Program-made: the position numbers and the translations under genes
Virus record (IMG/VR): IMGVR_UViG_3300028864_000014
Location: 1 to 64,000 of that record
Strand: one strand, 5' to 3'
DNA length: 64,000 bases
Shown: one piece after another, positions 1 to 64,000 of the stretch
How positions within the stretch are numbered: the first letter of the stretch is position 1
Layout of the letters: each line of letters begins with the position of its first letter
Notes under the pieces: model-generated
What the model saw: only the letters and a program-made list of their open reading frames with translations
Database searches by the model: none
What the model was told of the DNA's origin: nothing

Positions 1-240
1 CAGGTAGCTCAGGAACATCAGGTAGTTCTGGTAGCTCAGGCACATCAGGCAGTTCTGGAACATCAGGTAGCTCAGGCACATCAGGTAGCTCAGGCACATC
101 AGGTAGCTCAGGAACATCAGGTAGTTCTGGTAGCTCAGGCACATCAGGCAGTTCTGGAACATCAGGTAGCTCAGGCACATCAGGTAGCTCAGGCACATCA
201 GGAATTCGTGGAACATCAGGTAGCTCAGGAACATCAGGTA
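1..240 (+). repeat. Coding tandem repeat, 9/18-nt units (GGT AGC TCA GGA ACA TCA) encoding (GSSGTS)n
   Basis: Seen directly; Gly every third residue. Confidence 0.95.
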
Positions 241-1010
241 TTAATGGAGCAGATGGATTTGCATCTATAGCAGGAACAACAAATAATGGATTAATAACTT
301 TAAATGAATTATCTCCAAACGTTAGTTCTCATAGTGGATTGACATTTGATGGACGCAATTTAAATATTTGTGGTAATATAGTATTACCTAGCTCATCAGG
401 AACTGGAATATTATTAGGAAATAAAATTCCAACATTTGGATATAGAGACTTAATTGGACAAATAATAACTAGAATTGAAGGATCTGGAACACCAAATAGA
501 GAATCAATAAGAGGTACAAAAATACTTAATTATGCATTTAAAGTTAATGATGATATCGATAATATAACATATCAAATTCCTCATGATTATGTGCCAAATA
601 CTCCTATATTTTTAGATATTCATTGGACTCATAACGGTACATCTATTTCTGGTAATTTTGGAATAAATTACTATATGAATTATTGTAAAGGATATAATCA
701 ATCTGGACAAATTTTTAATTCCGAATTGACAGTTTCTCAATCAATATCAATATCAGGAATTTCATCAAATCCAAGATGGGGACATTTCATTAATGAAATT
801 CAAATAAGCAACAATGGAGGTGATTCATCACATTTAAATACTTCTTTATTAGAAGCAGATGGATTAATAGAATTAGCATTAAGTGTATCAAGTATTCCAA
901 CTATATCTGGAGGTACAACTAATTTACCGTTCATACTATCTGTCGATATTCATTATCAAACAACAGGAGTATTAGGCACAAAAAATGATAACTATCCTTT
1001 TTATACTTAA
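3..1010 (+). CDS. Gly/Ser/Thr-repeat (collagen-like) virion or tail-fibre protein, 5' truncated by the window
   Basis: Open frame from position 3 reads GSSGTSGSSGSSGTS... and continues in frame into the ORF-track entry 339..1010. Confidence 0.75.
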   Translation, partial: GSSGTSGSSGSSGTSGSSGTSGSSGTSGSSGTSGSSGTSGSSGSSGTSGSSGTSGSSGTSGSSGTSGIRGTSGSSGTSGINGADGFASIAGTTNNGLITLNELSPNVSSHSGLTFDGRNLNICGNIVLPSSSGTGILLGNKIPTFGYRDLIGQIITRIEGSGTPNRESIRGTKILNYAFKVNDDIDNITYQIPHDYVPNTPIFLDIHWTHNGTSISGNFGINYYMNYCKGYNQSGQIFNSELTVSQSISISGISSNPRWGHFINEIQISNNGGDSSHLNTSLLEADGLIELALSVSSIPTISGGTTNLPFILSVDIHYQTTGVLGTKNDNYPFYT

Positions 1011-1024
1011 TGAATAAAAACTCT

Positions 1025-1060
1025 AAAAAATGTCAATCTTTTTTAAGATTGACATTTTTT
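1025..1060. terminator. Palindromic intrinsic terminator
   Basis: aaaaaatgtcaatctt-tt-aagattgacatttttt, immediately after the fibre gene. Confidence 0.75.
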
Positions 1061-1087
1061 ATTATATAATATTTAATATATAAAACT

Positions 1088-1585
1088 ATGAAATATATTA
1101 AAAGATTTGAAACACTATTAAAACACAATAATCCGAAAGTAATTAATAATATATTTAAAAAATTCTCAGAAAATTTAAAAAATATTCTGTTTAGACTAAA
1201 AGAATTAGATGATTTCAAAGGATCATCAGTTAAAATATATTTTGATGATTCTAATGAAATTACTATATCATATAGATATAAATATATAGATATATTTAAA
1301 ATAAGATTGTTGACTTATCATAGATCAGAAGGATTAGAATTAACAATTCTATTAGAAAGACGTAATTATGATGAATTTAAAAGTAAAAATAATGTTCTTT
1401 ATGATGTTATGACTTCAGTTATTAATAAATATGAAACATTTGATCCTGATATTTATTGGGATAGAAAACACATTCACGACATAAAAATAGAAGATAAAAA
1501 TAACTTAACTATTTTAGATAATATTATTACAGAAATAGAAAAAGAATTTAACTTATATATAGAAACAAATAAATTCAACATATGA
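1088..1585 (+). CDS. KFN[LI]-tag family protein
   Basis: N-term MKYIKRFE, C-term NKFNI. Confidence 0.8.
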   Translation: MKYIKRFETLLKHNNPKVINNIFKKFSENLKNILFRLKELDDFKGSSVKIYFDDSNEITISYRYKYIDIFKIRLLTYHRSEGLELTILLERRNYDEFKSKNNVLYDVMTSVINKYETFDPDIYWDRKHIHDIKIEDKNNLTILDNIITEIEKEFNLYIETNKFNI

Positions 1586-1914
1586 AACATATCAAATTAT
1601 TCGAAAATAATAGTCAAAAATATTTTGTATATACTATTCAAAATTCTGATGAAGATACAGTAAAAGTAAAATTGTTTGACAGTGCGGAAAGCTGCATAAA
1701 ATATACAATAACATTCATACATGAATATGATAAATCACATAATGAAAATTATGATTGTAAAGATATGATTGATTATGACGAAGTTCTGGATTATTGGAAT
1801 GGTAAATATTATAATGAACCTGTTGATTTTAATTACGAAGAATATGAAGTGGAAAAATTCGAATTATCAGAAGAATTAGAATTATTGAAGTCTGGAAGTA
1901 AATTCAATTTGTAA
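1582..1914 (+). CDS. KFN[LI]-tag family protein
   Basis: N-term MKHIKLFE, C-term SKFNL. Confidence 0.8.
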   Translation: MKHIKLFENNSQKYFVYTIQNSDEDTVKVKLFDSAESCIKYTITFIHEYDKSHNENYDCKDMIDYDEVLDYWNGKYYNEPVDFNYEEYEVEKFELSEELELLKSGSKFNL

Positions 1915-1917
1915 ATG

Positions 1918-2108
1918 TGCTCACGACCAGGCTCGAACTGGCATCTCATTTTTTAGTTAGGTCACTAAACGCGCTTCCTTTTCACCAACTCAATGATTAC
2001 TTTACTCAGTGCATCCTCAAATATACAGTCATTGAACCGAACAAGCTCAACCACATACCCTAACACTAGCTTCGTTTACTAGCGACTGTCCCTTAGTCTA
2101 ACATGAAC
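1918..2108 (-). ncRNA. 191-nt tRNA-like RNA with about 123-nt insert at the variable-arm position
   Basis: Acceptor GTTCATG/CGTGAGC, D stem GACT/AGTC, stem CTAGT/GCTAG with loop AAACGAA, T arm GCCAG-TTCGAGC-CTGGT. Confidence 0.65.
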
Positions 2109-2118
2109 TTTATAATTG

Positions 2119-2192
2119 TGATCCTGAAGGGATTCAAACCCTTGACCCTCGCCTTAGAAGGGCGATGCTCTATTCAACTGAGCTACAGAACC
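2119..2192 (-). tRNA. tRNA-Arg(TCT), canonical
   Basis: Full cloverleaf, anticodon arm TCGCC-CTTCTAA-GGCGA. Confidence 0.93.
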
Positions 2193-2211
2193 GTTGTTTT
2201 TTATTACTCTG

Positions 2212-2243
2212 TAAAAGTAGTGTTTTATTTTGATACTACCAAA
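2212..2243 (-). promoter_or_regulatory. Bacteroidota-type promoter inside the tRNA array, upstream of Arg(TCT) and the 191-nt RNA
   Basis: Minus strand TTTG-N20-TACTTTTA, one mismatch to TAnnTTTG. Confidence 0.5.
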
Positions 2244-2292
2244 CATTTTACACTAAATATAGATATAATTTTTATAAAAGTTTATTTAATTG

Positions 2293-2376
2293 AGCACAAT
2301 ATCAGACTCGAACTGATGAAATCTTTTCAGATGCTGGGTTACAAAGCCAGAGCAATAGCCACTATGCGAATTGTGC
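2293..2376 (-). tRNA. tRNA-Thr(TGT) with long variable arm
   Basis: GCACAAT/ATTGTGC acceptor, U73, loop TT-TGT-AA (C:C at 31:39), variable arm ATCT-GAAA-AGAT. Confidence 0.8.
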
Positions 2377-2384
2377 ATTTATTG

Positions 2385-2457
2385 AGCTTTAGAAAGGACT
2401 TGAACCCTCAACATTTACCTTACAAGGGTAACGTTCTACCAATTGAACTACTAAAGC
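2385..2457 (-). tRNA. tRNA-Thr(TGT), canonical
   Basis: Anticodon arm TTACC-CTTGTAA-GGTAA, U73. Confidence 0.93.
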
Positions 2458-2467
2458 ATTTTTATTG

Positions 2468-2542
2468 TCGGAATGACAAGATTCGAACTTGCAATAACCT
2501 GGTGTCCAATACCAGTAACCTCTCTCTATGGATCGCATTCCG
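2468..2542 (-). tRNA. tRNA-Pro(TGG)
   Basis: CGGAATG/CATTCCG acceptor, CTGGT-ATTGGAC-ACCAG; atypical D loop and A32. Confidence 0.85.
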
Positions 2543-2554
2543 TTGTTTTTATTG

Positions 2555-2626
2555 AGCCAAGGGTGAGAGTCAAACTCACGACATCCACGTTACTAAGGTG
2601 GCGCTCTATCACTGAGCTACATCGGC
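2555..2626 (-). tRNA. tRNA-Thr(AGT)
   Basis: CCACC-TTAGTAA-CGTGG anticodon arm, G1-C72, C2-G71, U73. Confidence 0.82.
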
Positions 2627-2633
2627 ATTATTG

Positions 2634-2708
2634 TAGGACTTATTGGAATCGAACCAATGACGTTTTGCTTGTTAAACAAATACTCTGAACCAACTGAGTT
2701 AAAATCCT
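2634..2708 (-). tRNA. tRNA-Val(AAC)
   Basis: TTTGT-TTAACAA-GCAAA anticodon arm, full cloverleaf. Confidence 0.88.
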
Positions 2709-2722
2709 ATATTCAAAAAAAG

Positions 2723-2793
2723 TAGCCCCAGATGGAATCGAACCATCTCCCAAACCTTGTAATAGTCATACGCTTCCGTTACGCCACAGGGCC
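2723..2793 (-). tRNA. tRNA-Val(TAC), degenerate
   Basis: Good T arm GATGG-TTCGATT-CCATC; weak acceptor and anticodon stems (TGACT-ATTACAA-GGTTT). Confidence 0.55.
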
Positions 2794-2801
2794 AAATTTA
2801 G

Positions 2802-2887
2802 AGCAAGTAAAGGGATTCGAACCCTCGGTGTGATATTATCTTTCTAGATTGGAAATCTAGTGCAATCGACCTCTATGCGACACTTGC
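2802..2887 (-). tRNA. tRNA-Gly(TCC) with long variable arm
   Basis: CTAGA-TTTCCAA-TCTAG, 17-nt variable region, U73. Confidence 0.85.
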
Positions 2888-2908
2888 GTTAATTTATTTT
2901 AATATTTG

Positions 2909-2993
2909 AGCGATAGATGAGATTCAAACTCACGGTGTGCTTTCGCTTACTGGATTGGCAACCCAGCGCCATCGGTCTCTAGGCGACTATCGC
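2909..2993 (-). tRNA. tRNA-Gly(GCC) with long variable arm
   Basis: CTGGG-TTGCCAA-TCCAG, 16-nt variable region with GC-GAAA-GC hairpin, U73. Confidence 0.85.
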
Positions 2994-3029
2994 ATTATTT
3001 ATAATCATTTATGTAACTATCTGATTATG

Positions 3030-3106
3030 TGGAGCTTATGGGCATCGAACCCACCTGTTATTCCTCTGTGCAAGAGAGGCGACCACTCCAAGCAGTCCCA
3101 AGTCCC
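3030..3106 (-). tRNA. tRNA-Ala(TGC)
   Basis: CCTCT-CTTGCAC-AGAGG, G3:U70 identity pair present. Confidence 0.88.
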
Positions 3107-3181
3107 ATTATTAATTGTTTTTATAAAAATCTAAAAATTTTTCAATTTCGTTTTACTTTTCCGAACTATGTTTTTGTTATG

Positions 3182-3268
3182 TCGGGTAGGTGAGATTCGA
3201 ACTCACGATGACTATACGTTCCCTCATGTTCCCAAAACACGTATGCTAACCAACTACACCACTACCCG
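3182..3268 (-). tRNA. tRNA-Pro(TGG) with long variable region
   Basis: CGGGTAG/CTACCCG acceptor, CGTGT-TTTGGGA-ACATG, 18-nt variable region. Confidence 0.85.
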
Positions 3269-3340
3269 ATAATTAAACTATTTTATTTTTTCAAATATCA
3301 AAGAACTCTTTTATATTATTAAATATTACAATAATAATTG

Positions 3341-3399
3341 TCAGGTGAAGAAGAGTCGAACTTCCTTGTGCCTGATCCTGACACTACCACATACACCTG
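3341..3399 (-). ncRNA. D-armless 59-nt tRNA-like element, GAT (Ile) in the central loop
   Basis: CAGGTGT/TCACCTG, 8-nt connector ATGTGGTA, GTGTC-AGGATCA-GGCAC, T arm GGAAG-TTCGACT-CTTCT. Confidence 0.55.
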
Positions 3400-3410
3400 A
3401 TATTTTACTG

Positions 3411-3489
3411 TGACCCAGGAGGGGGTTGAACCCTCATTTTTCATTCCATTATGCACATAGAGTTTAGAAAACTCCGCCATTACAAGGCC
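3411..3489 (-). tRNA. D-armless tRNA-Arg(TCT)-like gene with 23-nt variable insert
   Basis: GGCCTTG/CTGGGTC, connector TAATGGC, GGAGT-TTTCTAA-ACTCT, T arm GAGGG-TTCAACC-CCCTC. Confidence 0.7.
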
Positions 3490-3502
3490 ATTATTTATTT
3501 TG

Positions 3503-3581
3503 TGATCCAGAAGAGACTCGAACTCTCATTTTTCATTCCATTATGCACATAGAATTTAGGAAATTCTGCCACTACAGGACC
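3503..3581 (-). tRNA. D-armless tRNA-Arg(CCT)-like gene with the identical 23-nt variable insert
   Basis: GGTCCTG/CTGGATC, connector TAGTGGC, AGAAT-TTCCTAA-ATTCT, T arm GAGAG-TTCGAGT-CTCTT. Confidence 0.7.
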
Positions 3582-3593
3582 AATTAATTATTT

Positions 3594-3635
3594 AAAAAGA
3601 AAAAACCCAAAGTTGAATAATCATCTTTGGGTTTT
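3594..3635 (-). terminator. Attenuator terminator upstream of the tRNA array
   Basis: Minus strand AAAACCCAAAG-12nt-CTTTGGGTTTT followed by TTCTTTTT. Confidence 0.85.
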
Positions 3636-3688
3636 AACACTATTAAAATATTTTATAAAAATATCAACTTAGATTGTTATCACCCAAA
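3626..3688 (-). promoter_or_regulatory. Antiterminator helix mutually exclusive with the terminator
   Basis: Leader segment TTTGGGT-GA-TAACA (3688-3675) pairs with TGTTA-AA-ACCCAAA (3639-3626), the terminator 5' arm. Confidence 0.75.
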
Positions 3689-3774
3689 TACGCCACTGGT
3701 CTTCCTCCTGTTACGGGAGTAGTTGCAGTTGTTGTGGCTGTGCCTGTTGTGATATGTCTACTAATGTTGTTCAT
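3664..3774 (-). CDS. Putative attenuator leader peptide MNNISRHITTGTATTTATTPVTGGRPVAYLGDNNLS (36 aa, below the ORF-track cutoff)
   Basis: Translated by hand; ThrL-like composition; ATG lies just downstream of the TAATATATA motif. Confidence 0.8.
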   Translation of the reverse strand: MNNISRHITTGTATTTATTPVTGGRPVAYLGDNNLS

Positions 3775-3781
3775 GATATTG

Positions 3782-3792
3782 TATATATTAAA
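3782..3792 (-). promoter_or_regulatory. TAATATATA promoter-like motif for the leader/tRNA operon
   Basis: Minus strand ttttaatatatac-aatatc-ATG; same motif precedes ORFs at 1088, 16044, 50402 and 61242. Confidence 0.55.
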
Positions 3793-4011
3793 AATTATTT
3801 TTTGTTTAAGTTATTTTCTACTTTCTTATATATTATATAAAAAAAGTCATTTTTTTCTATTTTTAAAAATTGATTGATATGATGAACTTTTTTTGAGATT
3901 TATTTAGAGCAATAGAAAGACATTAACTCATATACTCAATCTTGATACACTTTCTTGTAATGTTCAACTACACATTTTTTATATCAATCAATTTATTTTT
4001 TATTTGTAGAA

Positions 4012-4043
4012 CAAAAGTAATACAAAGTTTTTAATCTACCAAA
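4012..4043 (-). promoter_or_regulatory. Bacteroidota housekeeping-type promoter
   Basis: TTTG-N20-TACTTTTG on the minus strand. Confidence 0.65.
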
Positions 4044-4065
4044 TATTTATTGAATTATTTTTCAA

Positions 4066-4509
4066 TTAATACATTAGTCCAACATATTCATGTTCAAATT
4101 CTACATTATATCCTTTTGCTTTTGCATTTTCTATCATATTAATAATATCAATAGTTCTTGAATAATCTCTACAAAATAAATCATAATTATCTTCTAATGG
4201 TGGAGCCAATAATGCTCGATCATTATCCCATGATCCATATGTTATAAACACACCATCAAATGAATCATAATTTTCTAAATATTTGGTTTTTATTCTTTCT
4301 CTTATTGAATCAGGACACAATTTGTCTTCCCATCGTGAAACAATTTTTCCTGTGAAAAAATTACTAAAAATTATTCTTTTAGTAGGTTCTGGTATTCCAG
4401 AATTTTCCATAATAATCCAATTCCAAGTATCTTGATCTACAAGTTTAAATTGTAAATCTCCATCGTTGTCTGTTAATTTTACTATATGTGCAATTTTCAT
4501 ATTATTCAT
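4066..4509 (-). CDS. hypothetical protein
   Basis: 147-aa ORF, tightly packed with neighbours. Confidence 0.7.
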   Translation of the reverse strand: MNNMKIAHIVKLTDNDGDLQFKLVDQDTWNWIIMENSGIPEPTKRIIFSNFFTGKIVSRWEDKLCPDSIRERIKTKYLENYDSFDGVFITYGSWDNDRALLAPPLEDNYDLFCRDYSRTIDIINMIENAKAKGYNVEFEHEYVGLMY

Positions 4510-4910
4510 TAATTAATTAATTTATATAACTCTTCTAAGAACTCAATAATTTTTTTATCTATTTTGCCATTGCGAACATCTTCATAAGAATAATCACAAA
4601 CTTCATAAGATGTTCCTCGATTCTTTGCTGTATAAACATTAAATGTCAAATCTTTAAATTTTAAAATCCACAATTTCAACATAAACTCACTTCTAATTGT
4701 TTTGTTTTGAGTGCCAAAAATTTTTGTTAAAGGCTCAATTAAATTACTAGTTAATGTTAATTTATTATCTTGAAATGCATGAGTTTGAATATTAACCATA
4801 TAATTCAGTATTTCACGACTGTTTGTTATTGAAACAGAATCATTTGAAAAATACTTTCCGTCAATATGTATAATTTTATTAGTTGTTTCCTCAAATTTAT
4901 TCACTTTCAT
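4509..4910 (-). CDS. hypothetical protein with CTS-like N-terminus
   Basis: MKVNKFEE start. Confidence 0.7.
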   Translation of the reverse strand: MKVNKFEETTNKIIHIDGKYFSNDSVSITNSREILNYMVNIQTHAFQDNKLTLTSNLIEPLTKIFGTQNKTIRSEFMLKLWILKFKDLTFNVYTAKNRGTSYEVCDYSYEDVRNGKIDKKIIEFLEELYKLIN

Positions 4911-4918
4911 ATATTATG

Positions 4919-5245
4919 TTATTTTTTATACATTAATATCGTTGATTTTATGAAATGATCAAATTCAAATTTATATTCATTATCATTTATTCCATAATCT
5001 TCATAATTTCTATCTATTCTATTTAAACACGTAGTAATTTCAATTATAAGTTCTTTCTTATTTAATTTTTTATATTTTAAATTAGAATCAGTTATTAAAT
5101 AATTAGAATCATTGATCATTCTATTTTTAATACTTTCAGTATAAGGTTGAATCCATTTTTCCTTATATGAACAATTGAAAATATCTTCACTAACTATGTT
5201 CATAGTTTTTTCAGATTTACTAAATAAAAAATTTATTATCTTCAT
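4919..5245 (-). CDS. hypothetical protein
   Basis: ORF downstream of the promoter at 5263-5293. Confidence 0.65.
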   Translation of the reverse strand: MKIINFLFSKSEKTMNIVSEDIFNCSYKEKWIQPYTESIKNRMINDSNYLITDSNLKYKKLNKKELIIEITTCLNRIDRNYEDYGINDNEYKFEFDHFIKSTILMYKK

Positions 5246-5262
5246 TGTTTAATTTTAAGCAA

Positions 5263-5293
5263 CAAAGATAATAAATACTTTTTAAATATCAAA
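5263..5293 (-). promoter_or_regulatory. Bacteroidota housekeeping-type promoter
   Basis: TTTG-N19-TATCTTTG. Confidence 0.65.
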
Positions 5294-5308
5294 ATATTTT
5301 AGAATTTT

Positions 5309-5686
5309 TTATATATTAAATTTGTTCATATCACCTTTTTGTGATTTATAAGCTTTAGTTATTGGTAAATCTAAATTTCTTTCTGGAACAAATACACCTA
5401 AGTCATCATGATTTTCTGCTTCTTCTTCATCATACCAATCTGTGTGTCCAATTTCTATGCCCATATCAGACAAATCCAATTTTATTGTTCTATCTTCTCC
5501 TGTTTCATCATTATGCAAATAAATATTTAATGTTTCTAAATCAGGATAATAAGATGTACCATTATTATTATAACCAAACATTTCAGATGCAAAAATATCA
5601 CTAATTTCATTAATGAATTCCTTTCTATTTATCACATCTAATTTTTTCCCTCTATATTTATAGGCTTCAAATTTTTGTATTTCCAT
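5309..5686 (-). CDS. KFN[LI]-tag family protein
   Basis: MEIQKFE ... NKFNI. Confidence 0.8.
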   Translation of the reverse strand: MEIQKFEAYKYRGKKLDVINRKEFINEISDIFASEMFGYNNNGTSYYPDLETLNIYLHNDETGEDRTIKLDLSDMGIEIGHTDWYDEEEAENHDDLGVFVPERNLDLPITKAYKSQKGDMNKFNI

Positions 5687-5700
5687 TTTATTTTTATTTT

Positions 5701-6546
5701 TTATAAATCTCCTAATTCATCTTTTGTTAAACCTAATGAATCAACCAATTTTTGTAATTCTTCTTTATTCATATTAATAATTTTATTAAGAATAATTTTT
5801 TTAGCATTTTCATTTGTAGTACCTTTCATTTGATTAGCTAATTGATCTACACTATTACTAGTATTCACTCCTAATTGTCTTAATAATTGAAGTTTTGGTT
5901 TAATAGAATCAAATAATGTTATATTAATCCAATTTATTGCAGCTTTTTTATAATTTAATAAATTAGTCACAATAGAAATATCATCAGCTTCTAAAATTCT
6001 ACTAATCTTATAATTGATTCTATCATTTATTGATTCTGAAACAGTAGTTGGTGCGGTATTAGTAGTAGTAGTTCCAGTTATAATATTTGCAGATGATTTA
6101 ATTTCAGATATTATAGTGGTAGAATACGTTGATATAGCATTTGAAAATTGGTCTTCTGGATAACTCATCAATGTAAGCAATCTTTTATCTCTTGATCTAC
6201 TAAATATTTCATTAATAGTAAAGTCATCATTTTGTAATTTATTAACAATAGGTTTCAATGAAAAATAAAAATATTTGATACTTTCTGTTAATACTTTATC
6301 AACATCAATTATAGTTTTTGAATTATTTATTTCATTTTGAGTAAGTGATTGACTATTTTTTAAATATGTCTGATATAGAATAGATACATTTTTTTCCACA
6401 TCTAAACTTTTTATAAAAGATGAGAATAAATTATTTAATGATTGTGTTGGATCAGGAAATATTTTATCATACTGAGATTTTAAAAACTCAGAAATAGATG
6501 ATTGTGAACTCTCTGTCAAATAATTATTATAAGATATTATATTCAT
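5701..6546 (-). CDS. Putative head-internal protein
   Basis: CTS-like MNIISYNNYLTES; further [IL]xE sites (ILEAD); helical composition. Confidence 0.6.
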   Translation of the reverse strand: MNIISYNNYLTESSQSSISEFLKSQYDKIFPDPTQSLNNLFSSFIKSLDVEKNVSILYQTYLKNSQSLTQNEINNSKTIIDVDKVLTESIKYFYFSLKPIVNKLQNDDFTINEIFSRSRDKRLLTLMSYPEDQFSNAISTYSTTIISEIKSSANIITGTTTTNTAPTTVSESINDRINYKISRILEADDISIVTNLLNYKKAAINWINITLFDSIKPKLQLLRQLGVNTSNSVDQLANQMKGTTNENAKKIILNKIINMNKEELQKLVDSLGLTKDELGDL

Positions 6547-6547
6547 T

Positions 6548-7801
6548 TTATTTTGTTTCTTTTACTTGTGCTGCTGCTGGTTTTGCTTCTATTTTTTTGA
6601 CATTTTCTGCTTTTTTTGTCATATCTTTACCATCTGGCTTATCACCCTCTTTGAATGTTAATGTATCACCATCTACTTTAGTTATAGTTCTAATTATTTC
6701 TTGATTTCCTCCATCTGGAGTCCAACTAATTTTATCTCCCTCTGTATATTCTGTTTTAACAGGTTTCTCAGCAGGTTTCTCAGCAGGCTGAATTTTAGTT
6801 ACATCAGTTTTCTTTTTAGTAAATTCACCATTAGTACCATTGAAAGTTAATGTATCTCCTTCTACTTTAATTATTTTTTCTTCTACATCTTTATTTAATG
6901 CATCGGAATGAAATTTTACAGTATCTCCAATTTTCAAATCTGTTGATTGTCCAGACTGTTGTTCTTTTGATAAATTTTTCCATTTTTCATCTAATTGTTT
7001 AGATAATATATCTCTATTCTTAGCAACTTCTATTGATGCTGTTTTATCTCCGCCTGCATCGTATATTTTTATTTTTGCATTTAAAAATGCCAATTTAAAT
7101 TCATCTACTTTGTTTGCTATTATAGTAGCTAATTTTGGATTTTTTTCTTGACCACCATATTTAGCTAAAACTCTATTCATTTCATTTTTTGCGACTTCTG
7201 CATCAGCATCAATTATTTGCTGAATAAGTTTAGCTTTATCTTTCAATGCTGATATTGTCATTTTAATATTTGTTCCTGCTTCTTTTGTCTCTGTACTTGG
7301 TGCTATTGTTTCTTTAGCTTGATTAATAGTATTCTTTACATCATTAACTTTGTTTGCAACATTATTAACTGCAGTTGCAACATCAGCTTCATTTAATTTA
7401 TTTTTTAAATGAACTCTTACTTTATTGCTTTCTTTTTTCACGTCATTTTCAGATGAATTATTAGTTGTAGTCTGTTTATCAGAAGAAACAGTTGAAGGAG
7501 CAGCAGGAGCAGAAATTTTAGAAGGAGAAGTAGCAACAGAAGAAGTGGTTGTAGTTGTTGAATTTATTTGTCCCTCAGCAGTTAAATTTAAATCAACTTG
7601 AACTTTTTTCTTAATATCATCATTAATCTTTTTTAAGTATTTTACATATATATCTTGAATTTCTTGACCTCCTTTTACTTTTTTTATATAAGTTGAAATG
7701 GTATTAAATAATTTACCTATAAAGCTAAATATTCCTTCATTTATTGATTTGCTATCATTATGAATATTTAAAAATTCATTCTTTGAATATAGATTTCTCA
7801 T
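6548..7801 (-). CDS. Putative virion protein with two C-terminal SH3/KOW-like repeats
   Basis: INEG and LNEA sites; LKIGDTVKF...KVEGDTLTF and YTEGDKISW...KVDGDTLTF duplication. Confidence 0.6.
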   Translation of the reverse strand: MRNLYSKNEFLNIHNDSKSINEGIFSFIGKLFNTISTYIKKVKGGQEIQDIYVKYLKKINDDIKKKVQVDLNLTAEGQINSTTTTTSSVATSPSKISAPAAPSTVSSDKQTTTNNSSENDVKKESNKVRVHLKNKLNEADVATAVNNVANKVNDVKNTINQAKETIAPSTETKEAGTNIKMTISALKDKAKLIQQIIDADAEVAKNEMNRVLAKYGGQEKNPKLATIIANKVDEFKLAFLNAKIKIYDAGGDKTASIEVAKNRDILSKQLDEKWKNLSKEQQSGQSTDLKIGDTVKFHSDALNKDVEEKIIKVEGDTLTFNGTNGEFTKKKTDVTKIQPAEKPAEKPVKTEYTEGDKISWTPDGGNQEIIRTITKVDGDTLTFKEGDKPDGKDMTKKAENVKKIEAKPAAAQVKETK

Positions 7802-7889
7802 GTGAAAATTTTATTTTTTATTATATATTAATATTTTAAAATCAATTATAACTTTTATATTTTTATATATAATAAAAATCAATTATAAT

Positions 7890-9302
7890 ATGTTTGAATT
7901 TAGAAGTTATACAGCGAATGGTACTATTTATGTAGAAATACGATACAATGGAATAGTAATTGATACTCAACAATTTGTCACATATTTCAAATACACTAAA
8001 AATGGGGTTGAATATCCAGGAATGACTGGTGCAGTAGAATCTATCAAGTCTGAAATAACAATGGCTAATATGTATTATTCTAATAGTACTCAAATTATTT
8101 ATCCATTCACTAGTTTTTCTGATACTCCATCCAATACTCCAAACACCAATAATATAAATTCAAATTCAAGTGATATTACAACATCAATCGCATCTGGTGT
8201 AACATCAGGTATAACATCAGGCAATACAGCAAGCTTAGGAACAGATGAAATAAATAAAAAAATTAAAGATGTTAAGGATGGTATGACTACACTTCAAGGA
8301 TTAGGATTATCTGGAATAAAAGACATAACAACAAATTTATGGAAATCTATTGAATCAATGTTATTAACAAAAAGGCAAATGGCAAAAAAATTATTATTAA
8401 CATCAAATCCATCAATGACAGAAGAAACTGCACAATTATTTATATATGGAAAAATATATTATAAAAATGGAATATTATATGATAATGATATTATAGATCC
8501 AAGCTGTGTATCAAAGCCAACAGATGATAAGTACTATCCCCCTTTAAGTGAAAAACATTCAATTTCAAAGCAAATTGATAAATGGATAGAAGAATTGAAG
8601 CATTCTTTGGAACAATTAGGAATAAAATTGGGTGAATTTACAAGTTTAATCGCTGATACTATTGAAACTATTGCATTAGCTCTGGTATCATTAGTATCAT
8701 CATTAGTAATTCTTCCTTTTGGAGCTGGAATTCCAACCGCTTTAACTGCAGTAAAGACTATGATGATAGCTATAAAAAATTTACAGGCAAAAATAGGAGA
8801 AATATTTCCTTTTTTATCATCATTTGATATATTAGGTTATTTACTACCTATGTCTATATTAGCTGGAATTTTAGCTACATTAGCTGGAATTTTAGTAATA
8901 TTGAAGACTATAATTGATTCAATTACAAGTATATTCGGAATATTAGCAATCATAACAGCATTATTTAATAAAATCAAAAAAAGATCTGCTAGTGTTCCTT
9001 TTAACGCTAATGCGATAGCAATACCAAATCAAGTTAAAATTAGTCAAATATCAATGCTAAGTGTTACTGCAAACGGAGGTGATTATAATTATACTTTTGA
9101 ATGGACAGATTCATATGGTAATATAATAGCAAATGATCCTAATCTTGATTATGATGATGGAACTAGAACATTGACTCCATATATTCCATATGTTGCAAAA
9201 ACTCTTGTGACTCCTTCATCAGAAATTTCAAATTACACAGTAAAAGTAACAGATGGAACTGGAAAATTCACAACATCAACAGTTCAAATAAAAAGAATTT
9301 AA
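7890..9302 (+). CDS. Hypothetical structural protein with long hydrophobic helices and a C-terminal Ig/PKD-like module
   Basis: Hydrophobic tract about aa 250-360; GGDYNYTFEW...YTVKVTDGTG. Confidence 0.6.
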   Translation: MFEFRSYTANGTIYVEIRYNGIVIDTQQFVTYFKYTKNGVEYPGMTGAVESIKSEITMANMYYSNSTQIIYPFTSFSDTPSNTPNTNNINSNSSDITTSIASGVTSGITSGNTASLGTDEINKKIKDVKDGMTTLQGLGLSGIKDITTNLWKSIESMLLTKRQMAKKLLLTSNPSMTEETAQLFIYGKIYYKNGILYDNDIIDPSCVSKPTDDKYYPPLSEKHSISKQIDKWIEELKHSLEQLGIKLGEFTSLIADTIETIALALVSLVSSLVILPFGAGIPTALTAVKTMMIAIKNLQAKIGEIFPFLSSFDILGYLLPMSILAGILATLAGILVILKTIIDSITSIFGILAIITALFNKIKKRSASVPFNANAIAIPNQVKISQISMLSVTANGGDYNYTFEWTDSYGNIIANDPNLDYDDGTRTLTPYIPYVAKTLVTPSSEISNYTVKVTDGTGKFTTSTVQIKRI

Positions 9303-10180
9303 TAGTTTTTAAATTTTTCAAACTTAACTGTGAGTTTATTATCAGAAACTTTAATAGGAAATTTAATAGGTGCCTTCAATTCTATTAATTTTGATTCAAA
9401 TGGATTAACAGTATTATTACTTACTAAGTTATTTATTAATGATATATCATTATTTTTAAGTCTATTGGTTATGTATTCAATACACTCTTCATCACTATTT
9501 CTTATTAAGAAATCAAAGTAATCCTGCAAATTATTAGTATTCATAAAATTAGACTTAACATCGTCATAAAAATAAACTTTATCATATGCTTCTTTTTTAA
9601 TAGGCACAAAACGTTTATCCTCAATTGTCAAACCTATCATATGTTCCAATAAAACTTTATTTTTATCATAAATAATTTTATCCATGAATCCAGTGGATCT
9701 AATTGATTCTGATACAAAATATATTTTACTTATTTCTAAACCATACTCTTTTAATTTTTCTCTTAATTTATTTAATAAATTTGCATGTTTTTTCCTATCA
9801 CTTCTAGCTGTCAAAACTCCTATTTCTATGTTTTTACCAATTAGATGCTTAACATTATCTAATAATAATTTGACATCTTTATCATTTAAAATATCTTCAT
9901 TGAAAAATTCACTGTAAGATATTCCTAAATTTGACAATCTAATGTTTCTATTTTTTCTTTGAACCCTCTCTAGCATATCTTTGGATATGCAAAATGTTTC
10001 ACCATTATAATCAACTGGTAATTCATCTTTTGAATAAATACCACTTTTAATTAAAGCGAATTCAATTGGAGAAATCTTTAACATAGGAACAGATGGTTTA
10101 TTTTTATCAATTAACCATATATCGCTTTTTATGTACCAAAGACTATTATCAAGATCAAAAAATGCAATTTCTTTACTCAT
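9299..10180 (-). CDS. HAD-superfamily hydrolase-like protein
   Basis: IAFFDLDNSLW (motif I), VLTAR (motif II), YFYDD (motif IV). Confidence 0.7.
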   Translation of the reverse strand: MSKEIAFFDLDNSLWYIKSDIWLIDKNKPSVPMLKISPIEFALIKSGIYSKDELPVDYNGETFCISKDMLERVQRKNRNIRLSNLGISYSEFFNEDILNDKDVKLLLDNVKHLIGKNIEIGVLTARSDRKKHANLLNKLREKLKEYGLEISKIYFVSESIRSTGFMDKIIYDKNKVLLEHMIGLTIEDKRFVPIKKEAYDKVYFYDDVKSNFMNTNNLQDYFDFLIRNSDEECIEYITNRLKNNDISLINNLVSNNTVNPFESKLIELKAPIKFPIKVSDNKLTVKFEKFKNY

Positions 10181-10181
10181 A

Positions 10182-10670
10182 TTATTTTAAAATTTTTAGT
10201 ATATCTAATTGATTATCTTCTATAAGTTCTACTGCATCTTTTTTTGAAAAGAATCCAGCTTCAACAATCTCATTTTTTAAAAAGTTCTTCAAAATCATGT
10301 CATTAACTAGTTTTATGTTGATATCACCATATTCAATATCTACAACATAACAAGTTAAATTTTTTTTTATTCCAGATTTTTCATATTCTATTACAAATTT
10401 ATCACTAGAATTGATTTGCTTCTTTGTGATTTTTATTCCAGCTTCTTCCCTTAATTCAGCTATTGCTGTCTTTATCTTACCCATATCATCCTCAATATGA
10501 CCCTTTGGAATTGACCATTTTTTCTCTTTTTTCTTGAATTTTTTTGGTCTTACTAATAATATTTTATTATTACATATTAGAACAACTCCAGAAAGTTTAT
10601 GAGATTTCTGTTCTTTTTCTTTTACCTGATATTTTTTAAATTCAACTATATACTCATCAAATTTTACCAT
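10182..10670 (-). CDS. NUDIX hydrolase
   Basis: WSIPKGHIE-x7-AELREEAGI Nudix box. Confidence 0.85.
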   Translation of the reverse strand: MVKFDEYIVEFKKYQVKEKEQKSHKLSGVVLICNNKILLVRPKKFKKKEKKWSIPKGHIEDDMGKIKTAIAELREEAGIKITKKQINSSDKFVIEYEKSGIKKNLTCYVVDIEYGDINIKLVNDMILKNFLKNEIVEAGFFSKKDAVELIEDNQLDILKILK

Positions 10671-10676
10671 ATAACA

Positions 10677-10889
10677 TTAAATCTTTTCTGATTTTTCTTT
10701 TCTACTTTTTTTATTATTAATACTAATACTAATTGGTATGTCTTTTATACCATTAAAATCTATAAACGCAAATTTATCTCCTTCTTTCCAATTAATATTA
10801 TCTGCCATATCATCAATCTCAGATAATTCATCAGATGTCATAGTGAGTGCTTCACTTAAAAATTTCTGAAAATTCATTATTTTTGACAT
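10677..10889 (-). CDS. small hypothetical protein with CTS-like N-terminus
   Basis: MSKIMNFQKFLSEA. Confidence 0.6.
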   Translation of the reverse strand: MSKIMNFQKFLSEALTMTSDELSEIDDMADNINWKEGDKFAFIDFNGIKDIPISISINNKKSRKEKSEKI

Positions 10890-10964
10890 ATTTATAATTT
10901 TTGATTTTGGTATATATATAAATAATAAAAATCAAATAAATTAACTAAATATTAACAATATTTA

Positions 10965-11408
10965 TTAAATGTTAAATTTTTTTGTATTTTTTATTGCTTC
11001 AATATCTTTCATAAAATCTGGATTTTTTTTAATAATATATTTTATAGCTTTTTCACTATCAGAAGTCTTCATTAGATCCTTAATATAATCATAAATATCA
11101 TCATCAGTAATAACATTAATTAAATTTACATTCAAATCAATTAATTTTTTTAACATCTTTAATCTATCGTATATAACACACAATACCAAAGGAGATACAT
11201 AATAATCATCATTGTCACTATCCTTTCCACCAAATGTAACATTATTAATATCTGCGCCTTTATTTATTGAATCGTCGAATAAAAAATAATCACAAGTACG
11301 AATTGATTTGTTCAAATTATCATTTAATTCTTCCTGAGATTCTTTATCTTCATCTGGAACATAAATCACATTTCTATTTGAGAAAAAGTCTTTAAATTTT
11401 TTAAGCAT
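10965..11408 (-). CDS. Ankyrin-repeat-like KFN[LI]-tag protein
   Basis: GADIN...SPLVLCVIYDRLKMLKKLIDLNVNLN; C-term KKFNI. Confidence 0.7.
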   Translation of the reverse strand: MLKKFKDFFSNRNVIYVPDEDKESQEELNDNLNKSIRTCDYFLFDDSINKGADINNVTFGGKDSDNDDYYVSPLVLCVIYDRLKMLKKLIDLNVNLINVITDDDIYDYIKDLMKTSDSEKAIKYIIKKNPDFMKDIEAIKNTKKFNI

Positions 11409-11480
11409 GAATATAGAATTTTTTTATCATTGAATATTATATATAAAAAAATCACTATTAAAAAATAGTGATTCTTTGTA

Positions 11481-11729
11481 TTATGGTTTATATTTACCCA
11501 AATTGTTCATTACTGAATTCATATTAGGAATTTTATTTGAATAATTTGACATACCTGAATTATCACTTGATGACTCTTTCTGTTGCTTATTATCACGTTC
11601 AATTCTAGCATTCAATCTTTTTACATATTCTTCATATTCCCACCAAACTAATTCATTTATAAAATGAGGTGCAATATGATCAACATCCATGAATCCAAAT
11701 TTATTATCCAAAATATTCGTCAAAGGCAT
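11481..11729 (-). CDS. gp51: Baseplate hub assembly protein, T4 gp51-like
   Basis: Small ORF overlapping the gp26-like gene; WWEYEEYVKRL resembles the gp51 motif. Confidence 0.6.
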   Translation of the reverse strand: MPLTNILDNKFGFMDVDHIAPHFINELVWWEYEEYVKRLNARIERDNKQQKESSSDNSGMSNYSNKIPNMNSVMNNLGKYKP

Positions 11730-12666
11730 CTGGAATAACGAAAATATTTGAGGCTCCAGTGGGAAAGCTCATATCAGTGTGGACCTCCATTCCACATTCT
11801 GGACACTGATTCTTCATTTCTTTTATACCAAATATCATATTATTTACTGCCTGATTTAAAATTTGAAAAGTTTTCATATCCATTCTCTTAAATTCCTGCT
11901 CTTTCACTTTTATTCCTTCTGCAGTTATGTTATTTCTGTCATGCAGCAAAAATGATGCTAATTTCAAAAATGCAACATTAGGATTTTTTTCACCTTGAAT
12001 TTTATTTTTAATATCACCAAAAAATATTTCTTGAATGCCAATTGTAGGAGGAGCTAAATTATAATCTACACCATCAATATTAAAAATAAAAACTTTATTA
12101 ATAGGATCATAAAATTTCTTTAATTTTTCAGGCATTTCATGATTAACAAAAGATTTATCAACAGTATCAGAACTTGTAGCTCTTAATTCCATCTTAAATT
12201 CTTTACCACAATTACCACAAATAACTTCTTTTGATAAATTTTTACCACCTGGAAATGTTAACTCTCTAATCATAAAAATTAAAGATAATCTATCACCATC
12301 ACGAATATCTTTATAAGAACCCTGTTTTCCATTAGGATGAAAAAATCTTATGCAAGAACTTAATATCTGATTCATTTTTTCCGTTATATCTAAATAATTT
12401 TTATCATCAACCACAGAATAAGCTTGTACTTCTTGTACTCTTGCTGCTCTAATACTAAGTTTAGTTCCATTTTTATAAAATATTCCACAAGGTAAAATAT
12501 TAAATGGAATAATAGTATATTCATTTGAAGGTATATTATTATCCAAATATGACATATCTGGTTTTTTTATGTTATCTATATTATCATTGTCATTTTCATT
12601 GACATTAAGATTTTTTTCTAAATAAGATAATGCATCATCTTCTTCCTTATTTTTAAAATTACTCAT
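11704..12666 (-). CDS. gp26: Baseplate hub subunit, T4 gp26-like
   Basis: LPCGIFY, IRAARVQE, two CxxC knuckles (CGNC, CPEC); context. Confidence 0.7.
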   Translation of the reverse strand: MSNFKNKEEDDALSYLEKNLNVNENDNDNIDNIKKPDMSYLDNNIPSNEYTIIPFNILPCGIFYKNGTKLSIRAARVQEVQAYSVVDDKNYLDITEKMNQILSSCIRFFHPNGKQGSYKDIRDGDRLSLIFMIRELTFPGGKNLSKEVICGNCGKEFKMELRATSSDTVDKSFVNHEMPEKLKKFYDPINKVFIFNIDGVDYNLAPPTIGIQEIFFGDIKNKIQGEKNPNVAFLKLASFLLHDRNNITAEGIKVKEQEFKRMDMKTFQILNQAVNNMIFGIKEMKNQCPECGMEVHTDMSFPTGASNIFVIPDAFDEYFG

Positions 12667-12883
12667 ATAATTAATTATTTTTTATTATATATAAAATTTA
12701 TTCTGTCCCACACAAAATAAAAATAAAAATAAAAAATAAAATTAATTAGTTAAAAAACATATAAAACATTAAAATTTGAACATTATAGCATAATAATTTA
12801 AATATTATCAAATATACGATGTTTCAAATTTATATATACTGAAAGACAATTGTTAATAAGATTAACAATTAAAAAAAAAATCC

Positions 12884-14008
12884 TTGTTTATGAAAATTTT
12901 ATTTTTACTTAAAAAATCTAAAACTTATAGCTCAGATTATAGTTCAGATTATAGTTCAGATTATAGTGAAAATCAAGAACACAATGAACCTAAAGACTAT
13001 TCATGCGGAAAATTAAAATCTGGATTATACAATTCTGCAAGATTAGTATCTGATTTTATATCAACATTACCAAATATGAAATCTGAAGTAGATTTATGTA
13101 TAGACGGAAATAATATAGATTCTAAATTACATAAATTTAAGCCAGATATATGCATAATTGAAGCAGTTTGGATAACTCCTAAAAAGCTATCAGAACTTCA
13201 AAAATTATATCCTAAACTTAAATTTGTAATTAGAGTTCATAGTAAAATTCCATTTTTAGCAATGGAAGGAATTGCTATTACTTGGATTAAAGAATATTTA
13301 AAAATTAAAAATGTAGAAGTATCATTCAACAATGAAATAACTCATAAAGATCTTAATTCAATAGGTATAAAAAATATTTATTTGCCTAATATATACGAGA
13401 AAATTAAAATAAAAAAAGAAAGATGTGATTTTTTTAAATTTTTTAAATTTTTTAATTTAAGAACAAAAAGAAAAATAAAGGCATCATATAATATAGGTTG
13501 CTTTGGCGCTATTAGACCATTAAAAAATCAACTGAATCAAGCAGTAGCAGCAATAAAATTTGGAGAAGAAAATAATACAATTGTCAATTTTTTCATTAAT
13601 TATAGTAGACTAGAACAATCTGGAGAAAATGTTTATAAAAACATTAAAGCACTCTTCAATAATACTAATCACAACCTAATTGAAATTGATTGGCTAAATA
13701 GAGAAGATTTTCTTTCTCTACTAAGTAAAATGGATATATCAATGCAAGTATCATTAACAGAAACATTTAATATAGTAGCGGCTGATTCAGTATTTGTGAA
13801 TGTGCCTGTGCTAGTTTCAAAAGAAATCAATTGGATATCAACTGGAATATCAGATCCAAATAATGTCGATTCAATGTATATTCAAATGAATAAAGTTCTG
13901 AAAAATAAAGAGAAATATATTAGAAAAAATCTTATATCTCTTAAAAATTATAATAAAAAATCAACAAATACTTGGATCGATTTCTTATATGATAATTTTG
14001 AATGCTAA
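12884..14008 (+). CDS. GT-B glycosyltransferase (GT4-like)
   Basis: FGAIRPLKN, SLTETFNIVAAD (ExF motif), VPVLVS. Confidence 0.8.
   Translation: MFMKILFLLKKSKTYSSDYSSDYSSDYSENQEHNEPKDYSCGKLKSGLYNSARLVSDFISTLPNMKSEVDLCIDGNNIDSKLHKFKPDICIIEAVWITPKKLSELQKLYPKLKFVIRVHSKIPFLAMEGIAITWIKEYLKIKNVEVSFNNEITHKDLNSIGIKNIYLPNIYEKIKIKKERCDFFKFFKFFNLRTKRKIKASYNIGCFGAIRPLKNQLNQAVAAIKFGEENNTIVNFFINYSRLEQSGENVYKNIKALFNNTNHNLIEIDWLNREDFLSLLSKMDISMQVSLTETFNIVAADSVFVNVPVLVSKEINWISTGISDPNNVDSMYIQMNKVLKNKEKYIRKNLISLKNYNKKSTNTWIDFLYDNFEC
12923..12966 (+). repeat. 12-nt tandem repeat encoding (YSSD)3
   Basis: ttatag(c/t)tcaga repeated about 3.5 times. Confidence 0.85.
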
Positions 14009-14067
14009 ATTTTATAATTTTTATAAACTTTAAAAATATATTCCTATATACCAAAATAAAAATAAAT

Positions 14068-14313
14068 ATGGGCATAATAGAAATTATTCTAACAATAGTA
14101 GCATGGAGAAAAGGATGGAAATGGTATTCTCTAATTCCAATTAGTGTAGCATTCATCATTGGAGCAATATGCGGAATGTCAGGTGTAAGTCCAAATGATG
14201 TAATATGGCTAGATATTCTTGTAGCAATAGTATTAATTATAATGTGTGACAGAAAACCTAAATCTAATATTGATAATGACAATGACAACATTGAAATAAA
14301 AAAAGAATCCTAA
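14068..14313 (+). CDS. small membrane protein
   Basis: Start re-assigned to MGIIEIILTIVAWRKGW; three hydrophobic segments. Confidence 0.65.
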   Translation: MGIIEIILTIVAWRKGWKWYSLIPISVAFIIGAICGMSGVSPNDVIWLDILVAIVLIIMCDRKPKSNIDNDNDNIEIKKES

Positions 14314-14327
14314 TGGATTCTTTTTTT
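14300..14327. terminator. bidirectional intrinsic terminator
   Basis: aaaaagaatcc-taat-ggattcttttt between convergent genes. Confidence 0.75.
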
Positions 14328-14415
14328 ATTAAAAATAATCAGGTTTTGTTTAATTTTTCTTCTCAATAATTTAAACTATCTATATTTAAGTTATAAGTTA
14401 TTGATTTTTAAGGAC

Positions 14416-14979
14416 TTAATAATAAAAATCTTCCCAATAATCTGCTACGAAGTTTGCAGTCAAATCAAAGATATCGGTTGAGCTATCCCAGCTTAGTTCT
14501 TCAAATCCTGTAAAACTTTTCATCATAACGTTATGATATGTTACTCTACGAATAACTTTACCTTCTTTATCATGTGCGTGGATAATAATATCGCCTACTA
14601 GATTTTTCTTATAATGAAGGGTGCCAGTTTCATTATTCCAACCTAAATCGTACCAATCTTTTAGAATTTTGAAGCAAAAAATTTGATAGTCATCATTTTG
14701 GTTAAGATTAAATACAATAGACAGATCATCTATATGTGTTTTTTCTGGCATCATAATAAACGCTCTTGTAGAGTATTTAAATCTTTGAACACCAGTTGAT
14801 AAATCAGGATAAGTTGGGAATTTTGCTGATTTAGTATTTTCCAAAAGAAGGTGAGTTGCATTTGGATGTAAAGATTGAAGAACAGTTGGTAAAATAATTG
14901 TTACTTCGTATAAATTTTTGTGAATAGGTTCCCATTTTTCTCTTGCCGTATCCACTGTTGTAAAGTGTGCTAATCCCAT
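14416..14979 (-). CDS. gp19: Tail tube protein, T4 gp19-like
   Basis: WEPIHKNLYEVTI, FNLNQN, ILKDWYDL, FVADYW; upstream sheath gene. Confidence 0.85.
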   Translation of the reverse strand: MGLAHFTTVDTAREKWEPIHKNLYEVTIILPTVLQSLHPNATHLLLENTKSAKFPTYPDLSTGVQRFKYSTRAFIMMPEKTHIDDLSIVFNLNQNDDYQIFCFKILKDWYDLGWNNETGTLHYKKNLVGDIIIHAHDKEGKVIRRVTYHNVMMKSFTGFEELSWDSSTDIFDLTANFVADYWEDFYY

Positions 14980-15156
14980 TTTTTATTAGATTATTTTTTA
15001 TAAATATATTAATATTCTATCTATATATTAAATTTAACACACTGTAATGAAAAAAACCAACTAATATTTTATTTTACCTAAATAGGTGCTTATATACATA
15101 GTTTTTCATAAAAATACTAAAAAACCGAAAAAAAATATTTATATATAATAGGTTTT

Positions 15157-15684
15157 TTATATGTTATATTTTGATGTTAAAAATAATTCAGGATATTTTT
15201 CAATTAAAAAATCATATATTTTAATTACCTCATCAAAATTACTTTCTTTTATATCTTCAATCGATGTTATAGTCAAATTATCAATTTTTATTCTATTATA
15301 TTTATTTGTTAGTATTGGAATAACTTCATATAATTCTGATATTTTATTCAAATCTAAAGTTAATGAATTTATTATTTCATAATAGTAATTTATAAAATTA
15401 TCAACAGATTTTTTAGAATTCAGAACTTTCAATTTTATTTGTCTATCATAAATCTCATCTCCATCAAAATTTGAAACTGAAATCGGAAGGAATTGTTCAT
15501 CTTCCCAATATGGAGTAGCATATACATAAAAATCATGATTACCCCATGTAAAAGCACCTGAACCATAATCCACATAAAACTCAAATCCATTAATTATTTT
15601 ATTATCAGTTTTAATTTTATCATATAGTATATCTATATATGTACTATCTTCATCAACACTTTCATTAAATCTTTTCAATTTCAT
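15157..15684 (-). CDS. KFN[LI]-tag family protein
   Basis: MKLKRFNES ... SKYNI. Confidence 0.8.
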   Translation of the reverse strand: MKLKRFNESVDEDSTYIDILYDKIKTDNKIINGFEFYVDYGSGAFTWGNHDFYVYATPYWEDEQFLPISVSNFDGDEIYDRQIKLKVLNSKKSVDNFINYYYEIINSLTLDLNKISELYEVIPILTNKYNRIKIDNLTITSIEDIKESNFDEVIKIYDFLIEKYPELFLTSKYNI

Positions 15685-15687
15685 ATA

Positions 15688-16044
15688 TTATATATTAAAT
15701 TTATTCACATTTTGTCTTAATTTATATCTATCAATCAAATCCTGTTTTTCTTCTGATAAGTCAAGAATTTCTTTTGTACCAACAATAATCGAATTATCTT
15801 TATCGAAATAAAATTTAATATCAAATGGAATATTAGTATATTTAACTTCTATCTCTAACTCATAATAACCTTTATTTATATCAACAATTTCTCCTATTGT
15901 ATTATTAGTAAATTCTACTATTTTATTTTTTTTAGCATCAGAGCTTCCGTTCCAAATATCATTTTTTTTTATATTTAGTACAACATAATTTCCTATTTTA
16001 ATATCAGAATATTTGTATTCTTCATAAATTTTCAAATACTTCAT
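15688..16044 (-). CDS. KFN[LI]-tag family protein, SH3-like
   Basis: MKYLKIYEE, IKIGNYVVL ... NKFNI. Confidence 0.8.
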   Translation of the reverse strand: MKYLKIYEEYKYSDIKIGNYVVLNIKKNDIWNGSSDAKKNKIVEFTNNTIGEIVDINKGYYELEIEVKYTNIPFDIKFYFDKDNSIIVGTKEILDLSEEKQDLIDRYKLRQNVNKFNI

Positions 16045-16090
16045 ATTGTTATATATTAAAATTTAAAATTTATTTTTTATATATATTATT

Positions 16091-16492
16091 ATGAGATATA
16101 TAAAAACTTTTGAAGATTTAAAAAATACAGTAATATCAATTAAAAAATTAATGGATGATTGCTTAACATATGATATTGATTTTTTTGATTTACTTAAAGA
16201 AATGATATTAAATAATATAATAACATTTCAATGTTTTAAAAATTATGACAATGAAGGTAATTATACATATGATAATATTAGCAAAACTGGTAGAATTGAA
16301 GATGTTGATTTAGTTTCTGAATACAGAAATGTTTATGAATATGATATATTAGTTAAAATGAATAAACGATGGTACCAGTTGACAGATAAAAAAATAAATT
16401 TATCACAAACTTTCACTTTATATAATCACAAAAAAGGTAAATTGGAGGAGGAATTAGAATTAGCAAAAAGTGCAGAAAAATTTAGAATATAA
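16091..16492 (+). CDS. KFN[LI]-tag family protein (variant KFRI)
   Basis: MRYIKTFED ... EKFRI. Confidence 0.78.
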   Translation: MRYIKTFEDLKNTVISIKKLMDDCLTYDIDFFDLLKEMILNNIITFQCFKNYDNEGNYTYDNISKTGRIEDVDLVSEYRNVYEYDILVKMNKRWYQLTDKKINLSQTFTLYNHKKGKLEEELELAKSAEKFRI

Positions 16493-16526
16493 AAAAAGAG
16501 AGAAATTAAATTTCTCTCTTTTTTTT
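16492..16526. terminator. bidirectional intrinsic terminator
   Basis: aaaaaagagagaaatt-aa-atttctctcttttttt. Confidence 0.75.
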
Positions 16527-16542
16527 AGTTATTTATATTTGA

Positions 16543-19500
16543 TTAATGAAATCCCATTGATTTAATATCACCTTTTTTCATTATTGTAATATTATTTACA
16601 ATTATACCCATTCCTTTTATAAGTTCTACATAAGTATCAATAACTCCCATTTGCAGATCAATAACATAATCAGTATTATTACTTTCATCACAAACATTCC
16701 AGAAATCATATAATGCATTATTATCCAACATATCTTTACAAATTTTATCTGCTCTATATTTAATTTCTGCTCTGATTTCAGCGGTATTAAATTGCCATTG
16801 ATAACCTAATAACATATCATACATTCTATTTTCAAGTTCAATAAGAACTTCTCTTGAATGTAAGAAGCTAAGAGATGAGAATGGAAACACTTGTGCAGTT
16901 ACTTCATCATTAATACAATATCCATTATTTAATTTATATACAATAGGATTTGCATTCATGCCATGTAAATATTCAAGATCTGTATTATTAAAGTCCATTT
17001 CAGTTTTAGTAATAGTTTGAACTCTACCATTTGTAATACCAGCGCATATTGTCCAAGGAGTCATACCTGCTACATTAGATGTAAATTTCTGCATATAAGT
17101 TGTAGCTGCATAAGCTGCAGGTGGAACCCATTTTGGTATTCCATTATCATATATTCTTATATATGGAAAGAAATATCCAACACAACTTCTACCATCTACA
17201 CCTTGATGAGTTTGAGCAAATTGGTAATAATAATCTGGATTCTTACTATCATCAGCTCCTGCTTTAACAAAATCTAAATTAAGGGTATAATCAGCATTAA
17301 CAAATGATGGATTATTTGATTCTCTAAATATTTTAGCACTTGGCATACTTATAAATCCTAAGCAATTAAGTTTCAAACCACAAAGATCAACAAGTTGTTG
17401 TTTTGAGCCATATCCTGACATTGGAGTAAGTCCTAAACCAAATGAATCTATTAAATATCTCCATGAGATTTTATTTTTATCAGCTAATGCTTTTCCAAGA
17501 TTCGTGTCCATTCCAACGATATCAAGAATTGAATTTTGTCTAACATCAGTACCATTAGGTATAGAATCTGCATGTACTTTAAATGGAGATAAAACCAAAG
17601 CTTTATATTCATCAACATAAACATCAATTTCTGAATAACTGAATGTCTGTAATGATGGAGTCTGTCCACTCAAATTGAAATATCCAATTTTTATAGGAGA
17701 ATCAGTATACATTATTTTTCTATCAACATTTGTCGGATCATTTTTAACATTTATAATTCTAGTTAATTTTCTAGGAACTGATCCTTCTAAATAACCTTCT
17801 CCATTAGGTGCAGCCCAATATGATTCATCATAATATGCAGTTAAGAAATTACCTATTGTTATTTCTGAATATCTATTTTTATCAATTGCAATTTGTCTAC
17901 AATCTGTAAGGTCATCACCATACCATTGTAATATTTCAACAGATTGTTTCCAATTAGATCTATTTGAAAATACAATTAATTTACTATTATATTCATTCAC
18001 ATCTATCCAGTTAGCATTTGGAATAGAAGTTGGAGTTGAAGGATTAATTGATGATAAGAAATTAACAGTTAATATATCATTTTGATCTATAAACATTTCT
18101 AAATATATTTTATTTGTCAATCCACTATTATTATTAACATAAAAATAATCATAATTATTAATAACACCATTATAATAATCCAAATAAAATTGAGAATATT
18201 TTGCTACTATACCAGTAGTATTTGAATCACCAAGAACATCATATCTTGTTGTTAATGTTGTACTGTCATGTAGCAAAAATTCATTGTCTGTATAATACAT
18301 TAAGAAAGAATTATTATAATGACATAAGCTAGGATTATTACTATTAATATATATTTTAATATTTGCATTTTGTGTTGACGTAGCTTCTGTTGCAGTTACC
18401 GCAGATATTGGATCTTTAGATTCCGATACAAAAGAACCGTTATTTTGCTGAATCAAAACACTCTTAGTAGTAATATTATCATACATTTCATAAAATGCTT
18501 GAGATTCTCTAAGAGAATTATAATCATTATAAACACCAATTTTTCCTGATGTTCCTTTAAATTCAATATTCATATAATTTTGATTATCAAAACCATTACT
18601 TATTAATGTTTCATATCCTGAATTTGTACCAAATGAAACATATCCATTAGTATCTACAGATATTGGATTGTATGTTAATGTTAAACTTGATCCAGAATTA
18701 ACAATTTGTACATATCCTAGAATTATTGTATTATCTAAGCTAAATAAATAATCAGGTAGAACTGCACCAGTCACGTTAGGTGATGCAATACCTTCTAATA
18801 CATCTACTACATTATTAGTAAGATAAATAACATCTACTCTTGATCCGTATTCATATGGAACACTTGATGATGATACAGTTGAAAATGTAACACCAGTAAT
18901 AATTTCTCCACCTATGACATAATATGAATTAGGAGAAACAGTAAAACTAGTATCTAATGTAGTTCCTATTGTAGTATCGCATTTAATTCCAAATGTCATT
19001 CCATTTGTATATACTCCAGTTCTAACATTTGCTCCATTCGTCATGAAATCTATATTATAACTATCTAAATTGTTAGTTATAACGTTATTTGGAGAATCTA
19101 AATATTTTTGAGCATATATGATTTGCTCATTAAGAGTTGTACTATATGACATAAAATTTACGCTATTAACATCTTCTCCAACAATTGTACCACCTATAAT
19201 ATCAAGGCTACTTACTCTGAAATCAGTTCCAAGTAAAACATCTTCATTATATGTACAGAACAATCCAGTTTTATCTGTATTATTATTTATAATATTTTTA
19301 ATGTACATATCTCTATTATTCAAATCTTTAAAATATGGAATCAATGAGCAATCATAACTTGCAAGAATTGATACAGTACTTTCATTTAGGAATGCTGATA
19401 TTTGAGTTTTAATTAAACCATTTCTATCAAAATATTTACTAAATGTATTATCATTAGATAATGTTTTATAATCAGACCAATCACCTGCAACTACTACAAC

Positions 19501-20145
19501 GGATACCAAGTAATCTGAAATCCAATCCCTGTAATCAAGGTATGCAGGAACTTTTGTTCTATCACCATACCAAGCTTCTGCAGTAACATCAAATCCAGTA
19601 ACAGATGACTTAAACATAAATACACTAATTTCAGTATCTCCCATATTTGTTATATGAAAAAGTCTATCAGTATCTTGTACTCCAAAGTTATTTGCTTTTA
19701 CTACATTCAAAAATGAATCAGTATCTCTTTCCCAGAAATCTTGTCTATTATAAAATGATTCATAAGCAGATCTTATAACATCACTATTTTGAGAGTTGCT
19801 ACTGGCAGAAACTCCTATAGATTGCCAGTCTACTTTATCTCTATTTGGATCTGTGGCTAACAGATTCAATGCCCAAACTGGACCACTTTTTAACATTTGT
19901 TTAACAGTTTTATGAAAAAAAGAACCTTTATTTTCTAATCTTCTATCATCATCTCCAAATATTGTACTGAAATCAGTTGGATTTGTTACATAGATTGGAG
20001 TATTGAATGGACCTTTTTTTGAAAATCCAGGAACTAAATTAATTAAAACATTTTGCACTGGAAGTTGAACAATACTTTGATCTATTTCCTGAAAGAAAAT
20101 ACCTGGTCTTTTGTATTTTCCGAAATCTGCGTCTTTTATTGGCAT
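16543..20145 (-). CDS. gp18: Contractile tail sheath protein, T4 gp18-like, 1200 aa
   Basis: N-term RPGIFFQEIDQS...GFSKKGPFNTP; C-term WVPPAA, GITNGRV, LSFLHSREVLIEL. Confidence 0.92.
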   Translation of the reverse strand: MPIKDADFGKYKRPGIFFQEIDQSIVQLPVQNVLINLVPGFSKKGPFNTPIYVTNPTDFSTIFGDDDRRLENKGSFFHKTVKQMLKSGPVWALNLLATDPNRDKVDWQSIGVSASSNSQNSDVIRSAYESFYNRQDFWERDTDSFLNVVKANNFGVQDTDRLFHITNMGDTEISVFMFKSSVTGFDVTAEAWYGDRTKVPAYLDYRDWISDYLVSVVVVAGDWSDYKTLSNDNTFSKYFDRNGLIKTQISAFLNESTVSILASYDCSLIPYFKDLNNRDMYIKNIINNNTDKTGLFCTYNEDVLLGTDFRVSSLDIIGGTIVGEDVNSVNFMSYSTTLNEQIIYAQKYLDSPNNVITNNLDSYNIDFMTNGANVRTGVYTNGMTFGIKCDTTIGTTLDTSFTVSPNSYYVIGGEIITGVTFSTVSSSSVPYEYGSRVDVIYLTNNVVDVLEGIASPNVTGAVLPDYLFSLDNTIILGYVQIVNSGSSLTLTYNPISVDTNGYVSFGTNSGYETLISNGFDNQNYMNIEFKGTSGKIGVYNDYNSLRESQAFYEMYDNITTKSVLIQQNNGSFVSESKDPISAVTATEATSTQNANIKIYINSNNPSLCHYNNSFLMYYTDNEFLLHDSTTLTTRYDVLGDSNTTGIVAKYSQFYLDYYNGVINNYDYFYVNNNSGLTNKIYLEMFIDQNDILTVNFLSSINPSTPTSIPNANWIDVNEYNSKLIVFSNRSNWKQSVEILQWYGDDLTDCRQIAIDKNRYSEITIGNFLTAYYDESYWAAPNGEGYLEGSVPRKLTRIINVKNDPTNVDRKIMYTDSPIKIGYFNLSGQTPSLQTFSYSEIDVYVDEYKALVLSPFKVHADSIPNGTDVRQNSILDIVGMDTNLGKALADKNKISWRYLIDSFGLGLTPMSGYGSKQQLVDLCGLKLNCLGFISMPSAKIFRESNNPSFVNADYTLNLDFVKAGADDSKNPDYYYQFAQTHQGVDGRSCVGYFFPYIRIYDNGIPKWVPPAAYAATTYMQKFTSNVAGMTPWTICAGITNGRVQTITKTEMDFNNTDLEYLHGMNANPIVYKLNNGYCINDEVTAQVFPFSSLSFLHSREVLIELENRMYDMLLGYQWQFNTAEIRAEIKYRADKICKDMLDNNALYDFWNVCDESNNTDYVIDLQMGVIDTYVELIKGMGIIVNNITIMKKGDIKSMGFH

Positions 20146-20535
20146 AATTTAAAATTATTTTTATGTATATATTAAATATTTATTGTAAAAAAATACTAAT
20201 TGTTAATATTTCACTTATTCACTTACAATATATATTAAATAGATTTTTTGAAAAATGTCAGAAAAAGATGCAAAATAAAAGATGATATAATTTGTTTTAT
20301 TCAATTTTTTTATTACCTTTATATAAGTGAAAAACAAAAAGAAATTACATTGAAAATAATAAAATTCAATAAGTAATTTTTAGATATAAATAACAGAAAT
20401 AAAATAACAGAATCTTAGATATAAATGATATGATGTTAAGTGAGTTGAATATAGAAATGCTGACTTCAAAAAGTGATGATATTTAAAAAAATTATAGTAT
20501 AAGATATGAGATAATTAACCAAAATAATATTAACT

Positions 20536-20567
20536 AAAAAAGAAAAAGAAAAAGAAAAAGAAAAAAA
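20536..20567 (+). repeat. (AAAAAG)n intergenic microsatellite
   Basis: aaaaagaaaaagaaaaagaaaaagaaaaaaa. Confidence 0.8.
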
Positions 20568-20847
20568 TGAATTATAATATTTAAATTTAGATTATTATTA
20601 AAAATAATCAGTTAAAGATAGAATATATCATTCTAATGTTGAACAAATTAAAATTATCAGCACATAATTTATAATGTGTCATAAAATGAATTAATTTCTC
20701 AACTCAATCATAACTATGTAACATAGTATGACTTATATTAGTCTGTATGATAGAATCATATATTACAAAAAAAATAAATAGTTAAATAAATGTATTTTCT
20801 AAAACAAATGAATACATTTTGAATACAATAAATCAAACATAAACTTT

Positions 20848-21474
20848 ATGATATCAACTAAAAATAATGAACTTGAAAAACAGTTCGAAGTGCGTACAGG
20901 TATAAATTTTCAAGAATTTTATAAAAATCACAAACCTAAATTAATATGGTATATCGCAAAATACACTAAAGACTCTGGAATTGCAGAGGATCATGTAGAA
21001 GATGCGTTTATTCAAGCATTATTGAATATTGAAACTTATAAAAGACCTGATGAAGGTGGAGCACAACTAAACACTTGGATTTATAAAATCGCAGAAAATA
21101 TAGTTAAAAAAGTTCACAAAGACAGTGAAAGATTACCAACTGATTCAATTGATAAAGATTTAGCAATAAATTTTAGCTTATCTAACATTATAGCATATGA
21201 TGATAGTAAAAAACCAACTGAAGAATATAATGTTTTTGTAAAAAAAGCAACAATCATAAAAGATGCAATATATAATCTACCTGAAAAAGATTCAAAATAT
21301 AAGAAAGTTCTTATAATGAGAGAGATTGAAGGTATGCAATATAAAGAAATTTCAGATGAATTAAACATAAATCTATCTACTATAAAATCTCAAATCAAAA
21401 AAGGAAGAACAATAATCAGGAAAAAAGTAGAAAAAAAATTCAAAGATATAGATTATAATGAAGGTGAGAAATGA
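20848..21474 (+). CDS. ECF-type sigma-70 factor
   Basis: Region 2 AEDHVEDAFIQAL...LNTWIYKIAENI; region 4 LPEK...EGMQYKEISDELNINLSTIKSQIKKGR. Confidence 0.9.
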   Translation: MISTKNNELEKQFEVRTGINFQEFYKNHKPKLIWYIAKYTKDSGIAEDHVEDAFIQALLNIETYKRPDEGGAQLNTWIYKIAENIVKKVHKDSERLPTDSIDKDLAINFSLSNIIAYDDSKKPTEEYNVFVKKATIIKDAIYNLPEKDSKYKKVLIMREIEGMQYKEISDELNINLSTIKSQIKKGRTIIRKKVEKKFKDIDYNEGEK

Positions 21475-21718
21475 TATAATGTCTTATGAGTCATCAAAAT
21501 GGTATATAAAATTATGGAGAAATAGATGGTATTTATATGCCATCTTTCTTCATTTTAAAAATTTTATTGACGTACAACTATGGATTGATTATTTAATACA
21601 GGATCACAACATATCTGATGATACTAAAAATCTAACAACTAGATGGAGAGAAATAAAGCATCACATTGAAATCAGCAAGATGTACAAATTTTCAACAAAA
21701 ATAGAAAGGGAAGACTAA
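21458..21718 (+). CDS. hypothetical protein
   Basis: Overlaps the sigma gene end; Trp-rich. Confidence 0.6.
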   Translation: MKVRNDIMSYESSKWYIKLWRNRWYLYAIFLHFKNFIDVQLWIDYLIQDHNISDDTKNLTTRWREIKHHIEISKMYKFSTKIERED

Positions 21719-21803
21719 TCTAATAATCAGCAATTTAAGTTATTTTTAAAATATTAATTTAAAATCTTGTTATATTTATAATAAATTATTCAAAAAATAA
21801 TAT

Positions 21804-21811
21804 TATCTTTG
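21804..21811 (+). promoter_or_regulatory. Bacteroidota -7 element
   Basis: TATCTTTG about 40 nt upstream of the rhomboid ATG. Confidence 0.5.
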
Positions 21812-21850
21812 TAACTCAATTTAAAAATAAATTTTAATAAAAAAAAAATT

Positions 21851-22582
21851 ATGACTGATCCAAATGGTAACAATTTTTCACCAAAGATGAAATCTATTAG
21901 AGAACTTCTTGATACTCCTGAATTTAGAGATTATAAATTCAAGATTAAAAAAACTCAAAAGAGAAAAGAAACAGCCTACAAATTTACATCAATTGGTTAT
22001 TCTACAGATGCAGTAAAGTATCTAATAATTATAAATACTGTTATATTTATAGTTACTTCTTTTTTTATGCCTTCATTAATTGACATTGGTGCAATTTATA
22101 ATATTTCAGATCAAAATTTTCAACCATATCAAATCATAACATCCATGTTTCTTCATGGTAGTTTTATTCATTTAATTGGAAACATGCTTGCATTATGGTT
22201 TGCAGGTAATTTTATAGATAAATCAATTAGCAGCAAAAAATTCTTATTGTTATATTTCATAAGTGGTATTGCATCTAGTCTATTATGTATGCTAATTAGT
22301 CCATCACCTGCTGTTGGAGCATCTGGCGCAATTGCTGGTGTAATGGCTGCACTTTTATTTTTAGCACCAGAATCTGAAGTTCTTTTATTCTTTGTTATTC
22401 CAATGAAAATAAAGAATTTTATATATGGATTTGCAGCATTTTCTTTAATATTTGGCATATTATCAATAATTAATTCAAATTTAGGATTTGGAATAGCACA
22501 TTTTGGACATTTAGGAGGATTGATTGGTGGATATTTAACAATGCTATATTGGAAAAATAAACGACAAATTCGTACTTATTAA
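21851..22582 (+). CDS. Rhomboid-family intramembrane serine protease
   Basis: MFLHGSFIHLIGNM, GASGA (catalytic Ser), AHFGHLGG (catalytic His). Confidence 0.92.
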   Translation: MTDPNGNNFSPKMKSIRELLDTPEFRDYKFKIKKTQKRKETAYKFTSIGYSTDAVKYLIIINTVIFIVTSFFMPSLIDIGAIYNISDQNFQPYQIITSMFLHGSFIHLIGNMLALWFAGNFIDKSISSKKFLLLYFISGIASSLLCMLISPSPAVGASGAIAGVMAALLFLAPESEVLLFFVIPMKIKNFIYGFAAFSLIFGILSIINSNLGFGIAHFGHLGGLIGGYLTMLYWKNKRQIRTY

Positions 22583-22583
22583 T

Positions 22584-22856
22584 ATGAAAACAAAATCAGG
22601 ATACGAAACCAATGGAGATTATATAAAATTCAAAAGTGGATTTACATCATTTTGGAAGGTCGAAACAGAAAATGATATCAAGCATTTTAAAACAGAATTT
22701 GATGCAGATATCCACATAATCACAAAAATTGTAGGTTGTGAAAAAGGATATACTAATTGTAAGTATTATAAGGAGCAATTAAACGGTTGTCAAAATTGTA
22801 AAATAGGATATAATAAAAATTGTTCAAATTTACAAACACACACTGAAAAAATATAA
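22584..22856 (+). CDS. hypothetical protein, Cys-rich C-terminus
   Basis: CEKGYTNC...CQNC...C. Confidence 0.6.
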   Translation: MKTKSGYETNGDYIKFKSGFTSFWKVETENDIKHFKTEFDADIHIITKIVGCEKGYTNCKYYKEQLNGCQNCKIGYNKNCSNLQTHTEKI

Positions 22857-22858
22857 AT

Positions 22859-23152
22859 ATGAAAAAATTATTTATTATATTAATATTATTAATTCCTTTG
22901 TTTTCATATTCTAATGTATCATCAGAGGAAAAAGAACTTGATCCAAAGCAAGTTGTCAAAGACATAACAGAACAAAAAAAACTAATAGTTGAAACTCTTA
23001 ATGAAGGAGGAAAAGGAGTTTCAATCATAACAGATGAAGTTCGTGTGTATGGATTAAAAAAAACAATAAAAGCAAATTCTGCTATTTTTGTACCTCTATT
23101 CATTTTTATAGTTTTTTTCTTGCTTTTTTTAAAAAATAGAGGTAAAGAATAG
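22859..23152 (+). CDS. small envelope protein with signal peptide and C-terminal TM helix
   Basis: MKKLFIILILLIPLFSYS; IFVPLFIFIVFFLLFL-KNRGKE. Confidence 0.7.
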   Translation: MKKLFIILILLIPLFSYSNVSSEEKELDPKQVVKDITEQKKLIVETLNEGGKGVSIITDEVRVYGLKKTIKANSAIFVPLFIFIVFFLLFLKNRGKE

Positions 23153-23209
23153 GTTATTAGAAAAAAATGTATTACTTTTGTATATCAAATAAATAAATAA
23201 TTAAAAAAT

Positions 23210-24838
23210 ATGACAGATTTTTATAAATTCGTAATTCCTGATCAAATGCACGAAAAGCTTACTGAAGCAGTCGTAGCTATGATGGCAACTGGTAATTTAC
23301 CATACTATGGTGAGTTTGCTTTGTTCATCAATTTCTTTGAAAGTAAAAATAATCCTTATATTCCTACAGCAGGTGTGAATGTCACATCATCTGGTATGAA
23401 TTTTTATTGGGATAGAAAATTCATTGATTCATTACCTCAGCCAGAAATAAACTTTCTTTTGATACACGAAGAATTTCACATTCTTTTTGATCATATCAAA
23501 AGAAGTGTAGGTTACAATTTAAAAGATGCTAATGTTGTACAGGATATGATCATCAATCAGATAATCTATGATGAAATAATGAAAAAACAAGGACTTGGAA
23601 CAGGTTCTAAACCTTTCATTGGAATACCAAGAGATGAATTAGGAAATAATAGTGCTCTTATGGTACCAAAAGAGTACAAAGGAGAACAAATATTTGAAGA
23701 TTTGTATGAATGGTATGTTACAAAAAAAAGAGAGTGGCAAGAAAAGAATAAAGAAAATATTCAGAAAATGCAAAGCCAAGCCAACAAGTGTCCAAAATGT
23801 GGATCACCTATGACACCAAATGATAATGGAGAGCCAAAAGATGGAGATGGAAATCAAGATGGAAAGGGCAAAAAATCAGAAAAAAAAGAAAAAGGTCAAG
23901 GTGAAGGACAAGGTGATGGTGATCAAGGTGAAGGACAGGGTGAAGGACAAGGTGAAGGACAAGGCGAAGGTCAAGGTGAAGGTCAAGGTGATGGTACTCA
24001 AGGAGATGGCAAAAAATGTCCAAATTGTGGACATGAGCACAACAACAATCAATCTCGTCAAGGAAAAACGGATACATCTGGTAAAGATAGATATGGTAAA
24101 TATGGCAAGAATGATGCAGAATGCTACTCTCTTGAAACAATCTTTGAAGGAGAAGAACGTCAAGAACAAAATACTCTTGATGCGCACTTAGGAGATGATA
24201 TTCCTCAAGAATTAAAAAGAGAAATCGTTGAAGGTATCATGACAAGACTTAAAAATCGTGGTTTGGAATCAGGAGATGTTGACGCCATTCTTAATAAACT
24301 TAGAAAATCTAAAAAAGATTATTTAAAAGAGATTAAGAGAGCAATGAGTAGCCAAGTTTTTGGTGCAAGAAAAGAAAAGACAATTGTACGTCCTAATCGT
24401 AAAGGAATACCAGGAATGAAGGGGCACAAGAAATTCAAGAACGAAATTAATGTTCTTCTTGATACAAGTGGCTCAATGTCAGGAGAATTTGAAAAAGTTC
24501 TATCTTACATCTTTCAGAACGATATACAAATTAATTTAATTCAGTGTGATGCTCAAATTCAAAAGGTTCTTCACATTAAAGATAAAAAAGAAATTGAAAA
24601 AATGAAGATATCTGGGCTCGGTGGCACAACTTTAAATCCAGGAATTGACTATATTGCTGATCCTCACAACAAACTAAGTACATTTAACACTGTAATTTTG
24701 ACTGACGGTTATACTGATAGTTTGGATTTCAAAAAAGTAAAAACACGAACTTTAATATTATCAACTGCAGAAAAATGTCCTATATCATATGATAATGGTA
24801 AAGTAAAACAGATTGTAAATATTGGAAAACAAGATTAA
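23210..24838 (+). CDS. Metallopeptidase-like plus VWA domain protein (DUF2201-type), MoxR partner
   Basis: LIHEEFHI, LDTSGSM MIDAS, GGT, ILTDGY. Confidence 0.88.
   Translation: MTDFYKFVIPDQMHEKLTEAVVAMMATGNLPYYGEFALFINFFESKNNPYIPTAGVNVTSSGMNFYWDRKFIDSLPQPEINFLLIHEEFHILFDHIKRSVGYNLKDANVVQDMIINQIIYDEIMKKQGLGTGSKPFIGIPRDELGNNSALMVPKEYKGEQIFEDLYEWYVTKKREWQEKNKENIQKMQSQANKCPKCGSPMTPNDNGEPKDGDGNQDGKGKKSEKKEKGQGEGQGDGDQGEGQGEGQGEGQGEGQGEGQGDGTQGDGKKCPNCGHEHNNNQSRQGKTDTSGKDRYGKYGKNDAECYSLETIFEGEERQEQNTLDAHLGDDIPQELKREIVEGIMTRLKNRGLESGDVDAILNKLRKSKKDYLKEIKRAMSSQVFGARKEKTIVRPNRKGIPGMKGHKKFKNEINVLLDTSGSMSGEFEKVLSYIFQNDIQINLIQCDAQIQKVLHIKDKKEIEKMKISGLGGTTLNPGIDYIADPHNKLSTFNTVILTDGYTDSLDFKKVKTRTLILSTAEKCPISYDNGKVKQIVNIGKQD
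23895..23996 (+). repeat. 12-nt coding repeat (GQGE)n
   Basis: ggtgaaggacaa units. Confidence 0.9.
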
Positions 24839-25641
24839 ATATTAAATTGAGTTTCTATTTTAATATTTTTAGTAGAATTTATATAATTTTTAGTTATACA
24901 TAAATTAGAAATATCACCTATTATATCAGGTGATATTTCTTTTTTAAATCCGTACCAAATAGATATTTTATGATCAATAGAAGGATAATTAACGTTGTGT
25001 CCATCAAGTGAAAAATTATTTTTTATATATTCATTATCATAATAATCTAAACCATTCCATTTCAATAATAACAATTTCTTATTTTTTTTAGTTATTCTAT
25101 TAACTTTCCTTTTATATAGCACAAAATCAGATATCATATAATCAGGTAATTGAATACCTAATTTTATTCTTGTATTTTTCATCTTATCAATAACTTCATC
25201 ATTTTTACTTGCTCTATCAAAACCATATTTTATTAAATTTGTTTCTTTAATTTTATTTTTAAATTTTTCTACTTGAAAAGTACAGCCATATCCATATTTT
25301 TCAATATTATTTTTATATCTTTTTTCTCTCATTTCAATAGACTGAAATGTATGTTCCACTCCATATTTTTCTTTATTAGTTTTTATATTCTTATTCATTG
25401 AACATTTTTTACAACAATAATAATTGTGATGGGTTAAAGATTTTGTGTATGATCTCATTTTTATTTTATTTTCAAATCCGCAATCATCACATTTTGCTAT
25501 AATTTCATAATTACTATTATCAGATAATTGTGTAGTCAAAACTTCAATTTGATAACCTACTTTAACATCATAACCACAATTTTTAAAATGATTAAAATTC
25601 TTAGAATTTATAATAATTAATATTTTTTCTTCAATTATCAT
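24835..25641 (-). CDS. Putative HNH-type homing endonuclease
   Basis: CDDC/CCKKC zinc sites, TNxEKYG repeats, SIDHKIS...NLCITKNYINS. Confidence 0.75.
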   Translation of the reverse strand: MIIEEKILIIINSKNFNHFKNCGYDVKVGYQIEVLTTQLSDNSNYEIIAKCDDCGFENKIKMRSYTKSLTHHNYYCCKKCSMNKNIKTNKEKYGVEHTFQSIEMREKRYKNNIEKYGYGCTFQVEKFKNKIKETNLIKYGFDRASKNDEVIDKMKNTRIKLGIQLPDYMISDFVLYKRKVNRITKKNKKLLLLKWNGLDYYDNEYIKNNFSLDGHNVNYPSIDHKISIWYGFKKEISPDIIGDISNLCITKNYINSTKNIKIETQFNI

Positions 25642-25780
25642 TTTTAGATTTTATTTTTTCAAATTCTTTTTTAATTATTTTTTCAACCCAATCATTTAAT
25701 TTGAGTGAATTTTCTTTTGCATAAGTTTTTAACTCAGTGTGCAAATTTTCGTCTATTTTCATATTTTTCAATTTCTTCAT
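25631..25780 (-). CDS. Ribbon-helix-helix DNA-binding protein, 49 aa (not in the ORF track)
   Basis: Hand translation MKKLKNMKIDENLHTELKTYAKENSLKLNDWVEKIIKKEFEKIKSKNDN; overlaps the HNH start. Confidence 0.7.
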   Translation of the reverse strand: MKKLKNMKIDENLHTELKTYAKENSLKLNDWVEKIIKKEFEKIKSKNDN

Positions 25781-25851
25781 AATCTATATATAAATATAAC
25801 AGTATCAAAAAAGATAAAAGTTTATCTTTTTTGAAAATAATTTAAATTTCT

Positions 25852-25882
25852 TTTGGTATATCAATTATTTTTATTACTTTTG
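25852..25882 (+). promoter_or_regulatory. Bacteroidota housekeeping-type promoter
   Basis: TTTG-N19-TACTTTTG. Confidence 0.7.
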
Positions 25883-25899
25883 TAATACAAAAAACAAAC

Positions 25900-26079
25900 A
25901 TGATTTATATAATAGCATATTTGATATTAGCATTATTATGGGCTATTTATTGTTCATTTAGAACCAGTAAAATGGGAAGATTAGGTAGAAATTTTATAAA
26001 TTTATTTATTACTTTTATTACAAATTTTTTAATTTTTCCTTATTCAGTTTATTACTCAATAAAAAACAAAAAAATATAA
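25900..26079 (+). CDS. small membrane protein, 59 aa (not in the ORF track)
   Basis: MIYIIAYLILALLWAIYCSF...; directly after the promoter. Confidence 0.6.
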   Translation: MIYIIAYLILALLWAIYCSFRTSKMGRLGRNFINLFITFITNFLIFPYSVYYSIKNKKI

Positions 26080-26085
26080 AATAGT

Positions 26086-27240
26086 ATGACAAATAAAGAA
26101 AGATTATTATCATTATTTTCAGATGATGTAGAGTATAATTATCACATTGTACCTACAACTGAGCCAAATGGTAATCTGATTTATATGATTAGAAATGGAA
26201 AAGAATTAAATTTAGAAACATTAGAATTTTCTACATTAAAAATAGCAGAAGAATTAGTCAATCAATGCTCAGTTAAAATTGAAAAATTTGCACCATCAAT
26301 TTATTTTACTGATGAAAGTGATATAAATGAATTATCAGGCAAATTAGATATTAAAATGTCTAAAAATTCAGATTTTTCAATTTTCATTGATAGTATAAAA
26401 GATGAATATAGAATATTAGAAGTAACTGATTCACTTTTATATAAGAAAGATCCTGAAGCTTATCAAGAAGCTAAACAAAAAGAACATATTGTTCATCAGA
26501 AAGAGTTGTGGGATGAATACGCTAAGCAAATAGAGAGTAAAACTAAAAGCAGAGAAGATGCATTGAAAGTATATCAAAATGACTTAATTAATCTTTTAAA
26601 AGAGTATTTTGAAGGAGTAATAGAATACGAAAAACATGATTTTTTATTTGATATTGAATTTCAAAAAATAATTGGAAATTTAGTAAATCCTGAAACATGG
26701 ATAAAAATAAATGAAATACCATATGTTTGTAGGATTGATGTATTATCTATTGAAAAAGATAGAATTGAAGTATATTTAACAGATAATAATGATTATTCAT
26801 ATACTGCAACATTAAGATTTCAAGATACTATGATTGAAACTGAAAATGTAGTAAAAATTGAAAATGGTGATATCGTTCCAAACATATTACCAGATTATGA
26901 AATATTGTCAATATTATATGACATTAACTTAACATCAATAAAAGATTGGGAATTTAAGAATGAAACAGAAAAATTTGAATATGTAATTGACTATTTAGTT
27001 CCTATTTTTAAAGAAGCAAAAGAAGCAAAAACTAAAGAATTTTTAAAAACATTATCTGACTCTGAAAGTTCTGAAAATAAAGAAGAAGTAAATGAATTAT
27101 TAGAAAATCCACTTAATGCATTTAAATCAAATGATACGACAGAAGAACAATCTGATGATAGTAATAATGAGATAGAATCATTAACAACAAAAATAAATGA
27201 AGAAGATATTGACAATGATGAATATGAAAGTATTCTATAA
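26086..27240 (+). CDS. acidic hypothetical protein
   Basis: 384-aa ORF. Confidence 0.7.
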   Translation: MTNKERLLSLFSDDVEYNYHIVPTTEPNGNLIYMIRNGKELNLETLEFSTLKIAEELVNQCSVKIEKFAPSIYFTDESDINELSGKLDIKMSKNSDFSIFIDSIKDEYRILEVTDSLLYKKDPEAYQEAKQKEHIVHQKELWDEYAKQIESKTKSREDALKVYQNDLINLLKEYFEGVIEYEKHDFLFDIEFQKIIGNLVNPETWIKINEIPYVCRIDVLSIEKDRIEVYLTDNNDYSYTATLRFQDTMIETENVVKIENGDIVPNILPDYEILSILYDINLTSIKDWEFKNETEKFEYVIDYLVPIFKEAKEAKTKEFLKTLSDSESSENKEEVNELLENPLNAFKSNDTTEEQSDDSNNEIESLTTKINEEDIDNDEYESIL

Positions 27241-27353
27241 AAAAATACAATAATATTTTTTTATATCAATAATAAGTAGTATCTTTGCAGTGTATTAAAA
27301 ATATAAAATATCAATTAAACAAAACATTAATAAAACAGTAAATTGAATTAATT

Positions 27354-28625
27354 ATGTCAGAAAAAAACTTGAGTAAAGGTGTGACAATGACGTCAGCAAA
27401 AAGATTTCCAGAAGGCTACGAAGCTCTATCAGATAGAGAAAAAAAGTATTTTAAGATGATGAATTCCAAAAGTGGAGTTCTATTTATAACATCTGCTCCT
27501 GGATACGCGAAATCAGCAATCATGAGATCCATTGCTGGAAAAATTGGTTATCAATATTTTGATATTCGGTTATCAATGATTGATGAAACAGATGTTGGTT
27601 TATATCCATCATTAGATGAAGAAACAATTGATGGAGTATCTCAAAGGATGTTGGCTCACGTTGCACCTAAGTGGGCATATAAGGCTAATGACAAACCTAC
27701 AATTATTCACTTTGAAGAATTGAACCGTTCCACTCTTGCAGTACGAAATGCAGCTCTTCAAATTTTACTTGAAAGAGAAATTGGAGCATTTTTCGCATTC
27801 AATTCAAATGTTCTTATGTGTTCTTCTGGTAATCTTGGTGAAGAAGATGGTACAGATGTAGAAGAATTTGACCAAGCTCTGAACAATCGTTTAATTCACA
27901 TTGAACACACAATGCCATTTCCTGAATGGGTTGATCAATATGCTAATAAAAATGTAGCACCAGTAATCGTTCAATTTTTGAAAACTCACACTGAACATTA
28001 TTACAAGAAACCTGATCAAAGGAACACAACCAACAAAACGAGCAAAGCTTATGCAACTCCTCGTTCTTGGACATTTTTAAGTGATTACATTTTTGAAAAT
28101 CATGGTGAATGGATCGAAAAAACTGGTATTGATGGAACTACAATCAAAGACAGTGAAGGAAATGCAGTAATGATTAAGAAATTTCCAAATATCCGTACTT
28201 GGATCAGTGAAGTAAAAGAAATTGGACATGGTTATATTGGAGCATCAAACGCACCATTTATCAGATATTGTGAAGATACTCTTAAAATTACACTTGATGA
28301 TGTTCTTGATCGTTTTGACGACATTCTTGAAGATGTAAAAAACTTCAATCGTGATAAGAAATCTGAACTTCTTGCAAACATGAAGGAACGTAGTGTTTCA
28401 GTATTGAAACCTAAACAACTTGAAAATCTTGTTAAATTCCTTGGTACAATTTCAGATGATGAAGTTATTGGTTATTTACTTCATGTTCTTGATACTGAAT
28501 ATACATTATCTGAAGATTCTAAACCTAACAAAACTACTGAAAAGTTCTTAGCAGATAAGAGGTTTAATAAATTCAGAGACACTATCTTCAAACATGTTGA
28601 TGATGATGAAGATAACAAAAAATAA
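27354..28625 (+). CDS. MoxR-like AAA+ ATPase
   Basis: SAPGYAKS (Walker A variant), IHFEELNR (Walker B variant), ALNNRLIH, ATPRSW. Confidence 0.85.
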   Translation: MSEKNLSKGVTMTSAKRFPEGYEALSDREKKYFKMMNSKSGVLFITSAPGYAKSAIMRSIAGKIGYQYFDIRLSMIDETDVGLYPSLDEETIDGVSQRMLAHVAPKWAYKANDKPTIIHFEELNRSTLAVRNAALQILLEREIGAFFAFNSNVLMCSSGNLGEEDGTDVEEFDQALNNRLIHIEHTMPFPEWVDQYANKNVAPVIVQFLKTHTEHYYKKPDQRNTTNKTSKAYATPRSWTFLSDYIFENHGEWIEKTGIDGTTIKDSEGNAVMIKKFPNIRTWISEVKEIGHGYIGASNAPFIRYCEDTLKITLDDVLDRFDDILEDVKNFNRDKKSELLANMKERSVSVLKPKQLENLVKFLGTISDDEVIGYLLHVLDTEYTLSEDSKPNKTTEKFLADKRFNKFRDTIFKHVDDDEDNKK

Positions 28626-28648
28626 TAATAAACATTATTATTAAACAC

Positions 28649-28681
28649 AAAAAAGCTACTAATTTAATTAGTAGCTTTTTT
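28649..28681. terminator. bidirectional intrinsic terminator
   Basis: aaaaagctactaa-ttta-attagtagcttttt. Confidence 0.8.
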
Positions 28682-28687
28682 ATATCT

Positions 28688-29404
28688 TTATGATTTAGAA
28701 AACTCTAAAACACCCTCTTGATTTGTTTTTTCTGTATTACTTAAATCATCAAATGATTTGCATTTTATATGATCAACATAAATTGAATTATTAAAATAAT
28801 TATAAGTAATATCTTCTAACATATATTTATCTTTACACGATGTATAGTATTCATCCTGACTATTATACTTACAAAAAAAATATTTTAGTACATTCACTCT
28901 ACCAGAAAAAAATCCAGTACAATAAGCAGGAGTATCAAATCCTCTATCATAATACTCATAAAATATAGCATCAGTATGTAACTCAGAATCTAATATATTT
29001 TCGTTATCGATTAACTCTTCATTGCTTATTTGATAATCATAATTTATAATATGAACATTTTCATAACCTCTATCTTTAGCAAATCTCATTCCATTATTAA
29101 TTAGAGTATATGCTGCAAAACCATGTTCATAATCGAATAACTTATAGATTCTCTCTCCATTATCATCCAAACACCAGTAATAATAAGTAATATTATACTT
29201 ACCATAATCTTCTTTATACAATAATGGATTATTACTATCATATAAAGAATATTTACACATTAGTTGAATATCAGAATCAATTGGATAATTAGATGATATA
29301 AGAACATCATAATCAATAGATTCTACACATTTTTTAAGAAGTTCCTTTCTAAATATTGTATCAGCATGAGAAAGAACAATTGCTAATGTTTTATTATTTT
29401 TCAT
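28688..29404 (-). CDS. hypothetical protein (possibly glycosyltransferase-associated)
   Basis: 238-aa ORF, HIINYD motif; family not firmly recognised. Confidence 0.55.
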   Translation of the reverse strand: MKNNKTLAIVLSHADTIFRKELLKKCVESIDYDVLISSNYPIDSDIQLMCKYSLYDSNNPLLYKEDYGKYNITYYYWCLDDNGERIYKLFDYEHGFAAYTLINNGMRFAKDRGYENVHIINYDYQISNEELIDNENILDSELHTDAIFYEYYDRGFDTPAYCTGFFSGRVNVLKYFFCKYNSQDEYYTSCKDKYMLEDITYNYFNNSIYVDHIKCKSFDDLSNTEKTNQEGVLEFSKS

Positions 29405-29494
29405 TTTTATTATTTTATTTTATTATCAAATTTTAAAAATAACTTCACACAAATATTATTTATGTGAAGTTATTCTTAACTATTTGATTATCAA

Positions 29495-32053
29495 CTATTC
29501 ACATTTTGACCATCCACAAGCCTTACATGTTTTGCAACCATTTTCATATACTAAATCATCTCCTGTTGCTCCACAATTAGGACATTTTTCTCCAATAATT
29601 GCAGAATTGATATATTTCTTAATAATTCTTTTTACTCCACTCTTCCATGTTCCAAATGCAGCATTATCTGTCATTTCTAATGTATCAATAAGGTGAATGA
29701 CACTTGGTAAGTGAATTCTATGTCTCAAGAAAGCAGATAATAATTTACTTGTATTCCATAATTCTCTATTAAATGCTCTGTTCAAGCCTTCCATAGTTAC
29801 ATTATATCCATCTTTATCTTTATAAACAAAGTCATATCTACTTTTACCTTCTTCACCATTTTTTGACTCTAATTTAATTCTAACAATCTCTCCTTTTTCG
29901 ACACTAATAGGAATAAGAAATGCTTCAGCTACACCAGTAAATAATTCGTATGGATATTTTTCACTTTTATCATCTACGTCCAATCCTAAGAATCCAATCC
30001 ATTTTTCACCTTTATTTGTGAATCTAACAACATCGCATTCTAATTTTTTTGGACGTTTTCTTGCATTATTTTCTCCGGATTCTGATACTACATTTTTAGT
30101 AGTACCTTCATTTGACATAATAACACCTTCTCTTGATCCATCACGATAAACTGTGATACCTTTACAGCCACTTCTCCATCCTGTTTCATAAACTTTTGAT
30201 ACAATTTCTTCTGTTACATTATTTGGTAGATTAACTGTAACTGAAATAGAATGATCAACAAATTTCTGAATACTACCTTGCATCTTAACTTTTTCAACCC
30301 AATTTACATCATTAGCTGTTGCTTTATTGTATGGAGATTTTTCAATAATTGGTTTCAACTCTGAATCTTTCATCAATTTAACTTTTGCTACATCGTAACC
30401 ATTAATTTCCAGCCACACTTCAAATTTCTTATGAAATACATAATATTCTTCCCATTTTTGTCCTTCTGCATCAATAAAGTCTACACTAGCATTTTTATCA
30501 CTTGGGTTTATCTTCCTTCTTCTCTTATATGACACTTTATATGCTGGCTCTATACCTGATGTAGTTTGAGTCAAGATTGAAACTGAGCCTGTTGGTGCAA
30601 TCGTGAGCAGTGCGATATTTCTTCTACCATATTCTTTAAGCATTGAATCTAATTCAGGATCAACATCTTTCAATCTTTGAATGAATGGATTATTAATCTC
30701 ACTATCATAATCGTAGATTGGAAAAGCCCCTCTTTCTTTTGCCATTATAGAAGATGATTTATATGCTCCTATAGCTAATTTTTTATGAACTTCTGTTGAA
30801 AAATCTGTTGCATCTGATGTACCATAAATCAATCCAAGTGCAGCTAGCATATCTCCTTCTGCTGTCACTCCTAATCCTGTTCTACGACCTTTAATAGTCA
30901 TATTTTGAATTTTAATCCAAGTTTCTCTTTCTACTCTTTTAGTATGATCAGTTTCTGGATCAATTTCAATTTTTTCTAAAATTTTATCAATTTTTTCTAG
31001 TTCCAAATCAACAATATCATCCATAAATCTTTCTGCATAAATGGTATGTTCGTTAAATAAATCCCAATCAAAATATGCTTCTGGAGTAAAAGGATTTACC
31101 ACATAACTATATAGATTAATAGCAAGTAATCTACAACTATCATATGGACACAAAGTTATTTCTCCACAAGGATTTGTTGAAACTGTTTTAAATCCATGTT
31201 GTTGATAACAATCTGGAACAGATTCTCTCATAACAGTATCCCAGAATAAAATACCAGGTTCTGCTGATTTCCATGCATTGTGAATAATTTTCTTCCAAAG
31301 TTTATTTGCATCTATTTGTTTTGTAATTATTGGATTTTTTGAATCAATTGGAAACAATTGAGTAAACATACCAGAATTTATTGATGCTGTCATAAATTCA
31401 TCTGTCAATTTAATTGATATATTTGCTCCAGTAACTTTTCCTTGTTCCAATTTAGCATCTATAAATGCTTCTGAATCAGGATGAAGAACAGAACACGATA
31501 ACATCAATGCACCTCGTCTTCCTCCTTGTGCAACTTCATTTGTGGAATTTGAATATCTACTCATAAATGGAACCAGTCCAGTAGAAGTCAAAGCGGAATT
31601 TTTTACTGGCATTCCTGCTGGCCTAATATGAGAAAGATCATGTCCAACTCCTCCACGTCTTTTCATTAATTGTATTTGTTCTTCATCAACTTGCATAATT
31701 GATCCGTAAGAATCAGCAGGATTTCCAATAACAAAGCAATTTGATATCGACACAACTTGATTATCATTACCAATTCCTGACATTGGAGAACCTTGTGGTA
31801 TAATATATTTAAAATCTTTTATTAAATCAAATATAAAATCTTCAGATAATGGATTTTTATATTTTAGTTCTATTCTATGTAACTCTTTTGAGAGTCTTCT
31901 GTGCATATCATCAGGTGTCAATTCATAATAAACAGTATCATTATCAACTGTATCTTTTAACGCATACTTATTTACCCAAACATCAGAGGCTAATGTATCA
32001 CCTTTGAAATATTTTAATGATGCATCAAATGCGTCTTCCCTTTTAAAATTCAT
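29495..32053 (-). CDS. nrdJ: Adenosylcobalamin-dependent (class II) ribonucleotide reductase
   Basis: PQGSPM, SNCFV, RRGGVG, TNPCGEI, CRLLAINL, TIAPTGS; C-terminal zinc ribbon; no ATP cone. Confidence 0.9.
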   Translation of the reverse strand: MNFKREDAFDASLKYFKGDTLASDVWVNKYALKDTVDNDTVYYELTPDDMHRRLSKELHRIELKYKNPLSEDFIFDLIKDFKYIIPQGSPMSGIGNDNQVVSISNCFVIGNPADSYGSIMQVDEEQIQLMKRRGGVGHDLSHIRPAGMPVKNSALTSTGLVPFMSRYSNSTNEVAQGGRRGALMLSCSVLHPDSEAFIDAKLEQGKVTGANISIKLTDEFMTASINSGMFTQLFPIDSKNPIITKQIDANKLWKKIIHNAWKSAEPGILFWDTVMRESVPDCYQQHGFKTVSTNPCGEITLCPYDSCRLLAINLYSYVVNPFTPEAYFDWDLFNEHTIYAERFMDDIVDLELEKIDKILEKIEIDPETDHTKRVERETWIKIQNMTIKGRRTGLGVTAEGDMLAALGLIYGTSDATDFSTEVHKKLAIGAYKSSSIMAKERGAFPIYDYDSEINNPFIQRLKDVDPELDSMLKEYGRRNIALLTIAPTGSVSILTQTTSGIEPAYKVSYKRRRKINPSDKNASVDFIDAEGQKWEEYYVFHKKFEVWLEINGYDVAKVKLMKDSELKPIIEKSPYNKATANDVNWVEKVKMQGSIQKFVDHSISVTVNLPNNVTEEIVSKVYETGWRSGCKGITVYRDGSREGVIMSNEGTTKNVVSESGENNARKRPKKLECDVVRFTNKGEKWIGFLGLDVDDKSEKYPYELFTGVAEAFLIPISVEKGEIVRIKLESKNGEEGKSRYDFVYKDKDGYNVTMEGLNRAFNRELWNTSKLLSAFLRHRIHLPSVIHLIDTLEMTDNAAFGTWKSGVKRIIKKYINSAIIGEKCPNCGATGDDLVYENGCKTCKACGWSKCE

Positions 32054-32076
32054 GTTATTTCTATTTTTTGTTTTTA

Positions 32077-32784
32077 TTATATAAAATTTATATTATTTAG
32101 GCTTGTTAAATACCCACGTTGTTTTAGTTCTACTATTATGTGTGTTGCATATTCTTTGTCTAACAACTTAAACATGTTAAATATATTATCAGTGAAATAA
32201 TAAGATAATTCAACGAATATTTCAGACTTACTATATTCTTTTCCGATATTATTCAATAACATTCTATAATAGTCATTAAATGCCTGTTTGTTTGGTTTTC
32301 TTCTATTTGAGGAAAAATCTAAATCTGTTTTATCACTTAGCAAATCATAAATATCTCTTTGAAGATTTAATCTATCTATGTAATCTTCATAGTGTTTACT
32401 TTCAAATTCATAAGATGATCCTGCTTCTATTGGCAATCCATCATTCAGATTAAAATCTTCTTGCTGATTAATATTATAATCATATTCTTGCTGATCACCA
32501 CTATCTTCTACTTTACCTTTAAATATAGTATCTCTTGATAACGCATGTTTACCTTCAAGTTTATGATTATTAGTATTAAATTTAACCATAATATCTATTT
32601 CATCTTCTTCATCTTCTTCTTCTTCTTCAATAGATGTATCATCAGTAACTGAACTATCATCATCTGACGAAATATCTAAATTTTCATCTAATAGATTCAG
32701 ATCATCTTCTAGTTCTTCTATTTCTTCTGATTCATTATTTAAATCATCATTTAAATAATCATCAATTTCTTCATTATTTTTCAT
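32077..32784 (-). CDS. acidic hypothetical protein
   Basis: D/E-rich N-terminus; co-linear with the replication genes. Confidence 0.7.
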   Translation of the reverse strand: MKNNEEIDDYLNDDLNNESEEIEELEDDLNLLDENLDISSDDDSSVTDDTSIEEEEEDEEDEIDIMVKFNTNNHKLEGKHALSRDTIFKGKVEDSGDQQEYDYNINQQEDFNLNDGLPIEAGSSYEFESKHYEDYIDRLNLQRDIYDLLSDKTDLDFSSNRRKPNKQAFNDYYRMLLNNIGKEYSKSEIFVELSYYFTDNIFNMFKLLDKEYATHIIVELKQRGYLTSLNNINFI

Positions 32785-32805
32785 TTATTATTAATATTAT
32801 TAGTT

Positions 32806-34146
32806 TTATTTAACTCCGATTAAAGCATCATTTTCCATAGTTAAAAAATTTGTATTAAAATCAAATCTTACTTGTTCTTCATGATGTTCTCCATCTCTCA
32901 ATTTTAATATTTTAAGCCTATAAATATTATTTCTTTTCATTTCTGGATTCCTAATAATACCCCAAACAGAATCAGCGGTATCTGCAATTGCCTTACTTTC
33001 AGGAATAGCAGCAAGATTAATATCTGATGCACCCCAAACACTTTTATCTGTTTGAGTTGCTGTTATAACTGCACATTCATATTTATCAGCAATTCGTCTT
33101 AATCCTTCAGCTAAATGTTTACCTTTTAAATATAACATATTTGAGATATCAAATCCTTTTTCAATTGACATAATATTTATATAATCTACAATTACCATCC
33201 CAACTTTAATTCTTTTAACTTCTTCAAATTTTTTAATATAATTGTCAATATCAGTAACAGTACAATCACTAGTATTATATTTTTTTACATATATTTTACC
33301 AGGTTGTGAATCAAATAATCCACCAACTGTTGATTGTGATTTGATATTGTTCAATTTGTGCTTCATATAAGTTGAATCTTTTGATTTCTCATCATATTCA
33401 TCTACATTTATTTTAAGCCTCATTGAACCTAACCTTTTCATTACTTTCCTTGTTGCCATTTCTAATGTAATAAGTAGAACATTAGCTCCAGCATTTGCTG
33501 CGTTAGTTGCTATATTATGTAGCCACATTGATTTTCCAACATTGGTTTCTCCCATTATAACATTAAATGTAGATTTACTCCATCCTCCACCTAATATATT
33601 ATCTATACTTGGCCAACCTGATGGAATACAATTCTTTGAAATCATTTGTTTATGAGATTCAGGATCATCAAAATCTGAACCTAAATCATTATCATCATCA
33701 TCTACCATAAGTACATTTGAAAACATGCCTTTCATTTTTTGAGCTATTTCAAGAGCATTATCATAATTAACTTCTTCAATTCCTCTAACCATATCAATAC
33801 TTTTTAGTACGTCACCTTTTAATTGGTTTTGAATTTTCCATCCTTTAAACATAGGAAGTAACCATTCAGGACTGAAATCACTGTTATCAGATTGAAGAAG
33901 TAATTTTATAACTTTATCATTTATTTTGTTATCAGAATCAGCAAGTTTAACCATTGAATAAATTTGTTGAGAACTTGGTACAGTATGACTTTCACTTTTA
34001 ATATATTCTTCTCTTATTACAGTGTAAATAAATTGTATATCAGAATTTCTAAAGAAAAAAGGATCTACTTTGGAAAATTGGTCAGGATTGTCCAATATGT
34101 GAACAAAGTAATGTTTTTCCATGTTTGTGTTTGTTGTATCTGCCAT
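32806..34146 (-). CDS. gp41: Replicative DnaB-like helicase, T4 gp41-like
   Basis: GETNVGKS, VIVDYINIM, TATQT, ESKAIADTAD, LKLRDG. Confidence 0.93.
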   Translation of the reverse strand: MADTTNTNMEKHYFVHILDNPDQFSKVDPFFFRNSDIQFIYTVIREEYIKSESHTVPSSQQIYSMVKLADSDNKINDKVIKLLLQSDNSDFSPEWLLPMFKGWKIQNQLKGDVLKSIDMVRGIEEVNYDNALEIAQKMKGMFSNVLMVDDDDNDLGSDFDDPESHKQMISKNCIPSGWPSIDNILGGGWSKSTFNVIMGETNVGKSMWLHNIATNAANAGANVLLITLEMATRKVMKRLGSMRLKINVDEYDEKSKDSTYMKHKLNNIKSQSTVGGLFDSQPGKIYVKKYNTSDCTVTDIDNYIKKFEEVKRIKVGMVIVDYINIMSIEKGFDISNMLYLKGKHLAEGLRRIADKYECAVITATQTDKSVWGASDINLAAIPESKAIADTADSVWGIIRNPEMKRNNIYRLKILKLRDGEHHEEQVRFDFNTNFLTMENDALIGVK

Positions 34147-34213
34147 ATAAAAGTATTATATAAAAATTGTATTATTGTTTATTTATTATCTATTATTTAA
34201 TTATTATTTGTAT

Positions 34214-35458
34214 TTAAACAAATAATTTATCATCAGAATCAAGATCAAATTCTTCTGAAGTTAGCATATCTTTATCTTCAATTTCATTCAATCTTTCATC
34301 AATTTCTTCTAATTCTTTCATACATTCTTCATATGAAGGATATTTGAAATAATCAAAAATAATTGGATCCATTTTTTCTAATACTTCTTGAGTAAATACT
34401 TTTCTATTGAATAATTGTGTTGCGGCAACTGATTTATCCAAATGTTTAACATACCATCTATTTGTTGGCTGATAAGTTATTTCGCCTGTTTCTTTATTTA
34501 ATACTGGTTTAACTTTTGCTATACCAATCTTACTGAAATTTTCAGGAGTACAAAACAAATCCAATCCTTTAAATGGATTAATACCTTTTGTGTGATCAAT
34601 TTCAAATTTAACCTTTTTTGGTTTAGCCAATCTATTTTTTCCGGCTTTTGCTGTAATCACAGAGCCAGAACGACCAAGATCCATCTCATCTTCTTCACCA
34701 GTTTTCAACTTTGCATCACTTAAAAATACAATACTACTAGCAGCATAATATAAACCTTCTCCACCTGACATGATTGTTTGAGGAAACATATCTTGAGTTA
34801 AATAAACGTGATTAGTTGCTACCAATGGAATTCCTAAAAAACCTAAATCATTTGTGATAAGTCTAACAAGAGATTTGATTTGTTTTGCACGTGTCATATC
34901 TTGTTTAATATCTAATTTAAGAGTATCAGCTTTTTCTTTTTCTGAAGATAACATACCAATTGAATCTAAAAAGAAAATTGTTTTTGAAACATCCATTCCT
35001 TTTTCCTTAAGTTTTGTCATATCATCTAACATTGATGTCATAAACATTTTGATTTTTTCAACAATATTAGTTCTAATTAACATAAATTTATTTGAATCAG
35101 ATGTATCAATACCATACATATCGAAATCAGATTTTTCAATAGAAAACTCAGTATCAATCCATACAATATTATATCCTATTTTTTGCGCATTTCTAGCAAT
35201 GTTAAGAGAAAGAAAAGATTTACCTGTTTGCTTTGGTCCAGCCAAAAGAGTTATTCTATTATTAGATATTCCACCATGTAAAATACTTTTAGATAAAAGA
35301 GCATCTAAAATATAAACACCAGTTGAAATAAAACTTTTTTCCTTTTCAAAATCCTCAATTGATATAATCTCTTTTTTTGACATAGTATCTATCAATCCAG
35401 AAATGTTAGAAAAATTAAAACTATTTTTTTGTGAAGTTTGTGTGGTTTTTTTTGCCAT
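34214..35458 (-). CDS. uvsX: RecA-like recombinase UvsX
   Basis: ISTGVYILDALL, GPKQTGKS, DTEF, FLDSIGML, TNHVY, SGGEG. Confidence 0.93.
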   Translation of the reverse strand: MAKKTTQTSQKNSFNFSNISGLIDTMSKKEIISIEDFEKEKSFISTGVYILDALLSKSILHGGISNNRITLLAGPKQTGKSFLSLNIARNAQKIGYNIVWIDTEFSIEKSDFDMYGIDTSDSNKFMLIRTNIVEKIKMFMTSMLDDMTKLKEKGMDVSKTIFFLDSIGMLSSEKEKADTLKLDIKQDMTRAKQIKSLVRLITNDLGFLGIPLVATNHVYLTQDMFPQTIMSGGEGLYYAASSIVFLSDAKLKTGEEDEMDLGRSGSVITAKAGKNRLAKPKKVKFEIDHTKGINPFKGLDLFCTPENFSKIGIAKVKPVLNKETGEITYQPTNRWYVKHLDKSVAATQLFNRKVFTQEVLEKMDPIIFDYFKYPSYEECMKELEEIDERLNEIEDKDMLTSEEFDLDSDDKLFV

Positions 35459-35709
35459 CTTTAATTTAATTATTTTTTATTATAACAATCAGATATTATA
35501 TGAAACAGTACATAAAAAGTTTTCATAATATTATTAGTTTCACAAATAAGATTGATATAATTACATACGTTGTATAATTAGTTTAAATACTAATATATGT
35601 ATTAATTTTATACACAAAATCGACAAAAGTTTTAAATATATTAGTATATTATTTTTGAATCGAACCTATTCAAAAATATATATAATTCAAAATTAATATT
35701 ATAAGATTT

Positions 35710-36111
35710 ATGGAATTCTACATAGTGTTCGTGAAAAACCGAAAAAAACTTGATAAATATATAAAAATAAATAAAATTCGTAACAAAACTATAATAGATA
35801 TCAGACAACAATTGGATGATCATGGTTTAGAGGATGTAAACGAATGGAAAGAATATTTTAATCTTATAATTTATACTAAGATATCTCAAACAATAAGAAA
35901 AAATAAAGATGTATATTATATACCAAATTTACACAAAATTAATACATTAGAAATTGATGATATATTTCAAATAAAAGAAAATTTAATAGGAAAAATAAAT
36001 TTTAACTTATTATTTTTTTATGAAGATTTCAAAGACAATCAAAAACTATTTGATGATTTACTATCAAGCATTTCTTTATTTGACTCAATTCAAATAATTA
36101 GAGATTATTAA
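35710..36111 (+). CDS. hypothetical protein
   Basis: 133-aa ORF. Confidence 0.65.
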   Translation: MEFYIVFVKNRKKLDKYIKINKIRNKTIIDIRQQLDDHGLEDVNEWKEYFNLIIYTKISQTIRKNKDVYYIPNLHKINTLEIDDIFQIKENLIGKINFNLLFFYEDFKDNQKLFDDLLSSISLFDSIQIIRDY

Positions 36112-36160
36112 TATTCAGCAGAAGTTTTTTTTATATATAAGATAAATTATATAAATAAAA

Positions 36161-38191
36161 ATGGCGCATTATTCTGAAATGGATTTTTTATTTGACAGTG
36201 AAACAAATAGAAATTCAATCACACAGCAGTTAAATAATACAAGTGTTGGAAATACTCATAGCATTTTTAATTCTAAATATACGGTATATAAAAAGAATGA
36301 TAAAAGTGTTCTTGTTGCAGGAACCAATAAAATAAAAGCATATACACAGGAGAATATATATAATAATGAAAATAATAGTATAAATCCTTATGTTAAAATA
36401 TTAAAAGATCCTACATTTAATACACTTGCACCTAAACCAGGAGCAGGATTAAGATTGAAACCATCATATTTTGCTTATCTACGTGATTTAGGAGTATATC
36501 CTATTAATAGAATGGCTATTCTTAGAAGATATCCAGAAGGAGTTTTTGTACCTGAAAATTTGGGACTTATGAACGCTGAACCAGTATCTACTATAATTGG
36601 ATGGATTAAGCAAGATGATAATTTTGGAACCATAAATTTCAATGAAACTTGGGGAATTACAAACAAAAGATTTGATGAAAAAATAGCGGACATTGTTAAA
36701 AAAGTAACAAAAGTTGATATCGCTAACATTATACCTATACCAAGTTTTGCTCAAGGAATGTTATTTGAGATATACAAAAAAATGGGATTGACAGGAGCAG
36801 GAGTGAATGAGGAGGCTGATAATGGCTCACCAAATTATTGGGGACTTAATAATATACCAATAGGGGATCCTAATGTATTAAAAGAAGGACCTTTCAGAGA
36901 CCCAGAAACACAAAACATAAAATCATCTTTCAGTTTTGAGCTAATTACTGTATATGAGCAAAAATTGGTAGGTGAAGTTGATCCAGGTTCAGCAATGTTA
37001 GATATATTAGATAATATATATGCAATGGGCACATCAAATATGTCATTCTATTGGAGCGATTCATCAAAAATAATGCAAAAGGCAAAAGGTGCTGTAGATA
37101 AAAGAGGAAATAATTTAAGTGAATGGTGGGATTTAGTAGTGACAATAACAGAAAGTTTTTGGGAAACATTGAAAACATTATTCACAGAATTCACAACAGA
37201 AGCAACAGTGGCAGCAAAAACTTTATTAACAACAGAATCGACAAAAGATAAAAAAACTCAAGCAGAAAATGAAGCAGCCACAAAAAAAAGTCAAGAAAAT
37301 CGAGCAAAATATGTAGGATGGAAAGATAATGCATCTTCGAATAGAAACAAATATAAGAAAGGTACTCCAGACTATTTAAAATGGGACAAAAAATATAATG
37401 ATGATGTTGAAGCAATTAAAAAAATAGACAATGAAGGAAAAACAGATCCATTATCTGCAGCAAAACAAAGTGTCGAGACTAATAGTGCAACAGCTAAAGT
37501 TGCAGCATCTTCGTTATTGACTAAAATTGTTGGAGAAGGATTAAAAATAATTCAAACAATATTAACTAGTACTGTTGCAATTCACAGATTTGAACTTAGA
37601 GGGTCAATAGAATTGATGACTGGAGGTCAAGATAGTGCTGCGCCTTGGCATTTAACAATAGGAAATCCATATTCCCCTTGGTTAAATACAAGTCACATAA
37701 TAGTAAAAACATGTTCAGTTGAAACAAGCAATGAAATGGGATTCAATGATATGCCTCAAAGATTAACTGCAAAATTTCAATGCGAATTTTCTAGATCATT
37801 AGGTAAACAAGAATTAATGAGAATGTTTAATAATACATACAGAAGAGAATATTCATCAATTCCAACAACTCCAATTCAATATCAAGGAGAAGTCAAGCCA
37901 GAGGCTGATAAAATATATGATGGAGGTAGTCTACCAGAAATAGTTGTAACACCAGATACTAATATGCCTGGTAACACTTCGGTATTAGACCCATCAATAG
38001 AAAATTATATGCACAGTAAGGATGGAAATTGGTACACATACAAACAAAGAAAGGCAATGGCTGCAAAAGCAGGAATTCAAAACTATAGAGGAACTGCTGA
38101 GCAAAATACTCAATGGTTAGACTCTCTTAGGGCACAAGATAATGCTAATGGATTCGTTGATAAAGTTCAAAGTAATGATAACATAACTTAA
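36161..38191 (+). CDS. Baseplate/tail-associated protein with C-terminal cell-wall-binding-like motif
   Basis: First gene of the baseplate cluster; C-term RKAMAAKAGIQNYRGTAEQNTQWL. Confidence 0.6.
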   Translation: MAHYSEMDFLFDSETNRNSITQQLNNTSVGNTHSIFNSKYTVYKKNDKSVLVAGTNKIKAYTQENIYNNENNSINPYVKILKDPTFNTLAPKPGAGLRLKPSYFAYLRDLGVYPINRMAILRRYPEGVFVPENLGLMNAEPVSTIIGWIKQDDNFGTINFNETWGITNKRFDEKIADIVKKVTKVDIANIIPIPSFAQGMLFEIYKKMGLTGAGVNEEADNGSPNYWGLNNIPIGDPNVLKEGPFRDPETQNIKSSFSFELITVYEQKLVGEVDPGSAMLDILDNIYAMGTSNMSFYWSDSSKIMQKAKGAVDKRGNNLSEWWDLVVTITESFWETLKTLFTEFTTEATVAAKTLLTTESTKDKKTQAENEAATKKSQENRAKYVGWKDNASSNRNKYKKGTPDYLKWDKKYNDDVEAIKKIDNEGKTDPLSAAKQSVETNSATAKVAASSLLTKIVGEGLKIIQTILTSTVAIHRFELRGSIELMTGGQDSAAPWHLTIGNPYSPWLNTSHIIVKTCSVETSNEMGFNDMPQRLTAKFQCEFSRSLGKQELMRMFNNTYRREYSSIPTTPIQYQGEVKPEADKIYDGGSLPEIVVTPDTNMPGNTSVLDPSIENYMHSKDGNWYTYKQRKAMAAKAGIQNYRGTAEQNTQWLDSLRAQDNANGFVDKVQSNDNIT

Positions 38192-38204
38192 AATAATAAT
38201 TAAT

Positions 38205-38690
38205 ATGAAAATACTATCATTTGATAATAACGGAAATTATAGAATAAAAAGAGACTCTGATCAAAATAATCTTTTTGATATATTTCAAAAAAACATAGTC
38301 AATAATCTATCAATAGGCAAAAGAATATATATTGTACCTAGAGAATATGAAATGAGATTAGATAGAATATCTGAGCATCTATATGGATCTTCTGATTATG
38401 TAGAAGAGTTAATGATTCTAAATGATTTGATAAGTCCGTATTCTGTCAAAGAAGGACAATATATATATTTTTGTCAATATGAGGATTTGGTACAATTATA
38501 CACAACAGATGAGATACCAACTCAGCAAGACAAGGCAAGACAAGCATTAATAAACTCTATTCAAACAGATAGAAACAAAAAGAATTTATTTAATGATGCT
38601 AATTTACCAATATCAATAAAACCTACAATATTAAAGCAAGTTAGTGTAACAAATGACAACAAAATAAAAATAATAAATACCTTTGAATAA
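38205..38690 (+). CDS. gp53: Baseplate wedge protein, T4 gp53-like (LysM-like)
   Basis: MRLDRISEHLYGSSDYVEELMILNDLISP. Confidence 0.75.
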   Translation: MKILSFDNNGNYRIKRDSDQNNLFDIFQKNIVNNLSIGKRIYIVPREYEMRLDRISEHLYGSSDYVEELMILNDLISPYSVKEGQYIYFCQYEDLVQLYTTDEIPTQQDKARQALINSIQTDRNKKNLFNDANLPISIKPTILKQVSVTNDNKIKIINTFE

Positions 38691-38704
38691 AAAAATATTA
38701 AAAT

Positions 38705-40168
38705 ATGATACAAGTTATTGAAAAAGCTAAAATAAAAACAAAAGAATTGAATTTTCAATTATACGACAAAGCAGCAACAGATGTTTTTGTTCAATCTCTT
38801 GATTATGTGCCTCTTGTATTTATTAGTAAATTATTTGATACTAGTAATCCTCCACTAAATGGGACAACAATAGATCCAAGTGATATAATATCACTAAAAT
38901 TATTCAATGATAAATTCTTACCGTCAGTAGAATTATTTTGTGAGGATTCTCTTGGTGTCATATTCACAGATTTCTATCCTTTTGATCATGATACAATAAT
39001 AAGTGTATTTGTGAAATCTAGTTCGGAGCAGTTAATGCCATTAAGAATGGATTTTAGGTTAACAGAATTACAAACAATAAAATCTGATCCTGAATCTCAT
39101 GGATTACAATTTTTAATAAAAGGAATATTAGATGTAGATGATTTGCAATATTCAAATTATGAATCAATAAACGCTACTAGTTATCAAGCAATAAAACAAT
39201 TAGCTCTTAGAATGAATTTAGGATTTGCATCAAACATTGATGATAGTGCGGATTCAATGAAATGGATAAATCCAAGTGACGTCAATCAAGTATTCATAAA
39301 AGATATAACAAAATATTCTTATGTTTCAGACCAATCTTTTGTTTGGACATTTATTGATTTTTATTACAACTTGAATTACGTTGATGTTCAAGCAGAATTA
39401 AATAGTGTATTAAAAGATGAATCTCATAGTTTAGCAAATCCTCAATTAGAAAAAGTTCCACAAGAAAAAAATGTACTTTTATATTTGAGTAATAATGATG
39501 CTCTCAAAGGAACAAATCAATACTTTAGTAAATTTAATATTATGAATCAATCATATAGTATAAATTTAGAATTATGCTATCAAACATATTCGACTTGGTA
39601 CACAAAAAATTCCAACACTGTAACAAAGAAACTAATAACAGATTTAGAAACAGATGAAAATAAAGTAGGAAGTAAATTAAAAATATTAAAAGATAAGCAA
39701 TCACAAATATTCAATAATAATGTAAATGATGAATATTTCATTGGTAAAATGGATGATGAAAATGTTCATGAAAATTATAACTATGCTAAATTATCAAATG
39801 AATACAATCTAATTTCAATGGAAAGAATGAAATTAGTTCTAACATTAGATGTTATAAATTTTTCAATAAAAAGATTTCAAAATATTAAAGTAGAAGTTTT
39901 TAATATTAATGATTTATTTTCAAATAATGCGAACACAAAAAAACCATTAAATAACATAAACAATAAACTATCTGGATTTTGGTATGTAACAGGAATAAAT
40001 TACATATTTAAATACGAAGAAGGAGTAGAGCAAGAGATTACACTAATGAGAAGAGATCTTAATATAGATTATGGAAATGGAAACAATGAACAACACGATT
40101 TATCTGCAGCAGCTACATCAAATAATGCAGGAGGAACAACTGTCAGCACAGGACCAAAAACAAAATAA
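38705..40168 (+). CDS. Baseplate hub protein, T4 gp27-like
   Basis: Position between gp53 and gp5; LSGFWYVTGINY C-terminal motif. Confidence 0.6.
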   Translation: MIQVIEKAKIKTKELNFQLYDKAATDVFVQSLDYVPLVFISKLFDTSNPPLNGTTIDPSDIISLKLFNDKFLPSVELFCEDSLGVIFTDFYPFDHDTIISVFVKSSSEQLMPLRMDFRLTELQTIKSDPESHGLQFLIKGILDVDDLQYSNYESINATSYQAIKQLALRMNLGFASNIDDSADSMKWINPSDVNQVFIKDITKYSYVSDQSFVWTFIDFYYNLNYVDVQAELNSVLKDESHSLANPQLEKVPQEKNVLLYLSNNDALKGTNQYFSKFNIMNQSYSINLELCYQTYSTWYTKNSNTVTKKLITDLETDENKVGSKLKILKDKQSQIFNNNVNDEYFIGKMDDENVHENYNYAKLSNEYNLISMERMKLVLTLDVINFSIKRFQNIKVEVFNINDLFSNNANTKKPLNNINNKLSGFWYVTGINYIFKYEEGVEQEITLMRRDLNIDYGNGNNEQHDLSAAATSNNAGGTTVSTGPKTK

Positions 40169-40177
40169 TAATGAAAT

Positions 40178-41650
40178 ATGAGTATAGTTGGAATGATAAC
40201 AAGTGAAATTTTAGGTAATATTAATGATACCAGTAGTAACAGTGCAAAATACATTAAAGGGTATTCTGATCAATCTGCATTAGGACAATTATCTAATAGT
40301 ATGATAGGCAATTCCTTAGGATTAACTCAAGGACAAACTGATGCATATGATCCTAATCACATATCAGATGCAAAGCAAGAAGAATTTTGGTATACATCTG
40401 ATGATACAACTAAAAGTTTTGGTAGAGACGTACAAAAAAAATATGATTCTGATACTAACACATTCAAAAGATCATTAAATATAAAAGATGATGATTTCTA
40501 TTATGAAGATCCACTTATACCATCGTTTGAATTATTCTTTGAACAAAATTCTCCATTCTTTGTGGAAAATTATTCAATTGAGAATAGTTTTTCATCTTTT
40601 ATAAATAAATACACTAGCATAAGTTCAACAGATTACACAAATAGATTTAAACTTTGGCAAGAATTTAGAAACACATTTTTTAAAATATTCGAAAATACAT
40701 TAAACGGTAAATCGAACAGAAACATATCGGCCAAATCATATTATATAACAAAAATTGACGGAATTAATAATTTAAATAATAAAATGACTAAATATGGAGA
40801 AGATAAAATTACAATAACACTAAATGAAGATGTGTCTATGATAGGCTGGTATTTAGCTGAATTATATAATACTATGATTTATAGTTATAAGAATAAACGA
40901 CACATGTTTCCTGAGAATGTTTTGAGATTTAATATGATGATTCAAATAAATGATATGAGGAATTTTACTATTCCACAAAATAAATCTACATCATCTGATA
41001 ATACATCAATTAATACTAATAATATAAATAATGATGTTAAAAATATTGCATCAAGCAAGTCATCAATAATATATACATTAAATGATTGCAATTTTAATTT
41101 TTTTGAGAGTAGAAATTATGGTGATAGTATAGAAATAGGAGGATATGGCAATGGAGTATCAAATACGCCATCCACAATTTCTTTTGACATTTATTATAAA
41201 TCAGTAGAAAGATCAAGTAGTTTTCCATTAATTAAAAATAGTTATACCATTGAACCATATGAAGATATTATAGCATCAAATGGTAAATCTGATAATATTA
41301 GCAGTATAATGACTTATACCAAAGATTTGAAAGACATAGAAAGCAATAGTCCAATTCAATCTAAAGGATTTTTCAATAGTCTAATGACTAAAGCTGAAAC
41401 AACTATAAGTACAATAGGAAGCAACTATGTATCAAGTCTTGAAACAAAATTAAGAGAGTCAAGAGGATCAGCAGTAAATGGATTATTAAATCAATTCACT
41501 AAACTGACAGGCATAAATAAAATAGAGCCTGATAATGTTTATAACTCAGATTTTAACAACAGAACAAGTATAAAAAATCTTGGAAAAGAACTTGCTTCAG
41601 GATTATTAACAGATTTGATTGATGAAACAAAATCAGCTTTAAATTTTTAA
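40178..41650 (+). CDS. Tail-tube initiator-like (gp54/gp48-like) protein
   Basis: RFNMMIQINDMRNF, YTLNDCNF; context. Confidence 0.5.
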   Translation: MSIVGMITSEILGNINDTSSNSAKYIKGYSDQSALGQLSNSMIGNSLGLTQGQTDAYDPNHISDAKQEEFWYTSDDTTKSFGRDVQKKYDSDTNTFKRSLNIKDDDFYYEDPLIPSFELFFEQNSPFFVENYSIENSFSSFINKYTSISSTDYTNRFKLWQEFRNTFFKIFENTLNGKSNRNISAKSYYITKIDGINNLNNKMTKYGEDKITITLNEDVSMIGWYLAELYNTMIYSYKNKRHMFPENVLRFNMMIQINDMRNFTIPQNKSTSSDNTSINTNNINNDVKNIASSKSSIIYTLNDCNFNFFESRNYGDSIEIGGYGNGVSNTPSTISFDIYYKSVERSSSFPLIKNSYTIEPYEDIIASNGKSDNISSIMTYTKDLKDIESNSPIQSKGFFNSLMTKAETTISTIGSNYVSSLETKLRESRGSAVNGLLNQFTKLTGINKIEPDNVYNSDFNNRTSIKNLGKELASGLLTDLIDETKSALNF

Positions 41651-41667
41651 ATAAAATAATAAAATAA

Positions 41668-43512
41668 ATGGAATTATTAAGAGATTTTTACGTTGGAATA
41701 GTAGAAGAAAATATTGATTCAGCAAAAAAAGGTAGAATAAAAGTAAGAGTGCAAACATTATATCATGGAATTGATGTTAAAGATATTCCATGGGCTTATC
41801 CATTTGGAGATTTAAGTGGAAAAGAATTTTCTGTTCCAGCAATTGGTAAATTAGTTAATATTCTTTACTTATCAGATGATTTATATTCACCATATTATAT
41901 ATATTCAGAGAATAATAATATAAATTTACAAACTAGACTTAACGGGTTAAGTGATGATGAATATACAAGATTCACTGCATTATTATATGATGATAGAACA
42001 CAAATATATTCAGATGATACATCACTATCTCTTGATTATTATTATAATAAACTTTCATTAGAAAGAGATTCTATAAATTTAGAACTTAAAGACAATACTC
42101 AAACATTAAATTTAGGATCAAAAAACGCAGGTCAAGAAGCAGTATTAGGCACAAGATTTTTTGATTGGATGGATAAATTTATAAATGAATTTAGAAGCGT
42201 AACATCAATGATTGATAGTATTGGAGGACCACTAATAAAGACAAAACTTGATATGATATGTGATGAGTACACAGCGATAAGAGAAGATTTTGTATCAAGA
42301 AATGTTAAAATTGTTGATAATGGAGCTGTTAGTTCAGCGGAAAGACCATCAGAAACATTTAGTTCAGTAAATGACACTGATTTGATAATGCCAAATGATG
42401 CTGATTATGCAAACTTATTAAATCGTATAAATATGTTAAACTCCGCTGGATGTGAAGAATTAAAATCAAACACTGCAACAGATTATATACCAACAAGTTC
42501 AGAAATGGTTCTTCCATTATTAGGTGTTAGAGTATCATGTAGATTTGGACCAAGACAACTTAAAGGAGAAGGAGTGACATTTCATGCAGGATTAGATATA
42601 GCAGCACCAATAGGAACTGTTGTGGTAAGTTCATTTGACGGTATTGTAGTATCAGCATCATTTGATAGTCAATATGGAGGAGGAAACACAATTGTAATAA
42701 AACACACAAATGGTTTCAAAACTGGATATTGTCATTTGAGTAAAATGTTAGTCAATGCAAATTCAATTGTAAAAACAGGAAATCCAATAGGCTTAGTAGG
42801 AAACACTGGAGGACACACGACAGGACCACATTTACATTTCTCAGTAACTACTCCAGCAAATAAAAAAGTTGATCCCGAATTATATTTTGAATGGCCAGTA
42901 AGAAAAGGAGATGCTCAAAAAGGTTCAAATACAGGAAAAGGAGAATATAAAGGTAGTTCATATTCTGCATCATCATCAAGCATACCATGTGATGTAAACA
43001 ATAATATATCATTGGAAGATATATACGGCTCTCCTATAGTTATTGGTGATTCTGTTAGTGCAGAGTTAGCTAAAAAATCAGCAGATTCATATTTGGGTAG
43101 AAAAATGAGTGAAACAGAATGGAATATGTTAATAAGAGCGGTATACGCAGAAGCATCCCATAATACTGAAGAAAGAGCTTGGTGTATGGCTGTAATGTTA
43201 AATAGAGCTAGAACAAAAGGAGGATCAAATAGTGTATATTCTATATTGACAGCAAAAAATCAATTTCAATCTGTCACTGGAACAAATGCAAATGGACACA
43301 GACCAAGTAAAAATTTTACAGATGGTCCAAATGCTAAAAATCAAAAAAGTATATTTCAGTCTGCAATTTATATATTATCAAAAGTTCCTAAAAATATAGT
43401 AAAATTCACAGCAGCATCATCAAAAGCGTATGGAGCAGGAACTAATATTGGATATAGAAACAAATTACTTGCAAGTGGTGGAGTAACAATAGGCGGAACA
43501 GTATTTGCATAA
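41668..43512 (+). CDS. gp5: Baseplate spike gp5-like: OB fold + M23 peptidase + SleB-like cell wall hydrolase
   Basis: VGIVEEN.D...GRIKVRV; HAGLD, GYCHL, TGPHLHF; VYAEAS...AVMLNRA...NQFQ. Confidence 0.85.
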   Translation: MELLRDFYVGIVEENIDSAKKGRIKVRVQTLYHGIDVKDIPWAYPFGDLSGKEFSVPAIGKLVNILYLSDDLYSPYYIYSENNNINLQTRLNGLSDDEYTRFTALLYDDRTQIYSDDTSLSLDYYYNKLSLERDSINLELKDNTQTLNLGSKNAGQEAVLGTRFFDWMDKFINEFRSVTSMIDSIGGPLIKTKLDMICDEYTAIREDFVSRNVKIVDNGAVSSAERPSETFSSVNDTDLIMPNDADYANLLNRINMLNSAGCEELKSNTATDYIPTSSEMVLPLLGVRVSCRFGPRQLKGEGVTFHAGLDIAAPIGTVVVSSFDGIVVSASFDSQYGGGNTIVIKHTNGFKTGYCHLSKMLVNANSIVKTGNPIGLVGNTGGHTTGPHLHFSVTTPANKKVDPELYFEWPVRKGDAQKGSNTGKGEYKGSSYSASSSSIPCDVNNNISLEDIYGSPIVIGDSVSAELAKKSADSYLGRKMSETEWNMLIRAVYAEASHNTEERAWCMAVMLNRARTKGGSNSVYSILTAKNQFQSVTGTNANGHRPSKNFTDGPNAKNQKSIFQSAIYILSKVPKNIVKFTAASSKAYGAGTNIGYRNKLLASGGVTIGGTVFA

Positions 43513-43569
43513 AATCTATAAAACTTTTTTTATAAATATTTATATAACTCCATAAATAATTTTTTATAA

Positions 43570-44547
43570 ATGACAATATTTAAAAATAAAAAAATATTAA
43601 TCATAGGAGATGTTATGCTCGATTCTTATTTTTTTGGTAATGTTGATAGAATTTCACCAGAAGCACCTGTACCAATTGTAGATATAATAAAAAAAGAAAA
43701 TAAATTAGGCGGAGCTGCAAACGTAGCATACAACATAAAAAATCTTGGTGGTACTCCTATATTATGCTCAGTTATCGGTAAAGATAATAATGGAGATGCA
43801 ATATTATCTTTATTGAAAGAAAAAGAAATATCAACAAATTATATTATTCAATCTAGCATCAGAATAACTACAAACAAAACCAGAATAATTGGAAATAAAT
43901 GCCAAATTTTAAGAATAGATGAAGAAATAACTGAAGATTTAAATAATGAATCAGATAACCTAATTTCATTGGTTATCTCAACAATAGAAAATGAACATGT
44001 AGATTGCGTGTTATTTCAAGATTATGATAAAGGAGTATTAAATGAAAACATAATAAAAATTATAATCGAAAAAGCAAATTCATTAGGAATTTCTATATTA
44101 GTAGATCCTAAGAAAAAAAATTTCAACTATTACGAAAATATTAAACTATTCAAACCAAATTTTAAGGAATTCAAAGAAAGTATTAATTTAAATATATCAG
44201 ATAAAAATGAACTACTTAAAGAAGGATCCATTATACTTCATAATAAAGGAATAAATATTATATTTATTACACTATCAGAAAATGGTATATTTATTTCTTA
44301 TAAAAAAGAAGGTAAAATAATAAGTAAGATAATACCTACAACACAAAGAAACATAATTGATGTGTCTGGTGCTGGTGATTCTGTTATATCTGTTTTATCA
44401 ATGTTAATTAATGATATAGAAATAGAAGAGATAGCAAAAATTTCAAATTTAGCAGGAGGAATTGCATGTGAAAAAGTTGGAGTAGTTTCAATTGATAAAA
44501 ATAGATTACTAAATGAATATTATAATGATTCAAACAATACAAAATGA
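43570..44547 (+). CDS. hldE: Heptose-7-phosphate kinase (HldE/RfaE kinase domain, PfkB family)
   Basis: GDVMLD...RISPEAPVP, GGAANVA, DYDKG, KPN, DVSGAGD. Confidence 0.9.
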   Translation: MTIFKNKKILIIGDVMLDSYFFGNVDRISPEAPVPIVDIIKKENKLGGAANVAYNIKNLGGTPILCSVIGKDNNGDAILSLLKEKEISTNYIIQSSIRITTNKTRIIGNKCQILRIDEEITEDLNNESDNLISLVISTIENEHVDCVLFQDYDKGVLNENIIKIIIEKANSLGISILVDPKKKNFNYYENIKLFKPNFKEFKESINLNISDKNELLKEGSIILHNKGINIIFITLSENGIFISYKKEGKIISKIIPTTQRNIIDVSGAGDSVISVLSMLINDIEIEEIAKISNLAGGIACEKVGVVSIDKNRLLNEYYNDSNNTK

Positions 44548-44845
44548 AATATACAAATTATTAGATGATTTAATTATATCTGAAAATAATAGTAATTCAA
44601 GGTACATGATAAAATCTTATATATCTAATATTCTAAATAAAAATATATCTAATAACAATATAAATTTATATAAAGTTATATGCGATGAAACAAACAACAT
44701 AGAAATAGACTCCATATATATAGACGTTTATATTTTTATACATAATAGTAATTGCTCAACTGTAATTAGTTTTTTTAAAAATGTTAATAAAATAAGCAGA
44801 TTGAGAAAATTAAGAAAAGATAAGCTAAAAAAAATATACAAATGA
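44513..44845 (+). CDS. RKxK[IL] C-terminal family protein
   Basis: Ends LRKLRKDKLKKIYK. Confidence 0.65.
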   Translation: MNIIMIQTIQNEIYKLLDDLIISENNSNSRYMIKSYISNILNKNISNNNINLYKVICDETNNIEIDSIYIDVYIFIHNSNCSTVISFFKNVNKISRLRKLRKDKLKKIYK

Positions 44846-45042
44846 CAGCATCAGAACTTGATAATATAGCATATGGTTTATATTTAAAATATATAAATGA
44901 AATGTTGATAAATAAAAATATTGAGCACATAAAAATAGAAGAATTTATAAATTATAAAAAAATTTTCATATCTTTTTATAAAGATGCAAACATATTTTTA
45001 AGAAAAGAAAAAATAAATAACATAAATGAAAAATTATTATGA
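44842..45042 (+). CDS. RKxK[IL] C-terminal family protein
   Basis: Ends LRKEKINNINEKLL. Confidence 0.65.
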   Translation: MTASELDNIAYGLYLKYINEMLINKNIEHIKIEEFINYKKIFISFYKDANIFLRKEKINNINEKLL

Positions 45043-45316
45043 AGATGAAGAATCTGGATATGAAGATGAAGATGAATATGATGCAGAAAATAATCCAATA
45101 GAAGAAATTATAGATAAGTTGAATTTTTGTAGATTAGATTATTATAAACTTTACAAAAAAGATTTTAAAATTGCATCCATACGATTAAGACAGAATTTAG
45201 AATTTGTAATACAAACATCTAAACAACTAAAAAGGGATGCTCTTAAACACAGAAAAGAAATTGAAGAAAGACAAAGATTAGCAATAGAAGAAGCAAAAAA
45301 TGAAGGAATATTATAA
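45026..45316 (+). CDS. small helical protein, histone-H1-like (Hc1 N-domain) resemblance
   Basis: ASIRLRQNLEFVIQTSKQLKRDAL. Confidence 0.45.
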   Translation: MKNYYEDEESGYEDEDEYDAENNPIEEIIDKLNFCRLDYYKLYKKDFKIASIRLRQNLEFVIQTSKQLKRDALKHRKEIEERQRLAIEEAKNEGIL

Positions 45317-45822
45317 TGACAAATGAATGGCTTAAGATTAAAGTAATTAGAGATATAAAAAATATCAAAAGAAATCAAAAATTATCTGGTATGTCATTAT
45401 ACACAATAAGAGACAAATATAGCATAACTTCAAAATTTACTAAAGAATATAGAAATCTAATAGAATTGATAAACAACTCATTAATAAAATGTGATAATAC
45501 TAATATTTCAGAATCATATTTAAATAGTATTGATTTTGATTTATTCACAGAAGTATCAAAATTAAATAATGTAACAATAATAGACCAACCATCATTTATA
45601 TACGGTTCAATGAAAAATAATAATATAATTACACATCAAAGTAGTGTCATATCTTACGAAGGTGATCAATTAAATCACATAAAACATTCTAATAATAGTA
45701 TTTATCTATATCAGATAGAAAAAAATTATGCAAGATTCAAAGAAATGAGTGATAATAAATTCTTCAAAATTAATATAAAAAATAAATTAAATAATTTAAG
45801 AATCAATGATAGTTTAATCTAA
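45316..45822 (+). CDS. hypothetical protein
   Basis: 168-aa ORF. Confidence 0.6.
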   Translation: MTNEWLKIKVIRDIKNIKRNQKLSGMSLYTIRDKYSITSKFTKEYRNLIELINNSLIKCDNTNISESYLNSIDFDLFTEVSKLNNVTIIDQPSFIYGSMKNNNIITHQSSVISYEGDQLNHIKHSNNSIYLYQIEKNYARFKEMSDNKFFKINIKNKLNNLRINDSLI

Positions 45823-46263
45823 TGTATTGGTATTTGACAATTTTTCATAGTAATCAGGACTAAATATATCTTTACCTTCCAAAATATATTTTAGGTAATT
45901 CTTATCAGGTAATATATTTTTTCTAACCATAGATGAATTAGCAACATAAATTAATGCTCTAACTTTTTCGTCATCACAAAAAACATCAATTTCTTCTCTT
46001 GTATAATGCATGGGATGTCCTTCAAATTTATCTATTCTTTTAATATCAGACTCTTCAATCTCATATAACGCACCTTCGACAATATCATCATCAGATGGAA
46101 TAACATTAGCAAATCCTAAATAACAATTTTTCTTAGATACTTTATTAAAAACTAATTTATAATTTTCTAACGTTGCGAATTTTCTTGATGAAAAATTAAT
46201 ATTTCTTTCATTTTTCATTCTATACTCAGATATATTACTACCATATGCAAAATATTTTATCAT
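45814..46263 (-). CDS. Gamma-glutamylcyclotransferase (GGCT/AIG2-like)
   Basis: YFAYGSN, YKLVF, VEGALYEI, IDKFEG. Confidence 0.88.
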   Translation of the reverse strand: MIKYFAYGSNISEYRMKNERNINFSSRKFATLENYKLVFNKVSKKNCYLGFANVIPSDDDIVEGALYEIEESDIKRIDKFEGHPMHYTREEIDVFCDDEKVRALIYVANSSMVRKNILPDKNYLKYILEGKDIFSPDYYEKLSNTNTLD

Positions 46264-46367
46264 TATTACTTAATTATTTTTTTTATATATTAAAAAATAT
46301 CAGTTCAATGAATATGAATAAACAATTCATTTTTTTTATAATACAAAAAATAAAATAATATCATATA

Positions 46368-46802
46368 ATGAGCACAACAATTAACAATATAGATTTTGAT
46401 ATCACAAATCTAAAAATAACAAACAACTCATTACCAATACAATTTAGTGGTGGGAGACTACAACATTATACCAATATGCAAAGTTCTACAATAGAAATGA
46501 CAGCAACAACATCATTAAATAACTTCGAAAAATTAAAAGATTGGTGCTTCAGTGATCAATATAATTATAAATCAGTTCATAAAGTTAATACTGATTACAA
46601 CGGTAGAATATTAAATGGAGTATTTCCTGTAAAATTTGAAATTAATCAAGATTACAATTTAATAGAAACTGATTTCTCTGTTGACTATGTATATTATGAT
46701 GATGATTTAATTAAAGCAATAAGAAAGAAGGAAGAAAGAAAGAAAAGAAAAGATAAGATAAATAAATTAAATCATATTTGTGAATTAAGTAATAAAATTT
46801 AA
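46368..46802 (+). CDS. RKxK[IL] C-terminal family protein
   Basis: Ends RKKRKDKINKLNHICELSNKI. Confidence 0.65.
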   Translation: MSTTINNIDFDITNLKITNNSLPIQFSGGRLQHYTNMQSSTIEMTATTSLNNFEKLKDWCFSDQYNYKSVHKVNTDYNGRILNGVFPVKFEINQDYNLIETDFSVDYVYYDDDLIKAIRKKEERKKRKDKINKLNHICELSNKI

Positions 46803-46809
46803 TATTTAT

Positions 46810-47175
46810 ATGCTAGTTTCAAACAAAATAAATTTCAAAAAATATATCATAAATATAAAAATATATGATATGTTATTCAAATTATCAGATATTATATTTT
46901 ATGGTGATTACATAAAAATATCAGCAACAACATCTAATGAAAATTATAAATTTATAAGCAATTTATTAGATTATAGCATCAATTCTCACATAAAAAAACA
47001 AGATGTGACAATATATAAAGACACAAAAATACTTGGTATTTCTATAATAGATTTTGATTTCAACCAATGGAATATGAATGTTGAATTCAATGCTGAACGC
47101 ATAATAGGTGATATCGAAAACAGCTTAATTCAGTTAGAAAGAAAAGAAAAAATTAAAAAAATAAATAATATATGA
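46810..47175 (+). CDS. RKxK[IL] C-terminal family protein
   Basis: Ends ERKEKIKKINNI. Confidence 0.65.
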   Translation: MLVSNKINFKKYIINIKIYDMLFKLSDIIFYGDYIKISATTSNENYKFISNLLDYSINSHIKKQDVTIYKDTKILGISIIDFDFNQWNMNVEFNAERIIGDIENSLIQLERKEKIKKINNI

Positions 47176-47528
47176 AAGATGACATATGCAGTGACAATTT
47201 CAGTAGATATGGACAAAAATATTCTGAATTGATATTAAAATATCTAAATATTAAATATTATCATTCAAGAATCGATTGGTCAATATTGATAATAATTAAA
47301 AATGATGATTATTTATTGCGTAGTATATTAGACAATTTTTTTTATTTTGAAAAAATAACTAATTTAGATGATGATACATTTTTAAACTATTATTCTATAG
47401 AAATAGACAATGAAAACACACATGTCTTAAAAATTGTAGATTTTTCAACTAATGTTTTTAAATCATATAAGAAAATTCTAAGAAAAATTAAATTAAAATT
47501 TATAGAAGGATGTCAAAAATATTCATAA
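47172..47528 (+). CDS. RKxK[IL] C-terminal family protein
   Basis: Ends LRKIKLKFIEGCQKYS. Confidence 0.6.
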   Translation: MKDDICSDNFSRYGQKYSELILKYLNIKYYHSRIDWSILIIIKNDDYLLRSILDNFFYFEKITNLDDDTFLNYYSIEIDNENTHVLKIVDFSTNVFKSYKKILRKIKLKFIEGCQKYS

Positions 47529-48490
47529 TAAGTAACACAAATTTTAATATATCTAAAAATATATCAGCAAAAGATTGGCTTAAAAATATGGAGATTTATT
47601 ATAACAATGAATTTATTCCATATCTAACAGAAAATGTAAAACCAAATGATATTCTAATTCATTTAGGTAACTTTCTATACAAATCAAAGAATATTGATTT
47701 GACTGTTCTAAATTTCATACAAAAATTATTTGAAAGAATATCAGAAATTTTACCTGTTTATATAATAGAAGGAGAAAATGATAAACTATCACTTAACATA
47801 CTTAAAAATTTCAAAAACATAGAAGTAATTAATGAGCCTACTCAAATAAAATTATTAGTTGAACAAGTATTCACAATATTACCATATAATACAAAAATTG
47901 AAGATATTGATAAATTTGAATCAGATATATGTTTCTTCAATTTTGACTATTTAAATTCATCAAAAAAAGACATCATCATAAACAAATTAAGAAAATTTAA
48001 AAAGTGTTATAATGGATTTTATGATAAAAATGGTGTAGTAAAAAACATAAAAAATTTAGGATCACCATACAATACAGAAAGTGATGAAACCAAAGGATTC
48101 ATCATACTTGATGTTTATAATGATAAAGATAAATTTGTAAAAAATAAAATAAGTCCAAATTTCAAAAAGATTTCAATAAATTCCGAATCAGATTTAAATA
48201 TTAATAAAGAAATATTTAATAATAATTATGTTAGTCTTAATATAAATAAAAAAATATTAATTGACAACAAAATCAAAATAGATATGTTAATTTCAGAAAA
48301 TGACATAGTGAATATAAGTTATTCAGATGATGAAATAATAAAAGATAAGGAAGATATATTGGAATTAAATGAAAGTTCATTATCATTAAATGAAATGGTG
48401 ATTGACTATATAAACAAATCAGATTCTATCAATAAAAATAAAATATTAGAAGAATTTAAAACCATAATAGAATTAAATAAAAAAAAGTGA
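47510..48490 (+). CDS. gp47/SbcD/Mre11-like metallophosphoesterase-fold protein with degenerate active site
   Basis: Motif scaffold IISNTNF, IHLGNFL, IIEGEND, NGFYD, LGSPY, KGF. Confidence 0.75.
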   Translation: MSKIFIISNTNFNISKNISAKDWLKNMEIYYNNEFIPYLTENVKPNDILIHLGNFLYKSKNIDLTVLNFIQKLFERISEILPVYIIEGENDKLSLNILKNFKNIEVINEPTQIKLLVEQVFTILPYNTKIEDIDKFESDICFFNFDYLNSSKKDIIINKLRKFKKCYNGFYDKNGVVKNIKNLGSPYNTESDETKGFIILDVYNDKDKFVKNKISPNFKKISINSESDLNINKEIFNNNYVSLNINKKILIDNKIKIDMLISENDIVNISYSDDEIIKDKEDILELNESSLSLNEMVIDYINKSDSINKNKILEEFKTIIELNKKK

Positions 48491-48512
48491 TTTCAATTGA
48501 AATCACTTTTTT
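48481..48512. terminator. bidirectional intrinsic terminator
   Basis: aaaaaagtgatttcaattgaaatcactttttt, perfect palindrome. Confidence 0.8.
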
Positions 48513-48516
48513 ATGG

Positions 48517-48702
48517 TCATATTTGTATTCTTGATAAAATTGCTAATAATCCAAAAACTTTAAGAAGCCAAATAACCAAAATGATAATAACTACAATGTT
48601 CAAGATATTTTTTATTTTGGCATCCATAGGAATATACGAATTCACCAACCATAAAATAATACCAACCACGATCAAAACCAATAATACTGTTAATATAGAC
48701 AT
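48517..48702 (-). CDS. small two-TM membrane protein (Thivi_2564-like)
   Basis: LLVLIVVGIILWLVNSYIPMDAKIKNILNIVV. Confidence 0.75.
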   Translation of the reverse strand: MSILTVLLVLIVVGIILWLVNSYIPMDAKIKNILNIVVIIILVIWLLKVFGLLAILSRIQI

Positions 48703-48778
48703 AGTTTTTTATTATATATATAAAATGTGAAATATGTTAAATAGCCAAATAAAAAATGATTTCAATTGAAATATTTTG

Positions 48779-49162
48779 TTAATATGTGAATATTTTATCT
48801 CTTAATTTTTTACATTCTAAATACTCTTCAGTGTTCAATTTTTCTACATAATTTTTAAAATCTATATAAATATCTGGAAATTTCACACCTTCATCTGTAC
48901 TAGGTTGTTTACGATCATAATGATATTTTAAGGACCATTCTTCATTAATACTATCAAAATATTTAATAATATCATCTTTACATGTGAAATAATTTATCAT
49001 AAATTGATATGGATTTTTAAATTCTTTTTTTATACCCATTTTAGCCAATTCTATCATATCTTCAAGTTCTTGTTCTGCATTTATATCATCTTTATGAGAT
49101 AAAATTTCATCTATATTTTTAAACATATTGACTACTGTATCAAAAATTTCTATATTCATCAT
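48779..49162 (-). CDS. hypothetical protein with UVR-like C-terminal motif
   Basis: EEYLECKKLRDKI. Confidence 0.55.
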   Translation of the reverse strand: MMNIEIFDTVVNMFKNIDEILSHKDDINAEQELEDMIELAKMGIKKEFKNPYQFMINYFTCKDDIIKYFDSINEEWSLKYHYDRKQPSTDEGVKFPDIYIDFKNYVEKLNTEEYLECKKLRDKIFTY

Positions 49163-49176
49163 TTTTAGTTTTTTAT

Positions 49177-50328
49177 TTAAAATCCTATTTTATTAGTATC
49201 ATTATCTGAATCAATTAATTGCTTTCCACCATCAACTTCTTCATAAATATCAGCCAATGTAGCGGGTTCATTGTATTTTTTATTCAATCCTATATGTTCA
49301 GATAGTTTAGTTGCTTGCTTAGATGTCAATTTTTTAAACTTACAATCAACCATAAGTCTTCCTTTTCTTAACAATGCCTTATCTATTATCTTTTTATCTA
49401 CATTAAATGTTGCTATTATTTGCATATCCATATGATCATTTAATAATCCATCACTAATATTCAAAATATTACTAACAGCTTGATTTCTTTCTTCTTGAGG
49501 AGATGTCAATATTGATTCTGCATCTTCCAATAATAATATAGCATTTTTAAATTTTGAAATAAATGATATTAATCCAGGACTTGCTATATCCATCATCAAA
49601 AATGATGGAACATAAATTATAGTTTTTTCATTTGCTAATTCAGAAACAAGTTTACGAAGATACATAGTTTTTCCACAGCCTTCTAATCCATGAAATAAAA
49701 ATAATCCATGTTTATTTTTTTTTATTTTTTTTAATATTTCTACGTGTTTATCAACAAAAGAGTCACCATAATTTAAATCTATATCAATATCATAATCTTT
49801 TATTGAAGCAGGATGTAATTCATAGCCCATTGAATTGGATGCTATTATAAAAAAGGTTTTATTTATTGGTTGAACAAATACAATATCTCTAAGTTCATTA
49901 GATATAGTATCTACGTATTCTATTGCATCTGAATCAAAGTATATCAACAAATCTGATATTTTATTTTTTTGTGATTCTTCTGTGTCATATAATTGAATAT
50001 CATTTATTTTTTCTTCATCATAGAATTGAATAATAAGTTTAAATGGCTTATCAACTTTAATTATATATTTATAACTTTTTTCAACTCTATTCTTAGTATC
50101 AGAATGTACATCACAAAAAAACGTAATATTTTCAGGTTTCAATTTAAATTTATTATTTATATATTTCCAAAAGTCATCTGAATATATTTGATCGCTTAAA
50201 AAAAGTCTATTTACAATTTTTCCAAATTCAGTGAGAGAATAAACATCCTCTCTTCTATCTAATGCTTGATCTGTTAATAGATAAGGTGGTAATTTATTCG
50301 ATATTGATTTTTCATTCATATCACTCAT
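49177..50328 (-). CDS. AAA+ ATPase
   Basis: GLEGCGKT, LLLEDAE, LNISDG, LLRKGRL. Confidence 0.88.
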   Translation of the reverse strand: MSDMNEKSISNKLPPYLLTDQALDRREDVYSLTEFGKIVNRLFLSDQIYSDDFWKYINNKFKLKPENITFFCDVHSDTKNRVEKSYKYIIKVDKPFKLIIQFYDEEKINDIQLYDTEESQKNKISDLLIYFDSDAIEYVDTISNELRDIVFVQPINKTFFIIASNSMGYELHPASIKDYDIDIDLNYGDSFVDKHVEILKKIKKNKHGLFLFHGLEGCGKTMYLRKLVSELANEKTIIYVPSFLMMDIASPGLISFISKFKNAILLLEDAESILTSPQEERNQAVSNILNISDGLLNDHMDMQIIATFNVDKKIIDKALLRKGRLMVDCKFKKLTSKQATKLSEHIGLNKKYNEPATLADIYEEVDGGKQLIDSDNDTNKIGF

Positions 50329-50401
50329 TATTATAATACTTTATTTTAAATAATATATGATATAATTTTTTAATAGTTTATTTTTAATATATAGATTAAC
50401 T

Positions 50402-50680
50402 ATGAGATACATAAAAACATTTGAAGATAAATCAGATAAAATAGAAGTAGGAGACTATGTTATCATTAAAAATAATACAGCATGTCATCCGAAATTTAAT
50501 CATTTTTTTATAAATCCTTGTGAAGTCACATCATTAGATAATTCAGCAATTGATGGACACAACATAAAATTAAAATGTAAAACAGATAATATATGGTGGA
50601 AGAAAACAGACATCTATTATCATTCAAAAAGAAAAGAAGATGTAGAATCAATTTTAAATACAAGAAAATTCAATTTATGA
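50402..50680 (+). CDS. KFN[LI]-tag family protein, SH3-like
   Basis: MRYIKTFE, IEVGDYVII ... RKFNL. Confidence 0.8.
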   Translation: MRYIKTFEDKSDKIEVGDYVIIKNNTACHPKFNHFFINPCEVTSLDNSAIDGHNIKLKCKTDNIWWKKTDIYYHSKRKEDVESILNTRKFNL

Positions 50681-50690
50681 GAAAAATCAT

Positions 50691-50999
50691 ATGAAAAATA
50701 TTAGATTATATGAAGAATATATAATCACAAACTATGAAGTTGGTGATTACATTTTATTTAAAGATGATTATCTAAAGTTCTGGAAGAAAAATAAATCTGG
50801 AATATCTAATGATGTTTTCAAATTTGCAAAAATAACTGGATTAAACGCAAAAAATGATGATAGATATATTCTTGAAGTAATAGAAGATAATGATATAGTT
50901 ACATATTATTTAGAAGAAAAATATTTTGAAAGAAAATTAACATCAGAAGAAATAGAAGAATTTGAAATAACAAAAAAGTCATTAAAATTTAATATATGA
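50691..50999 (+). CDS. KFN[LI]-tag family protein, SH3-like
   Basis: MKNIRLYEE, YEVGDYILF ... LKFNI. Confidence 0.8.
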   Translation: MKNIRLYEEYIITNYEVGDYILFKDDYLKFWKKNKSGISNDVFKFAKITGLNAKNDDRYILEVIEDNDIVTYYLEEKYFERKLTSEEIEEFEITKKSLKFNI

Positions 51000-51598
51000 T
51001 AAAAAATTATACACAATACATAAAAGAATCATACAATGAAATACACAGCAACTACGTAATGATAGATGATGATGAAACTGATAAGATATATATCGGAAAG
51101 GTAAAATTATCAAACAGAAATAATTTTGTAGATTTATCATATTTTTATTGGTTTGATAAGTCTAAATTAAAATTAGAAAAAATTAGCGGTACAATTAGAT
51201 TTAATGATTACACATTAAATATTACATATCAATCTGATAGCTTAAAAAACTGTTTAATTAAAATATCTAACCTATATGACGGCATACAAAAATTCAAGAC
51301 TTATAAAAAATATATCATAGGAGAAAATGATAAATATATAGGATTATACGAAGTTGAATATTCTGAACCATGGATTAAATATATGAATAAATATCCAAAT
51401 GTAAAATTACATTTTTCATATTATCCTGAATCAGAAAGAAAGAAAATATTTGACCATACAAACTCTAAATATGAGAATTCACCAAAATCAATAATGAGTT
51501 TCAACGTAGATATGAATACAATAAAAGAATTTGATTCATTTGATGACGCATATTCAGTGTTAGAGATAAAGCAAGACGCAAACAAATTTAATTTGTAA
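50996..51598 (+). CDS. KFN[LI]-tag family protein, two similar internal modules
   Basis: MIKNYTQYIKES ... NKFNL. Confidence 0.8.
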   Translation: MIKNYTQYIKESYNEIHSNYVMIDDDETDKIYIGKVKLSNRNNFVDLSYFYWFDKSKLKLEKISGTIRFNDYTLNITYQSDSLKNCLIKISNLYDGIQKFKTYKKYIIGENDKYIGLYEVEYSEPWIKYMNKYPNVKLHFSYYPESERKKIFDHTNSKYENSPKSIMSFNVDMNTIKEFDSFDDAYSVLEIKQDANKFNL

Positions 51599-51634
51599 AT
51601 ATATAATTTCGAGTAAAAAAAAAAATTAAAATAT

Positions 51635-52054
51635 ATGATATATTTAAAAAAATTTGAATCAGAAAATATAATGGAAAACGAACAATGTTTTGTTTTCCTC
51701 CAAGGAAATGATGCAAATGAAGAACATTACTATGATTTGGTTCGTGAAAGTAAAAATGACAATTTAATACTTTATCCAGAAAGATCCATGACATTTGCTG
51801 ATACTGTTGATTATAAACGTTATGTTAAATCAGTAGTTACTGAAAATCCATTTATAATATCTTGTTATCCAAGAGAGAATGTATGGATATTACAAGATGA
51901 TGATTGGACTCATCCAGATCAACAAACATATGGAGCTAGTGTAAATCTTATAACATCTTCAATTTTACAATATAGAAACACTATACCAACTTCTGTGTTA
52001 GGCGGTGGTAAATTTAAAGATAAAGTTAAAAAGTTAAAAAATTATAATGATTAA
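51635..52054 (+). CDS. CTS-bearing protein resembling the C-terminal part of an ABC-type ATPase
   Basis: MIYLKKFES; ILYPERSM, VVTENPFII, NVWIL. Confidence 0.55.
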   Translation: MIYLKKFESENIMENEQCFVFLQGNDANEEHYYDLVRESKNDNLILYPERSMTFADTVDYKRYVKSVVTENPFIISCYPRENVWILQDDDWTHPDQQTYGASVNLITSSILQYRNTIPTSVLGGGKFKDKVKKLKNYND

Positions 52055-52072
52055 AAAATTATTACACACATA

Positions 52073-52339
52073 ATGAAATACGTTAAAAAATACGAAAATT
52101 TAAAAAAAGTCACTCCAAATTTCAAAGAAGGAGACTATGTCATTTGCATAGATAGCGAAGACTCAATCTTAACTAAAGACATGATATATTTAGTGAAAAA
52201 AATATTAAAAAATGTAAATGGTTATTATGTTTGTAAAGTAAATAGTAAATTAGGAAAAATTGGTGAAAATTTAGGAACATTTTTATGTGATAGATTTATA
52301 TCAGAAATTGAATATAATACAAACAAATTTAATTTATAA
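52073..52339 (+). CDS. KFN[LI]-tag family protein, SH3-like
   Basis: MKYVKKYE, FKEGDYVIC ... NKFNL. Confidence 0.8.
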   Translation: MKYVKKYENLKKVTPNFKEGDYVICIDSEDSILTKDMIYLVKKILKNVNGYYVCKVNSKLGKIGENLGTFLCDRFISEIEYNTNKFNL

Positions 52340-52342
52340 AAA

Positions 52343-52924
52343 ATGATAAAAAAATATTTACAATACATAACTGAATCAATAACAACCGATGTTGATGGAT
52401 TATTGAACAGTATAAATGACACTAAAATAGATTTCTTTAAAATTGGATTATCAAATGATGATTATATAGAAAAAACTATAGATTTTTTATATGATGATAG
52501 TGATTTTAATCAACAATTATTTAAACAGAATCTCAAAAAAGGAGAGATGGAAACTACAATGGAAATTGAGAATTTTTTAAGAAAAGACATTGACATGAAA
52601 TTTTTCTTTCTATATAGTAGAGATGAAACAGTTTTAGATAATCCAAATTATATAATTTTACAATATTACAAAGATGATAAATGGTACCCTATTGAAATAT
52701 ATTCAATAAAAGGAAAAGTGGAAGAATTCTACAAAAAACTAACAGCAAAAACTATAAAATTAACTCTTGATAATATTACATATATTTATCAAACATCTAA
52801 TTCTGGTAATAATTGGTTATTAAAAGAACCAGAAAAGAAAACTTCTAAATTCAAAGAAAATATAAATACAGATGATATAAAAACGTTAATAAAGGGCGGA
52901 GCTAAATTAAAAATTATAGACTAA
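52343..52924 (+). CDS. CTS-bearing hypothetical protein
   Basis: MIKKYLQYITES. Confidence 0.7.
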   Translation: MIKKYLQYITESITTDVDGLLNSINDTKIDFFKIGLSNDDYIEKTIDFLYDDSDFNQQLFKQNLKKGEMETTMEIENFLRKDIDMKFFFLYSRDETVLDNPNYIILQYYKDDKWYPIEIYSIKGKVEEFYKKLTAKTIKLTLDNITYIYQTSNSGNNWLLKEPEKKTSKFKENINTDDIKTLIKGGAKLKIID

Positions 52925-53287
52925 ATGAAATATTTGAAAACATATGAAAACTTAAATGTTCCTAAAGAATACATTCTTTGTTTACTTGATCACAAAGATA
53001 GATGGGATAGAAATTTCTATCATGAAGGTAAAGAACCTGTATATGTAATATTCAAAGTTTTAAAGCATGAAAAAAATAATAGTAATTATTATGATACAGA
53101 TTTGAAAATAATTTATGAATATCAAGATGAAGATAATTATTGTGATCGTAGATGGGACAAAATAAGAAACGAAGAAAGATTATTTTTTGAAAGTATAAAA
53201 GATAAAATAATCTATCAATCCAACAATTCAAAAGATGTATTAAACAAACTAAATATAATTAGGCAATCAAACAAATTTAATCTATAA
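52925..53287 (+). CDS. KFN[LI]-tag family protein
   Basis: MKYLKTYE ... NKFNL. Confidence 0.8.
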   Translation: MKYLKTYENLNVPKEYILCLLDHKDRWDRNFYHEGKEPVYVIFKVLKHEKNNSNYYDTDLKIIYEYQDEDNYCDRRWDKIRNEERLFFESIKDKIIYQSNNSKDVLNKLNIIRQSNKFNL

Positions 53288-53288
53288 C

Positions 53289-53609
53289 ATGAATCATTTA
53301 AAAAAATTTGAGAACATAAATAAAGAAGATATAGATTACAATAAAATTTATTTATATAAGAATAAAGGTGGATATGTAGCAATTGGAAAAATAAAATTAA
53401 TCAATAATTGCTACACATTTTATGAATATTATGATAATCATGATACCTTTGAATTTGGAAATCTAATAGTAAAAATAGATTATTCTAAATATTATGAGGA
53501 TGATTATATGAGGATGAATTCAGAAGATTTTGATTATTTAAATATTGCACCACAAGATGAAATCAAAAAATACAATTTTGCATTAGACTCTAAAAAATTC
53601 AATTTATAA
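53289..53609 (+). CDS. KFN[LI]-tag family protein
   Basis: MNHLKKFE ... KKFNL. Confidence 0.8.
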   Translation: MNHLKKFENINKEDIDYNKIYLYKNKGGYVAIGKIKLINNCYTFYEYYDNHDTFEFGNLIVKIDYSKYYEDDYMRMNSEDFDYLNIAPQDEIKKYNFALDSKKFNL

Positions 53610-53610
53610 T

Positions 53611-53883
53611 ATGAAACATTTAAAAATATTTGAGACATTTGATGAAGAATATAATATTGGCGATTGTGTAATAGTCATCAGTGAATTTAATAACATAGAT
53701 GATGAGCCAATGATAATAATATCTGATAATGATTTTGGTAGTTACACATGTAAGTTTTTAAATCAAGGTAGCCATGACTATCCTGATGTTAAAATTTATC
53801 CAGATGAGATTACAAGAAAAGCAACATCAGAAGATTTAGAAATATCTAAAATGTCTATAACAACAAGTAAATTCAATTTATGA
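53611..53883 (+). CDS. KFN[LI]-tag family protein, SH3-like
   Basis: MKHLKIFE, YNIGDCVIV ... SKFNL. Confidence 0.8.
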   Translation: MKHLKIFETFDEEYNIGDCVIVISEFNNIDDEPMIIISDNDFGSYTCKFLNQGSHDYPDVKIYPDEITRKATSEDLEISKMSITTSKFNL

Positions 53884-54405
53884 TTTTATTTCAAAACATT
53901 GTCCGAAGTCAGAAAACAACAAATCAAATTTTTCATAATTTGAACCAAAGTAAATGAAGCAGCAAGCCATTGGAGCACCTTTTTTATCTTCAACACCTTC
54001 ACTCCAAAATTTCAATCTTGTATCTTTTAAAAAACACAAACCTTTTGCTTTTTTGAATATTAAATCTTTAAAATGCTTAGTGTTAGTAGCAACTGGAATC
54101 AGATACAAAATTTCACTTTTATAATTTTCATTTGCATCGACTCCTTTTTTAATCCAATCATATATTCTTGTTTTATTTTCAACATCTGAACCATAAGGAG
54201 GATTAACAAATAAAGTTTTATAGTTCCAACTTTCTTTTAATCCATCTGTTGGTAAAATATATTTAATTTTAGCATCTATCATACTAGTTTCATTACTACA
54301 TGGATCTAATACTACTTCTCCTAACATTTTATTTATTAATTCTACAAATTTAGGTGGAGTGTTCCATGTTTTATTTTTAGATATACTATTTCTTCCTGCA
54401 GTCAT
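53878..54405 (-). CDS. Phage DNA N6-adenine methyltransferase
   Basis: WNTPP, LDPCS, FVNPPYG. Confidence 0.85.
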   Translation of the reverse strand: MTAGRNSISKNKTWNTPPKFVELINKMLGEVVLDPCSNETSMIDAKIKYILPTDGLKESWNYKTLFVNPPYGSDVENKTRIYDWIKKGVDANENYKSEILYLIPVATNTKHFKDLIFKKAKGLCFLKDTRLKFWSEGVEDKKGAPMACCFIYFGSNYEKFDLLFSDFGQCFEIKS

Positions 54406-54455
54406 TAAATTGATTATTATTTTTTAATATATATAGAAAAATAAGGTTTCAAAAC

Positions 54456-55145
54456 ATGATTGTCTATAAAAAAATTTTAGAATATTTAGATAATAAAGAA
54501 AAGAATGAAAACTACAAATTAATTGATTATACTAGATTATCAGATAGTTTAACTAATGATCAAATTAAAGATTTGTGTAAAGAAGCGGAAGATAATAATT
54601 TTTATGCAATTTCTGTATTACCAGAATTTGTAGCATCAGTAGAATCATTCGTTAAAAATGAAATTAAAGTATCTGCATTAATTGATTTTCCTAAAGGAAA
54701 TTCAATCACAAAATATAAACTTGATCAAATTGATAAATCAATTGTCAATGGAGCTGATGAAATTGATGTTGTACTTAATTATGAATTGATAAAAAAAGAT
54801 AAAACAGAAGAATTAGAAACAGAAATAAGAAAATTGACGGAATATTGTCACAAAGAAGGTTCAATCATAAAATTAACAATTGAAATTGGAGCACTTAACA
54901 ATGAAGAAATTGAAAAAATTTGTAGAATGTGCATTGAAAATAATGTAGATTATATATCTACATCTACTGGAAAATTACCTAATGATGAATCATTTGAACA
55001 AAAAATTGAGAAAGTTAAATTCATGAGAAAAATATTACCTGATTATGTTAAAATAAAATTCACTGGTGGTATTAGAACAACCGAACAAATAAAAGAGATT
55101 AAATCTCTGGTAGATAGAATCGGAACAAGTATAATTCCACAATAA
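54456..55145 (+). CDS. deoC: Deoxyribose-phosphate aldolase-like protein
   Basis: IDFPKG, GADEIDVV, KLTIE, STSTGK, KFTGGIR, RIGTS. Confidence 0.85.
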   Translation: MIVYKKILEYLDNKEKNENYKLIDYTRLSDSLTNDQIKDLCKEAEDNNFYAISVLPEFVASVESFVKNEIKVSALIDFPKGNSITKYKLDQIDKSIVNGADEIDVVLNYELIKKDKTEELETEIRKLTEYCHKEGSIIKLTIEIGALNNEEIEKICRMCIENNVDYISTSTGKLPNDESFEQKIEKVKFMRKILPDYVKIKFTGGIRTTEQIKEIKSLVDRIGTSIIPQ

Positions 55146-55157
55146 AAAATATAATTT

Positions 55158-55490
55158 ATGAAACATTTAAAATACTTTGAAAATAAAATAAAAAAATACG
55201 AAATTGGAGATTTTGTTATAGGTAAAGTTGATTGGACAGAAACAGACGGTTATACAATTGATGAGATAAATAATTACTTGAGTAATGAAGCAGGAGAAAT
55301 AGTAGACATGGAACTAAATGGAATAGATGATGATTTCATAACTCTACGTTATATGAATTTATCACTACCTATGTTTGAGTTTTGTGAAGATATAATATGT
55401 TTTGATACTAATCAAATACTAAGATATGCAACACAGAAGGAAATAGAAATATTTAAAATGAAAGAAAACACAGAAAAATTCAATTTATAA
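55158..55490 (+). CDS. KFN[LI]-tag family protein, SH3-like
   Basis: MKHLKYFE, YEIGDFVI ... EKFNL. Confidence 0.8.
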   Translation: MKHLKYFENKIKKYEIGDFVIGKVDWTETDGYTIDEINNYLSNEAGEIVDMELNGIDDDFITLRYMNLSLPMFEFCEDIICFDTNQILRYATQKEIEIFKMKENTEKFNL

Positions 55491-55522
55491 AAAAAGTGAT
55501 TATCAATTGATAATCACTTTTT
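55491..55522. terminator. bidirectional intrinsic terminator
   Basis: aaaaagtgattatcaattgataatcacttttt. Confidence 0.8.
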
Positions 55523-55524
55523 AT

Positions 55525-56319
55525 TTATTTTAAAATATTAAAATATTTATTAAAAATAGCTATTCTGTCATCCAACCCATTTGTACCTCCATTAATACGT
55601 TTAGTTAATTCAGTTATAACTTGGGTAGAACTTCCTTTATCACAAATAGTCCATAAATTATTAGTGTTGAAGAAAAAAGCTGCACTCATCAATGGATATT
55701 TAGTTGCTACCAAACCTGGATTAGTCAATAAATCTTCAGTAACAAGTTTATCAAATGCAGAATAATTCACTTTACCAGTAAGTTGAATATAACCCCTTCC
55801 GCAATATTTATAACCATCACCAGATGCTTCATCTCCATTACCCATTCGATTTGCATATGCTCTATCAGCTATTTGTTCTGGTTTTCTTGCATATGATTCA
55901 TTTAATTTTCCTGGAAAATATTTAGGAAAAGTAGATTTCAGTGCAGAAGCAGAATAATTTAAATTTTCTTTCACAGCAGTAAAATTCATACTCTCGTGAG
56001 CACACTGTGATAAAAAATGACATAATCTAAGAGATGTTGTAATATTAAACTTTGCTGCAGTATCAGGTATTTGAGCCAATACTACATCTGGAATATGTCC
56101 TTTTAATTTGTCAATAATTGTTTGTTCCATATTTTTATCATTATTTTTATTTGTAGTGGTACTTGTAGTAGTACTTGTAGTAGTACTTGTAGCAACTCTT
56201 TCAATAGTACTTGAAGTAGTAGTACTTGTAGTCGTACTTGTAGTAGTACTTGTATCAGAACTTGAACTATTTATTAAATCAAATATAAACTTGAAAAAAC
56301 TTTTTAATAATTCTATCAT
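55525..56319 (-). CDS. GH19-family lysozyme (endolysin) with N-terminal Thr/Ser linker
   Basis: HFLSQCAHES, YCGRGYIQLTGKVNY, INGGTNG. Confidence 0.9.
   Translation of the reverse strand: MIELLKSFFKFIFDLINSSSSDTSTTTSTTTSTTTSSTIERVATSTTTSTTTSTTTNKNNDKNMEQTIIDKLKGHIPDVVLAQIPDTAAKFNITTSLRLCHFLSQCAHESMNFTAVKENLNYSASALKSTFPKYFPGKLNESYARKPEQIADRAYANRMGNGDEASGDGYKYCGRGYIQLTGKVNYSAFDKLVTEDLLTNPGLVATKYPLMSAAFFFNTNNLWTICDKGSSTQVITELTKRINGGTNGLDDRIAIFNKYFNILK
56152..56252 (-). repeat. 12-nt coding repeat (STTT)n
   Basis: gtagtagtactt units on the plus strand. Confidence 0.9.
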
Positions 56320-56353
56320 TTTTATAAGTATATATAATTATTTTTATATATAC

Positions 56354-56385
56354 TTTGGTATTACCAATATAAAAATGTATATTTG
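56354..56385 (+). promoter_or_regulatory. Bacteroidota housekeeping-type promoter
   Basis: TTTG-N20-TATATTTG. Confidence 0.65.
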
Positions 56386-56413
56386 CATTCTAAAAAATTA
56401 CACAGACATTTTA

Positions 56414-57064
56414 ATGATAACAAATTTTAAAAATTTTAATATGAATGAATCTCTATCAAATTTTGACTTGAGCAAATTAGTAACGATTATATCAATAAAT
56501 AAAGACTCAGAAGGAAACTGGATTTATAAAACAGATGATAGAAAAGAATTTAAACTACCAAAAGAACAAGCAGGAAAATTAACATTGATTGATGATAATT
56601 TTGCAAATTTTGTAAACTCTGGACATCCAATAACAAAATATTTCGAAATAACAGATGATAATATTATATCATATGTAGCGAATTTTGCTGTTGATGCTGT
56701 GGCTTTAAGAGAGGGTAGGGTTTATCTAATAGAAAGGCAAGACGGTAGAGGCTGGGCTTTACCAGGAGGCTTTATTGATGCTGGAGAAACACCTCAGCAA
56801 GCAGTTCTAAGAGAACTAACTGAAGAAACAAAGGCAAAGAGTGATGACATTAAAAGTATAGAGTCATTAGATATGATTAGAACTAATGATCCAAGAGAAA
56901 TAAATTTCTTCACATTTCCTTTTGTTATTCATATAAAAAATACATCAGAGCTATCATTTGATGATGATGCAAAAAGTGGAAAATGGATGTTATTAAATAG
57001 GGCGTCAAAATCACAATTAGCATTCTCTCATCACAATGATATTCTCAAAAAAGTATCATTCTAA
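56414..57064 (+). CDS. NUDIX hydrolase with CTS-like N-terminus
   Basis: Start re-assigned to MITNFKNFNMNES; WALPGGFIDAGETPQQAVLRELTEET. Confidence 0.85.
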   Translation: MITNFKNFNMNESLSNFDLSKLVTIISINKDSEGNWIYKTDDRKEFKLPKEQAGKLTLIDDNFANFVNSGHPITKYFEITDDNIISYVANFAVDAVALREGRVYLIERQDGRGWALPGGFIDAGETPQQAVLRELTEETKAKSDDIKSIESLDMIRTNDPREINFFTFPFVIHIKNTSELSFDDDAKSGKWMLLNRASKSQLAFSHHNDILKKVSF

Positions 57065-57080
57065 TTGTCAAAAAGATCAT

Positions 57081-57114
57081 AAAAAAAGCTGAAATTTAAA
57101 TTTCAGCTTTTTTT
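57081..57114. terminator. bidirectional intrinsic terminator
   Basis: aaaaaaagctgaaatttaaatttcagcttttttt. Confidence 0.8.
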
Positions 57115-57589
57115 ATAAATTAAATTTAGAAGTGTCTTTATATAGATTAAAATAAGTCAGATTAATATTAGAAATAATGTTATTTACATCATTCTGTTTA
57201 ATAATACTTGAAAAACTATAATATTCACCATAATCTTCTTTTGGCGACATTATATGTCTTAAAAATGATAGAGTATATGACCATTTATCTTCATAAACTT
57301 TTTTTACAGATTTACCCCAATGAAAATCTATTTTAATATCAACATTATTAATTATAGTAAAAAGAACATAAAAAATAACATCAAATTCTGATGTAGGAAA
57401 ACTACATCTATTAATAGTTATCATATGTTCATAATCTGGAGGTGAATTTGTAGAATAAAATAAATCAGTATCAATAGTTTTTAAAAAATCAACAATTTTA
57501 TCACCTAACTTAATTACTTTATAATGAGAATCAAGATGAGCCACAAATTCTTCAGTATAAACTACATGTTCCTCAAATTTTATAATCAT
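57113..57589 (-). CDS. KFN[LI]-tag family protein
   Basis: MIIKFEE ... SKFNL. Confidence 0.8.
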   Translation of the reverse strand: MIIKFEEHVVYTEEFVAHLDSHYKVIKLGDKIVDFLKTIDTDLFYSTNSPPDYEHMITINRCSFPTSEFDVIFYVLFTIINNVDIKIDFHWGKSVKKVYEDKWSYTLSFLRHIMSPKEDYGEYYSFSSIIKQNDVNNIISNINLTYFNLYKDTSKFNL

Positions 57590-57592
57590 AAA

Positions 57593-58054
57593 TTATATGT
57601 TAAATTTTTTAATGTCATTTGAAAGATCATATTCTTTAATTGACAATTTTTTAATTAAATATGGAATATCAGTAATATTTATTGAACTATGAAAAGAATA
57701 ATATTGAAAAGTGTTATCAAAAGGCAATAGTAGTTTTTTAATAAACAGCAAAAAATCTTCACATTTTATCATATCTGTCATCCGACTGCAGTTTTCTATA
57801 TCTATTCTAATAGAAGGAGTATATTCTATCCAATCAAATTGTTCATCTTTAATATAAAATGATATACTGAAAATTTCACCAAATGAAATATTGTTTTTAT
57901 AAAAAGTTAATTTATAATATTCATTATCCGCACGCCAACTGGATTGACATTCAATATTCTCACCTTTAATAATATGGTTAAAAATCAACAAAAAAGATTT
58001 TGCCAATTTTTCAACGTATTTTTTTGAATTATAGCAATTATAATTATACATCAT
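57593..58054 (-). CDS. KFN[LI]-tag family protein lacking a clear CTS
   Basis: Ends KKFNI. Confidence 0.75.
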   Translation of the reverse strand: MMYNYNCYNSKKYVEKLAKSFLLIFNHIIKGENIECQSSWRADNEYYKLTFYKNNISFGEIFSISFYIKDEQFDWIEYTPSIRIDIENCSRMTDMIKCEDFLLFIKKLLLPFDNTFQYYSFHSSINITDIPYLIKKLSIKEYDLSNDIKKFNI

Positions 58055-58851
58055 TACAATTTATTTAATTTTTCTTGTGATTTTTTAATTGATATCTCAG
58101 CAGATTTTATTCTGTCTTGTTTCCAATAAATATGCTGTCTTTTCCAACTATCAACACAACTATCAACATATTCTTTTTGATGTATTTCCCAACTCTCTTT
58201 AGTATAATTTTGCTTTGCATAACAATCATCACTTAATGCATTCCATGTAGTTAACAATAACCGTCCATGTTCTCCTTTTATCAACAAATCAATAATTTCA
58301 TCATCTGTCAATACAATAGATTCTGATATTTCTTTTTCACAAGAAGATATTATATTTTTATCATATTCTATTTCTTTTTGTAATTTTTCTTTTTTATTTA
58401 ATTTTTTAATTTTTTCTGAATAAATATTTGTCAATTCAGTATTATTAGTTTGAGGTAAAGTGGTTTTTGTAATATACCTGTAATGAGCTTTTTGAATATT
58501 ATAGCCACCTGCAATAATAACTTCGGTTGAGAAATTGTGAATCACTTCATCTCTTTCAATTTTTGCAATAATCTCAAGATTTCCTTTATTAGAATAACGT
58601 GTGCTTAAATAAATAAGTTTATCTGTTGTCTTTGTGTATTTTTCAATTGATCTTATCATATCAAATACCAAATACAATATAGTATTCTCCTTTTGAAATT
58701 CAGTAAAATATCTACCAGTTTCTTCATAAAAATTTTCTTCATATTTAACCATCAATTTTTCTAAAGTTGGTTCAATTGTAGTAAGAATCTTATCAATCAA
58801 CTCATTCTTAAACTTAATATCCAAAAAGCCTTTATAATTTAGAACACTCAT
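58054..58851 (-). CDS. hypothetical protein
   Basis: 265 aa; EVIIAGGYNIQKAHYRY; behind the promoter at 58890-58921. Confidence 0.7.
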   Translation of the reverse strand: MSVLNYKGFLDIKFKNELIDKILTTIEPTLEKLMVKYEENFYEETGRYFTEFQKENTILYLVFDMIRSIEKYTKTTDKLIYLSTRYSNKGNLEIIAKIERDEVIHNFSTEVIIAGGYNIQKAHYRYITKTTLPQTNNTELTNIYSEKIKKLNKKEKLQKEIEYDKNIISSCEKEISESIVLTDDEIIDLLIKGEHGRLLLTTWNALSDDCYAKQNYTKESWEIHQKEYVDSCVDSWKRQHIYWKQDRIKSAEISIKKSQEKLNKL

Positions 58852-58889
58852 GATTATATATTTTTAATTATTAATTATTAATTTATACA

Positions 58890-58921
58890 CAAAGATAATA
58901 CATAATCAAATGATAATCAAA
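58890..58921 (-). promoter_or_regulatory. Bacteroidota housekeeping-type promoter
   Basis: TTTG-N20-TATCTTTG. Confidence 0.65.
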
Positions 58922-58945
58922 AATAATCATTCATATTAAGGATTA

Positions 58946-60178
58946 TTAATCAATGTTACTATTAATATACAAGGTCTCTACATTTTTTATTTTATTAGTT
59001 GAAATTAGTGTATCTTTATTATCATATATTTCTTCATTTTTCAATGAATTATCAACTTGTTTATTATCAGGATATAAATTTTCATTTTTTAATTTATTAT
59101 CATAATATACATTTTCAAATAATTTTTCATTTGTTAATTTATTATTAGAATCTACATTTTTAAATATATCTGAATCCCTCAATTTATTATGAGAATCCAC
59201 ATTTAAATACAATTCTTCATAATTTAGTGTATTATCTATTTCTATATTATTATACATTTTTTCATTAGTTAAAACATTATTATATTCAGAATTTTTAAAT
59301 ATCTCTTCATTACTCAAAGAATTATTTACTATTATACTATCATCAAACAAACTTTCATTAGACAATATATTATTCACTATTGTATTTTCATCATATAATT
59401 GCTCATTTGTTAATTTATTATCAGAACCTATATTTTTAAATAAATCTTCATTAATAAGTTTATTATCTGAACCTATATTTTTAAATAAATCTTCATTGAT
59501 TAGATTATTATTTGATTCTATATTTTTAAATAAATCCTCATTAATTAAAGAATTATTCGATATAGTATTTTCATCATATAATTGCTCATTTGTTAATTTA
59601 TTGTCTGAACCTATATTTTTAAATAAATCTTCATTGATTAGATTATTATTTGATTCTATATTTTTAAATAAATCCTCATTTGTTAATGTGTTGTCTGAAC
59701 CTATATTTTTAAATAAATCTTCATTTGTTAAAGAATTATTATCTATTATATTATTAAATAATATTTCTTTATTTGGAGTTTTAATTATATTTATATTTTT
59801 AAATAATATCTCTTTTCTTGGTGTTTTAATTACATCTACATTTTTAAATAATATTTCTTTTCTTGGTGTTTTAATTAGTGAATTATTAGTAAATAAATAT
59901 TCTTTATTTGGAGTTTTATTTCTTGATATGACATTTTCTGAATTACCAGTAACATCATCATTAACTCCAAATTCATATATAGATTTTGGAGGAGTTTTAG
60001 TTCTTGCTACAACAATTTCATAATTTCCAGTAACATCACCCAATAATTTTCTTCTGATATTTATTGATGATGGTTGAGTATAAACAGTTTCATTATTAGG
60101 TGTTAATCCTAATAATCCATGATTATTAACTACAATATTATCAATTACATAATTATTATTTAAATTACCCATTTCCAT
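58946..60178 (-). CDS. Asn-rich protein made of about 15-aa tandem repeats
   Basis: TPxKEILFKN and LxNEDLFKNIxSxNx repeats, 45-nt period. Confidence 0.8.
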   Translation of the reverse strand: MEMGNLNNNYVIDNIVVNNHGLLGLTPNNETVYTQPSSINIRRKLLGDVTGNYEIVVARTKTPPKSIYEFGVNDDVTGNSENVISRNKTPNKEYLFTNNSLIKTPRKEILFKNVDVIKTPRKEILFKNINIIKTPNKEILFNNIIDNNSLTNEDLFKNIGSDNTLTNEDLFKNIESNNNLINEDLFKNIGSDNKLTNEQLYDENTISNNSLINEDLFKNIESNNNLINEDLFKNIGSDNKLINEDLFKNIGSDNKLTNEQLYDENTIVNNILSNESLFDDSIIVNNSLSNEEIFKNSEYNNVLTNEKMYNNIEIDNTLNYEELYLNVDSHNKLRDSDIFKNVDSNNKLTNEKLFENVYYDNKLKNENLYPDNKQVDNSLKNEEIYDNKDTLISTNKIKNVETLYINSNID

Positions 60179-60617
60179 CTAATTTTCTTTTCTTAATCAT
60201 TTCCTCAATATATTGATCAGTAGGCAATTTAATACTTGGATCTGACTTCTTAATAGGTTTATCAGAATTATCTTTAATACCTTCTTTATCATTTATCTCT
60301 TTAACTATTGAAGCTAAATATTGTTCTGGACTCATTTTTAAATCATCATCAGTATAAATCATACCATAAACAGTATCATCATTAAATATATAAAATTCTT
60401 TTGATGATAAAGTAAAATCTTGATAAAAAATCAACTTACCTATTGAACCATATGTCAGAACTTGTTTTCCTGTCATTTCCAAATATTTATTCATAAATGG
60501 ATCTTTAATTCTAACTGTTTCTTGTTTTAAATCAATAAAATTTTCTCCCAAATTCATTTTAAAAATTGATATCTTTCTAAATATATTTAGCATTTGTGTA
60601 TTTGATACTATTATCAT
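60165..60617 (-). CDS. hypothetical protein
   Basis: 150-aa ORF. Confidence 0.65.
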   Translation of the reverse strand: MIIVSNTQMLNIFRKISIFKMNLGENFIDLKQETVRIKDPFMNKYLEMTGKQVLTYGSIGKLIFYQDFTLSSKEFYIFNDDTVYGMIYTDDDLKMSPEQYLASIVKEINDKEGIKDNSDKPIKKSDPSIKLPTDQYIEEMIKKRKLDGNG

Positions 60618-61165
60618 TGTGTATAAATATTATCTTTTAAGTCATTTTTATCTGTTCCTTCGTCATCTGATTTATCTTTTAATTGACCTAATTTATCAAT
60701 CATAAAATCTTCTTTTATATCTTCAACATCAACCTCTTCGACCAATTCTCCTTTTTCTTCCATTTCATCGTTAAATTGATGAATTTTCAATAATATTTTA
60801 TTTATTTCCAATGCTTTACCTTCAGTTGGAGTTTCAATTGGAGCAGCACCTTGTTCTTGAGATTGAGAATTATCAGTTCCTTTCATTTGATCTAGTCTAA
60901 CCATAAATATAACTCTATATCTAAAAAATGAATCTTCATCTTCATCTTTATCTTCAGTTTCTTCTATAGGTTCAGAAAAATTAAAAATTAAAAATTTTTC
61001 CATTGGATTAGAATTAGAAATATCTATTTGACCATCCAATGAGCAGCCTTGAGCAGCCAATGAACCTTCACTAAACCATTTTTCGATTTGAGATTTTAAT
61101 TCCTTAAAAAATACTGTTATTTTATAATCAGCAGATTCTACATATTCTTCAAAAAGTTTCTTCAT
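60614..61165 (-). CDS. acidic protein with CTS-like N-terminus
   Basis: MKKLFEEYVES. Confidence 0.7.
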   Translation of the reverse strand: MKKLFEEYVESADYKITVFFKELKSQIEKWFSEGSLAAQGCSLDGQIDISNSNPMEKFLIFNFSEPIEETEDKDEDEDSFFRYRVIFMVRLDQMKGTDNSQSQEQGAAPIETPTEGKALEINKILLKIHQFNDEMEEKGELVEEVDVEDIKEDFMIDKLGQLKDKSDDEGTDKNDLKDNIYTQ

Positions 61166-61241
61166 TTATAATAATTATTTTAAAGTATATATAAAAATAA
61201 CTTCATAGAAAATCACATAAAAAAATTAATATATAAGAAAC

Positions 61242-61598
61242 ATGAAGTATATTAAAAAATTCGAAGGTTCTAATGAAAAAGGTAAATTTTGGAAAATAAA
61301 TACAGATGAGCCATATTTTGAAATATCATTACATAAACTTGGATTTGATGACTCAATAAAGGAGACAATTTACAGTATGAATAACTACCACATAAAAAAT
61401 AGCGGGTTAGTTTATATTTATATAATTGACACAAACACATCATGGATGGGAATATCTGTAACATGGAGTCAAGTTTCAGATTTCAGAAAAGATACTGCAA
61501 TAGAAAACGGTAATGAGTATATGGGAGAAGTCGATATAACAGAAGAAGATATTAAAAAATGGAAACTAATTAAAACAGCCGAAAAATTTAATTTATGA
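61242..61598 (+). CDS. KFN[LI]-tag family protein
   Basis: MKYIKKFE ... EKFNL. Confidence 0.8.
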   Translation: MKYIKKFEGSNEKGKFWKINTDEPYFEISLHKLGFDDSIKETIYSMNNYHIKNSGLVYIYIIDTNTSWMGISVTWSQVSDFRKDTAIENGNEYMGEVDITEEDIKKWKLIKTAEKFNL

Positions 61599-62236
61599 AA
61601 TATCTAAAAGCATTTGAATCAGAAGTATCATCAGGTAATGCATCAGGAAAGGCTGGGGTTGGATCAATTCCATTTGGAAGAGGTTATATGCAATCAGGTG
61701 GAAACAATGGAGCCAGTGGCATAGTATTCACTGCGGTTGGAGAACCATCTTATACTACATACAAAAGTATGAAGCATTCGAAAAAAGAATTGAAAGAGAA
61801 AAGAAGAAGATTGAAAATGTATAAAAAATTCAAAAAAGATTCTATAATATCAGAGAGAATTGTTGAGATTGATCAAAGTTCATGGAATTGGGGATCAGAA
61901 ACAAATGATGAAAATATAGGCAAATATGTTATAATGAATGAATTTGAAAAAGATGCATTTGCATCTACTAGAGAAAATAAAAAAGAATTAAATGATTTTG
62001 TTAAAAATAATAGTGGTAAAATAGTAGCATCAAAAAAATCAGGAGTTGGTGTTACTTATATGATAAAGTATAATAATATACCTGAGTATTTAAAAAAATA
62101 TTTTGTTAGTTTTAACTTTACAAATGACGCAGAACATAAATATATGAGAGCAATAAAAAGACATAACACAATTGAATTCATAGGATCAAAAGAAGAATGT
62201 GAAATTAAAATATCAACAAAAAAATATAATTTATAA
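61595..62236 (+). CDS. KFN[LI]-tag family protein with Gly-rich N-terminal module
   Basis: MKYLKAFES ... KKYNL. Confidence 0.8.
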   Translation: MKYLKAFESEVSSGNASGKAGVGSIPFGRGYMQSGGNNGASGIVFTAVGEPSYTTYKSMKHSKKELKEKRRRLKMYKKFKKDSIISERIVEIDQSSWNWGSETNDENIGKYVIMNEFEKDAFASTRENKKELNDFVKNNSGKIVASKKSGVGVTYMIKYNNIPEYLKKYFVSFNFTNDAEHKYMRAIKRHNTIEFIGSKEECEIKISTKKYNL

Positions 62237-62679
62237 TGATAATACATTTCAAGGAATTTATAACAGAAGGATTTTTAAATATATTCAATAAAAAAAAAGA
62301 ATCTATTGAAAATGATAATGAGAAAATTCTCAGAATGATTTATGATAAAGAGCCAGAACTACAAAAGTATAAATTTGAAGTAGATTCTTGGAATAGAAGA
62401 GGAGATTTATTACCAAGAGAAAAAAGAAATGATGAAATAATAACCAACCTAAATGGAATTGATGTTATTTTTGATACAGTAACAAAAATTTACGAAATTT
62501 CTATTGCGCCTAGATACGATTTTGATTTTTCTCTTAGAATACTCAATTTAATTGATGAAAATTATGACACACTTTCTCATAATTTATACAAATCTAGTAT
62601 ATCAACAAAATCAATATTATTCACAGAAATGAGTGAAGAAAGAAAATTTGAATTAGACACAAAAAAATATAATCTATAA
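62236..62679 (+). CDS. KFN[LI]-tag family protein
   Basis: MIIHFKEFITEG ... KKYNL. Confidence 0.8.
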   Translation: MIIHFKEFITEGFLNIFNKKKESIENDNEKILRMIYDKEPELQKYKFEVDSWNRRGDLLPREKRNDEIITNLNGIDVIFDTVTKIYEISIAPRYDFDFSLRILNLIDENYDTLSHNLYKSSISTKSILFTEMSEERKFELDTKKYNL

Positions 62680-62680
62680 G

Positions 62681-63073
62681 ATGAAAAAATTTGATGAATT
62701 TATAAAAGAAGATGCATTTGCAACTATGGGAAACACAGGAGGAATGGGTGCTATTGTAGCTGCTCAACCAGGAAGTATTCCAGGATCTCAAGGAACTACT
62801 GGTTCTGGTGATATTAGTCAGCCTCTTGCTACATATTCTAAACCCGTAGTAAATTTAAAAAGACATAAAAAATCTAAGAAAAATAAAATGAGAAAAGTAG
62901 AATCATTTGATATTTTCATGAAAGAAGAAAATGAGATAATAGACAATTTCACTGCAAGATATTATGATAATTATGATGATGAAGAAGAACCAAGTTATGA
63001 AGTAAATATTCAAGATATTGAAGAAAATAATATTAAAAAAATTCAAATGTACGAAAAAGATGAAAATAAATAA
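62681..63073 (+). CDS. CTS-bearing Gly-rich small protein
   Basis: MKKFDEFIKEDAFATMGNTGGMG. Confidence 0.7.
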   Translation: MKKFDEFIKEDAFATMGNTGGMGAIVAAQPGSIPGSQGTTGSGDISQPLATYSKPVVNLKRHKKSKKNKMRKVESFDIFMKEENEIIDNFTARYYDNYDDEEEPSYEVNIQDIEENNIKKIQMYEKDENK

Positions 63074-63356
63074 ATTTAGCCAACTAAATGAATCTAATGA
63101 AATACCATATAATAAATCATTAGGATATGATATGTCAATGATAGATTATCTAGCCAAAAGTTTTCAATTATGGACAGATGCATAAGATTTATCACCAAAA
63201 TCCGCTGATGAATATAGCATAGATGAATTAACAGATGTTCAGTATGATTATATAAAAAAATTCATAATTTTATGGGATTCAACTGAAGAATTTGAGAGAG
63301 ATTATAATATAAATGGAATTAAATTAGAACAAAAAGCAAAAAAATTTAATATATAA
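63060..63356 (+). pseudogene. KFN[LI]-tag family gene interrupted by an in-frame TAA at 63183-63185
   Basis: MKINKFSQLNES...WTDA*DLSPK...QKAKKFNI in one frame. Confidence 0.75.
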
Positions 63357-63367
63357 AATAAGAAATA

Positions 63368-63913
63368 ATGGATAGTATAAGATCAAAATATCAGAAATAT
63401 GGAGTTAAAAATTTCTATGAATGGAATTTTGATCAATATAATAATCCGCATGAGCCAATAATACAAAAATCAATAAAATTTGTAAATGATAATTGGAATA
63501 TAAATTTCAACAAATCATTAGATTTGGCTGCAGGTAAAGGAGAAATTTCTAAAACATTAATAAATCTTGGATATAAAAACATTGATGCTTGTGATGCATA
63601 TTCATGTGATTACTACAAAACAAACGACAACACAAAATGTGAAAAAATATCATTTGATGATATCATAAACGGTTCATTAGATAATAAAAAATATAATATC
63701 ATAATTTGCAGTTTTGCACTACACTTATTAGAGCAATCAAAATTACCAACATTTCTATATAAATTAACTCAAATTAGTAACCAATTACTAATATTATCAC
63801 CTCACAAAAGACCAGAAATAAGAGAAGAATGGGGCTGGAAACTTCAAAATGAAATAGTTATAGAAAAAGTCAGAACTAGACTATTTGATAATATTTTTTC
63901 TAAACAATCTTAA
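63368..63913 (+). CDS. Class I SAM-dependent methyltransferase
   Basis: SLDLAAGKGE motif I, IDACD, IICSFALH. Confidence 0.8.
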   Translation: MDSIRSKYQKYGVKNFYEWNFDQYNNPHEPIIQKSIKFVNDNWNINFNKSLDLAAGKGEISKTLINLGYKNIDACDAYSCDYYKTNDNTKCEKISFDDIINGSLDNKKYNIIICSFALHLLEQSKLPTFLYKLTQISNQLLILSPHKRPEIREEWGWKLQNEIVIEKVRTRLFDNIFSKQS

Positions 63914-63953
63914 TAATTTTTTATATAACATTATAAAATAAAATTATAAAATA

Positions 63954-64000
63954 ATGGACTATAAAAAGGATTATTATAAAGAATTAGGATTAAATAAAGA
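63954..64000 (+). CDS. DnaJ-domain protein, 3' truncated by the window
   Basis: MDYKKDYYKELGLNK matches the J-domain start (DYYxxLG). Confidence 0.6.
   Translation, partial: MDYKKDYYKELGLNK

What the first reader, a model, noticed from the sequence alone, without database searches (positions are those of the whole stretch)
1918..2108. 191-nt tRNA-like RNA with a structured 123-nt expansion
Seen: complete tRNA frame (acceptor, D stem, ACG-centred loop AAACGAA without U33, T arm). The variable position holds about 123 nt closed by GTTAGG/CCTAAC. Inside it TTCAA can pair either with TTGAGC (hairpin) or, as TCAATGA, with TCATTGA further on, so alternative folds are possible. A Bacteroidota-type promoter at 2243-2212 could drive it and Arg(TCT) independently of the attenuator. 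Established: T4 tRNA clusters encode stable non-tRNA species (RNA C and D) with tRNA-like ends and unknown function. Inference: a tRNA-processed carrier for a novel structured RNA domain.
Basis: partly seen in the sequence, partly recalled or inferred. Interest (0 to 1): 0.62.

Follow-up and report, generated by a model that had tools for sequence, protein, structure and literature searches.

The report
tRNA-Arg-like gene with giant insert
At the end of a huge peat phage's tRNA gene cluster sits a real tRNA-shaped gene split by a 123-base insert, but it occurs in only one strain-level lineage and nothing shows the insert is a conserved functional RNA domain.

Summary
On the minus strand, 2108..1918 encodes a perfect cloverleaf frame (7/4/5/5 bp, T loop UUCGAGC, D loop with GG, anticodon loop AAACGAA) with 123 nt at the variable position. 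A strict scan finds this frame plus four true tRNAs in the 235-kb record, and nothing in 30 shuffled genomes.

- Rfam gives no match.
- The insert folds no better than shuffles (z = -1.2).
- No homologue exists in IMG/VR, JGI metagenomes, INPHARED phages or four Mahaphage genomes.
- Every copy found is 100% identical and comes from one peat population.
- The three nearest relatives (neighbouring protein 85, 74 and 64% identical) lack the element. They carry a mobile homing-endonuclease-like ORF at that site.

Best reading: a tRNA-Arg(ACG)-type gene expanded by a lineage-specific insertion in an endonuclease-driven recombination hotspot. It is probably still cut out like a tRNA but is unlikely to decode, because U33 is missing.

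Context keeps a functional reading alive. Related huge phages carry many tRNAs with conserved long variable arms, and two other sporadic frames have 43- and 75-nt inserts.

A separate side finding looks more novel: a conserved tRNA-Arg-like family with a rearranged D arm.

The parts
1918..2108 (-). Whole 191-nt tRNA-like gene (frame of tRNA-Arg(ACG) type plus insert)
   Evidence: Sequence read. The MFE fold gives the cloverleaf. Strict frame scan: no hits in 30 shuffled genomes.
2102..2108 (-). Acceptor 5' strand GUUCAUG
   Evidence: Pairs 7/7 with 1919-1925; pair probabilities 0.71-1.0.
2084..2098 (-). D arm GACU-AAGGGAC-AGUC, preceded by 3 nt (UUA, 2099-2101) instead of 2
   Evidence: 4/4 bp. 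The loop has GG followed by A (the A20 position)..
2066..2082 (-). Anticodon arm CUAGU-AAACGAA-GCUAG; anticodon ACG at 2075-2073; A instead of U at position 33 (2076)
   Evidence: 5/5 bp, probability 0.95-0.98. Canonical Arg(ACG) tRNAs of related huge phages have CUACGAA or AUACGAA, all with U33.
1943..2065 (-). 123-nt insert at the variable position
   Evidence: GC is 38% against 24% for the genome, the 97.8th percentile of 123-nt windows. No Rfam hit. No open frame with a start codon. Fold z = -1.2. No similarity elsewhere.
2059..2064 (-). GUUAGG, 5' strand of the stem closing the insert
   Evidence: Pairs with CCUAAC at 1956-1961 in the MFE; ensemble probability 0.32.
1956..1961 (-). CCUAAC, 3' strand of the closing stem
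2031..2051 (-). Hairpin 1 of the insert (GUUGAGCU-UGUUC-GGUUCAAU)
   Evidence: Probability 0.79-0.86.
1989..1996 (-). UCAUUGAG, partner of UUCAAUGA (2029-2036) in the alternative long-range helix
   Evidence: Probability 0.10-0.13; the forced fold is -44.5 against -46.4 kcal/mol.
1943..1955 (-). 13-nt A-rich unpaired linker UAAAAAAUGAGAU between the insert stem and the T stem
   Evidence: Unpaired in the MFE. Long variable arms of neighbouring tRNAs leave only 4-6 nt here.
1926..1942 (-). T arm GCCAG-UUCGAGC-CUGGU
   Evidence: 5/5 bp with a canonical T loop.
1918..1925 (-). Acceptor 3' strand CGUGAGC plus discriminator A; followed by C-A, as in the other tRNAs of the array checked
2119..2192 (-). 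Canonical tRNA-Arg(UCU), 10 nt upstream of the element; this gene is swapped between strains
   Evidence: Rfam 65.3 bits. Three different alleles in window, L020 and L004/L021/L027.
2212..2243 (-). Promoter-like TTTG-N20-TACTTTTA (Bacteroidota type) upstream of tRNA-Arg(UCU)
   Evidence: TTTGG is invariant. The second box is kept, and reads TATATTTG in L027, across five sequences.

Best explanation
The element is a tRNA-Arg(ACG)-type gene, the last unit of the phage's tRNA array. In one lineage it acquired a 123-nt insertion between the anticodon stem and the T stem.

Likely expression and processing (inferred):
- It is probably co-transcribed with tRNA-Arg(UCU) from the conserved promoter-like motif.
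- The acceptor/T-arm minihelix, the spacing and the trailer are intact. RNase P and 3' trimming would therefore release it as a tRNA-shaped RNA of about 191 nt.
- It is unlikely to decode. It lacks U33, has an extra nucleotide before the D stem, and leaves a 13-nt floppy linker before the T stem.

Likely origin of the insert (inferred): a by-product of recombination or repair in a hotspot driven by homing endonucleases, not a conserved functional domain.

Shown: the frame, the insert, its restriction to one population, and the replacement by an endonuclease-like ORF in relatives. Inferred: transcription, processing, loss of decoding, and how the insert arose.
For: - The frame is real and far from chance. 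The MFE fold reproduces the cloverleaf.
- Removing the insert yields an ARAGORN tRNA-Arg(acg) call, but only in low-threshold mode.
- The position, the 10-nt spacer and the C-A trailer match the neighbouring tRNAs.
- At least 14 contigs from peat samples carry it at 100% identity within a 99.7-100% identical background.
- Relatives L004/L005, L021 and L027 have the same flanks. Between the leader and ORF110 they carry a different tRNA-Arg(UCU) plus a 292-334 aa ORF.
- That ORF hits PHROG 559 'HNH endonuclease' at 2.3e-6, with sub-threshold NUMOD3 and PD-(D/E)xK hits.
- The ORF is 97.6% identical between genomes whose neighbouring ORF110 is only 85% and 64% identical to the window's, so it is mobile.
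- The tRNA-Arg(UCU) next to the element exists in three alleles, with a breakpoint exactly at the element's 5' end.
- The insert shows no Rfam family, no special stability and no relatives.
- Similar lone frames with 75- and 43-nt inserts occur in LR756504 and LR756501. The 75-nt one lies directly after an HNH-like ORF. Both are singletons.
- Homing endonucleases living in phage tRNA clusters and converting flanking tRNA genes are established for T4 SegB (PMC2330249, PMC13096335).
Against: - All four stems are perfect, and the insert is GC-rich (38%) in a 24% GC genome. This fits selection for structure, or a very recent origin, better than old junk.
- The insert has somewhat more helix potential than shuffles (p about 0.02).
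- In this phage clade long variable arms are conserved and show compensatory changes, so expansions at this position can be functional.
- The element is kept unchanged in a second genomic context, L020.
- No RNA data exist, so transcription and processing are untested.
- No donor for the insert was found.
Confidence: 0.45

Rival explanations
1. One reading: a functional, non-decoding tRNA-scaffolded RNA. The tRNA frame provides processing and stability, and the 123-nt domain does something else, such as binding a protein or acting as a decoy for a host tRNA-targeting defence.
For: - Perfect frame.
- GC-rich insert.
- Mild excess of helices.
- Retained unchanged in two genomic contexts.
- Clade-wide conserved variable-arm expansions.
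- Engineered tRNAs tolerate aptamers on the variable arm (PMC7590224).
- A host defence that cuts a tRNA variable loop is known (PMC13096335).
- T4 tRNA clusters encode stable non-tRNA RNAs (own knowledge).
Against: - No homologue anywhere searched, and it is absent from the nearest relatives.
- The fold is not better than shuffles.
- No Rfam family.
- No expression data.
Confidence: 0.23
2. Two decayed neighbouring tRNA(-like) genes that only look like one. On this view the 5' half belongs to one gene and the T arm plus 3' acceptor to another. The outer ends pair because paralogous acceptor stems are alike.
For: - 191 nt is about two tRNAs plus a spacer.
- A relaxed scan shows that 5' and 3' parts of different tRNAs in the array can pair perfectly, for example Ala 5' with Val 3'.
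- An inner GUUGGUG pairs 6/7 with the 3' acceptor, and the last 72 nt give a weak match (11.4 bits) to the Arg-like model R1.
Against: - No remnant of a first T arm or a second D/anticodon arm is detectable in the insert.
- The weak R1 match is mostly the T arm.
- The outer acceptor pairs better (7/7) than the inner one.
Confidence: 0.12
3. A working decoding tRNA-Arg with an extreme variable arm, in line with the clade's habit of adding variable arms to tRNAs.
For: - Arg identity positions are present: A after GG in the D loop, C35, G36 and A73 (identity set from own knowledge).
- Class-II-like Gly, Thr, Pro, Lys and other tRNAs are conserved in the clade.
Against: - A33 replaces the near-universal U33, whereas the four canonical Arg(ACG) tRNAs of related huge phages have U33.
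- There is an extra nucleotide before the D stem.
- There is a 13-nt unpaired linker before the T stem.
- An AT-rich phage has little need for CGN decoding.
Confidence: 0.1
4. An intron-containing tRNA gene: the 123 nt are removed after transcription to give a tRNA of about 70 nt.
For: - A related phage (LR756501) has a tRNA with about 45 extra nt inside the anticodon arm.
- The same phage has two RtcB ligase homologues.
Against: - Too short for a group I or II intron, and no Rfam intron hit.
- A position in the variable region is unknown for bacterial or phage introns.
- No splicing endonuclease or RtcB in the 235 kb available. The endonuclease hit in LR756501 is sub-threshold.
- The spliced product would still lack U33.
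Confidence: 0.07

Closest known systems
Class II (long-variable-arm) tRNAs, allo-tRNAs and engineered aptamer-tagged tRNAs (PMC5389517, PMC7590224)
   Same: The extra structured RNA sits between the anticodon stem and the T stem of an otherwise normal cloverleaf. The extra part is closed by a stem.
   Different: Natural variable arms are about 10-25 nt single hairpins with only a few unpaired bases before the T stem. Here the extra part is 123 nt, probably multi-branched, and is followed by a 13-nt linker. U33 is absent.
Stable RNAs C and D (species 1 and 2) of the phage T4 tRNA cluster (own knowledge; not found in the paper library)
   Same: A non-canonical RNA gene inside a phage tRNA cluster. 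It is presumably cut out by the tRNA processing enzymes, and its function is unknown.
   Different: There is no sequence relation to test against, because Rfam holds no model that matched. The T4 RNAs are conserved among T4-like phages, whereas this element is confined to one population.
tRNA genes remodelled next to free-standing homing endonuclease genes (T4 SegB; PMC2330249, PMC13096335)
   Same: The tRNA cluster carries endonuclease-like ORFs in relatives. There is allele swapping of the flanking tRNA and a presence/absence polymorphism at exactly this site.
   Different: No cleavage site or activity is known here. The endonuclease assignment rests on one PHROG hit and sub-threshold Pfam hits. 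An insertion inside a tRNA as a repair scar is my inference.
tmRNA
   Same: A tRNA-like acceptor/T-arm module enclosing a large internal RNA.
   Different: tmRNA lacks an anticodon arm and carries a tag reading frame and pseudoknots. ARAGORN and Rfam find no tmRNA here, and here the anticodon arm is intact.

Membership tests
Canonical decoding tRNA (Rfam RF00005) | Cloverleaf with 7-bp acceptor, D arm, 5-bp anticodon stem, 5-bp T stem and a T loop of UUCRANY type | tested here: met
   7/7, 4/4, 5/5 and 5/5 bp, with T loop UUCGAGC.
Canonical decoding tRNA (Rfam RF00005) | U33 preceding the anticodon in a 7-nt loop | tested here: not met
   The loop is AAACGAA, with A at position 33. Related phages' Arg(ACG) tRNAs have U33.
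Canonical decoding tRNA (Rfam RF00005) | Reaches the family's gathering score / is called by a tRNA finder | tested here: not met
   No RF00005 match even at E <= 10. ARAGORN calls it only after in-silico removal of the insert, and only in low-threshold mode.
Canonical decoding tRNA (Rfam RF00005) | Variable region of 4-5 nt (class I) or about 10-25 nt (class II) | tested here: not met
   123 nt.
tRNA-Arg identity | A20 in the D loop, C35, G/U36, A/G73 (bacterial ArgRS identity set; own knowledge) | tested here: met
   D loop AAGGGAC, anticodon ACG, discriminator A. Charging itself is not testable here.
Group I intron in a tRNA gene | Group I core (P3-P8), more than about 200 nt, inserted in the anticodon loop | tested here: not met
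   No Rfam intron match at E <= 10. Only 123 nt, and located in the variable region.
Protein-spliced (archaeal-type) tRNA intron | Splicing endonuclease and ligase available; bulge-helix-bulge at the junctions | tested here: inconclusive
   No PF01974 or PF01139 hit in the 235-kb record, which CheckV puts at 33% of the genome. LR756501 has RtcB but only a sub-threshold endonuclease hit. The bulge-helix-bulge motif was not examined formally.
tmRNA | tRNA-like domain without an anticodon arm, a tag reading frame, pseudoknots | tested here: not met
   ARAGORN and Rfam find none. The anticodon arm is present.
Conserved structured RNA family (any) | Homologues in other genomes with compensatory changes in the proposed stems | tested here: not met
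   Only identical copies exist. None in relatives, IMG/VR, JGI metagenomes, INPHARED or four Mahaphage genomes.
T4-type stable RNA of a tRNA cluster (RNA C/D) | Stable, processed transcript from within the tRNA cluster | not testable with these tools
   No RNA run holds the sequence. Only the location in the cluster is met.

The most novel reading that the evidence does not exclude
The element is the extreme member of a so far undescribed habit of Mahaphage-like huge phages. These phages build extra RNA modules into the variable region of their own tRNAs, from 12-22 nt conserved arms on Gly, Thr, Pro, Lys, Asn, Gln, Glu, Met and Val tRNAs up to 43, 75 and 123 nt. On this reading the 123-nt module is a functional domain carried and processed on a tRNA scaffold, for example a decoy or binding platform directed against host tRNA-targeting defences.
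Probability: 0.2. Interest if true: 0.7.

Novelty: new variant of a known kind. Interest (0 to 1): 0.36.

Why it matters
If the insert is functional, this would be a natural example of a tRNA used as a processing and stability scaffold for another RNA. Engineers already use that design, but it is not known from phages. It would also tie into the current picture of phage tRNAs as counter-measures to host tRNA nucleases.

If the insert is a by-product, as I think more likely, the element still marks a site where homing endonucleases reshape a huge phage's tRNA set. It also shows that standard tRNA finders miss such genes.

The surrounding array is the more valuable lead. It holds conserved class-II-like tRNAs for amino acids that normally use short variable loops, and a conserved tRNA-Arg-like family with a rearranged D arm.

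Tried and rejected
- **Rfam.** Scans at permissive thresholds on 8 kb and on the 251-nt region gave no match for the element.
- **ARAGORN.** With introns allowed it made no call.
- **BLAST against INPHARED phages.** Only chance matches.
- **Exact and degenerate pattern scans.** Five scans of IMG/VR and one each of JGI metagenomes and GTDB genomes found only the same strain, four chance matches, and one 21-nt match inside a Pyrinomonadaceae protein gene, judged a likely chance match (about 4 exact 19-mers expected in a database of this size).
- **Synteny route.** Using the adjacent ORF110 I found three diverged relatives, and none carries the element.
- **Sequencing runs.** Only peat, soil and lake DNA, no RNA. 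Relatives in soil and lake runs cover parts of the array but not 1944-2091.
- **Origin of the insert.** I looked for remnants of tRNA parts, of the endonuclease ORF, or of anything else in the genome, and found nothing above chance. The shared AAAAAUGAGA 10-mer is common in this AT-rich DNA.
- **Coding.** No open frame with a start codon; the longest stop-to-stop stretch is 53 aa.
- **Small ribozymes.** The hammerhead core motif was checked by eye and is absent. No Rfam ribozyme matched.
- **Orthologous uninterrupted tRNA-Arg(ACG).** Not found in relatives. The Arg(ACG) tRNAs of four Mahaphages are too diverged to tell.
- **Splicing enzymes.** None in the available third of the genome. The weak endonuclease hit in LR756501 lies in an unrelated-looking 276-aa ORF.
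- **Terminator after the element.** None found before 1061-1024.

Full report
**What is there.**
The RNA lies on the minus strand, from 2108 down to 1918. It reads as follows:
- acceptor GUUCAUG
- three linker bases
- D arm GACU-AAGGGAC-AGUC
- G26
- anticodon arm CUAGU-AAACGAA-GCUAG
- 123 nt of extra sequence
- T arm GCCAG-UUCGAGC-CUGGU
- acceptor CGUGAGC
- discriminator A

The unconstrained minimum-free-energy fold reproduces this cloverleaf. It closes the extra sequence with GUUAGG/CCUAAC.

I tested the frame against chance with a strict scan. It required 7/7, 4/4, 5/5 and 5/5 pairs, a TTYRA T loop, G53-C61, and any variable length up to about 380 nt. Over both strands of the 235-kb record it returns four true tRNAs and this element. 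It returns nothing in 30 locally shuffled genomes. The frame is real.

Standard tools miss it. ARAGORN and the Rfam tRNA model give nothing. After in-silico removal of the insert, ARAGORN calls tRNA-Arg(acg), but only in its low-threshold mode.

**Genomic setting.**
The window is the start of a 235-kb IMG/VR virus record that CheckV rates 33% complete. Its GC content is 24%. A 1200-aa protein, annotated as putative tail sheath in a Flavobacterium phage, is 51% identical to that of the 735-kb phage LR756501. It is 39-47% identical to three phages of 634-642 kb. By my knowledge of Al-Shayeb et al. 2020, these are the Mahaphage group predicted to infect Bacteroidota. The DNA occurs in many peat metagenomes.

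The element is the last gene of a minus-strand array of about 14 tRNA or tRNA-like genes.
- It lies 10 nt after tRNA-Arg(UCU).
- It is followed by C-A, as are the neighbours I checked.
- It ends 3 nt from the stop codon of the convergent ORF110.

The whole leader is 82% conserved, so this is only modest support.

**Is the insert a structured domain?**
- No Rfam family matches at E <= 10.
- Its folding energy is ordinary: z = -1.2 for the insert and -0.5 for the whole element.
The hairpin dominates (0.86 against 0.13), and the alternative costs 1.9 kcal/mol.
- The number of 8-bp helices is mildly above shuffles (17 against 6.2, p about 0.02).
- The insert has no plausible open frame.
- Its GC content of 38% is at the 97.8th percentile for this genome.

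The GC content is the one compositional hint of selection or of recent foreign origin.

**Conservation.**
This was the decisive test, and the result is negative. Every copy I could find is 100% identical and sits in a 99.7-100% identical background. These are the IMG/VR contig 3300028772_000096, at least ten JGI and ENA peat contigs, and one further JGI contig.

Through the adjacent ORF110 I reached three diverged relatives, 85, 74 and 64% identical in that protein.
- All share the array and the flanks.
- Between the conserved leader and ORF110 they carry a different 73-nt tRNA-Arg(UCU) followed by a 292-334 aa ORF.
- The element is absent from their whole records.
- It is also absent from relatives in soil and lake runs.

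That ORF matches PHROG 559 'HNH endonuclease' (2.3e-6) and has sub-threshold NUMOD3 and PD-(D/E)xK hits. It is 97.6% identical between two genomes whose ORF110 differs much more. This is the signature of a mobile homing endonuclease gene.

A further strain (L020) keeps ORF110 and the element unchanged. It has a third tRNA-Arg(UCU) allele and an unrelated upstream gene, with the breakpoint at the element's 5' end.

So the site is a recombination hotspot of the kind described for T4 SegB in its tRNA cluster (PMC2330249, PMC13096335).

**Context in related huge phages.**
I fetched the tRNA arrays of LR756501, LR756502, LR745206 and LR756504. Three things stand out.
1. Many tRNAs for Lys, Thr, Gly, Asn, Gln, Glu, Met, Pro and Val carry 12-22 nt variable arms. 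Their hairpins differ in sequence but keep pairing, and their discriminators fit their anticodon. In the window's own clade the Thr(UGU) arm shows a U-A to C-G compensatory change.
2. Two more cloverleaf frames with large inserts at the same position exist.
   - One is 142 nt with a 75-nt insert, in LR756504, directly after an HNH-like ORF and just upstream of tRNA-Arg(ACG).
   - The other is 110 nt with a 43-nt insert, in LR756501.
   - Both are singletons too. About 0.15 such frames are expected by chance in these loci.
3. LR756501 has a tRNA with about 45 extra nt inside the anticodon arm and two RtcB homologues.

The clade therefore tolerates and sometimes conserves expansions at this position. 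The very large ones, however, are sporadic and lineage-specific.

**Verdict.**

The most economical reading is a tRNA-Arg(ACG)-type gene that acquired a lineage-specific insertion in an endonuclease-driven hotspot. It is probably still processed like a tRNA but is unlikely to decode. It has A33, whereas the four related phages' Arg(ACG) tRNAs have U33. It also has an extra base before the D stem and a 13-nt linker before the T stem. I give this 0.45.

The rivals are:
- a functional scaffolded RNA, 0.23
- two fused gene remnants, 0.12 (supported only by an inner 6/7 acceptor and an 11-bit model match)
- a decoding tRNA with a giant arm, 0.10
- an intron, 0.07

Nothing here can be settled without RNA data or diverged copies.

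**Side finding.**
The array holds a family of 77-81 nt tRNA-Arg-like genes without a normal D arm (window 3581-3503 and 3489-3411).
- A covariance model finds 11 members in the window's clade and in three Mahaphage genomes.
- The acceptor, anticodon and T stems are 95% paired, and 9 of 17 pairs show compensatory changes.
- In the distant members, three bases of the linker before the anticodon arm pair with three bases after it, just 5' of a UARYGG motif. The pairs are CCC/GGG, CGA/UCG, CGU/GCG and CAG/CUG.
- This looks like a D stem whose 3' strand and loop have moved behind the anticodon arm.

This deserves its own study.

Noticed in passing
window 3503-3581 (-) and 3411-3489 (-); also L004 10247-10325 and 10061-10139, L021 8412-8490 and 7991-8067, L043 5027-5103, L052 1610-1688, L046 3212-3292, L048 1565-1644, L051 3280-3359: A conserved family of 77-81 nt tRNA-Arg-like genes (anticodons CCU, UCU, UCG; one UAU) with no normal D arm and a variable region of about 21-25 nt (23 nt in the window's copies) containing UARYGG. 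17 canonical pairs are 95% paired, 9 of them with compensatory changes. In distant members, 3 nt before the anticodon arm covary with 3 nt after it. This suggests a D stem whose 3' strand and loop lie behind the anticodon arm.
   Followed up: partly
window 2292-2376, 2801-2887, 2908-2993, 3181-3268 (all -); loci L040-L059: tRNAs for Thr, Gly, Pro (and Lys, Asn, Gln, Glu, Met, Val in four Mahaphage genomes) carry 12-22 nt variable arms like class II tRNAs, with discriminators that fit their anticodon. The Thr(UGU) arm shows AUCU/AGAU against AUCC/GGAU between relatives.
   Followed up: partly
L055 2315-2456 (-) = LR756504 133314-133455; L042 2552-2661 (-) in LR756501: Two more cloverleaf frames with large inserts at the variable position (75 and 43 nt) and odd anticodon loops (CUGUCUC, UUCAGCU). 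The first lies directly after an HNH-like ORF. Both have no homologues in the other genomes.
   Followed up: partly
L042 5597-5714 (-) = LR756501 207096-207213: A 118-nt tRNA (Rfam 52.6 bits) with 56 nt where the inner 11 nt of the anticodon arm should be, so it looks intron-like. The same genome has two RtcB homologues at 535680-536843 and 342463-343182.
   Followed up: no
window about 3340-3400 (-); L004 about 9990-10049: A tRNA-like mini-gene of about 60 nt (acceptor UCAGGUG/CACCUGA, a 4-bp T stem with loop UUCGACU, one central hairpin). It is conserved in L004 with a G-C to A-U change in the T stem. No tRNA finder calls it.
   Followed up: no
window 2119-2192 (-); L020 2202-2274; L004 7348-7420: tRNA-Arg(UCU) exists in three unrelated alleles at the same site in otherwise close genomes. 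The window's allele resembles common bacterial and phage Arg(UCU) tRNAs.
   Followed up: partly
L004 6335-7300, 8155-8634, 8803-9780; L021 5337-6341, 6725-7486; L027 3421-4299, 5100-6248: Relatives' tRNA arrays are interspersed with zinc-finger/endonuclease-like ORFs that the window's array lacks. One is 97.6% identical between genomes that are otherwise 64-85% alike.
   Followed up: partly
window 1-310 (ORF 3-1010, +): A collagen-triple-helix repeat protein (Pfam 3.8e-14). All strain differences in the first 7 kb cluster in its repeats, and the repeat matches 40 places in LR756501.
   Followed up: no
window 2467-2542 (-): tRNA-Pro(UGG) with an unusual D arm, called by ARAGORN only in low-threshold mode and missed by Rfam, yet conserved in L004 and L027.
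   Followed up: no
L044 (LR756501 about 690585-690737): Two adjacent tRNAs with anticodon CUA (amber-reading), labelled Pyl(cta) by ARAGORN. This hints at TAG recoding or suppression in that phage.
   Followed up: no
window 1024-1061: A perfect 17-bp palindromic hairpin flanked by A and T runs, between two plus-strand ORFs. It is a likely bidirectional terminator and the first terminator-like site downstream of the tRNA array on the minus strand.
   Followed up: no

What the first reader, a model, noticed from the sequence alone, without database searches (positions are those of the whole stretch)
2293..3268. Gly, Thr and Pro anticodons on class-II (long variable arm) tRNA bodies
Seen: Thr(TGT) 2293-2376, Gly(TCC) 2802-2887, Gly(GCC) 2909-2993 and Pro(TGG) 3182-3268 carry 16-18 nt variable regions, two with GAAA tetraloops. 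They have 3-bp D stems with enlarged D loops, as in Leu/Ser/Tyr tRNAs. They retain cognate acceptor identity (G1-C72, C2-G71, U73 for Gly/Thr; C1-G72, A73 for Pro). Canonical short Thr(TGT) and Pro(TGG) copies coexist in the array. Established: bacterial long arms are normally limited to Leu/Ser/Tyr/Sec, SerRS recognises the long arm rather than the anticodon, and nematode nev-tRNA-Gly with a long arm is charged with Leu in vitro. Inference: these are either reshaped cognate tRNAs that evade host tRNases, or tRNAs charged with Ser/Leu that mistranslate.
Basis: partly seen in the sequence, partly recalled or inferred. Interest (0 to 1): 0.72.

Follow-up and report, generated by a model that had tools for sequence, protein, structure and literature searches.

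The report
Long-armed phage tRNAs for Thr, Gly, Pro
A huge peat-soil phage carries threonine, glycine and proline tRNAs built on the long-armed body plan that bacteria normally reserve for Leu/Ser/Tyr. The same design is widespread in phages and keeps the correct charging signals, so these look like working, correctly charged tRNAs rather than mistranslators.

Summary
On the minus strand of a 24% G+C fragment of a huge phage, ARAGORN and Rfam both call Thr(UGU) 2293-2376, Gly(UCC) 2802-2887, Gly(GCC) 2909-2993 and Pro(UGG) 3182-3268, with 16-18-nt variable regions.

They are not a local oddity. Relatives of this phage keep them, with compensatory changes in the variable-arm stem. A motif scan of IMG/VR found at least 118 contigs, which gave 76 distinct long-arm Thr(UGU) genes. 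The same loci hold long-arm Gly, Pro, Val, Met, Asn, Ile, His, Cys, Lys and Trp tRNAs. Isolated Aeromonas and Pseudomonas phages have long-arm Thr too.

All 76 long Thr genes have G1-C72 and U73, and 75 of 76 have C2-G71. All 16 long Gly genes have the same set. Long Pro genes all have A73. None carries the Ser set (G2-C71, G73). The variable-arm helix covaries strongly. Its geometry matches tRNA-Tyr, and the D arm matches tRNA-Ser.

In three Spirosoma genomes an identical long-arm gene is the only Thr(UGU) found, so the design appears to work as tRNA-Thr. The codons read (ACA, GGA, CCA) are the phage's commonest and behave as ordinary synonyms.

Cognate charging is the best reading, and Ser/Leu mischarging is unlikely. 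Why phages favour this body is unknown. I found no paper describing it.

The parts
2293..2376 (-). Long-arm tRNA-Thr(UGU), 84 nt. Three-bp D stem; variable arm at 2318-2333 = 1 nt + AUCU/AGAU stem + GAAA tetraloop + 3 nt; G1-C72, C2-G71, U73; no encoded CCA.
   Evidence: ARAGORN; Rfam 44.3 bits; 67.1 bits to the long-Thr covariance model R1; hairpin present in the MFE fold; the G001 orthologue has AUCC/GGAU, a compensatory change.
2802..2887 (-). Long-arm tRNA-Gly(UCC), 86 nt. Same D-arm motif as the long Thr; 17-nt variable region at 2827-2843 (weak GAU/AUC stem, ACACC tail); G1-C72, C2-G71, A3-U70, U73.
   Evidence: (53.9 bits); 66.8 bits to R1; the variable-region core GAUAAUAUCACA is conserved in six distinct tRNAs whose acceptor stems differ; the stem register is supported at family level.
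2909..2993 (-). Long-arm tRNA-Gly(GCC), 85 nt. Variable region at 2934-2949 with GC-GAAA-GC; G1-C72, C2-G71, G3-C70, U73.
   Evidence: (43.9 bits); R1 57.7 bits; the G004 orthologue has GAC-GAAA-GUC; hairpin present in the MFE fold.
3182..3268 (-). Long tRNA-Pro(UGG), 87 nt. Ordinary 4-bp D stem. The variable region at 3207-3224 is the canonical AGGUC loop with a 13-nt insert that pairs poorly. C1-G72, A73.
   Evidence: (55.3 bits); only 38.4 bits to R1; a 75-nt homologue with an AGGUC loop lies in L126; other phages have AGG + hairpin + UC.
2385..2457 (-). Canonical class-I tRNA-Thr(UGU), the same anticodon as the long-arm copy next to it.
   Evidence: (69.1 bits).
2468..2542 (-). Short Pro(UGG)-like tRNA (anticodon loop AUUGGAC, C1-G72, A73) with a poor D arm.
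   Evidence: RF00005 33.7 bits; not called by ARAGORN; 96% identical copy in G001/G006.
2119..3106 (-). Span that holds the rest of the array, interleaved with the parts above: Arg(UCU) 2119-2192, Thr(AGU) 2555-2626, Val(AAC) 2634-2708, Val(UAC) 2723-2793, and Ala(UGC) 3029-3106 (78 nt, 3-bp D stem, 8-nt variable loop).
3410..3582 (-). Two tandem tRNA-like genes with anticodons UCU and CCU. They lack a normal D arm and have a conserved 23-nt variable region. They belong to the same array of unusual tRNAs.
   Evidence: Sequence; ARAGORN mis-call; conservation in relatives and in unrelated contigs.

Best explanation
These are working elongator tRNAs that read the phage's favourite A-ending codons: ACA, GGA and CCA, plus GGC/GGU for Gly(GCC). 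They are most likely charged with the amino acid their anticodon names (Thr, Gly, Pro) by the host's ordinary synthetases. They are built on a long-variable-arm (class II-like) body.

The Thr and both Gly genes share one body. It has a Ser-type 3-bp D arm (U8 C9 GCN UAGNGNNCGAU NGC) and a short variable hairpin laid out as in bacterial tRNA-Tyr. The layout for Thr is 1 nt, a 3-4-bp stem, a tetraloop and 3 nt ending in C48. The Gly genes have the same kind of hairpin with longer unpaired flanks. The body also has a G15-C48 Levitt pair, a normal 7/5 acceptor/T helix and a normal anticodon loop with U33 and A37.

ThrRS and GlyRS use the same acceptor signals (G1-C72, C2-G71; U73 for Gly). One body can therefore serve both isotypes by changing only the anticodon.

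The Pro gene has a different origin. It is an ordinary Pro tRNA with a 13-nt insert in its variable loop.

Shown: the genes, their conservation, the covariation of the extra helix, the cognate identity sets, wide occurrence in phages, and apparent sole use as Thr(UGU) in Spirosoma. Inferred: expression, CCA addition by the host, cognate charging, and use on the ribosome in this particular phage. The selective reason for the long arm is unknown.
For: (1) The genes are real and conserved. Relatives at 67-86% protein identity keep long Thr(UGU), Gly(UCC) and Gly(GCC), with compensatory or stem-lengthening changes: AUCU/AGAU to AUCC/GGAU to UUC/GAA, and GC/GC to GAC/GUC.

(2) The family is large. 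An IMG/VR motif scan hit at least 118 contigs and gave 76 distinct long Thr(UGU) genes.

(3) The extra helix covaries. In a gap-free alignment of 27 genes, 98.4% of cells pair. All 3 variable-arm pairs change on both sides, with 4-5 pair types each. Slid controls pair at 30-41%, and 0 of 500 shuffles reach the observed values.

(4) Identity follows the anticodon. Long Thr: G1-C72 76/76, C2-G71 75/76, U73 76/76, the same as short phage Thr(UGU). Long Gly: 16/16 for each of the three. Long Pro: A73 9/9. Long Asn, His, Cys, Trp and Lys carry their own discriminators. Ser tRNAs in the same loci have G2-C71, A3-U70 and mostly G73.

(5) The variable arm is 11-19 nt (mode 14) with a 3-4-bp stem, like Tyr. 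Ser has 5-7 bp.

(6) Tertiary positions are kept: G15 71/71 and C48 75/76.

(7) Natural experiment. Three Spirosoma genomes carry an identical long Thr(UGU). No canonical Thr(UGU) was found, while a control pattern finds Thr(GGU) and Thr(CGU). The gene sits among ordinary chromosomal genes.

(8) ACA, GGA and CCA make up 51-55% of the phage's Thr, Gly and Pro codons. In 15 orthologues of a 1200-aa protein, these sites align with Thr 67%, Gly 79% and Pro 77%, and with Ser only about 5%. They exchange with ACT, GGT and CCT.

(9) In 87 of 95 IMG/VR loci that hold a long Thr(UGU), it is the only Thr(UGU) in the locus.
Against: There is no expression or charging data. No RNA run was listed for this phage. 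None of the four genes encodes CCA, and no CCA-adding enzyme or class-II synthetase core was found in the 235 kb held, so everything depends on an unknown host.

A long arm plus U73 was considered compatible with SerRS for allo-tRNAs (PMC5389517), so some serylation cannot be excluded from sequence alone.

The variable regions of the window's Gly(UCC) and Pro genes are weakly paired. The long Pro is seen only in this phage and its near-identical copy, so it is the least secure of the four.

The IMG/VR family was ascertained with a D-arm motif, so its D-arm uniformity is partly by construction.

The Spirosoma tRNA list came from a search that scored 150 of 308 candidates. Absence of a canonical Thr(UGU) rests on that list and on one pattern search.
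Confidence: 0.7

Rival explanations
1. Mischarging: the long arm recruits SerRS (or LeuRS or TyrRS), so the tRNAs insert Ser, Leu or Tyr at Thr, Gly and Pro codons. This would cause deliberate or tolerated mistranslation, as proposed for nematode nev-tRNAs and bacterial allo-tRNAs.
For: SerRS reads the long arm and not the anticodon. U73 was judged compatible with serylation for allo-tRNAs (PMC5389517). nev-tRNA-Gly is leucylated in vitro (PMC3333845). The D arm of the long Thr and Gly genes, including C11-G24, is the one found almost only in tRNA-Ser in bacterial genomes (112 of 114 motif hits). The Pro gene has A73, the main Leu determinant.
Against: G2-C71, A3-U70 and G73 of tRNA-Ser are replaced by C2-G71 and U73 in 75-76 of 76 long Thr and 16 of 16 long Gly genes. 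The variable stem is 3-4 bp with 3 unpaired 3' nt, against 5-7 bp and 1 nt in Ser. The codons concerned are the phage's most used and behave as synonyms of other Thr, Gly and Pro codons. In Spirosoma the long-arm gene appears to be the only Thr(UGU). The long form is usually the only Thr(UGU) in a phage locus. The acceptor set tracks the anticodon in every isotype seen, which makes no sense if another synthetase were the target.
Confidence: 0.07
2. Cognately charged, but the long arm is an adaptation. In this reading it makes the phage tRNAs poor substrates for host tRNA-cleaving or tRNA-modifying defence enzymes, or lets a phage factor tell phage tRNAs from host tRNAs. This concerns the selective reason and is compatible with the best explanation.
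For: Phage tRNAs are known to rescue infection from tRNA-targeting defences (PMC11555353; Retron-Eco7 PMC12673091; Septu cutting the tRNA-Tyr variable loop PMC13096335). The window keeps structurally different copies with the same anticodon side by side: Thr(UGU) short and long, Pro(UGG) short and long, and Arg(UCU) canonical and D-arm-less. G004 keeps short and long Gly(GCC). Long arms occur in about 13 or more class-I isotypes in phage arrays. The Gly(UCC) variable region is conserved in sequence while acceptor stems drift.
Against: No defence system is known to me that is blocked by a long variable arm. Most loci carry only the long form (87 of 95), so redundancy is not the rule. Spirosoma uses the design with no phage context. 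A neutral origin explains the data equally well: one alloacceptor switch from a class II tRNA, then spread through phage tRNA arrays.
Confidence: 0.25
3. Not used in translation: decaying duplicates, decoys, or tRNA-like regulatory or processing elements inside a polycistronic tRNA transcript.
For: The array contains several plainly aberrant tRNA-like genes at 3341-3400, 3410-3582 and 1917-2109. The window's Pro insert pairs poorly. Canonical Thr(UGU) and a short Pro(UGG) are present as well. Some irregular tRNAs in metagenomes are charged but not used in translation (PMC5389517).
Against: All helices covary, including the extra one, with 98.4% of cells paired. Anticodon loops are intact, with U33, A37 and the anticodon invariant. 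Identity sets are conserved. Spirosoma appears to depend on one of these genes. The design persists across relatives at 67% protein identity.
Confidence: 0.08

Closest known systems
Nematode nev-tRNAs (V-arm-containing tRNA-Gly(CCC) and tRNA-Ile(UAU); PMC3333845, PMC4300185)
   Same: A class II long variable arm on tRNAs whose anticodons belong to class-I amino acids, including Gly and Ile. Both are conserved gene families.
   Different: nev-tRNAs carry leucine identity and are leucylated in vitro. The phage tRNAs carry the identity set of their own anticodon. nev-tRNAs are eukaryotic nuclear genes. These are phage genes, with a copy in Spirosoma.
Bacterial allo-tRNAs and 8/4 tRNA-Ser/His of bacteria and phages (PMC5389517)
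   Same: A long variable arm combined with many non-Ser anticodons. Some occur in phage tRNA clusters. U73 occurs.
   Different: allo-tRNAs have an 8/4 or 9/3 acceptor/T arrangement, a tRNA-Sec-like D stem with a tetraloop, and predicted Ser identity. The tRNAs here have the normal 7/5 arrangement, a 3-bp D stem with an 11-nt loop, and cognate acceptor sets.
Bacterial tRNA-Tyr (class II)
   Same: Same variable-arm layout: 1 unpaired nt, 3-bp stem, 3-4-nt loop, 3 unpaired nt, and 13-14 nt in total. tRNA-Tyr gives the best bacterial hits to the long-Thr model after true long Thr genes (60-65 bits).
   Different: Tyr has G2-C71, A73 and the GUA anticodon. The long Thr and Gly genes have C2-G71, U73 and UGU, UCC or GCC.
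Bacterial tRNA-Ser(UGA)
   Same: Same D-arm motif (112 of 114 bacterial motif hits are Ser). The anticodon loop differs from Thr(UGU) by one base (CUUGAAA against CUUGUAA). R1 scores are 57-63 bits.
   Different: Ser has G2-C71, A3-U70, G73 and a 5-7-bp variable stem with 1 unpaired 3' nt.
Ordinary phage-encoded tRNAs for codon supply or defence evasion (for example PMC11555353)
   Same: Clustered in arrays, read the phage's preferred A/U-ending codons, and rely on host synthetases.
   Different: In the papers I found, evasion is attributed to the phage supplying specific tRNAs (PMC11555353); from memory, some variants differ in the anticodon loop. Here the whole body plan is changed.

Membership tests
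tRNA (Rfam RF00005) | Cloverleaf scoring above the gathering threshold (29 bits) | tested here: met
   43.9-55.3 bits for the four genes. ARAGORN calls all four.
Class II (long-variable-arm) tRNA architecture | Variable region of 10 nt or more that forms a stem-loop | tested here: met
   The variable regions are 16-18 nt. For Thr the helix is supported by covariation and by the MFE fold. For Gly a 2-3-bp stem is supported at family level. For Pro the pairing is poor.
Class II (long-variable-arm) tRNA architecture | Three-bp D stem with positions 13 and 22 unpaired and an enlarged D loop | tested here: met
   Met for Thr and both Gly genes (helix 2). Not met for Pro, which has a 4-bp D stem.
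Bacterial tRNA-Thr identity (ThrRS) | G1-C72, C2-G71, G35, U36 (identity rules recalled from the literature) | tested here: met
   Present in the window gene. In the family: 76/76, 75/76, and an invariant UGU anticodon. Actual charging was not tested.
Bacterial tRNA-Gly identity (GlyRS) | U73, G1-C72, C2-G71, (G3-C70), C35, C36 | tested here: met
   Both window genes have U73, G1-C72 and C2-G71. Position 3:70 is G-C in Gly(GCC) and A-U in Gly(UCC). The family gives 16/16 for each.
Bacterial tRNA-Pro identity (ProRS) | A73, C1-G72, G35, G36 | tested here: met
   Window gene. Long Pro genes: A73 9/9 and C1-G72 7/9.
tRNA-Ser identity (SerRS substrate) | Long variable arm plus G2-C71, A3-U70, G73 and C11-G24 | tested here: not met
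   C2-G71 and U73 replace G2-C71 and G73. The variable stem is 3-4 bp, against 5-7 bp in Ser. Only C11-G24 and the D-arm motif are Ser-like.
tRNA-Leu / tRNA-Tyr identity | A73 discriminator (both), GUA anticodon (Tyr) | tested here: not met
   Thr and Gly have U73. Pro has A73, but with a Pro-type C1-G72 and a class-I D arm. The tertiary Leu determinants were not assessed.
allo-tRNA (PMC5389517) | 8/4 or 9/3 acceptor/T-stem arrangement with a tRNA-Sec-like D arm | tested here: not met
   A 7-bp acceptor and a 5-bp T stem with full pairing.
nev-tRNA (PMC3333845) | Nematode nuclear genes with Leu identity that are leucylated | tested here: not met
   These are phage or bacterial genes with cognate identity sets. 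Charging was not testable.
Functional, aminoacylated tRNA | Expressed, processed, given a CCA end and charged | not testable with these tools
   No RNA run was listed. CCA is not encoded in the window genes.

The most novel reading that the evidence does not exclude
Phages hold a large, so far undescribed class of tRNAs in which class-I isotypes are rebuilt on a long-variable-arm body while keeping cognate identity. About 13 class-I isotypes show it, with Thr(UGU) by far the commonest. In this reading the long arm is selected because it protects the phage's translation supply from host tRNA-targeting immunity, or marks phage tRNAs for a phage factor. The design is good enough that a bacterial genus (Spirosoma) has adopted one as what appears to be its only tRNA-Thr(UGU).
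Probability: 0.25. Interest if true: 0.85.

Novelty: new variant of a known kind. Interest (0 to 1): 0.68.

Why it matters
Textbooks state that in bacteria only Leu, Ser, Tyr (and Sec) tRNAs carry a long variable arm, and that the arm is itself an identity signal. These data show that phages break that rule. A covarying extra helix sits on Thr, Gly and many other tRNAs that otherwise carry normal cognate identity sets.

At least one free-living bacterial genus appears to depend on such a tRNA. If charging is cognate, ThrRS, GlyRS and other synthetases, EF-Tu and the ribosome all tolerate a class II body. That is useful for tRNA engineering and orthogonal pairs.

It also raises a testable question about why phages favour the design, with defence evasion the obvious candidate. 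In practice, annotation pipelines may mislabel or skip such genes.

The shared Thr/Gly body is also a clear natural case of a tRNA body moving between amino acids that share acceptor identity.

Tried and rejected
(1) BLAST of the window's long Thr and long Gly(UCC) genes against 50,697 phage records gave one weak hit and none. A family member (L126) as query found isolates. Another (L060) found 4 records, and L111 found none. BLAST is too insensitive for a census.

It was replaced by a D-arm plus T-loop pattern.

(3) No RNA run was listed for expression. Read laying was not used, because only DNA contigs were on offer.

(4) Phage-encoded synthetase or CCA enzyme: PF00587 and PF01743 were not found in the 235 kb held. 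The record is only about one third of the genome, so this says little.

(5) Single-sequence folding energies are unremarkable (z-scores -0.3 to -2.0) and were not used as evidence.

(6) Codon reassignment was rejected. ACA, GGA and CCA sites align with Thr, Gly and Pro and with their synonymous codons in orthologues.

(7) 'Redundant pairs as a rule' was rejected. Short and long copies with the same anticodon occur in only 8 of 95 loci with a long Thr(UGU). These loci are fragments, so this is a lower bound.

(8) The origin of the body (Ser(UGA) by an A36U change, or Tyr(GUA) by a shift in the loop) could not be settled. The D arm says Ser and the variable arm says Tyr.

(9) Literature: seven full-text searches and four papers read found no description of these tRNAs. 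Subscription journals are largely outside the library.

(10) The host was not identified.
Full report
**Context.** The window is the first 64 kb of a 235,318-bp IMG/VR virus record (24.4% G+C). CheckV rates the record about 33% complete, so it is a fragment of a very large phage. It encodes phage-type functions: a baseplate spike with an M23 peptidase, a DnaB-like helicase and a ribonucleotide reductase. Peat metagenome runs hold most of the region's sampled words, at least 60% in 16 runs. A tRNA array lies on the minus strand between about 1915 and 3600. A second array, made only of Leu tRNAs, lies at 137.5 kb.

**Observation.** ARAGORN and Rfam agree on Thr(UGU) 2293-2376, Gly(UCC) 2802-2887, Gly(GCC) 2909-2993 and Pro(UGG) 3182-3268. 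Their variable regions are 16, 17, 16 and 18 nt.
- Thr has a clean AUCU-GAAA-AGAU hairpin.
- Gly(GCC) has GC-GAAA-GC.
- Gly(UCC) has at best GAU-AAU-AUC.
- The Pro insert pairs poorly.
- Thr and both Gly genes have a 3-bp D stem and an 11-nt D loop with a shared motif. Pro has an ordinary 4-bp D stem.
- All four have the acceptor and discriminator features of their own isotype.
- A canonical Thr(UGU) lies next door at 2385-2457. A weak short Pro(UGG) lies at 2468-2542.

**Conservation in relatives.** A 1200-aa protein 13 kb from the array retrieved 31 related loci from IMG/VR. Six of the related records carry tRNA arrays that I fetched.
- Long Thr(UGU) is present in G001/G006, G003 and G004.
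- Its variable stem changes from AUCU/AGAU to AUCC/GGAU and UUC/GAA while the GAAA loop stays.
- Long Gly(GCC) has GAC-GAAA-GUC in G004.
- G004 adds a long Thr(CGU) and a long Val(UAC), and keeps a short Gly(GCC) beside the long one.
- The long Pro is seen only in this phage and its identical copy G005.

**A large phage family.** I scanned IMG/VR for the shared D-arm motif plus the common T loop, allowing any distance between them. ARAGORN on those loci found motif-bearing tRNAs that were overwhelmingly long Thr(UGU) (89 genes). The rest were Gly(UCC), Gly(GCC), Met, Asn, His, Trp and one Ser.
- The same loci hold other long-arm tRNAs for class-I isotypes that were not selected for. These include Pro, Val, Ile, Cys, Lys, Glu and Gln, mostly with neat hairpins and GNRA loops.
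- Conversely, 28 of 82 Leu tRNAs have a short variable loop.
- Isolated phages also carry long Thr: Aeromonas phage PX29 and relatives, Pseudomonas phage HPP-Temi (annotated tRNA-Thr, 85-87 nt) and the 636-kb phage LR756504.

**Structure.** A gap-free alignment of 27 long Thr(UGU) genes with a 14-nt variable region (A1) was scored against the five-helix structure.
- 98.4% of cells pair, and 20 of 23 pairs change on both sides.
- The three variable-arm pairs each show 4-5 pair types.
- Sliding the partners gives 30-41% pairing, and 0 of 500 shuffles reach the observed values.
- Across all 76 distinct genes the layout is 1 unpaired nt, a 3-5-bp stem, mostly a tetraloop (GAAA 18 times), and 3 unpaired nt ending in C.
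- G15 and that final C (C48) are nearly invariant.
- This is the layout of tRNA-Tyr (1 + 3 bp + 3). It is not that of Ser (1 + 5-7 bp + 1) or Leu (0 + 4 bp + 1).
- For the long Gly genes a 2-3-bp stem in one register is supported (100%, 80% and 54% pairing, against about 10% in most other registers).

**Identity.** The acceptor set follows the anticodon in every group.
- Long Thr: G1-C72 76/76, C2-G71 75/76, U73 76/76, as in the short phage Thr(UGU).
- Long Gly: 16/16 for each of the three.
- Long Pro: A73 9/9.
- Long Asn has G73, His has an extra 5' G with C73, Cys has U73, Trp mostly G73 (4 of 5), and Lys mostly A73 (6 of 7).
- Ser tRNAs in the same loci and in bacteria have G2-C71, A3-U70 and mostly G73.

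A covariance model of long Thr (R1) scores the window's Thr at 67.1 bits and Gly(UCC) at 66.8. It scores Gly(GCC) at 57.7 and Pro at only 38.4. Thr and Gly therefore share one body. ThrRS and GlyRS use the same acceptor signals, so a change of anticodon is enough to move the body between them. Pro is different. A 75-nt homologue in L126 has the loop AGGUC where the window has AGG + 13 nt + UC.

**Bacteria.** The same motif scan on one genome per prokaryotic species returned tRNA-Ser in 112 of 114 cases, mostly Ser(UGA) of Actinomycetota. It returned long Thr(UGU) in only two, both Spirosoma.
- R1 found the identical gene in 3 of 151 Cytophagales genomes. It found the gene in none of 150 other Bacteroidota sampled at the threshold that separates it from Tyr and Ser hits.
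- In Spirosoma fluviale, the 40 tRNAs recovered include Thr(CGU), Thr(GGU) and the long Thr(UGU), but no canonical Thr(UGU).
- A pattern that finds the canonical Thr(GGU) and Thr(CGU) in all three genomes finds no UGU version.
- The gene's neighbours are ordinary chromosomal genes.
- These bacteria appear to rely on the long-arm tRNA to read ACA. That is hard to reconcile with anything but threonine charging.

**Coding evidence.** In the phage, ACA, GGA and CCA are 51%, 55% and 55% of Thr, Gly and Pro codons. In 15 orthologues of the 1200-aa protein, the sites where the window has these codons align as follows.
- Thr 67%, Gly 79% and Pro 77%, with Ser at about 5%.
- This is no different from ACT, GGT and CCT sites.
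- The sites often align with those synonymous codons themselves.

This excludes reassignment and makes heavy mistranslation of the commonest codons implausible. It cannot exclude a low level.

**Interpretation.** The best reading is that these are cognately charged supply tRNAs on a class II-like body, part of a widespread phage lineage (confidence about 0.7).
- Mischarging by SerRS, LeuRS or TyrRS is unlikely (about 0.07).
- A role outside translation is unlikely for Thr and Gly (about 0.08). It is least excluded for the Pro gene.
- Why the body is favoured is open. A neutral legacy of an old switch from a Ser- or Tyr-like tRNA fits the data. So does selection for resistance to tRNA-targeting defences, a theme in recent phage work (PMC11555353, PMC12673091, PMC13096335).
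- The window does keep structurally different tRNAs with the same anticodon side by side (Thr, Pro, Arg). Across IMG/VR loci, however, the long Thr is usually the only Thr(UGU).

**Comparison with the known.** nev-tRNAs and allo-tRNAs are the nearest precedents. Both are thought to carry Leu or Ser identity, and allo-tRNAs have 8/4 or 9/3 helices. Neither holds here. Seven full-text searches and four papers read turned up no description of long-arm Thr, Gly or Pro tRNAs in phages. The library lacks most subscription journals, so prior mention elsewhere is possible. Isolate genomes already annotate such genes simply as tRNA-Thr.

**Limits.**
- There are no expression or charging data.
- The host is unknown.
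- ARAGORN folds of the rarer long isotypes were not checked one by one.

Noticed in passing
window 3410-3490 and 3504-3582, minus strand: Two tandem tRNA-like genes with anticodon loops UUUCUAA (UCU) and UUCCUAA (CCU). Each has a normal acceptor, anticodon arm and T arm. Only about 7 nt stand in place of the D arm. The 23-nt variable region is conserved in sequence, and its CAU-AAUGGA-AUG hairpin looks like a displaced D arm. ARAGORN mis-folds one as a 94-nt Arg(cct). The pair is conserved in all relatives, in unrelated IMG/VR contigs (L087, L090, L065) and in the 735-kb phages LR756501/LR756503. A canonical Arg(UCU) lies at 2119-2192.
   Followed up: partly
window 3341-3400, minus strand: A 60-nt mini tRNA-like element: a 7-bp acceptor, a T arm and a single 5-bp hairpin with loop AGGAUCA (no U33). 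It is 87% conserved in G001/G006 and 81% in G007.
   Followed up: partly
window 1917-2109, minus strand: An element of about 190 nt whose ends pair like an acceptor stem (GUUCAUG/CGUGAGC). It has a T-arm-like GCCAGUUCGAGCCUGGU before the 3' end. No homologue was found in the relatives' arrays.
   Followed up: partly
window 3029-3106, minus strand: tRNA-Ala(UGC) of 78 nt. It keeps G3-U70 but has a 3-bp D stem, a large D loop and an 8-nt variable loop. It is conserved in G003 and G004.
   Followed up: partly
G000:C1:137519-137971 (outside the window): A second array of five Leu tRNAs (UAA x2, AAG, CAA, UAG). The CAA one is class-I sized (75 nt, 5-nt variable loop). In the IMG/VR loci, 28 of 82 Leu tRNAs have a 5-7-nt variable loop.
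   Followed up: partly
L175 / L319 (Spirosoma fluviale), and G051, G085: Three Spirosoma genomes share an identical 85-nt long-arm tRNA-Thr(UGU) in an ordinary chromosomal setting. It appears to be their only Thr(UGU). Its T arm (GGGGGUUCGAAUCCCUC) is identical to that of the same genome's tRNA-Ser(UGA).
   Followed up: yes
L159 1588-1675 (Pseudomonas phage HPP-Temi) and H47 (Rhizobium phage RHph_I1_18): HPP-Temi annotates an 88-nt tRNA-Phe next to its 87-nt tRNA-Thr. A tRNA-Lys of a Rhizobium phage matched a long-Thr query at 80% identity. Both may be further long-arm class-I isotypes in isolates.
   Followed up: no
window 3-1010, plus strand: An open reading frame that runs off the window start. 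It has a long collagen-like GSS/GTS repeat followed by a globular C-terminal domain, which suggests a tail fibre.
   Followed up: no

What the first reader, a model, noticed from the sequence alone, without database searches (positions are those of the whole stretch)
3411..3581. Twin D-armless Arg(TCT)/Arg(CCT) tRNA-like genes sharing an identical 23-nt variable insert
Seen: both 79-nt genes have an acceptor stem with the same T6:T67 mismatch and only a 7-nt connector (TAATGGC or TAGTGGC) where the D arm should be. Both have intact anticodon and T arms and the identical insert ATGTGCATAATGGAATGAAAAAT. Their stems differ by pairing-preserving changes (GGAGT/ACTCT vs AGAAT/ATTCT; GAGGG/CCCTC vs GAGAG/CTCTT), and the anticodons stay within the AGR Arg box. 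That pattern suggests selection on structure rather than decay. The insert contains CAT-AATGGA-ATG, a small hairpin with a D-loop-like TAATGG. Inference: a D-like arm relocated 3' of the anticodon, or decoy substrates for anticodon nucleases. They are the first genes after the attenuator.
Basis: partly seen in the sequence, partly recalled or inferred. Interest (0 to 1): 0.75.

Follow-up and report, generated by a model that had tools for sequence, protein, structure and literature searches.

The report
Phage arginine tRNAs, rearranged D arm
The two odd genes are very probably working arginine tRNAs from a large family, found so far only in phages, in which half of the D arm has moved behind the anticodon arm yet still pairs with the half left in front, a tRNA architecture that standard gene finders mostly miss.

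Summary
Two 79-nt genes lie on the minus strand at 3503-3581 (anticodon CCT) and 3411-3489 (TCT). Both lack a D hairpin and share an identical 23-nt insert.

They are not decaying duplicates. I found 213 distinct relatives in phage contigs. Cultured phages of Streptomyces, Microbacterium, Agrobacterium, Pseudomonas, Stenotrophomonas, Alishewanella and Limnohabitans also carry members. None turned up in 596 Gb of bacterial and archaeal genomes (exact-motif scan) or in 453 sampled genomes (covariance model).

They are not truly D-armless either. The 7-nt connector reads U8 A9 N22-N26. It pairs with the four bases just 5' of a canonical D-loop sequence (A14 A15 Y16 (N) G18 G19 N20) inside the insert. 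Pairs 11:24 and 12:23 are Watson-Crick in 213 of 213 members, with four pair types each. So bases 10-21 sit behind the anticodon arm and the D stem forms at long range.

Base 20 tracks identity. All 185 members with A20 carry Arg anticodons, and all 27 non-Arg members (CAT, TAT, GAT, TAC) carry U20.

The best reading is translational tRNA-Arg for AGA and AGG; AGA is 81% of this phage's Arg codons. Expression and charging are untested. Why the topology exists is unknown.

The parts
3503..3581 (-). Gene A: tRNA-Arg(CCU), 79 nt, rearranged D arm
   Evidence: Sequence parse. Family covariance model R1 scores it 64.1 bits.
3411..3489 (-). Gene B: tRNA-Arg(UCU), 79 nt, rearranged D arm
   Evidence: Sequence parse. 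R1 scores it 67.3 bits.
3568..3574 (-). Gene A connector UA-GUGG-C, read as U8 A9 then N22-N25 (3' strand of the D stem) and N26
   Evidence: Pairs 12:23 and 11:24 covary across the family.
3476..3482 (-). Gene B connector UA-AUGG-C, read as U8 A9, N22-N25, N26
   Evidence: As for gene A.
3543..3546 (-). Gene A GCAU, bases 10-13 (5' strand of the D stem, placed 3' of the anticodon arm)
   Evidence: C11:G24, A12:U23 and U13:G22 pair; G10.G25 is unpaired.
3451..3454 (-). Gene B GCAU, bases 10-13
   Evidence: C11:G24, A12:U23 and U13:A22 pair; G10.G25 is unpaired.
3536..3542 (-). Gene A D-loop-like strand AAUGGAA, read as A14 A15 U16 G18 G19 A20 A21
   Evidence: Near-invariant in the family. A20 is coupled to Arg anticodons.
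3444..3450 (-). Gene B D-loop-like strand AAUGGAA
   Evidence: As for gene A.
3528..3535 (-). Gene A tail UGAAAAAU, running from the D-loop-like strand to the T stem and ending in the near-invariant AU (U48 equivalent)
   Evidence: The last two bases of the insert are AU in 144 of 145 members.
3436..3443 (-). Gene B tail UGAAAAAU
   Evidence: As for gene A.
3551..3567 (-). Gene A anticodon arm, loop UUCCUAA
   Evidence: Stem pairs covary in the family.
3459..3475 (-). Gene B anticodon arm, loop UUUCUAA
3597..3640 (-).
   Evidence: Sequence and fold. The simple terminator scan missed it because its loop is long.
3664..3774 (-). 36-codon leader ORF upstream of the hairpin (context only)
   Evidence: Translation. 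Conserved in related contigs.

Best explanation
Both genes encode working arginine tRNAs, UCU for AGA and CCU for AGG, with a non-standard strand topology.

**Proposed fold.**
- After U8-A9 the chain goes straight into the 3' strand of the D stem (22-25), then base 26, then the anticodon arm.
- A 4-nt linker follows. Then come the 5' strand of the D stem (10-13, GCAU), a canonical D-loop sequence (A14 A15 U16 G18 G19 A20 A21) and an 8-nt tail ending in U48, which leads into a canonical T arm.
- The D stem therefore forms by long-range pairing that encloses the anticodon arm and stacks on it, as in a normal tRNA.
- The D-loop strand can still make the usual core contacts: U8:A14, A15:U48, G18:psi55 and G19:C56.

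**Proposed life cycle.**
- The RNAs are cut out of the operon transcript and receive CCA.
- ArgRS charges them through A20, C35, U36 and A73.
- They then supply this AT-rich phage's dominant Arg codon.

**What is shown.** The genes, the family, its restriction to phage sequence in what was searched, the long-range helix, the coupling of A20 to Arg anticodons, and the codon usage.

**What is inferred.** The three-dimensional core, processing, charging and decoding.

**What is unresolved.** Why phages keep this topology. It could be evasion of a host factor that acts on tRNA, or a neutral rearrangement spread with mobile tRNA arrays.
For: **Family size.** There are 213 distinct members in viral contigs. 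The acceptor, anticodon and T stems are 93-99% paired, with many double-sided changes.

**Long-range helix.**
- Pairs 12:23 and 11:24 are paired in 213 of 213 members, with four pair types each.
- On alignment A2 they are paired in 146 of 147 and 147 of 147 sequences, with 68 and 39 double-sided changes. No slid register comes close.
- On the 145 members then in hand, 290 of 290 cells were paired. The mean over 2000 shuffles was 182 and the maximum 204.
- At least ten different dinucleotide-pair combinations all stay complementary.

**Identity.**
- 185 members with Arg anticodons have A20, and one has U20. All 27 members with CAT, TAT, GAT or TAC have U20.
- This held in a scan that fixed neither the anticodon nor base 20.
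- A20, C35, U/G36 and A/G73 form the bacterial Arg identity set (PMC9976931).
- The twins have A73. The family has A (72) or G (57) at 73 among 145 members.

**Real tRNA ends.** CCA is encoded in 63 of 145 members.

**Slot filling.**
- Streptomyces phage Mildred21 has tRNAs for all 20 amino acids. Its only TCT, TCG and ACG Arg tRNAs are family members.
- In Microbacterium phage Zooman the member sits inside the block of Arg tRNAs.
- For 122 of 134 TCT members, the locus holds no canonical tRNA with the same anticodon.

**Demand.** AGA is 81.4% and AGG 5.4% of Arg codons in this 24% G+C phage.

**No partner protein.** No dedicated protein recurs next to members; only homing endonucleases do. 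This fits reliance on host enzymes.
Against: - No RNA data could be found for this phage, so expression, processing, CCA addition and charging are untested.
- The long-range helix is short, two to four pairs. In the twins' own class 10:25 is G.G.
- RNAalifold does not predict the helix, and single-sequence folding does not either.
- The family was collected with sequence motifs, so its true breadth and identity spectrum are only sampled.
- This operon also has a canonical tRNA-Arg(TCT) at 2118-2192. Gene B is therefore redundant on paper, which leaves room for a special role.
- The ArgRS-RNA complex job was not folded.
Confidence: 0.72

Rival explanations
1. The genes are truly D-armless tRNAs. 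The 23-nt insert folds on its own into a small hairpin (CAU-AAUGGA-AUG) that acts as a relocated D arm or a class-II-like variable arm.
For: In the twins the 3-bp hairpin can be drawn. The loop carries the GG motif.
Against: Such a hairpin is possible in only 86 of 213 members even with a permissive test. It uses the same bases (11-13) as the long-range helix, which is complementary in every member through many compensatory changes.
Confidence: 0.05
2. The genes are uncharged decoys or sponges. They present an Arg anticodon loop to host anticodon nucleases or other tRNA-directed defence proteins and do not take part in translation.
For: Phage tRNAs are known to counter tRNA-cleaving defences (PMC11555353, listed). 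This operon already has a canonical Arg(TCT), so gene B looks redundant. The family was found only in phage sequence.
Against: A decoy for an anticodon nuclease needs neither A20 nor a purine at 73 nor an encoded CCA end, yet all three are kept. In most phages the member is the only tRNA with that anticodon in the array. Four different Arg anticodons, plus Ile-type ones, use the same scaffold, and no single nuclease specificity explains that.
Confidence: 0.12
3. The genes are a recently duplicated tRNA pseudogene pair with no function.
For: The insert is identical in the two copies.
Against: There are 213 distinct relatives across phages of at least three bacterial phyla, and all helices are maintained by compensatory change. 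The 14 differences between the twins avoid the insert and keep pairing.
Confidence: 0.01
4. The transcript is rearranged after transcription. Bases 10-21 are cut out and re-joined between 9 and 22 to restore a canonical cloverleaf, by analogy with the processing of permuted tRNA genes in the red alga Cyanidioschyzon (recalled from my own knowledge, not checked here).
For: The covariation is equally compatible with the helix forming before or after such a step.
Against: No such two-cut, two-ligation pathway is known in bacteria or phages. No RNA ligase (RtcB or T4 Rnl1 type) was found in the 235 kb held, but the record is only about 33% complete and the Rnl1 search hit no control genome either, so it shows nothing. 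No conserved partner gene lies next to members. There are no bulge-helix-bulge-like motifs at the junctions (read from sequence).
Confidence: 0.02

Closest known systems
Mammalian mitochondrial tRNA-Ser(GCU), the classic D-armless tRNA
   Same: It has no D hairpin. The short 'D-replacement' connector after the acceptor stem pairs with bases 3' of the anticodon stem and so lengthens the anticodon helix (PMC9427863).
   Different: The mitochondrial tRNA has lost the tertiary core and has a non-canonical T loop. The phage family keeps a canonical T loop and a full D-loop sequence (A14, R15, G18, G19, N20), now as the strand that joins the long helix to the T stem. Its identity is Arg or Ile-type, not Ser. 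It is encoded by bacteriophages.
Canonical bacterial and phage tRNA-Arg (identity set A20, C35, U/G36, A/G73)
   Same: It has Arg anticodons, a U33/A37 anticodon loop, an A20 equivalent, A73, U8, A9, G18G19 and a T-psi-C loop.
   Different: Strand order differs. Bases 10-21 lie between the anticodon arm and the T arm instead of between 9 and 22. The Rfam tRNA model misses the twins and scores other members only 29-39 bits.
Class II tRNAs and allo-tRNAs (long variable arm)
   Same: There is a long stretch (18-24 nt) between the anticodon and T stems. One member is annotated 'tRNA-Ser' in GenBank.
   Different: The stretch is not a self-contained variable hairpin. Identity is not Leu, Ser or Tyr. 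The non-canonical forms reviewed in PMC7609411 include no phage example and no such topology.
Circularly permuted tRNA genes of Cyanidioschyzon merolae (recalled from my own knowledge)
   Same: The order of tRNA segments in the gene differs from the order in the canonical cloverleaf.
   Different: There the halves are swapped at gene level and the mature tRNA is canonical after processing. Here a 12-nt internal segment is displaced, and nothing suggests it is put back.

Membership tests
tRNA (canonical cloverleaf, Rfam RF00005) | 7-bp acceptor stem with a discriminator base | tested here: met
   Six of seven pairs plus U6.U67 in both twins. The stem is 98% paired across the family.
tRNA (canonical cloverleaf, Rfam RF00005) | Anticodon arm with a 5-bp stem and a 7-nt loop carrying U33 and a purine at 37 | tested here: met
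   The loops are UUCCUAA and UUUCUAA.
tRNA (canonical cloverleaf, Rfam RF00005) | T arm with a GTTCRANNC-type loop | tested here: met
   GAGAG-TTCGAGT-CTCTT and GAGGG-TTCAACC-CCCTC.
tRNA (canonical cloverleaf, Rfam RF00005) | D hairpin between bases 9 and 26 | tested here: not met
   Only five bases lie there. The partner strand and the loop lie 3' of the anticodon arm.
tRNA (canonical cloverleaf, Rfam RF00005) | Reaches the family's gathering score (29 bits) | tested here: not met
   No hit at E<=10 for either twin. Some relatives score 29.5-38.7 bits and others do not score at all.
tRNA-Arg identity (bacterial ArgRS substrates) | C35 with U36 or G36 | tested here: met
   The anticodons are CCT and TCT.
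tRNA-Arg identity (bacterial ArgRS substrates) | A20 in the D loop | tested here: met
   The base after GG is A in both twins. It is A in 185 of 186 Arg-anticodon members and U in all 27 others. That this base occupies the structural position of A20 is inferred.
tRNA-Arg identity (bacterial ArgRS substrates) | A or G at position 73 | tested here: met
   A73 in both twins.
tRNA-Arg identity (bacterial ArgRS substrates) | Is charged with arginine | not testable with these tools
   The complex prediction was not run by the tool. No RNA data were available.
D-armless mitochondrial-type tRNA (mt-tRNA-Ser(GCU)) | No D hairpin, and the connector is part of an extended anticodon helix | tested here: met
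   Covariation of connector bases 23 and 24 with bases 12 and 11.
D-armless mitochondrial-type tRNA (mt-tRNA-Ser(GCU)) | Loss of the D-loop/T-loop tertiary core, with an eroded T loop | tested here: not met
   GG, A14, A15 and the T-psi-C loop are conserved.
Class II tRNA (long variable arm) | Self-paired variable hairpin supported by covariation | tested here: not met
   A local hairpin is possible in 86 of 213 members and competes with the supported helix.
Anticodon-nuclease decoy | Protects the phage from a tRNA-cleaving defence without being used in translation | not testable with these tools
The indirect evidence leans against it.

The most novel reading that the evidence does not exclude
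The rearranged D arm is an adaptation and not an accident. By changing backbone connectivity while keeping the L-shape and the ArgRS/IleRS determinants, phages would make their AGA/AGG (and AUA) decoders invisible or resistant to a host factor. That factor would read the canonical D arm or variable pocket, for example a tRNA-cleaving defence nuclease, a tRNA-decay pathway or a modification enzyme. This would be a scaffold-level counter-defence, distinct from the anticodon-loop changes described so far.
Probability: 0.3. Interest if true: 0.92.

Novelty: new variant of a known kind. Interest (0 to 1): 0.85.

Why it matters
**A natural alternative wiring of tRNA.** The tRNA core is one of the most conserved RNA folds. 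This would be a natural, widespread variant in which a 12-nt segment is displaced yet every core element is kept. It bears directly on how much strand topology matters for recognition by ArgRS, EF-Tu, RNase P, the CCA-adding enzyme and the ribosome.

**Annotation.**
- ARAGORN misses 205 of 213 members.
- Rfam's tRNA model misses or barely detects them.
- GenBank records call them tRNA-Ser, tRNA-Phe or tRNA-OTHER, or leave them out.
- Phage tRNA repertoires for AGA, AGG, CGN and AUA codons are therefore under-counted. This affects studies of codon-usage matching and tRNA-based counter-defence.

**Testability.** Members occur in cultured phages with tractable hosts, so experiments are feasible.

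**Engineering.** The scaffold could serve as a template for engineered tRNAs.

Tried and rejected

- ARAGORN in bacterial and metazoan-mitochondrial modes gave either a forced wrong cloverleaf for gene A or nothing.
- The Rfam scan gave no family for the twins.
- Single-sequence MFE folds do not recover a sensible tRNA fold.
- RNAalifold recovers the three long helices but not the 2-4-bp D stem. The case for that stem rests on pair counts.

**My own discarded ideas.**
- I first tried direct pairing of the connector with other parts of the insert, and an alternative register (G bulge, C:G as 10:25).
- The bulge register cannot be excluded for the GCAT class. The register I report fits all classes.

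**Searches that gave nothing.**
- RNA-seq runs: none was listed.
- ArgRS-RNA complex: the job was accepted but not folded, so it is no evidence either way.
- Partner protein: ArgRS, the CCA-adding enzyme and RtcB were not found in the 235-kb fragment, which is about 33% complete. The T4 Rnl1 search also hit no control genome, so it shows nothing.
- Neighbourhood clustering of 188 loci gave only HNH and GIY-YIG homing endonucleases.
- Pfam on the flanking ORFs was uninformative.
- Literature: seven full-text searches found nothing on a rearranged or missing D arm in phage tRNAs. Subscription journals are not covered.

**Of little use.** DNA contigs from four peat runs confirm the locus and a co-occurring related strain, but add nothing on function.

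Full report
**What is in the window.** The window is the first 64 kb of a 235-kb IMG/VR virus record with 24% G+C, estimated about 33% complete. It encodes a tail sheath, baseplate proteins, a DnaB-like helicase, a UvsX-like recombinase and ribonucleotide reductase, so it is a very large tailed phage. It comes from peat metagenomes.

A tRNA operon runs on the minus strand from 3581 down to 2118.

Each twin is 79 nt long and consists of:
- a 7-bp acceptor stem with a U6.U67 mismatch;
- a 7-nt connector (TAGTGGC or TAATGGC);
- a normal anticodon arm;
- the identical 23-nt insert ATGTGCATAATGGAATGAAAAAT;
- a normal T arm;
- discriminator A.

The twins differ at 14 positions. None is in the insert, and the stem differences preserve pairing.

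Standard tools fail on these genes. ARAGORN calls only gene A, and forces a cloverleaf on it that borrows AT-rich upstream sequence. The Rfam tRNA model does not report either gene even at E<=10.

**A large family found only in phage sequence.**
- An exact-motif scan for the insert found 32 viral contigs. 26 of them hold the same kind of gene, with different but complementary stems.
- The same motif scanned over one genome for each of 185,579 bacterial and archaeal species gave 54 hits. That is about the chance expectation, and none is tRNA-like.
- Scans that fixed only the connector, only the insert core, or neither brought the total to 213 distinct members in 188 loci.
- A covariance model (R1) separates members (57-82 bits) from ordinary tRNAs (40 bits or less).
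- In this phage's 235 kb, R1 finds only the twins.
- R1 found nothing at E<=1e-7 in 453 sampled genomes of three bacterial phyla. That search used strict filters, so the right wording is 'not found in those searched'.

Members also occur in cultured phages:

| Phage | GenBank annotation of the member |
|---|---|
| Streptomyces BE-cluster phages such as Mildred21 | tRNA-OTHER; tRNA-Phe(gaa); two members not annotated |
| Microbacterium phage Zooman | none |
| Agrobacterium phage Atu_ph04 | none |
| Stenotrophomonas phage SOVA965 | none |
| Limnohabitans phage DC31 | none |
| Pseudomonas phage vB_PsaM_M1 | none |
| Alishewanella phage Slicko01 | tRNA-Ser |
| 735-kb uncultured phage LR756501 | record has no annotation |

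ARAGORN misses 205 of the 213 members.

**They are not D-armless: the D arm is re-wired.** In the twins' subclass the connector (TA-N-TGGC) and the insert core (GCATAA-Y-GG-A) are nearly invariant, so that subclass alone shows no covariation.

Other subclasses solved the problem. Whenever the connector changes, the four bases just 5' of the AAY(N)GG motif change with it:

| Connector | Four bases 5' of AAY(N)GG |
|---|---|
| TATCGGA | CCGT |
| TATGCCG | AGCT |
| TACCTCA | GAGT |
| TATCACA | GTGT |
| TATACCA | GGTT |
| TAATAGC | GTAT |
| TATTCCC | TGAT |

More such pairs are listed.

I read the connector as U8 A9 N22 N23 N24 N25 N26 and those four bases as 10-13. On that reading:
- Pairs 12:23 and 11:24 are Watson-Crick in 213 of 213 members, each with four different pair types.
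- On the 147-sequence alignment A2 they are paired in 146 of 147 and 147 of 147 sequences. There are 68 and 39 changes on both sides. Sliding the partner by one to three columns drops pairing to about 40%.
- 10:25 pairs in most subclasses but is G.G in the twins' subclass.
- 13:22 is U:A in gene B and U:G in gene A.

Directly after base 13 comes a textbook D-loop sequence: A14 A15 Y16 (N17) G18 G19 N20. The insert ends in a nearly invariant AU before the T stem, which is a plausible U48 partner for A15.

Compared with a normal tRNA, bases 10-21 have moved from between 9 and 22 into the variable region. The D stem still forms, but by long-range pairing that encloses the anticodon arm and stacks on it. 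U8, A9, A14, A15, G18, G19, U48 and the T loop are all present, so the usual core could assemble.

Two caveats apply:
- The core contacts are an inference from conservation. Only the helix is supported by covariation.
- RNAalifold does not predict this short helix.

**Identity.**
- Among the 213 members the anticodons are TCT 134, CCT 30, ACG 12, TCG 9 and CCG 1 (all Arg).
- The rest are CAT 12, TAT 11 and GAT 3 (Ile-type; CAT could also be Met), plus TAC 1 (Val).
- The base after G18G19 is A in 185 of the 186 Arg-anticodon members and U in all 27 others.
- This held in the scan that constrained neither the anticodon nor that base.
- A20 is the main bacterial ArgRS determinant, together with C35, U/G36 and A/G73 (PMC9976931). 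The twins have all four.

This coupling is the strongest indirect evidence for two things. The displaced strand does sit where a D loop sits, and synthetases read these RNAs.

**Use in translation.**
- 63 of 145 members encode the CCA end. The twins do not.
- Members lie in tRNA arrays, with a median of five ordinary tRNAs per fetched locus.
- For 122 of 134 TCT members, no ordinary tRNA with the same anticodon is nearby.
- Mildred21 has tRNAs for all 20 amino acids. Its only TCT, TCG and ACG Arg tRNAs, plus one GAT tRNA, are family members.
- In Zooman the member sits inside the Arg block of the array.
- In the present phage AGA is 81% and AGG 5% of Arg codons.
- The only proteins that recur beside members are HNH and GIY-YIG homing endonucleases. 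This fits dependence on host processing and charging enzymes, and offers a route for spread between phages.

I therefore read the twins as decoding tRNA-Arg(UCU) and tRNA-Arg(CCU).

Three points count against full confidence:
- No RNA data could be found.
- The complex prediction was not run.
- This operon also has an ordinary tRNA-Arg(TCT) at 2118-2192, so gene B is formally redundant.

A decoy or otherwise specialised role cannot be excluded. I give it about 0.1.

**Comparison with what is known.** The nearest described architecture is the mammalian mitochondrial tRNA-Ser(GCU). Its D-replacement connector is likewise part of an extended anticodon helix, but that tRNA has lost the tertiary core (PMC9427863). 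The phage family keeps the D-loop sequence and a canonical T loop.

It is not a class II or allo-tRNA. A review of non-canonical tRNAs mentions no phage case and no such topology (PMC7609411). Seven full-text searches found no description of it, though papers outside the held library could exist.

I rate it a new variant of a known kind: a tRNA, but with a previously undescribed strand topology. It is widespread in phages, largely invisible to annotation tools, and testable in cultured systems.

Why phages keep the topology is open. A scaffold-level escape from a host factor that acts on tRNA is the most interesting reading (about 0.3). A neutral rearrangement carried along in mobile tRNA arrays is the sober alternative.

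Noticed in passing
window 3664-3774 (-) and 3597-3640: A 36-codon leader ORF (MNNISRHITTGTATTTATTPVTGGRPVAYLGDNNLS) is followed by a terminator-like hairpin just upstream of the tRNA operon. Its Thr, Gly, Ala, Pro, Val and Arg codons match the isoacceptors encoded downstream. The ORF and hairpin are conserved in related contigs L006, L003 and L029. This looks like a leader-peptide attenuator of a tRNA operon. The MFE fold shows no obvious antiterminator.
   Followed up: partly
window 3341-3400 (-): The third gene of the operon is a 60-nt tRNA-like element. It has a perfect 7-bp acceptor stem, a 9-nt connector TATGTGGTA, a hairpin, only AA before a canonical T arm, and no D-loop strand. The hairpin loop is not conserved: AGGATCA here, and 9-nt TCGGGATCC or TCGGGTACC in relatives. 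It is not matched by R1, and its best Rfam hit is tRNA-Sec at 21.6 bits. It is probably a non-decoding tRNA-like RNA.
   Followed up: partly
window 2468-2542 (-): This is an unannotated tRNA-Pro(TGG)-like gene with a 7-bp acceptor stem CGGAATG/CATTCCG and a weak D stem. ARAGORN and the Rfam tRNA model both miss it. R1 gives 18 bits.
   Followed up: no
window 3181-3268, 2908-2993, 2801-2887, 2292-2376 (-): tRNA-Pro, two tRNA-Gly and one tRNA-Thr carry inserts of 12-14 nt in the variable region. In the Thr gene the insert forms an ATCT-GAAA-AGAT hairpin. This is unusual for these identities. LR756501 also has over-long Thr and Val tRNAs.
   Followed up: no
window 2118-2192 (-): The ordinary tRNA-Arg(TCT) has G18 A19 in the D loop and UUUGAAU in the T loop. 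It therefore has an apparent A19:U56 pair in place of G19:C56. Its acceptor stem resembles that of gene A.
   Followed up: no
L388 (Mildred21, MF155946) 91367-91442, 73703-73779, 94857-94933: GenBank annotates one family member (anticodon TCG) as tRNA-Phe(gaa) and leaves two others (GAT, ACG) unannotated. The same phage encodes a tRNA nucleotidyltransferase, an RNA ligase, a polynucleotide kinase, a Ro-like protein and a tmRNA.
   Followed up: partly
188 viral loci with family members: HNH and GIY-YIG homing endonuclease ORFs are the only protein family that recurs next to members. They occur in 66 of 188 loci, at a median distance of about 360 bp.
   Followed up: yes
L323, L357, L396: Three contigs with matches to the motif scans are named as giant-virus MAGs (GVMAG) in IMG/VR; L357 and L396 carry parsed members. 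I did not check whether these are misbinned phage contigs or true giant-virus sequence.
   Followed up: no
window 3412-3427 in peat runs X1, X3, X5, X10: A co-occurring strain variant changes the 3' acceptor strand of gene B to CTGGACT, as in contig L006. Assembler contigs break inside the shared 23-nt insert, as expected for a repeat.
   Followed up: partly
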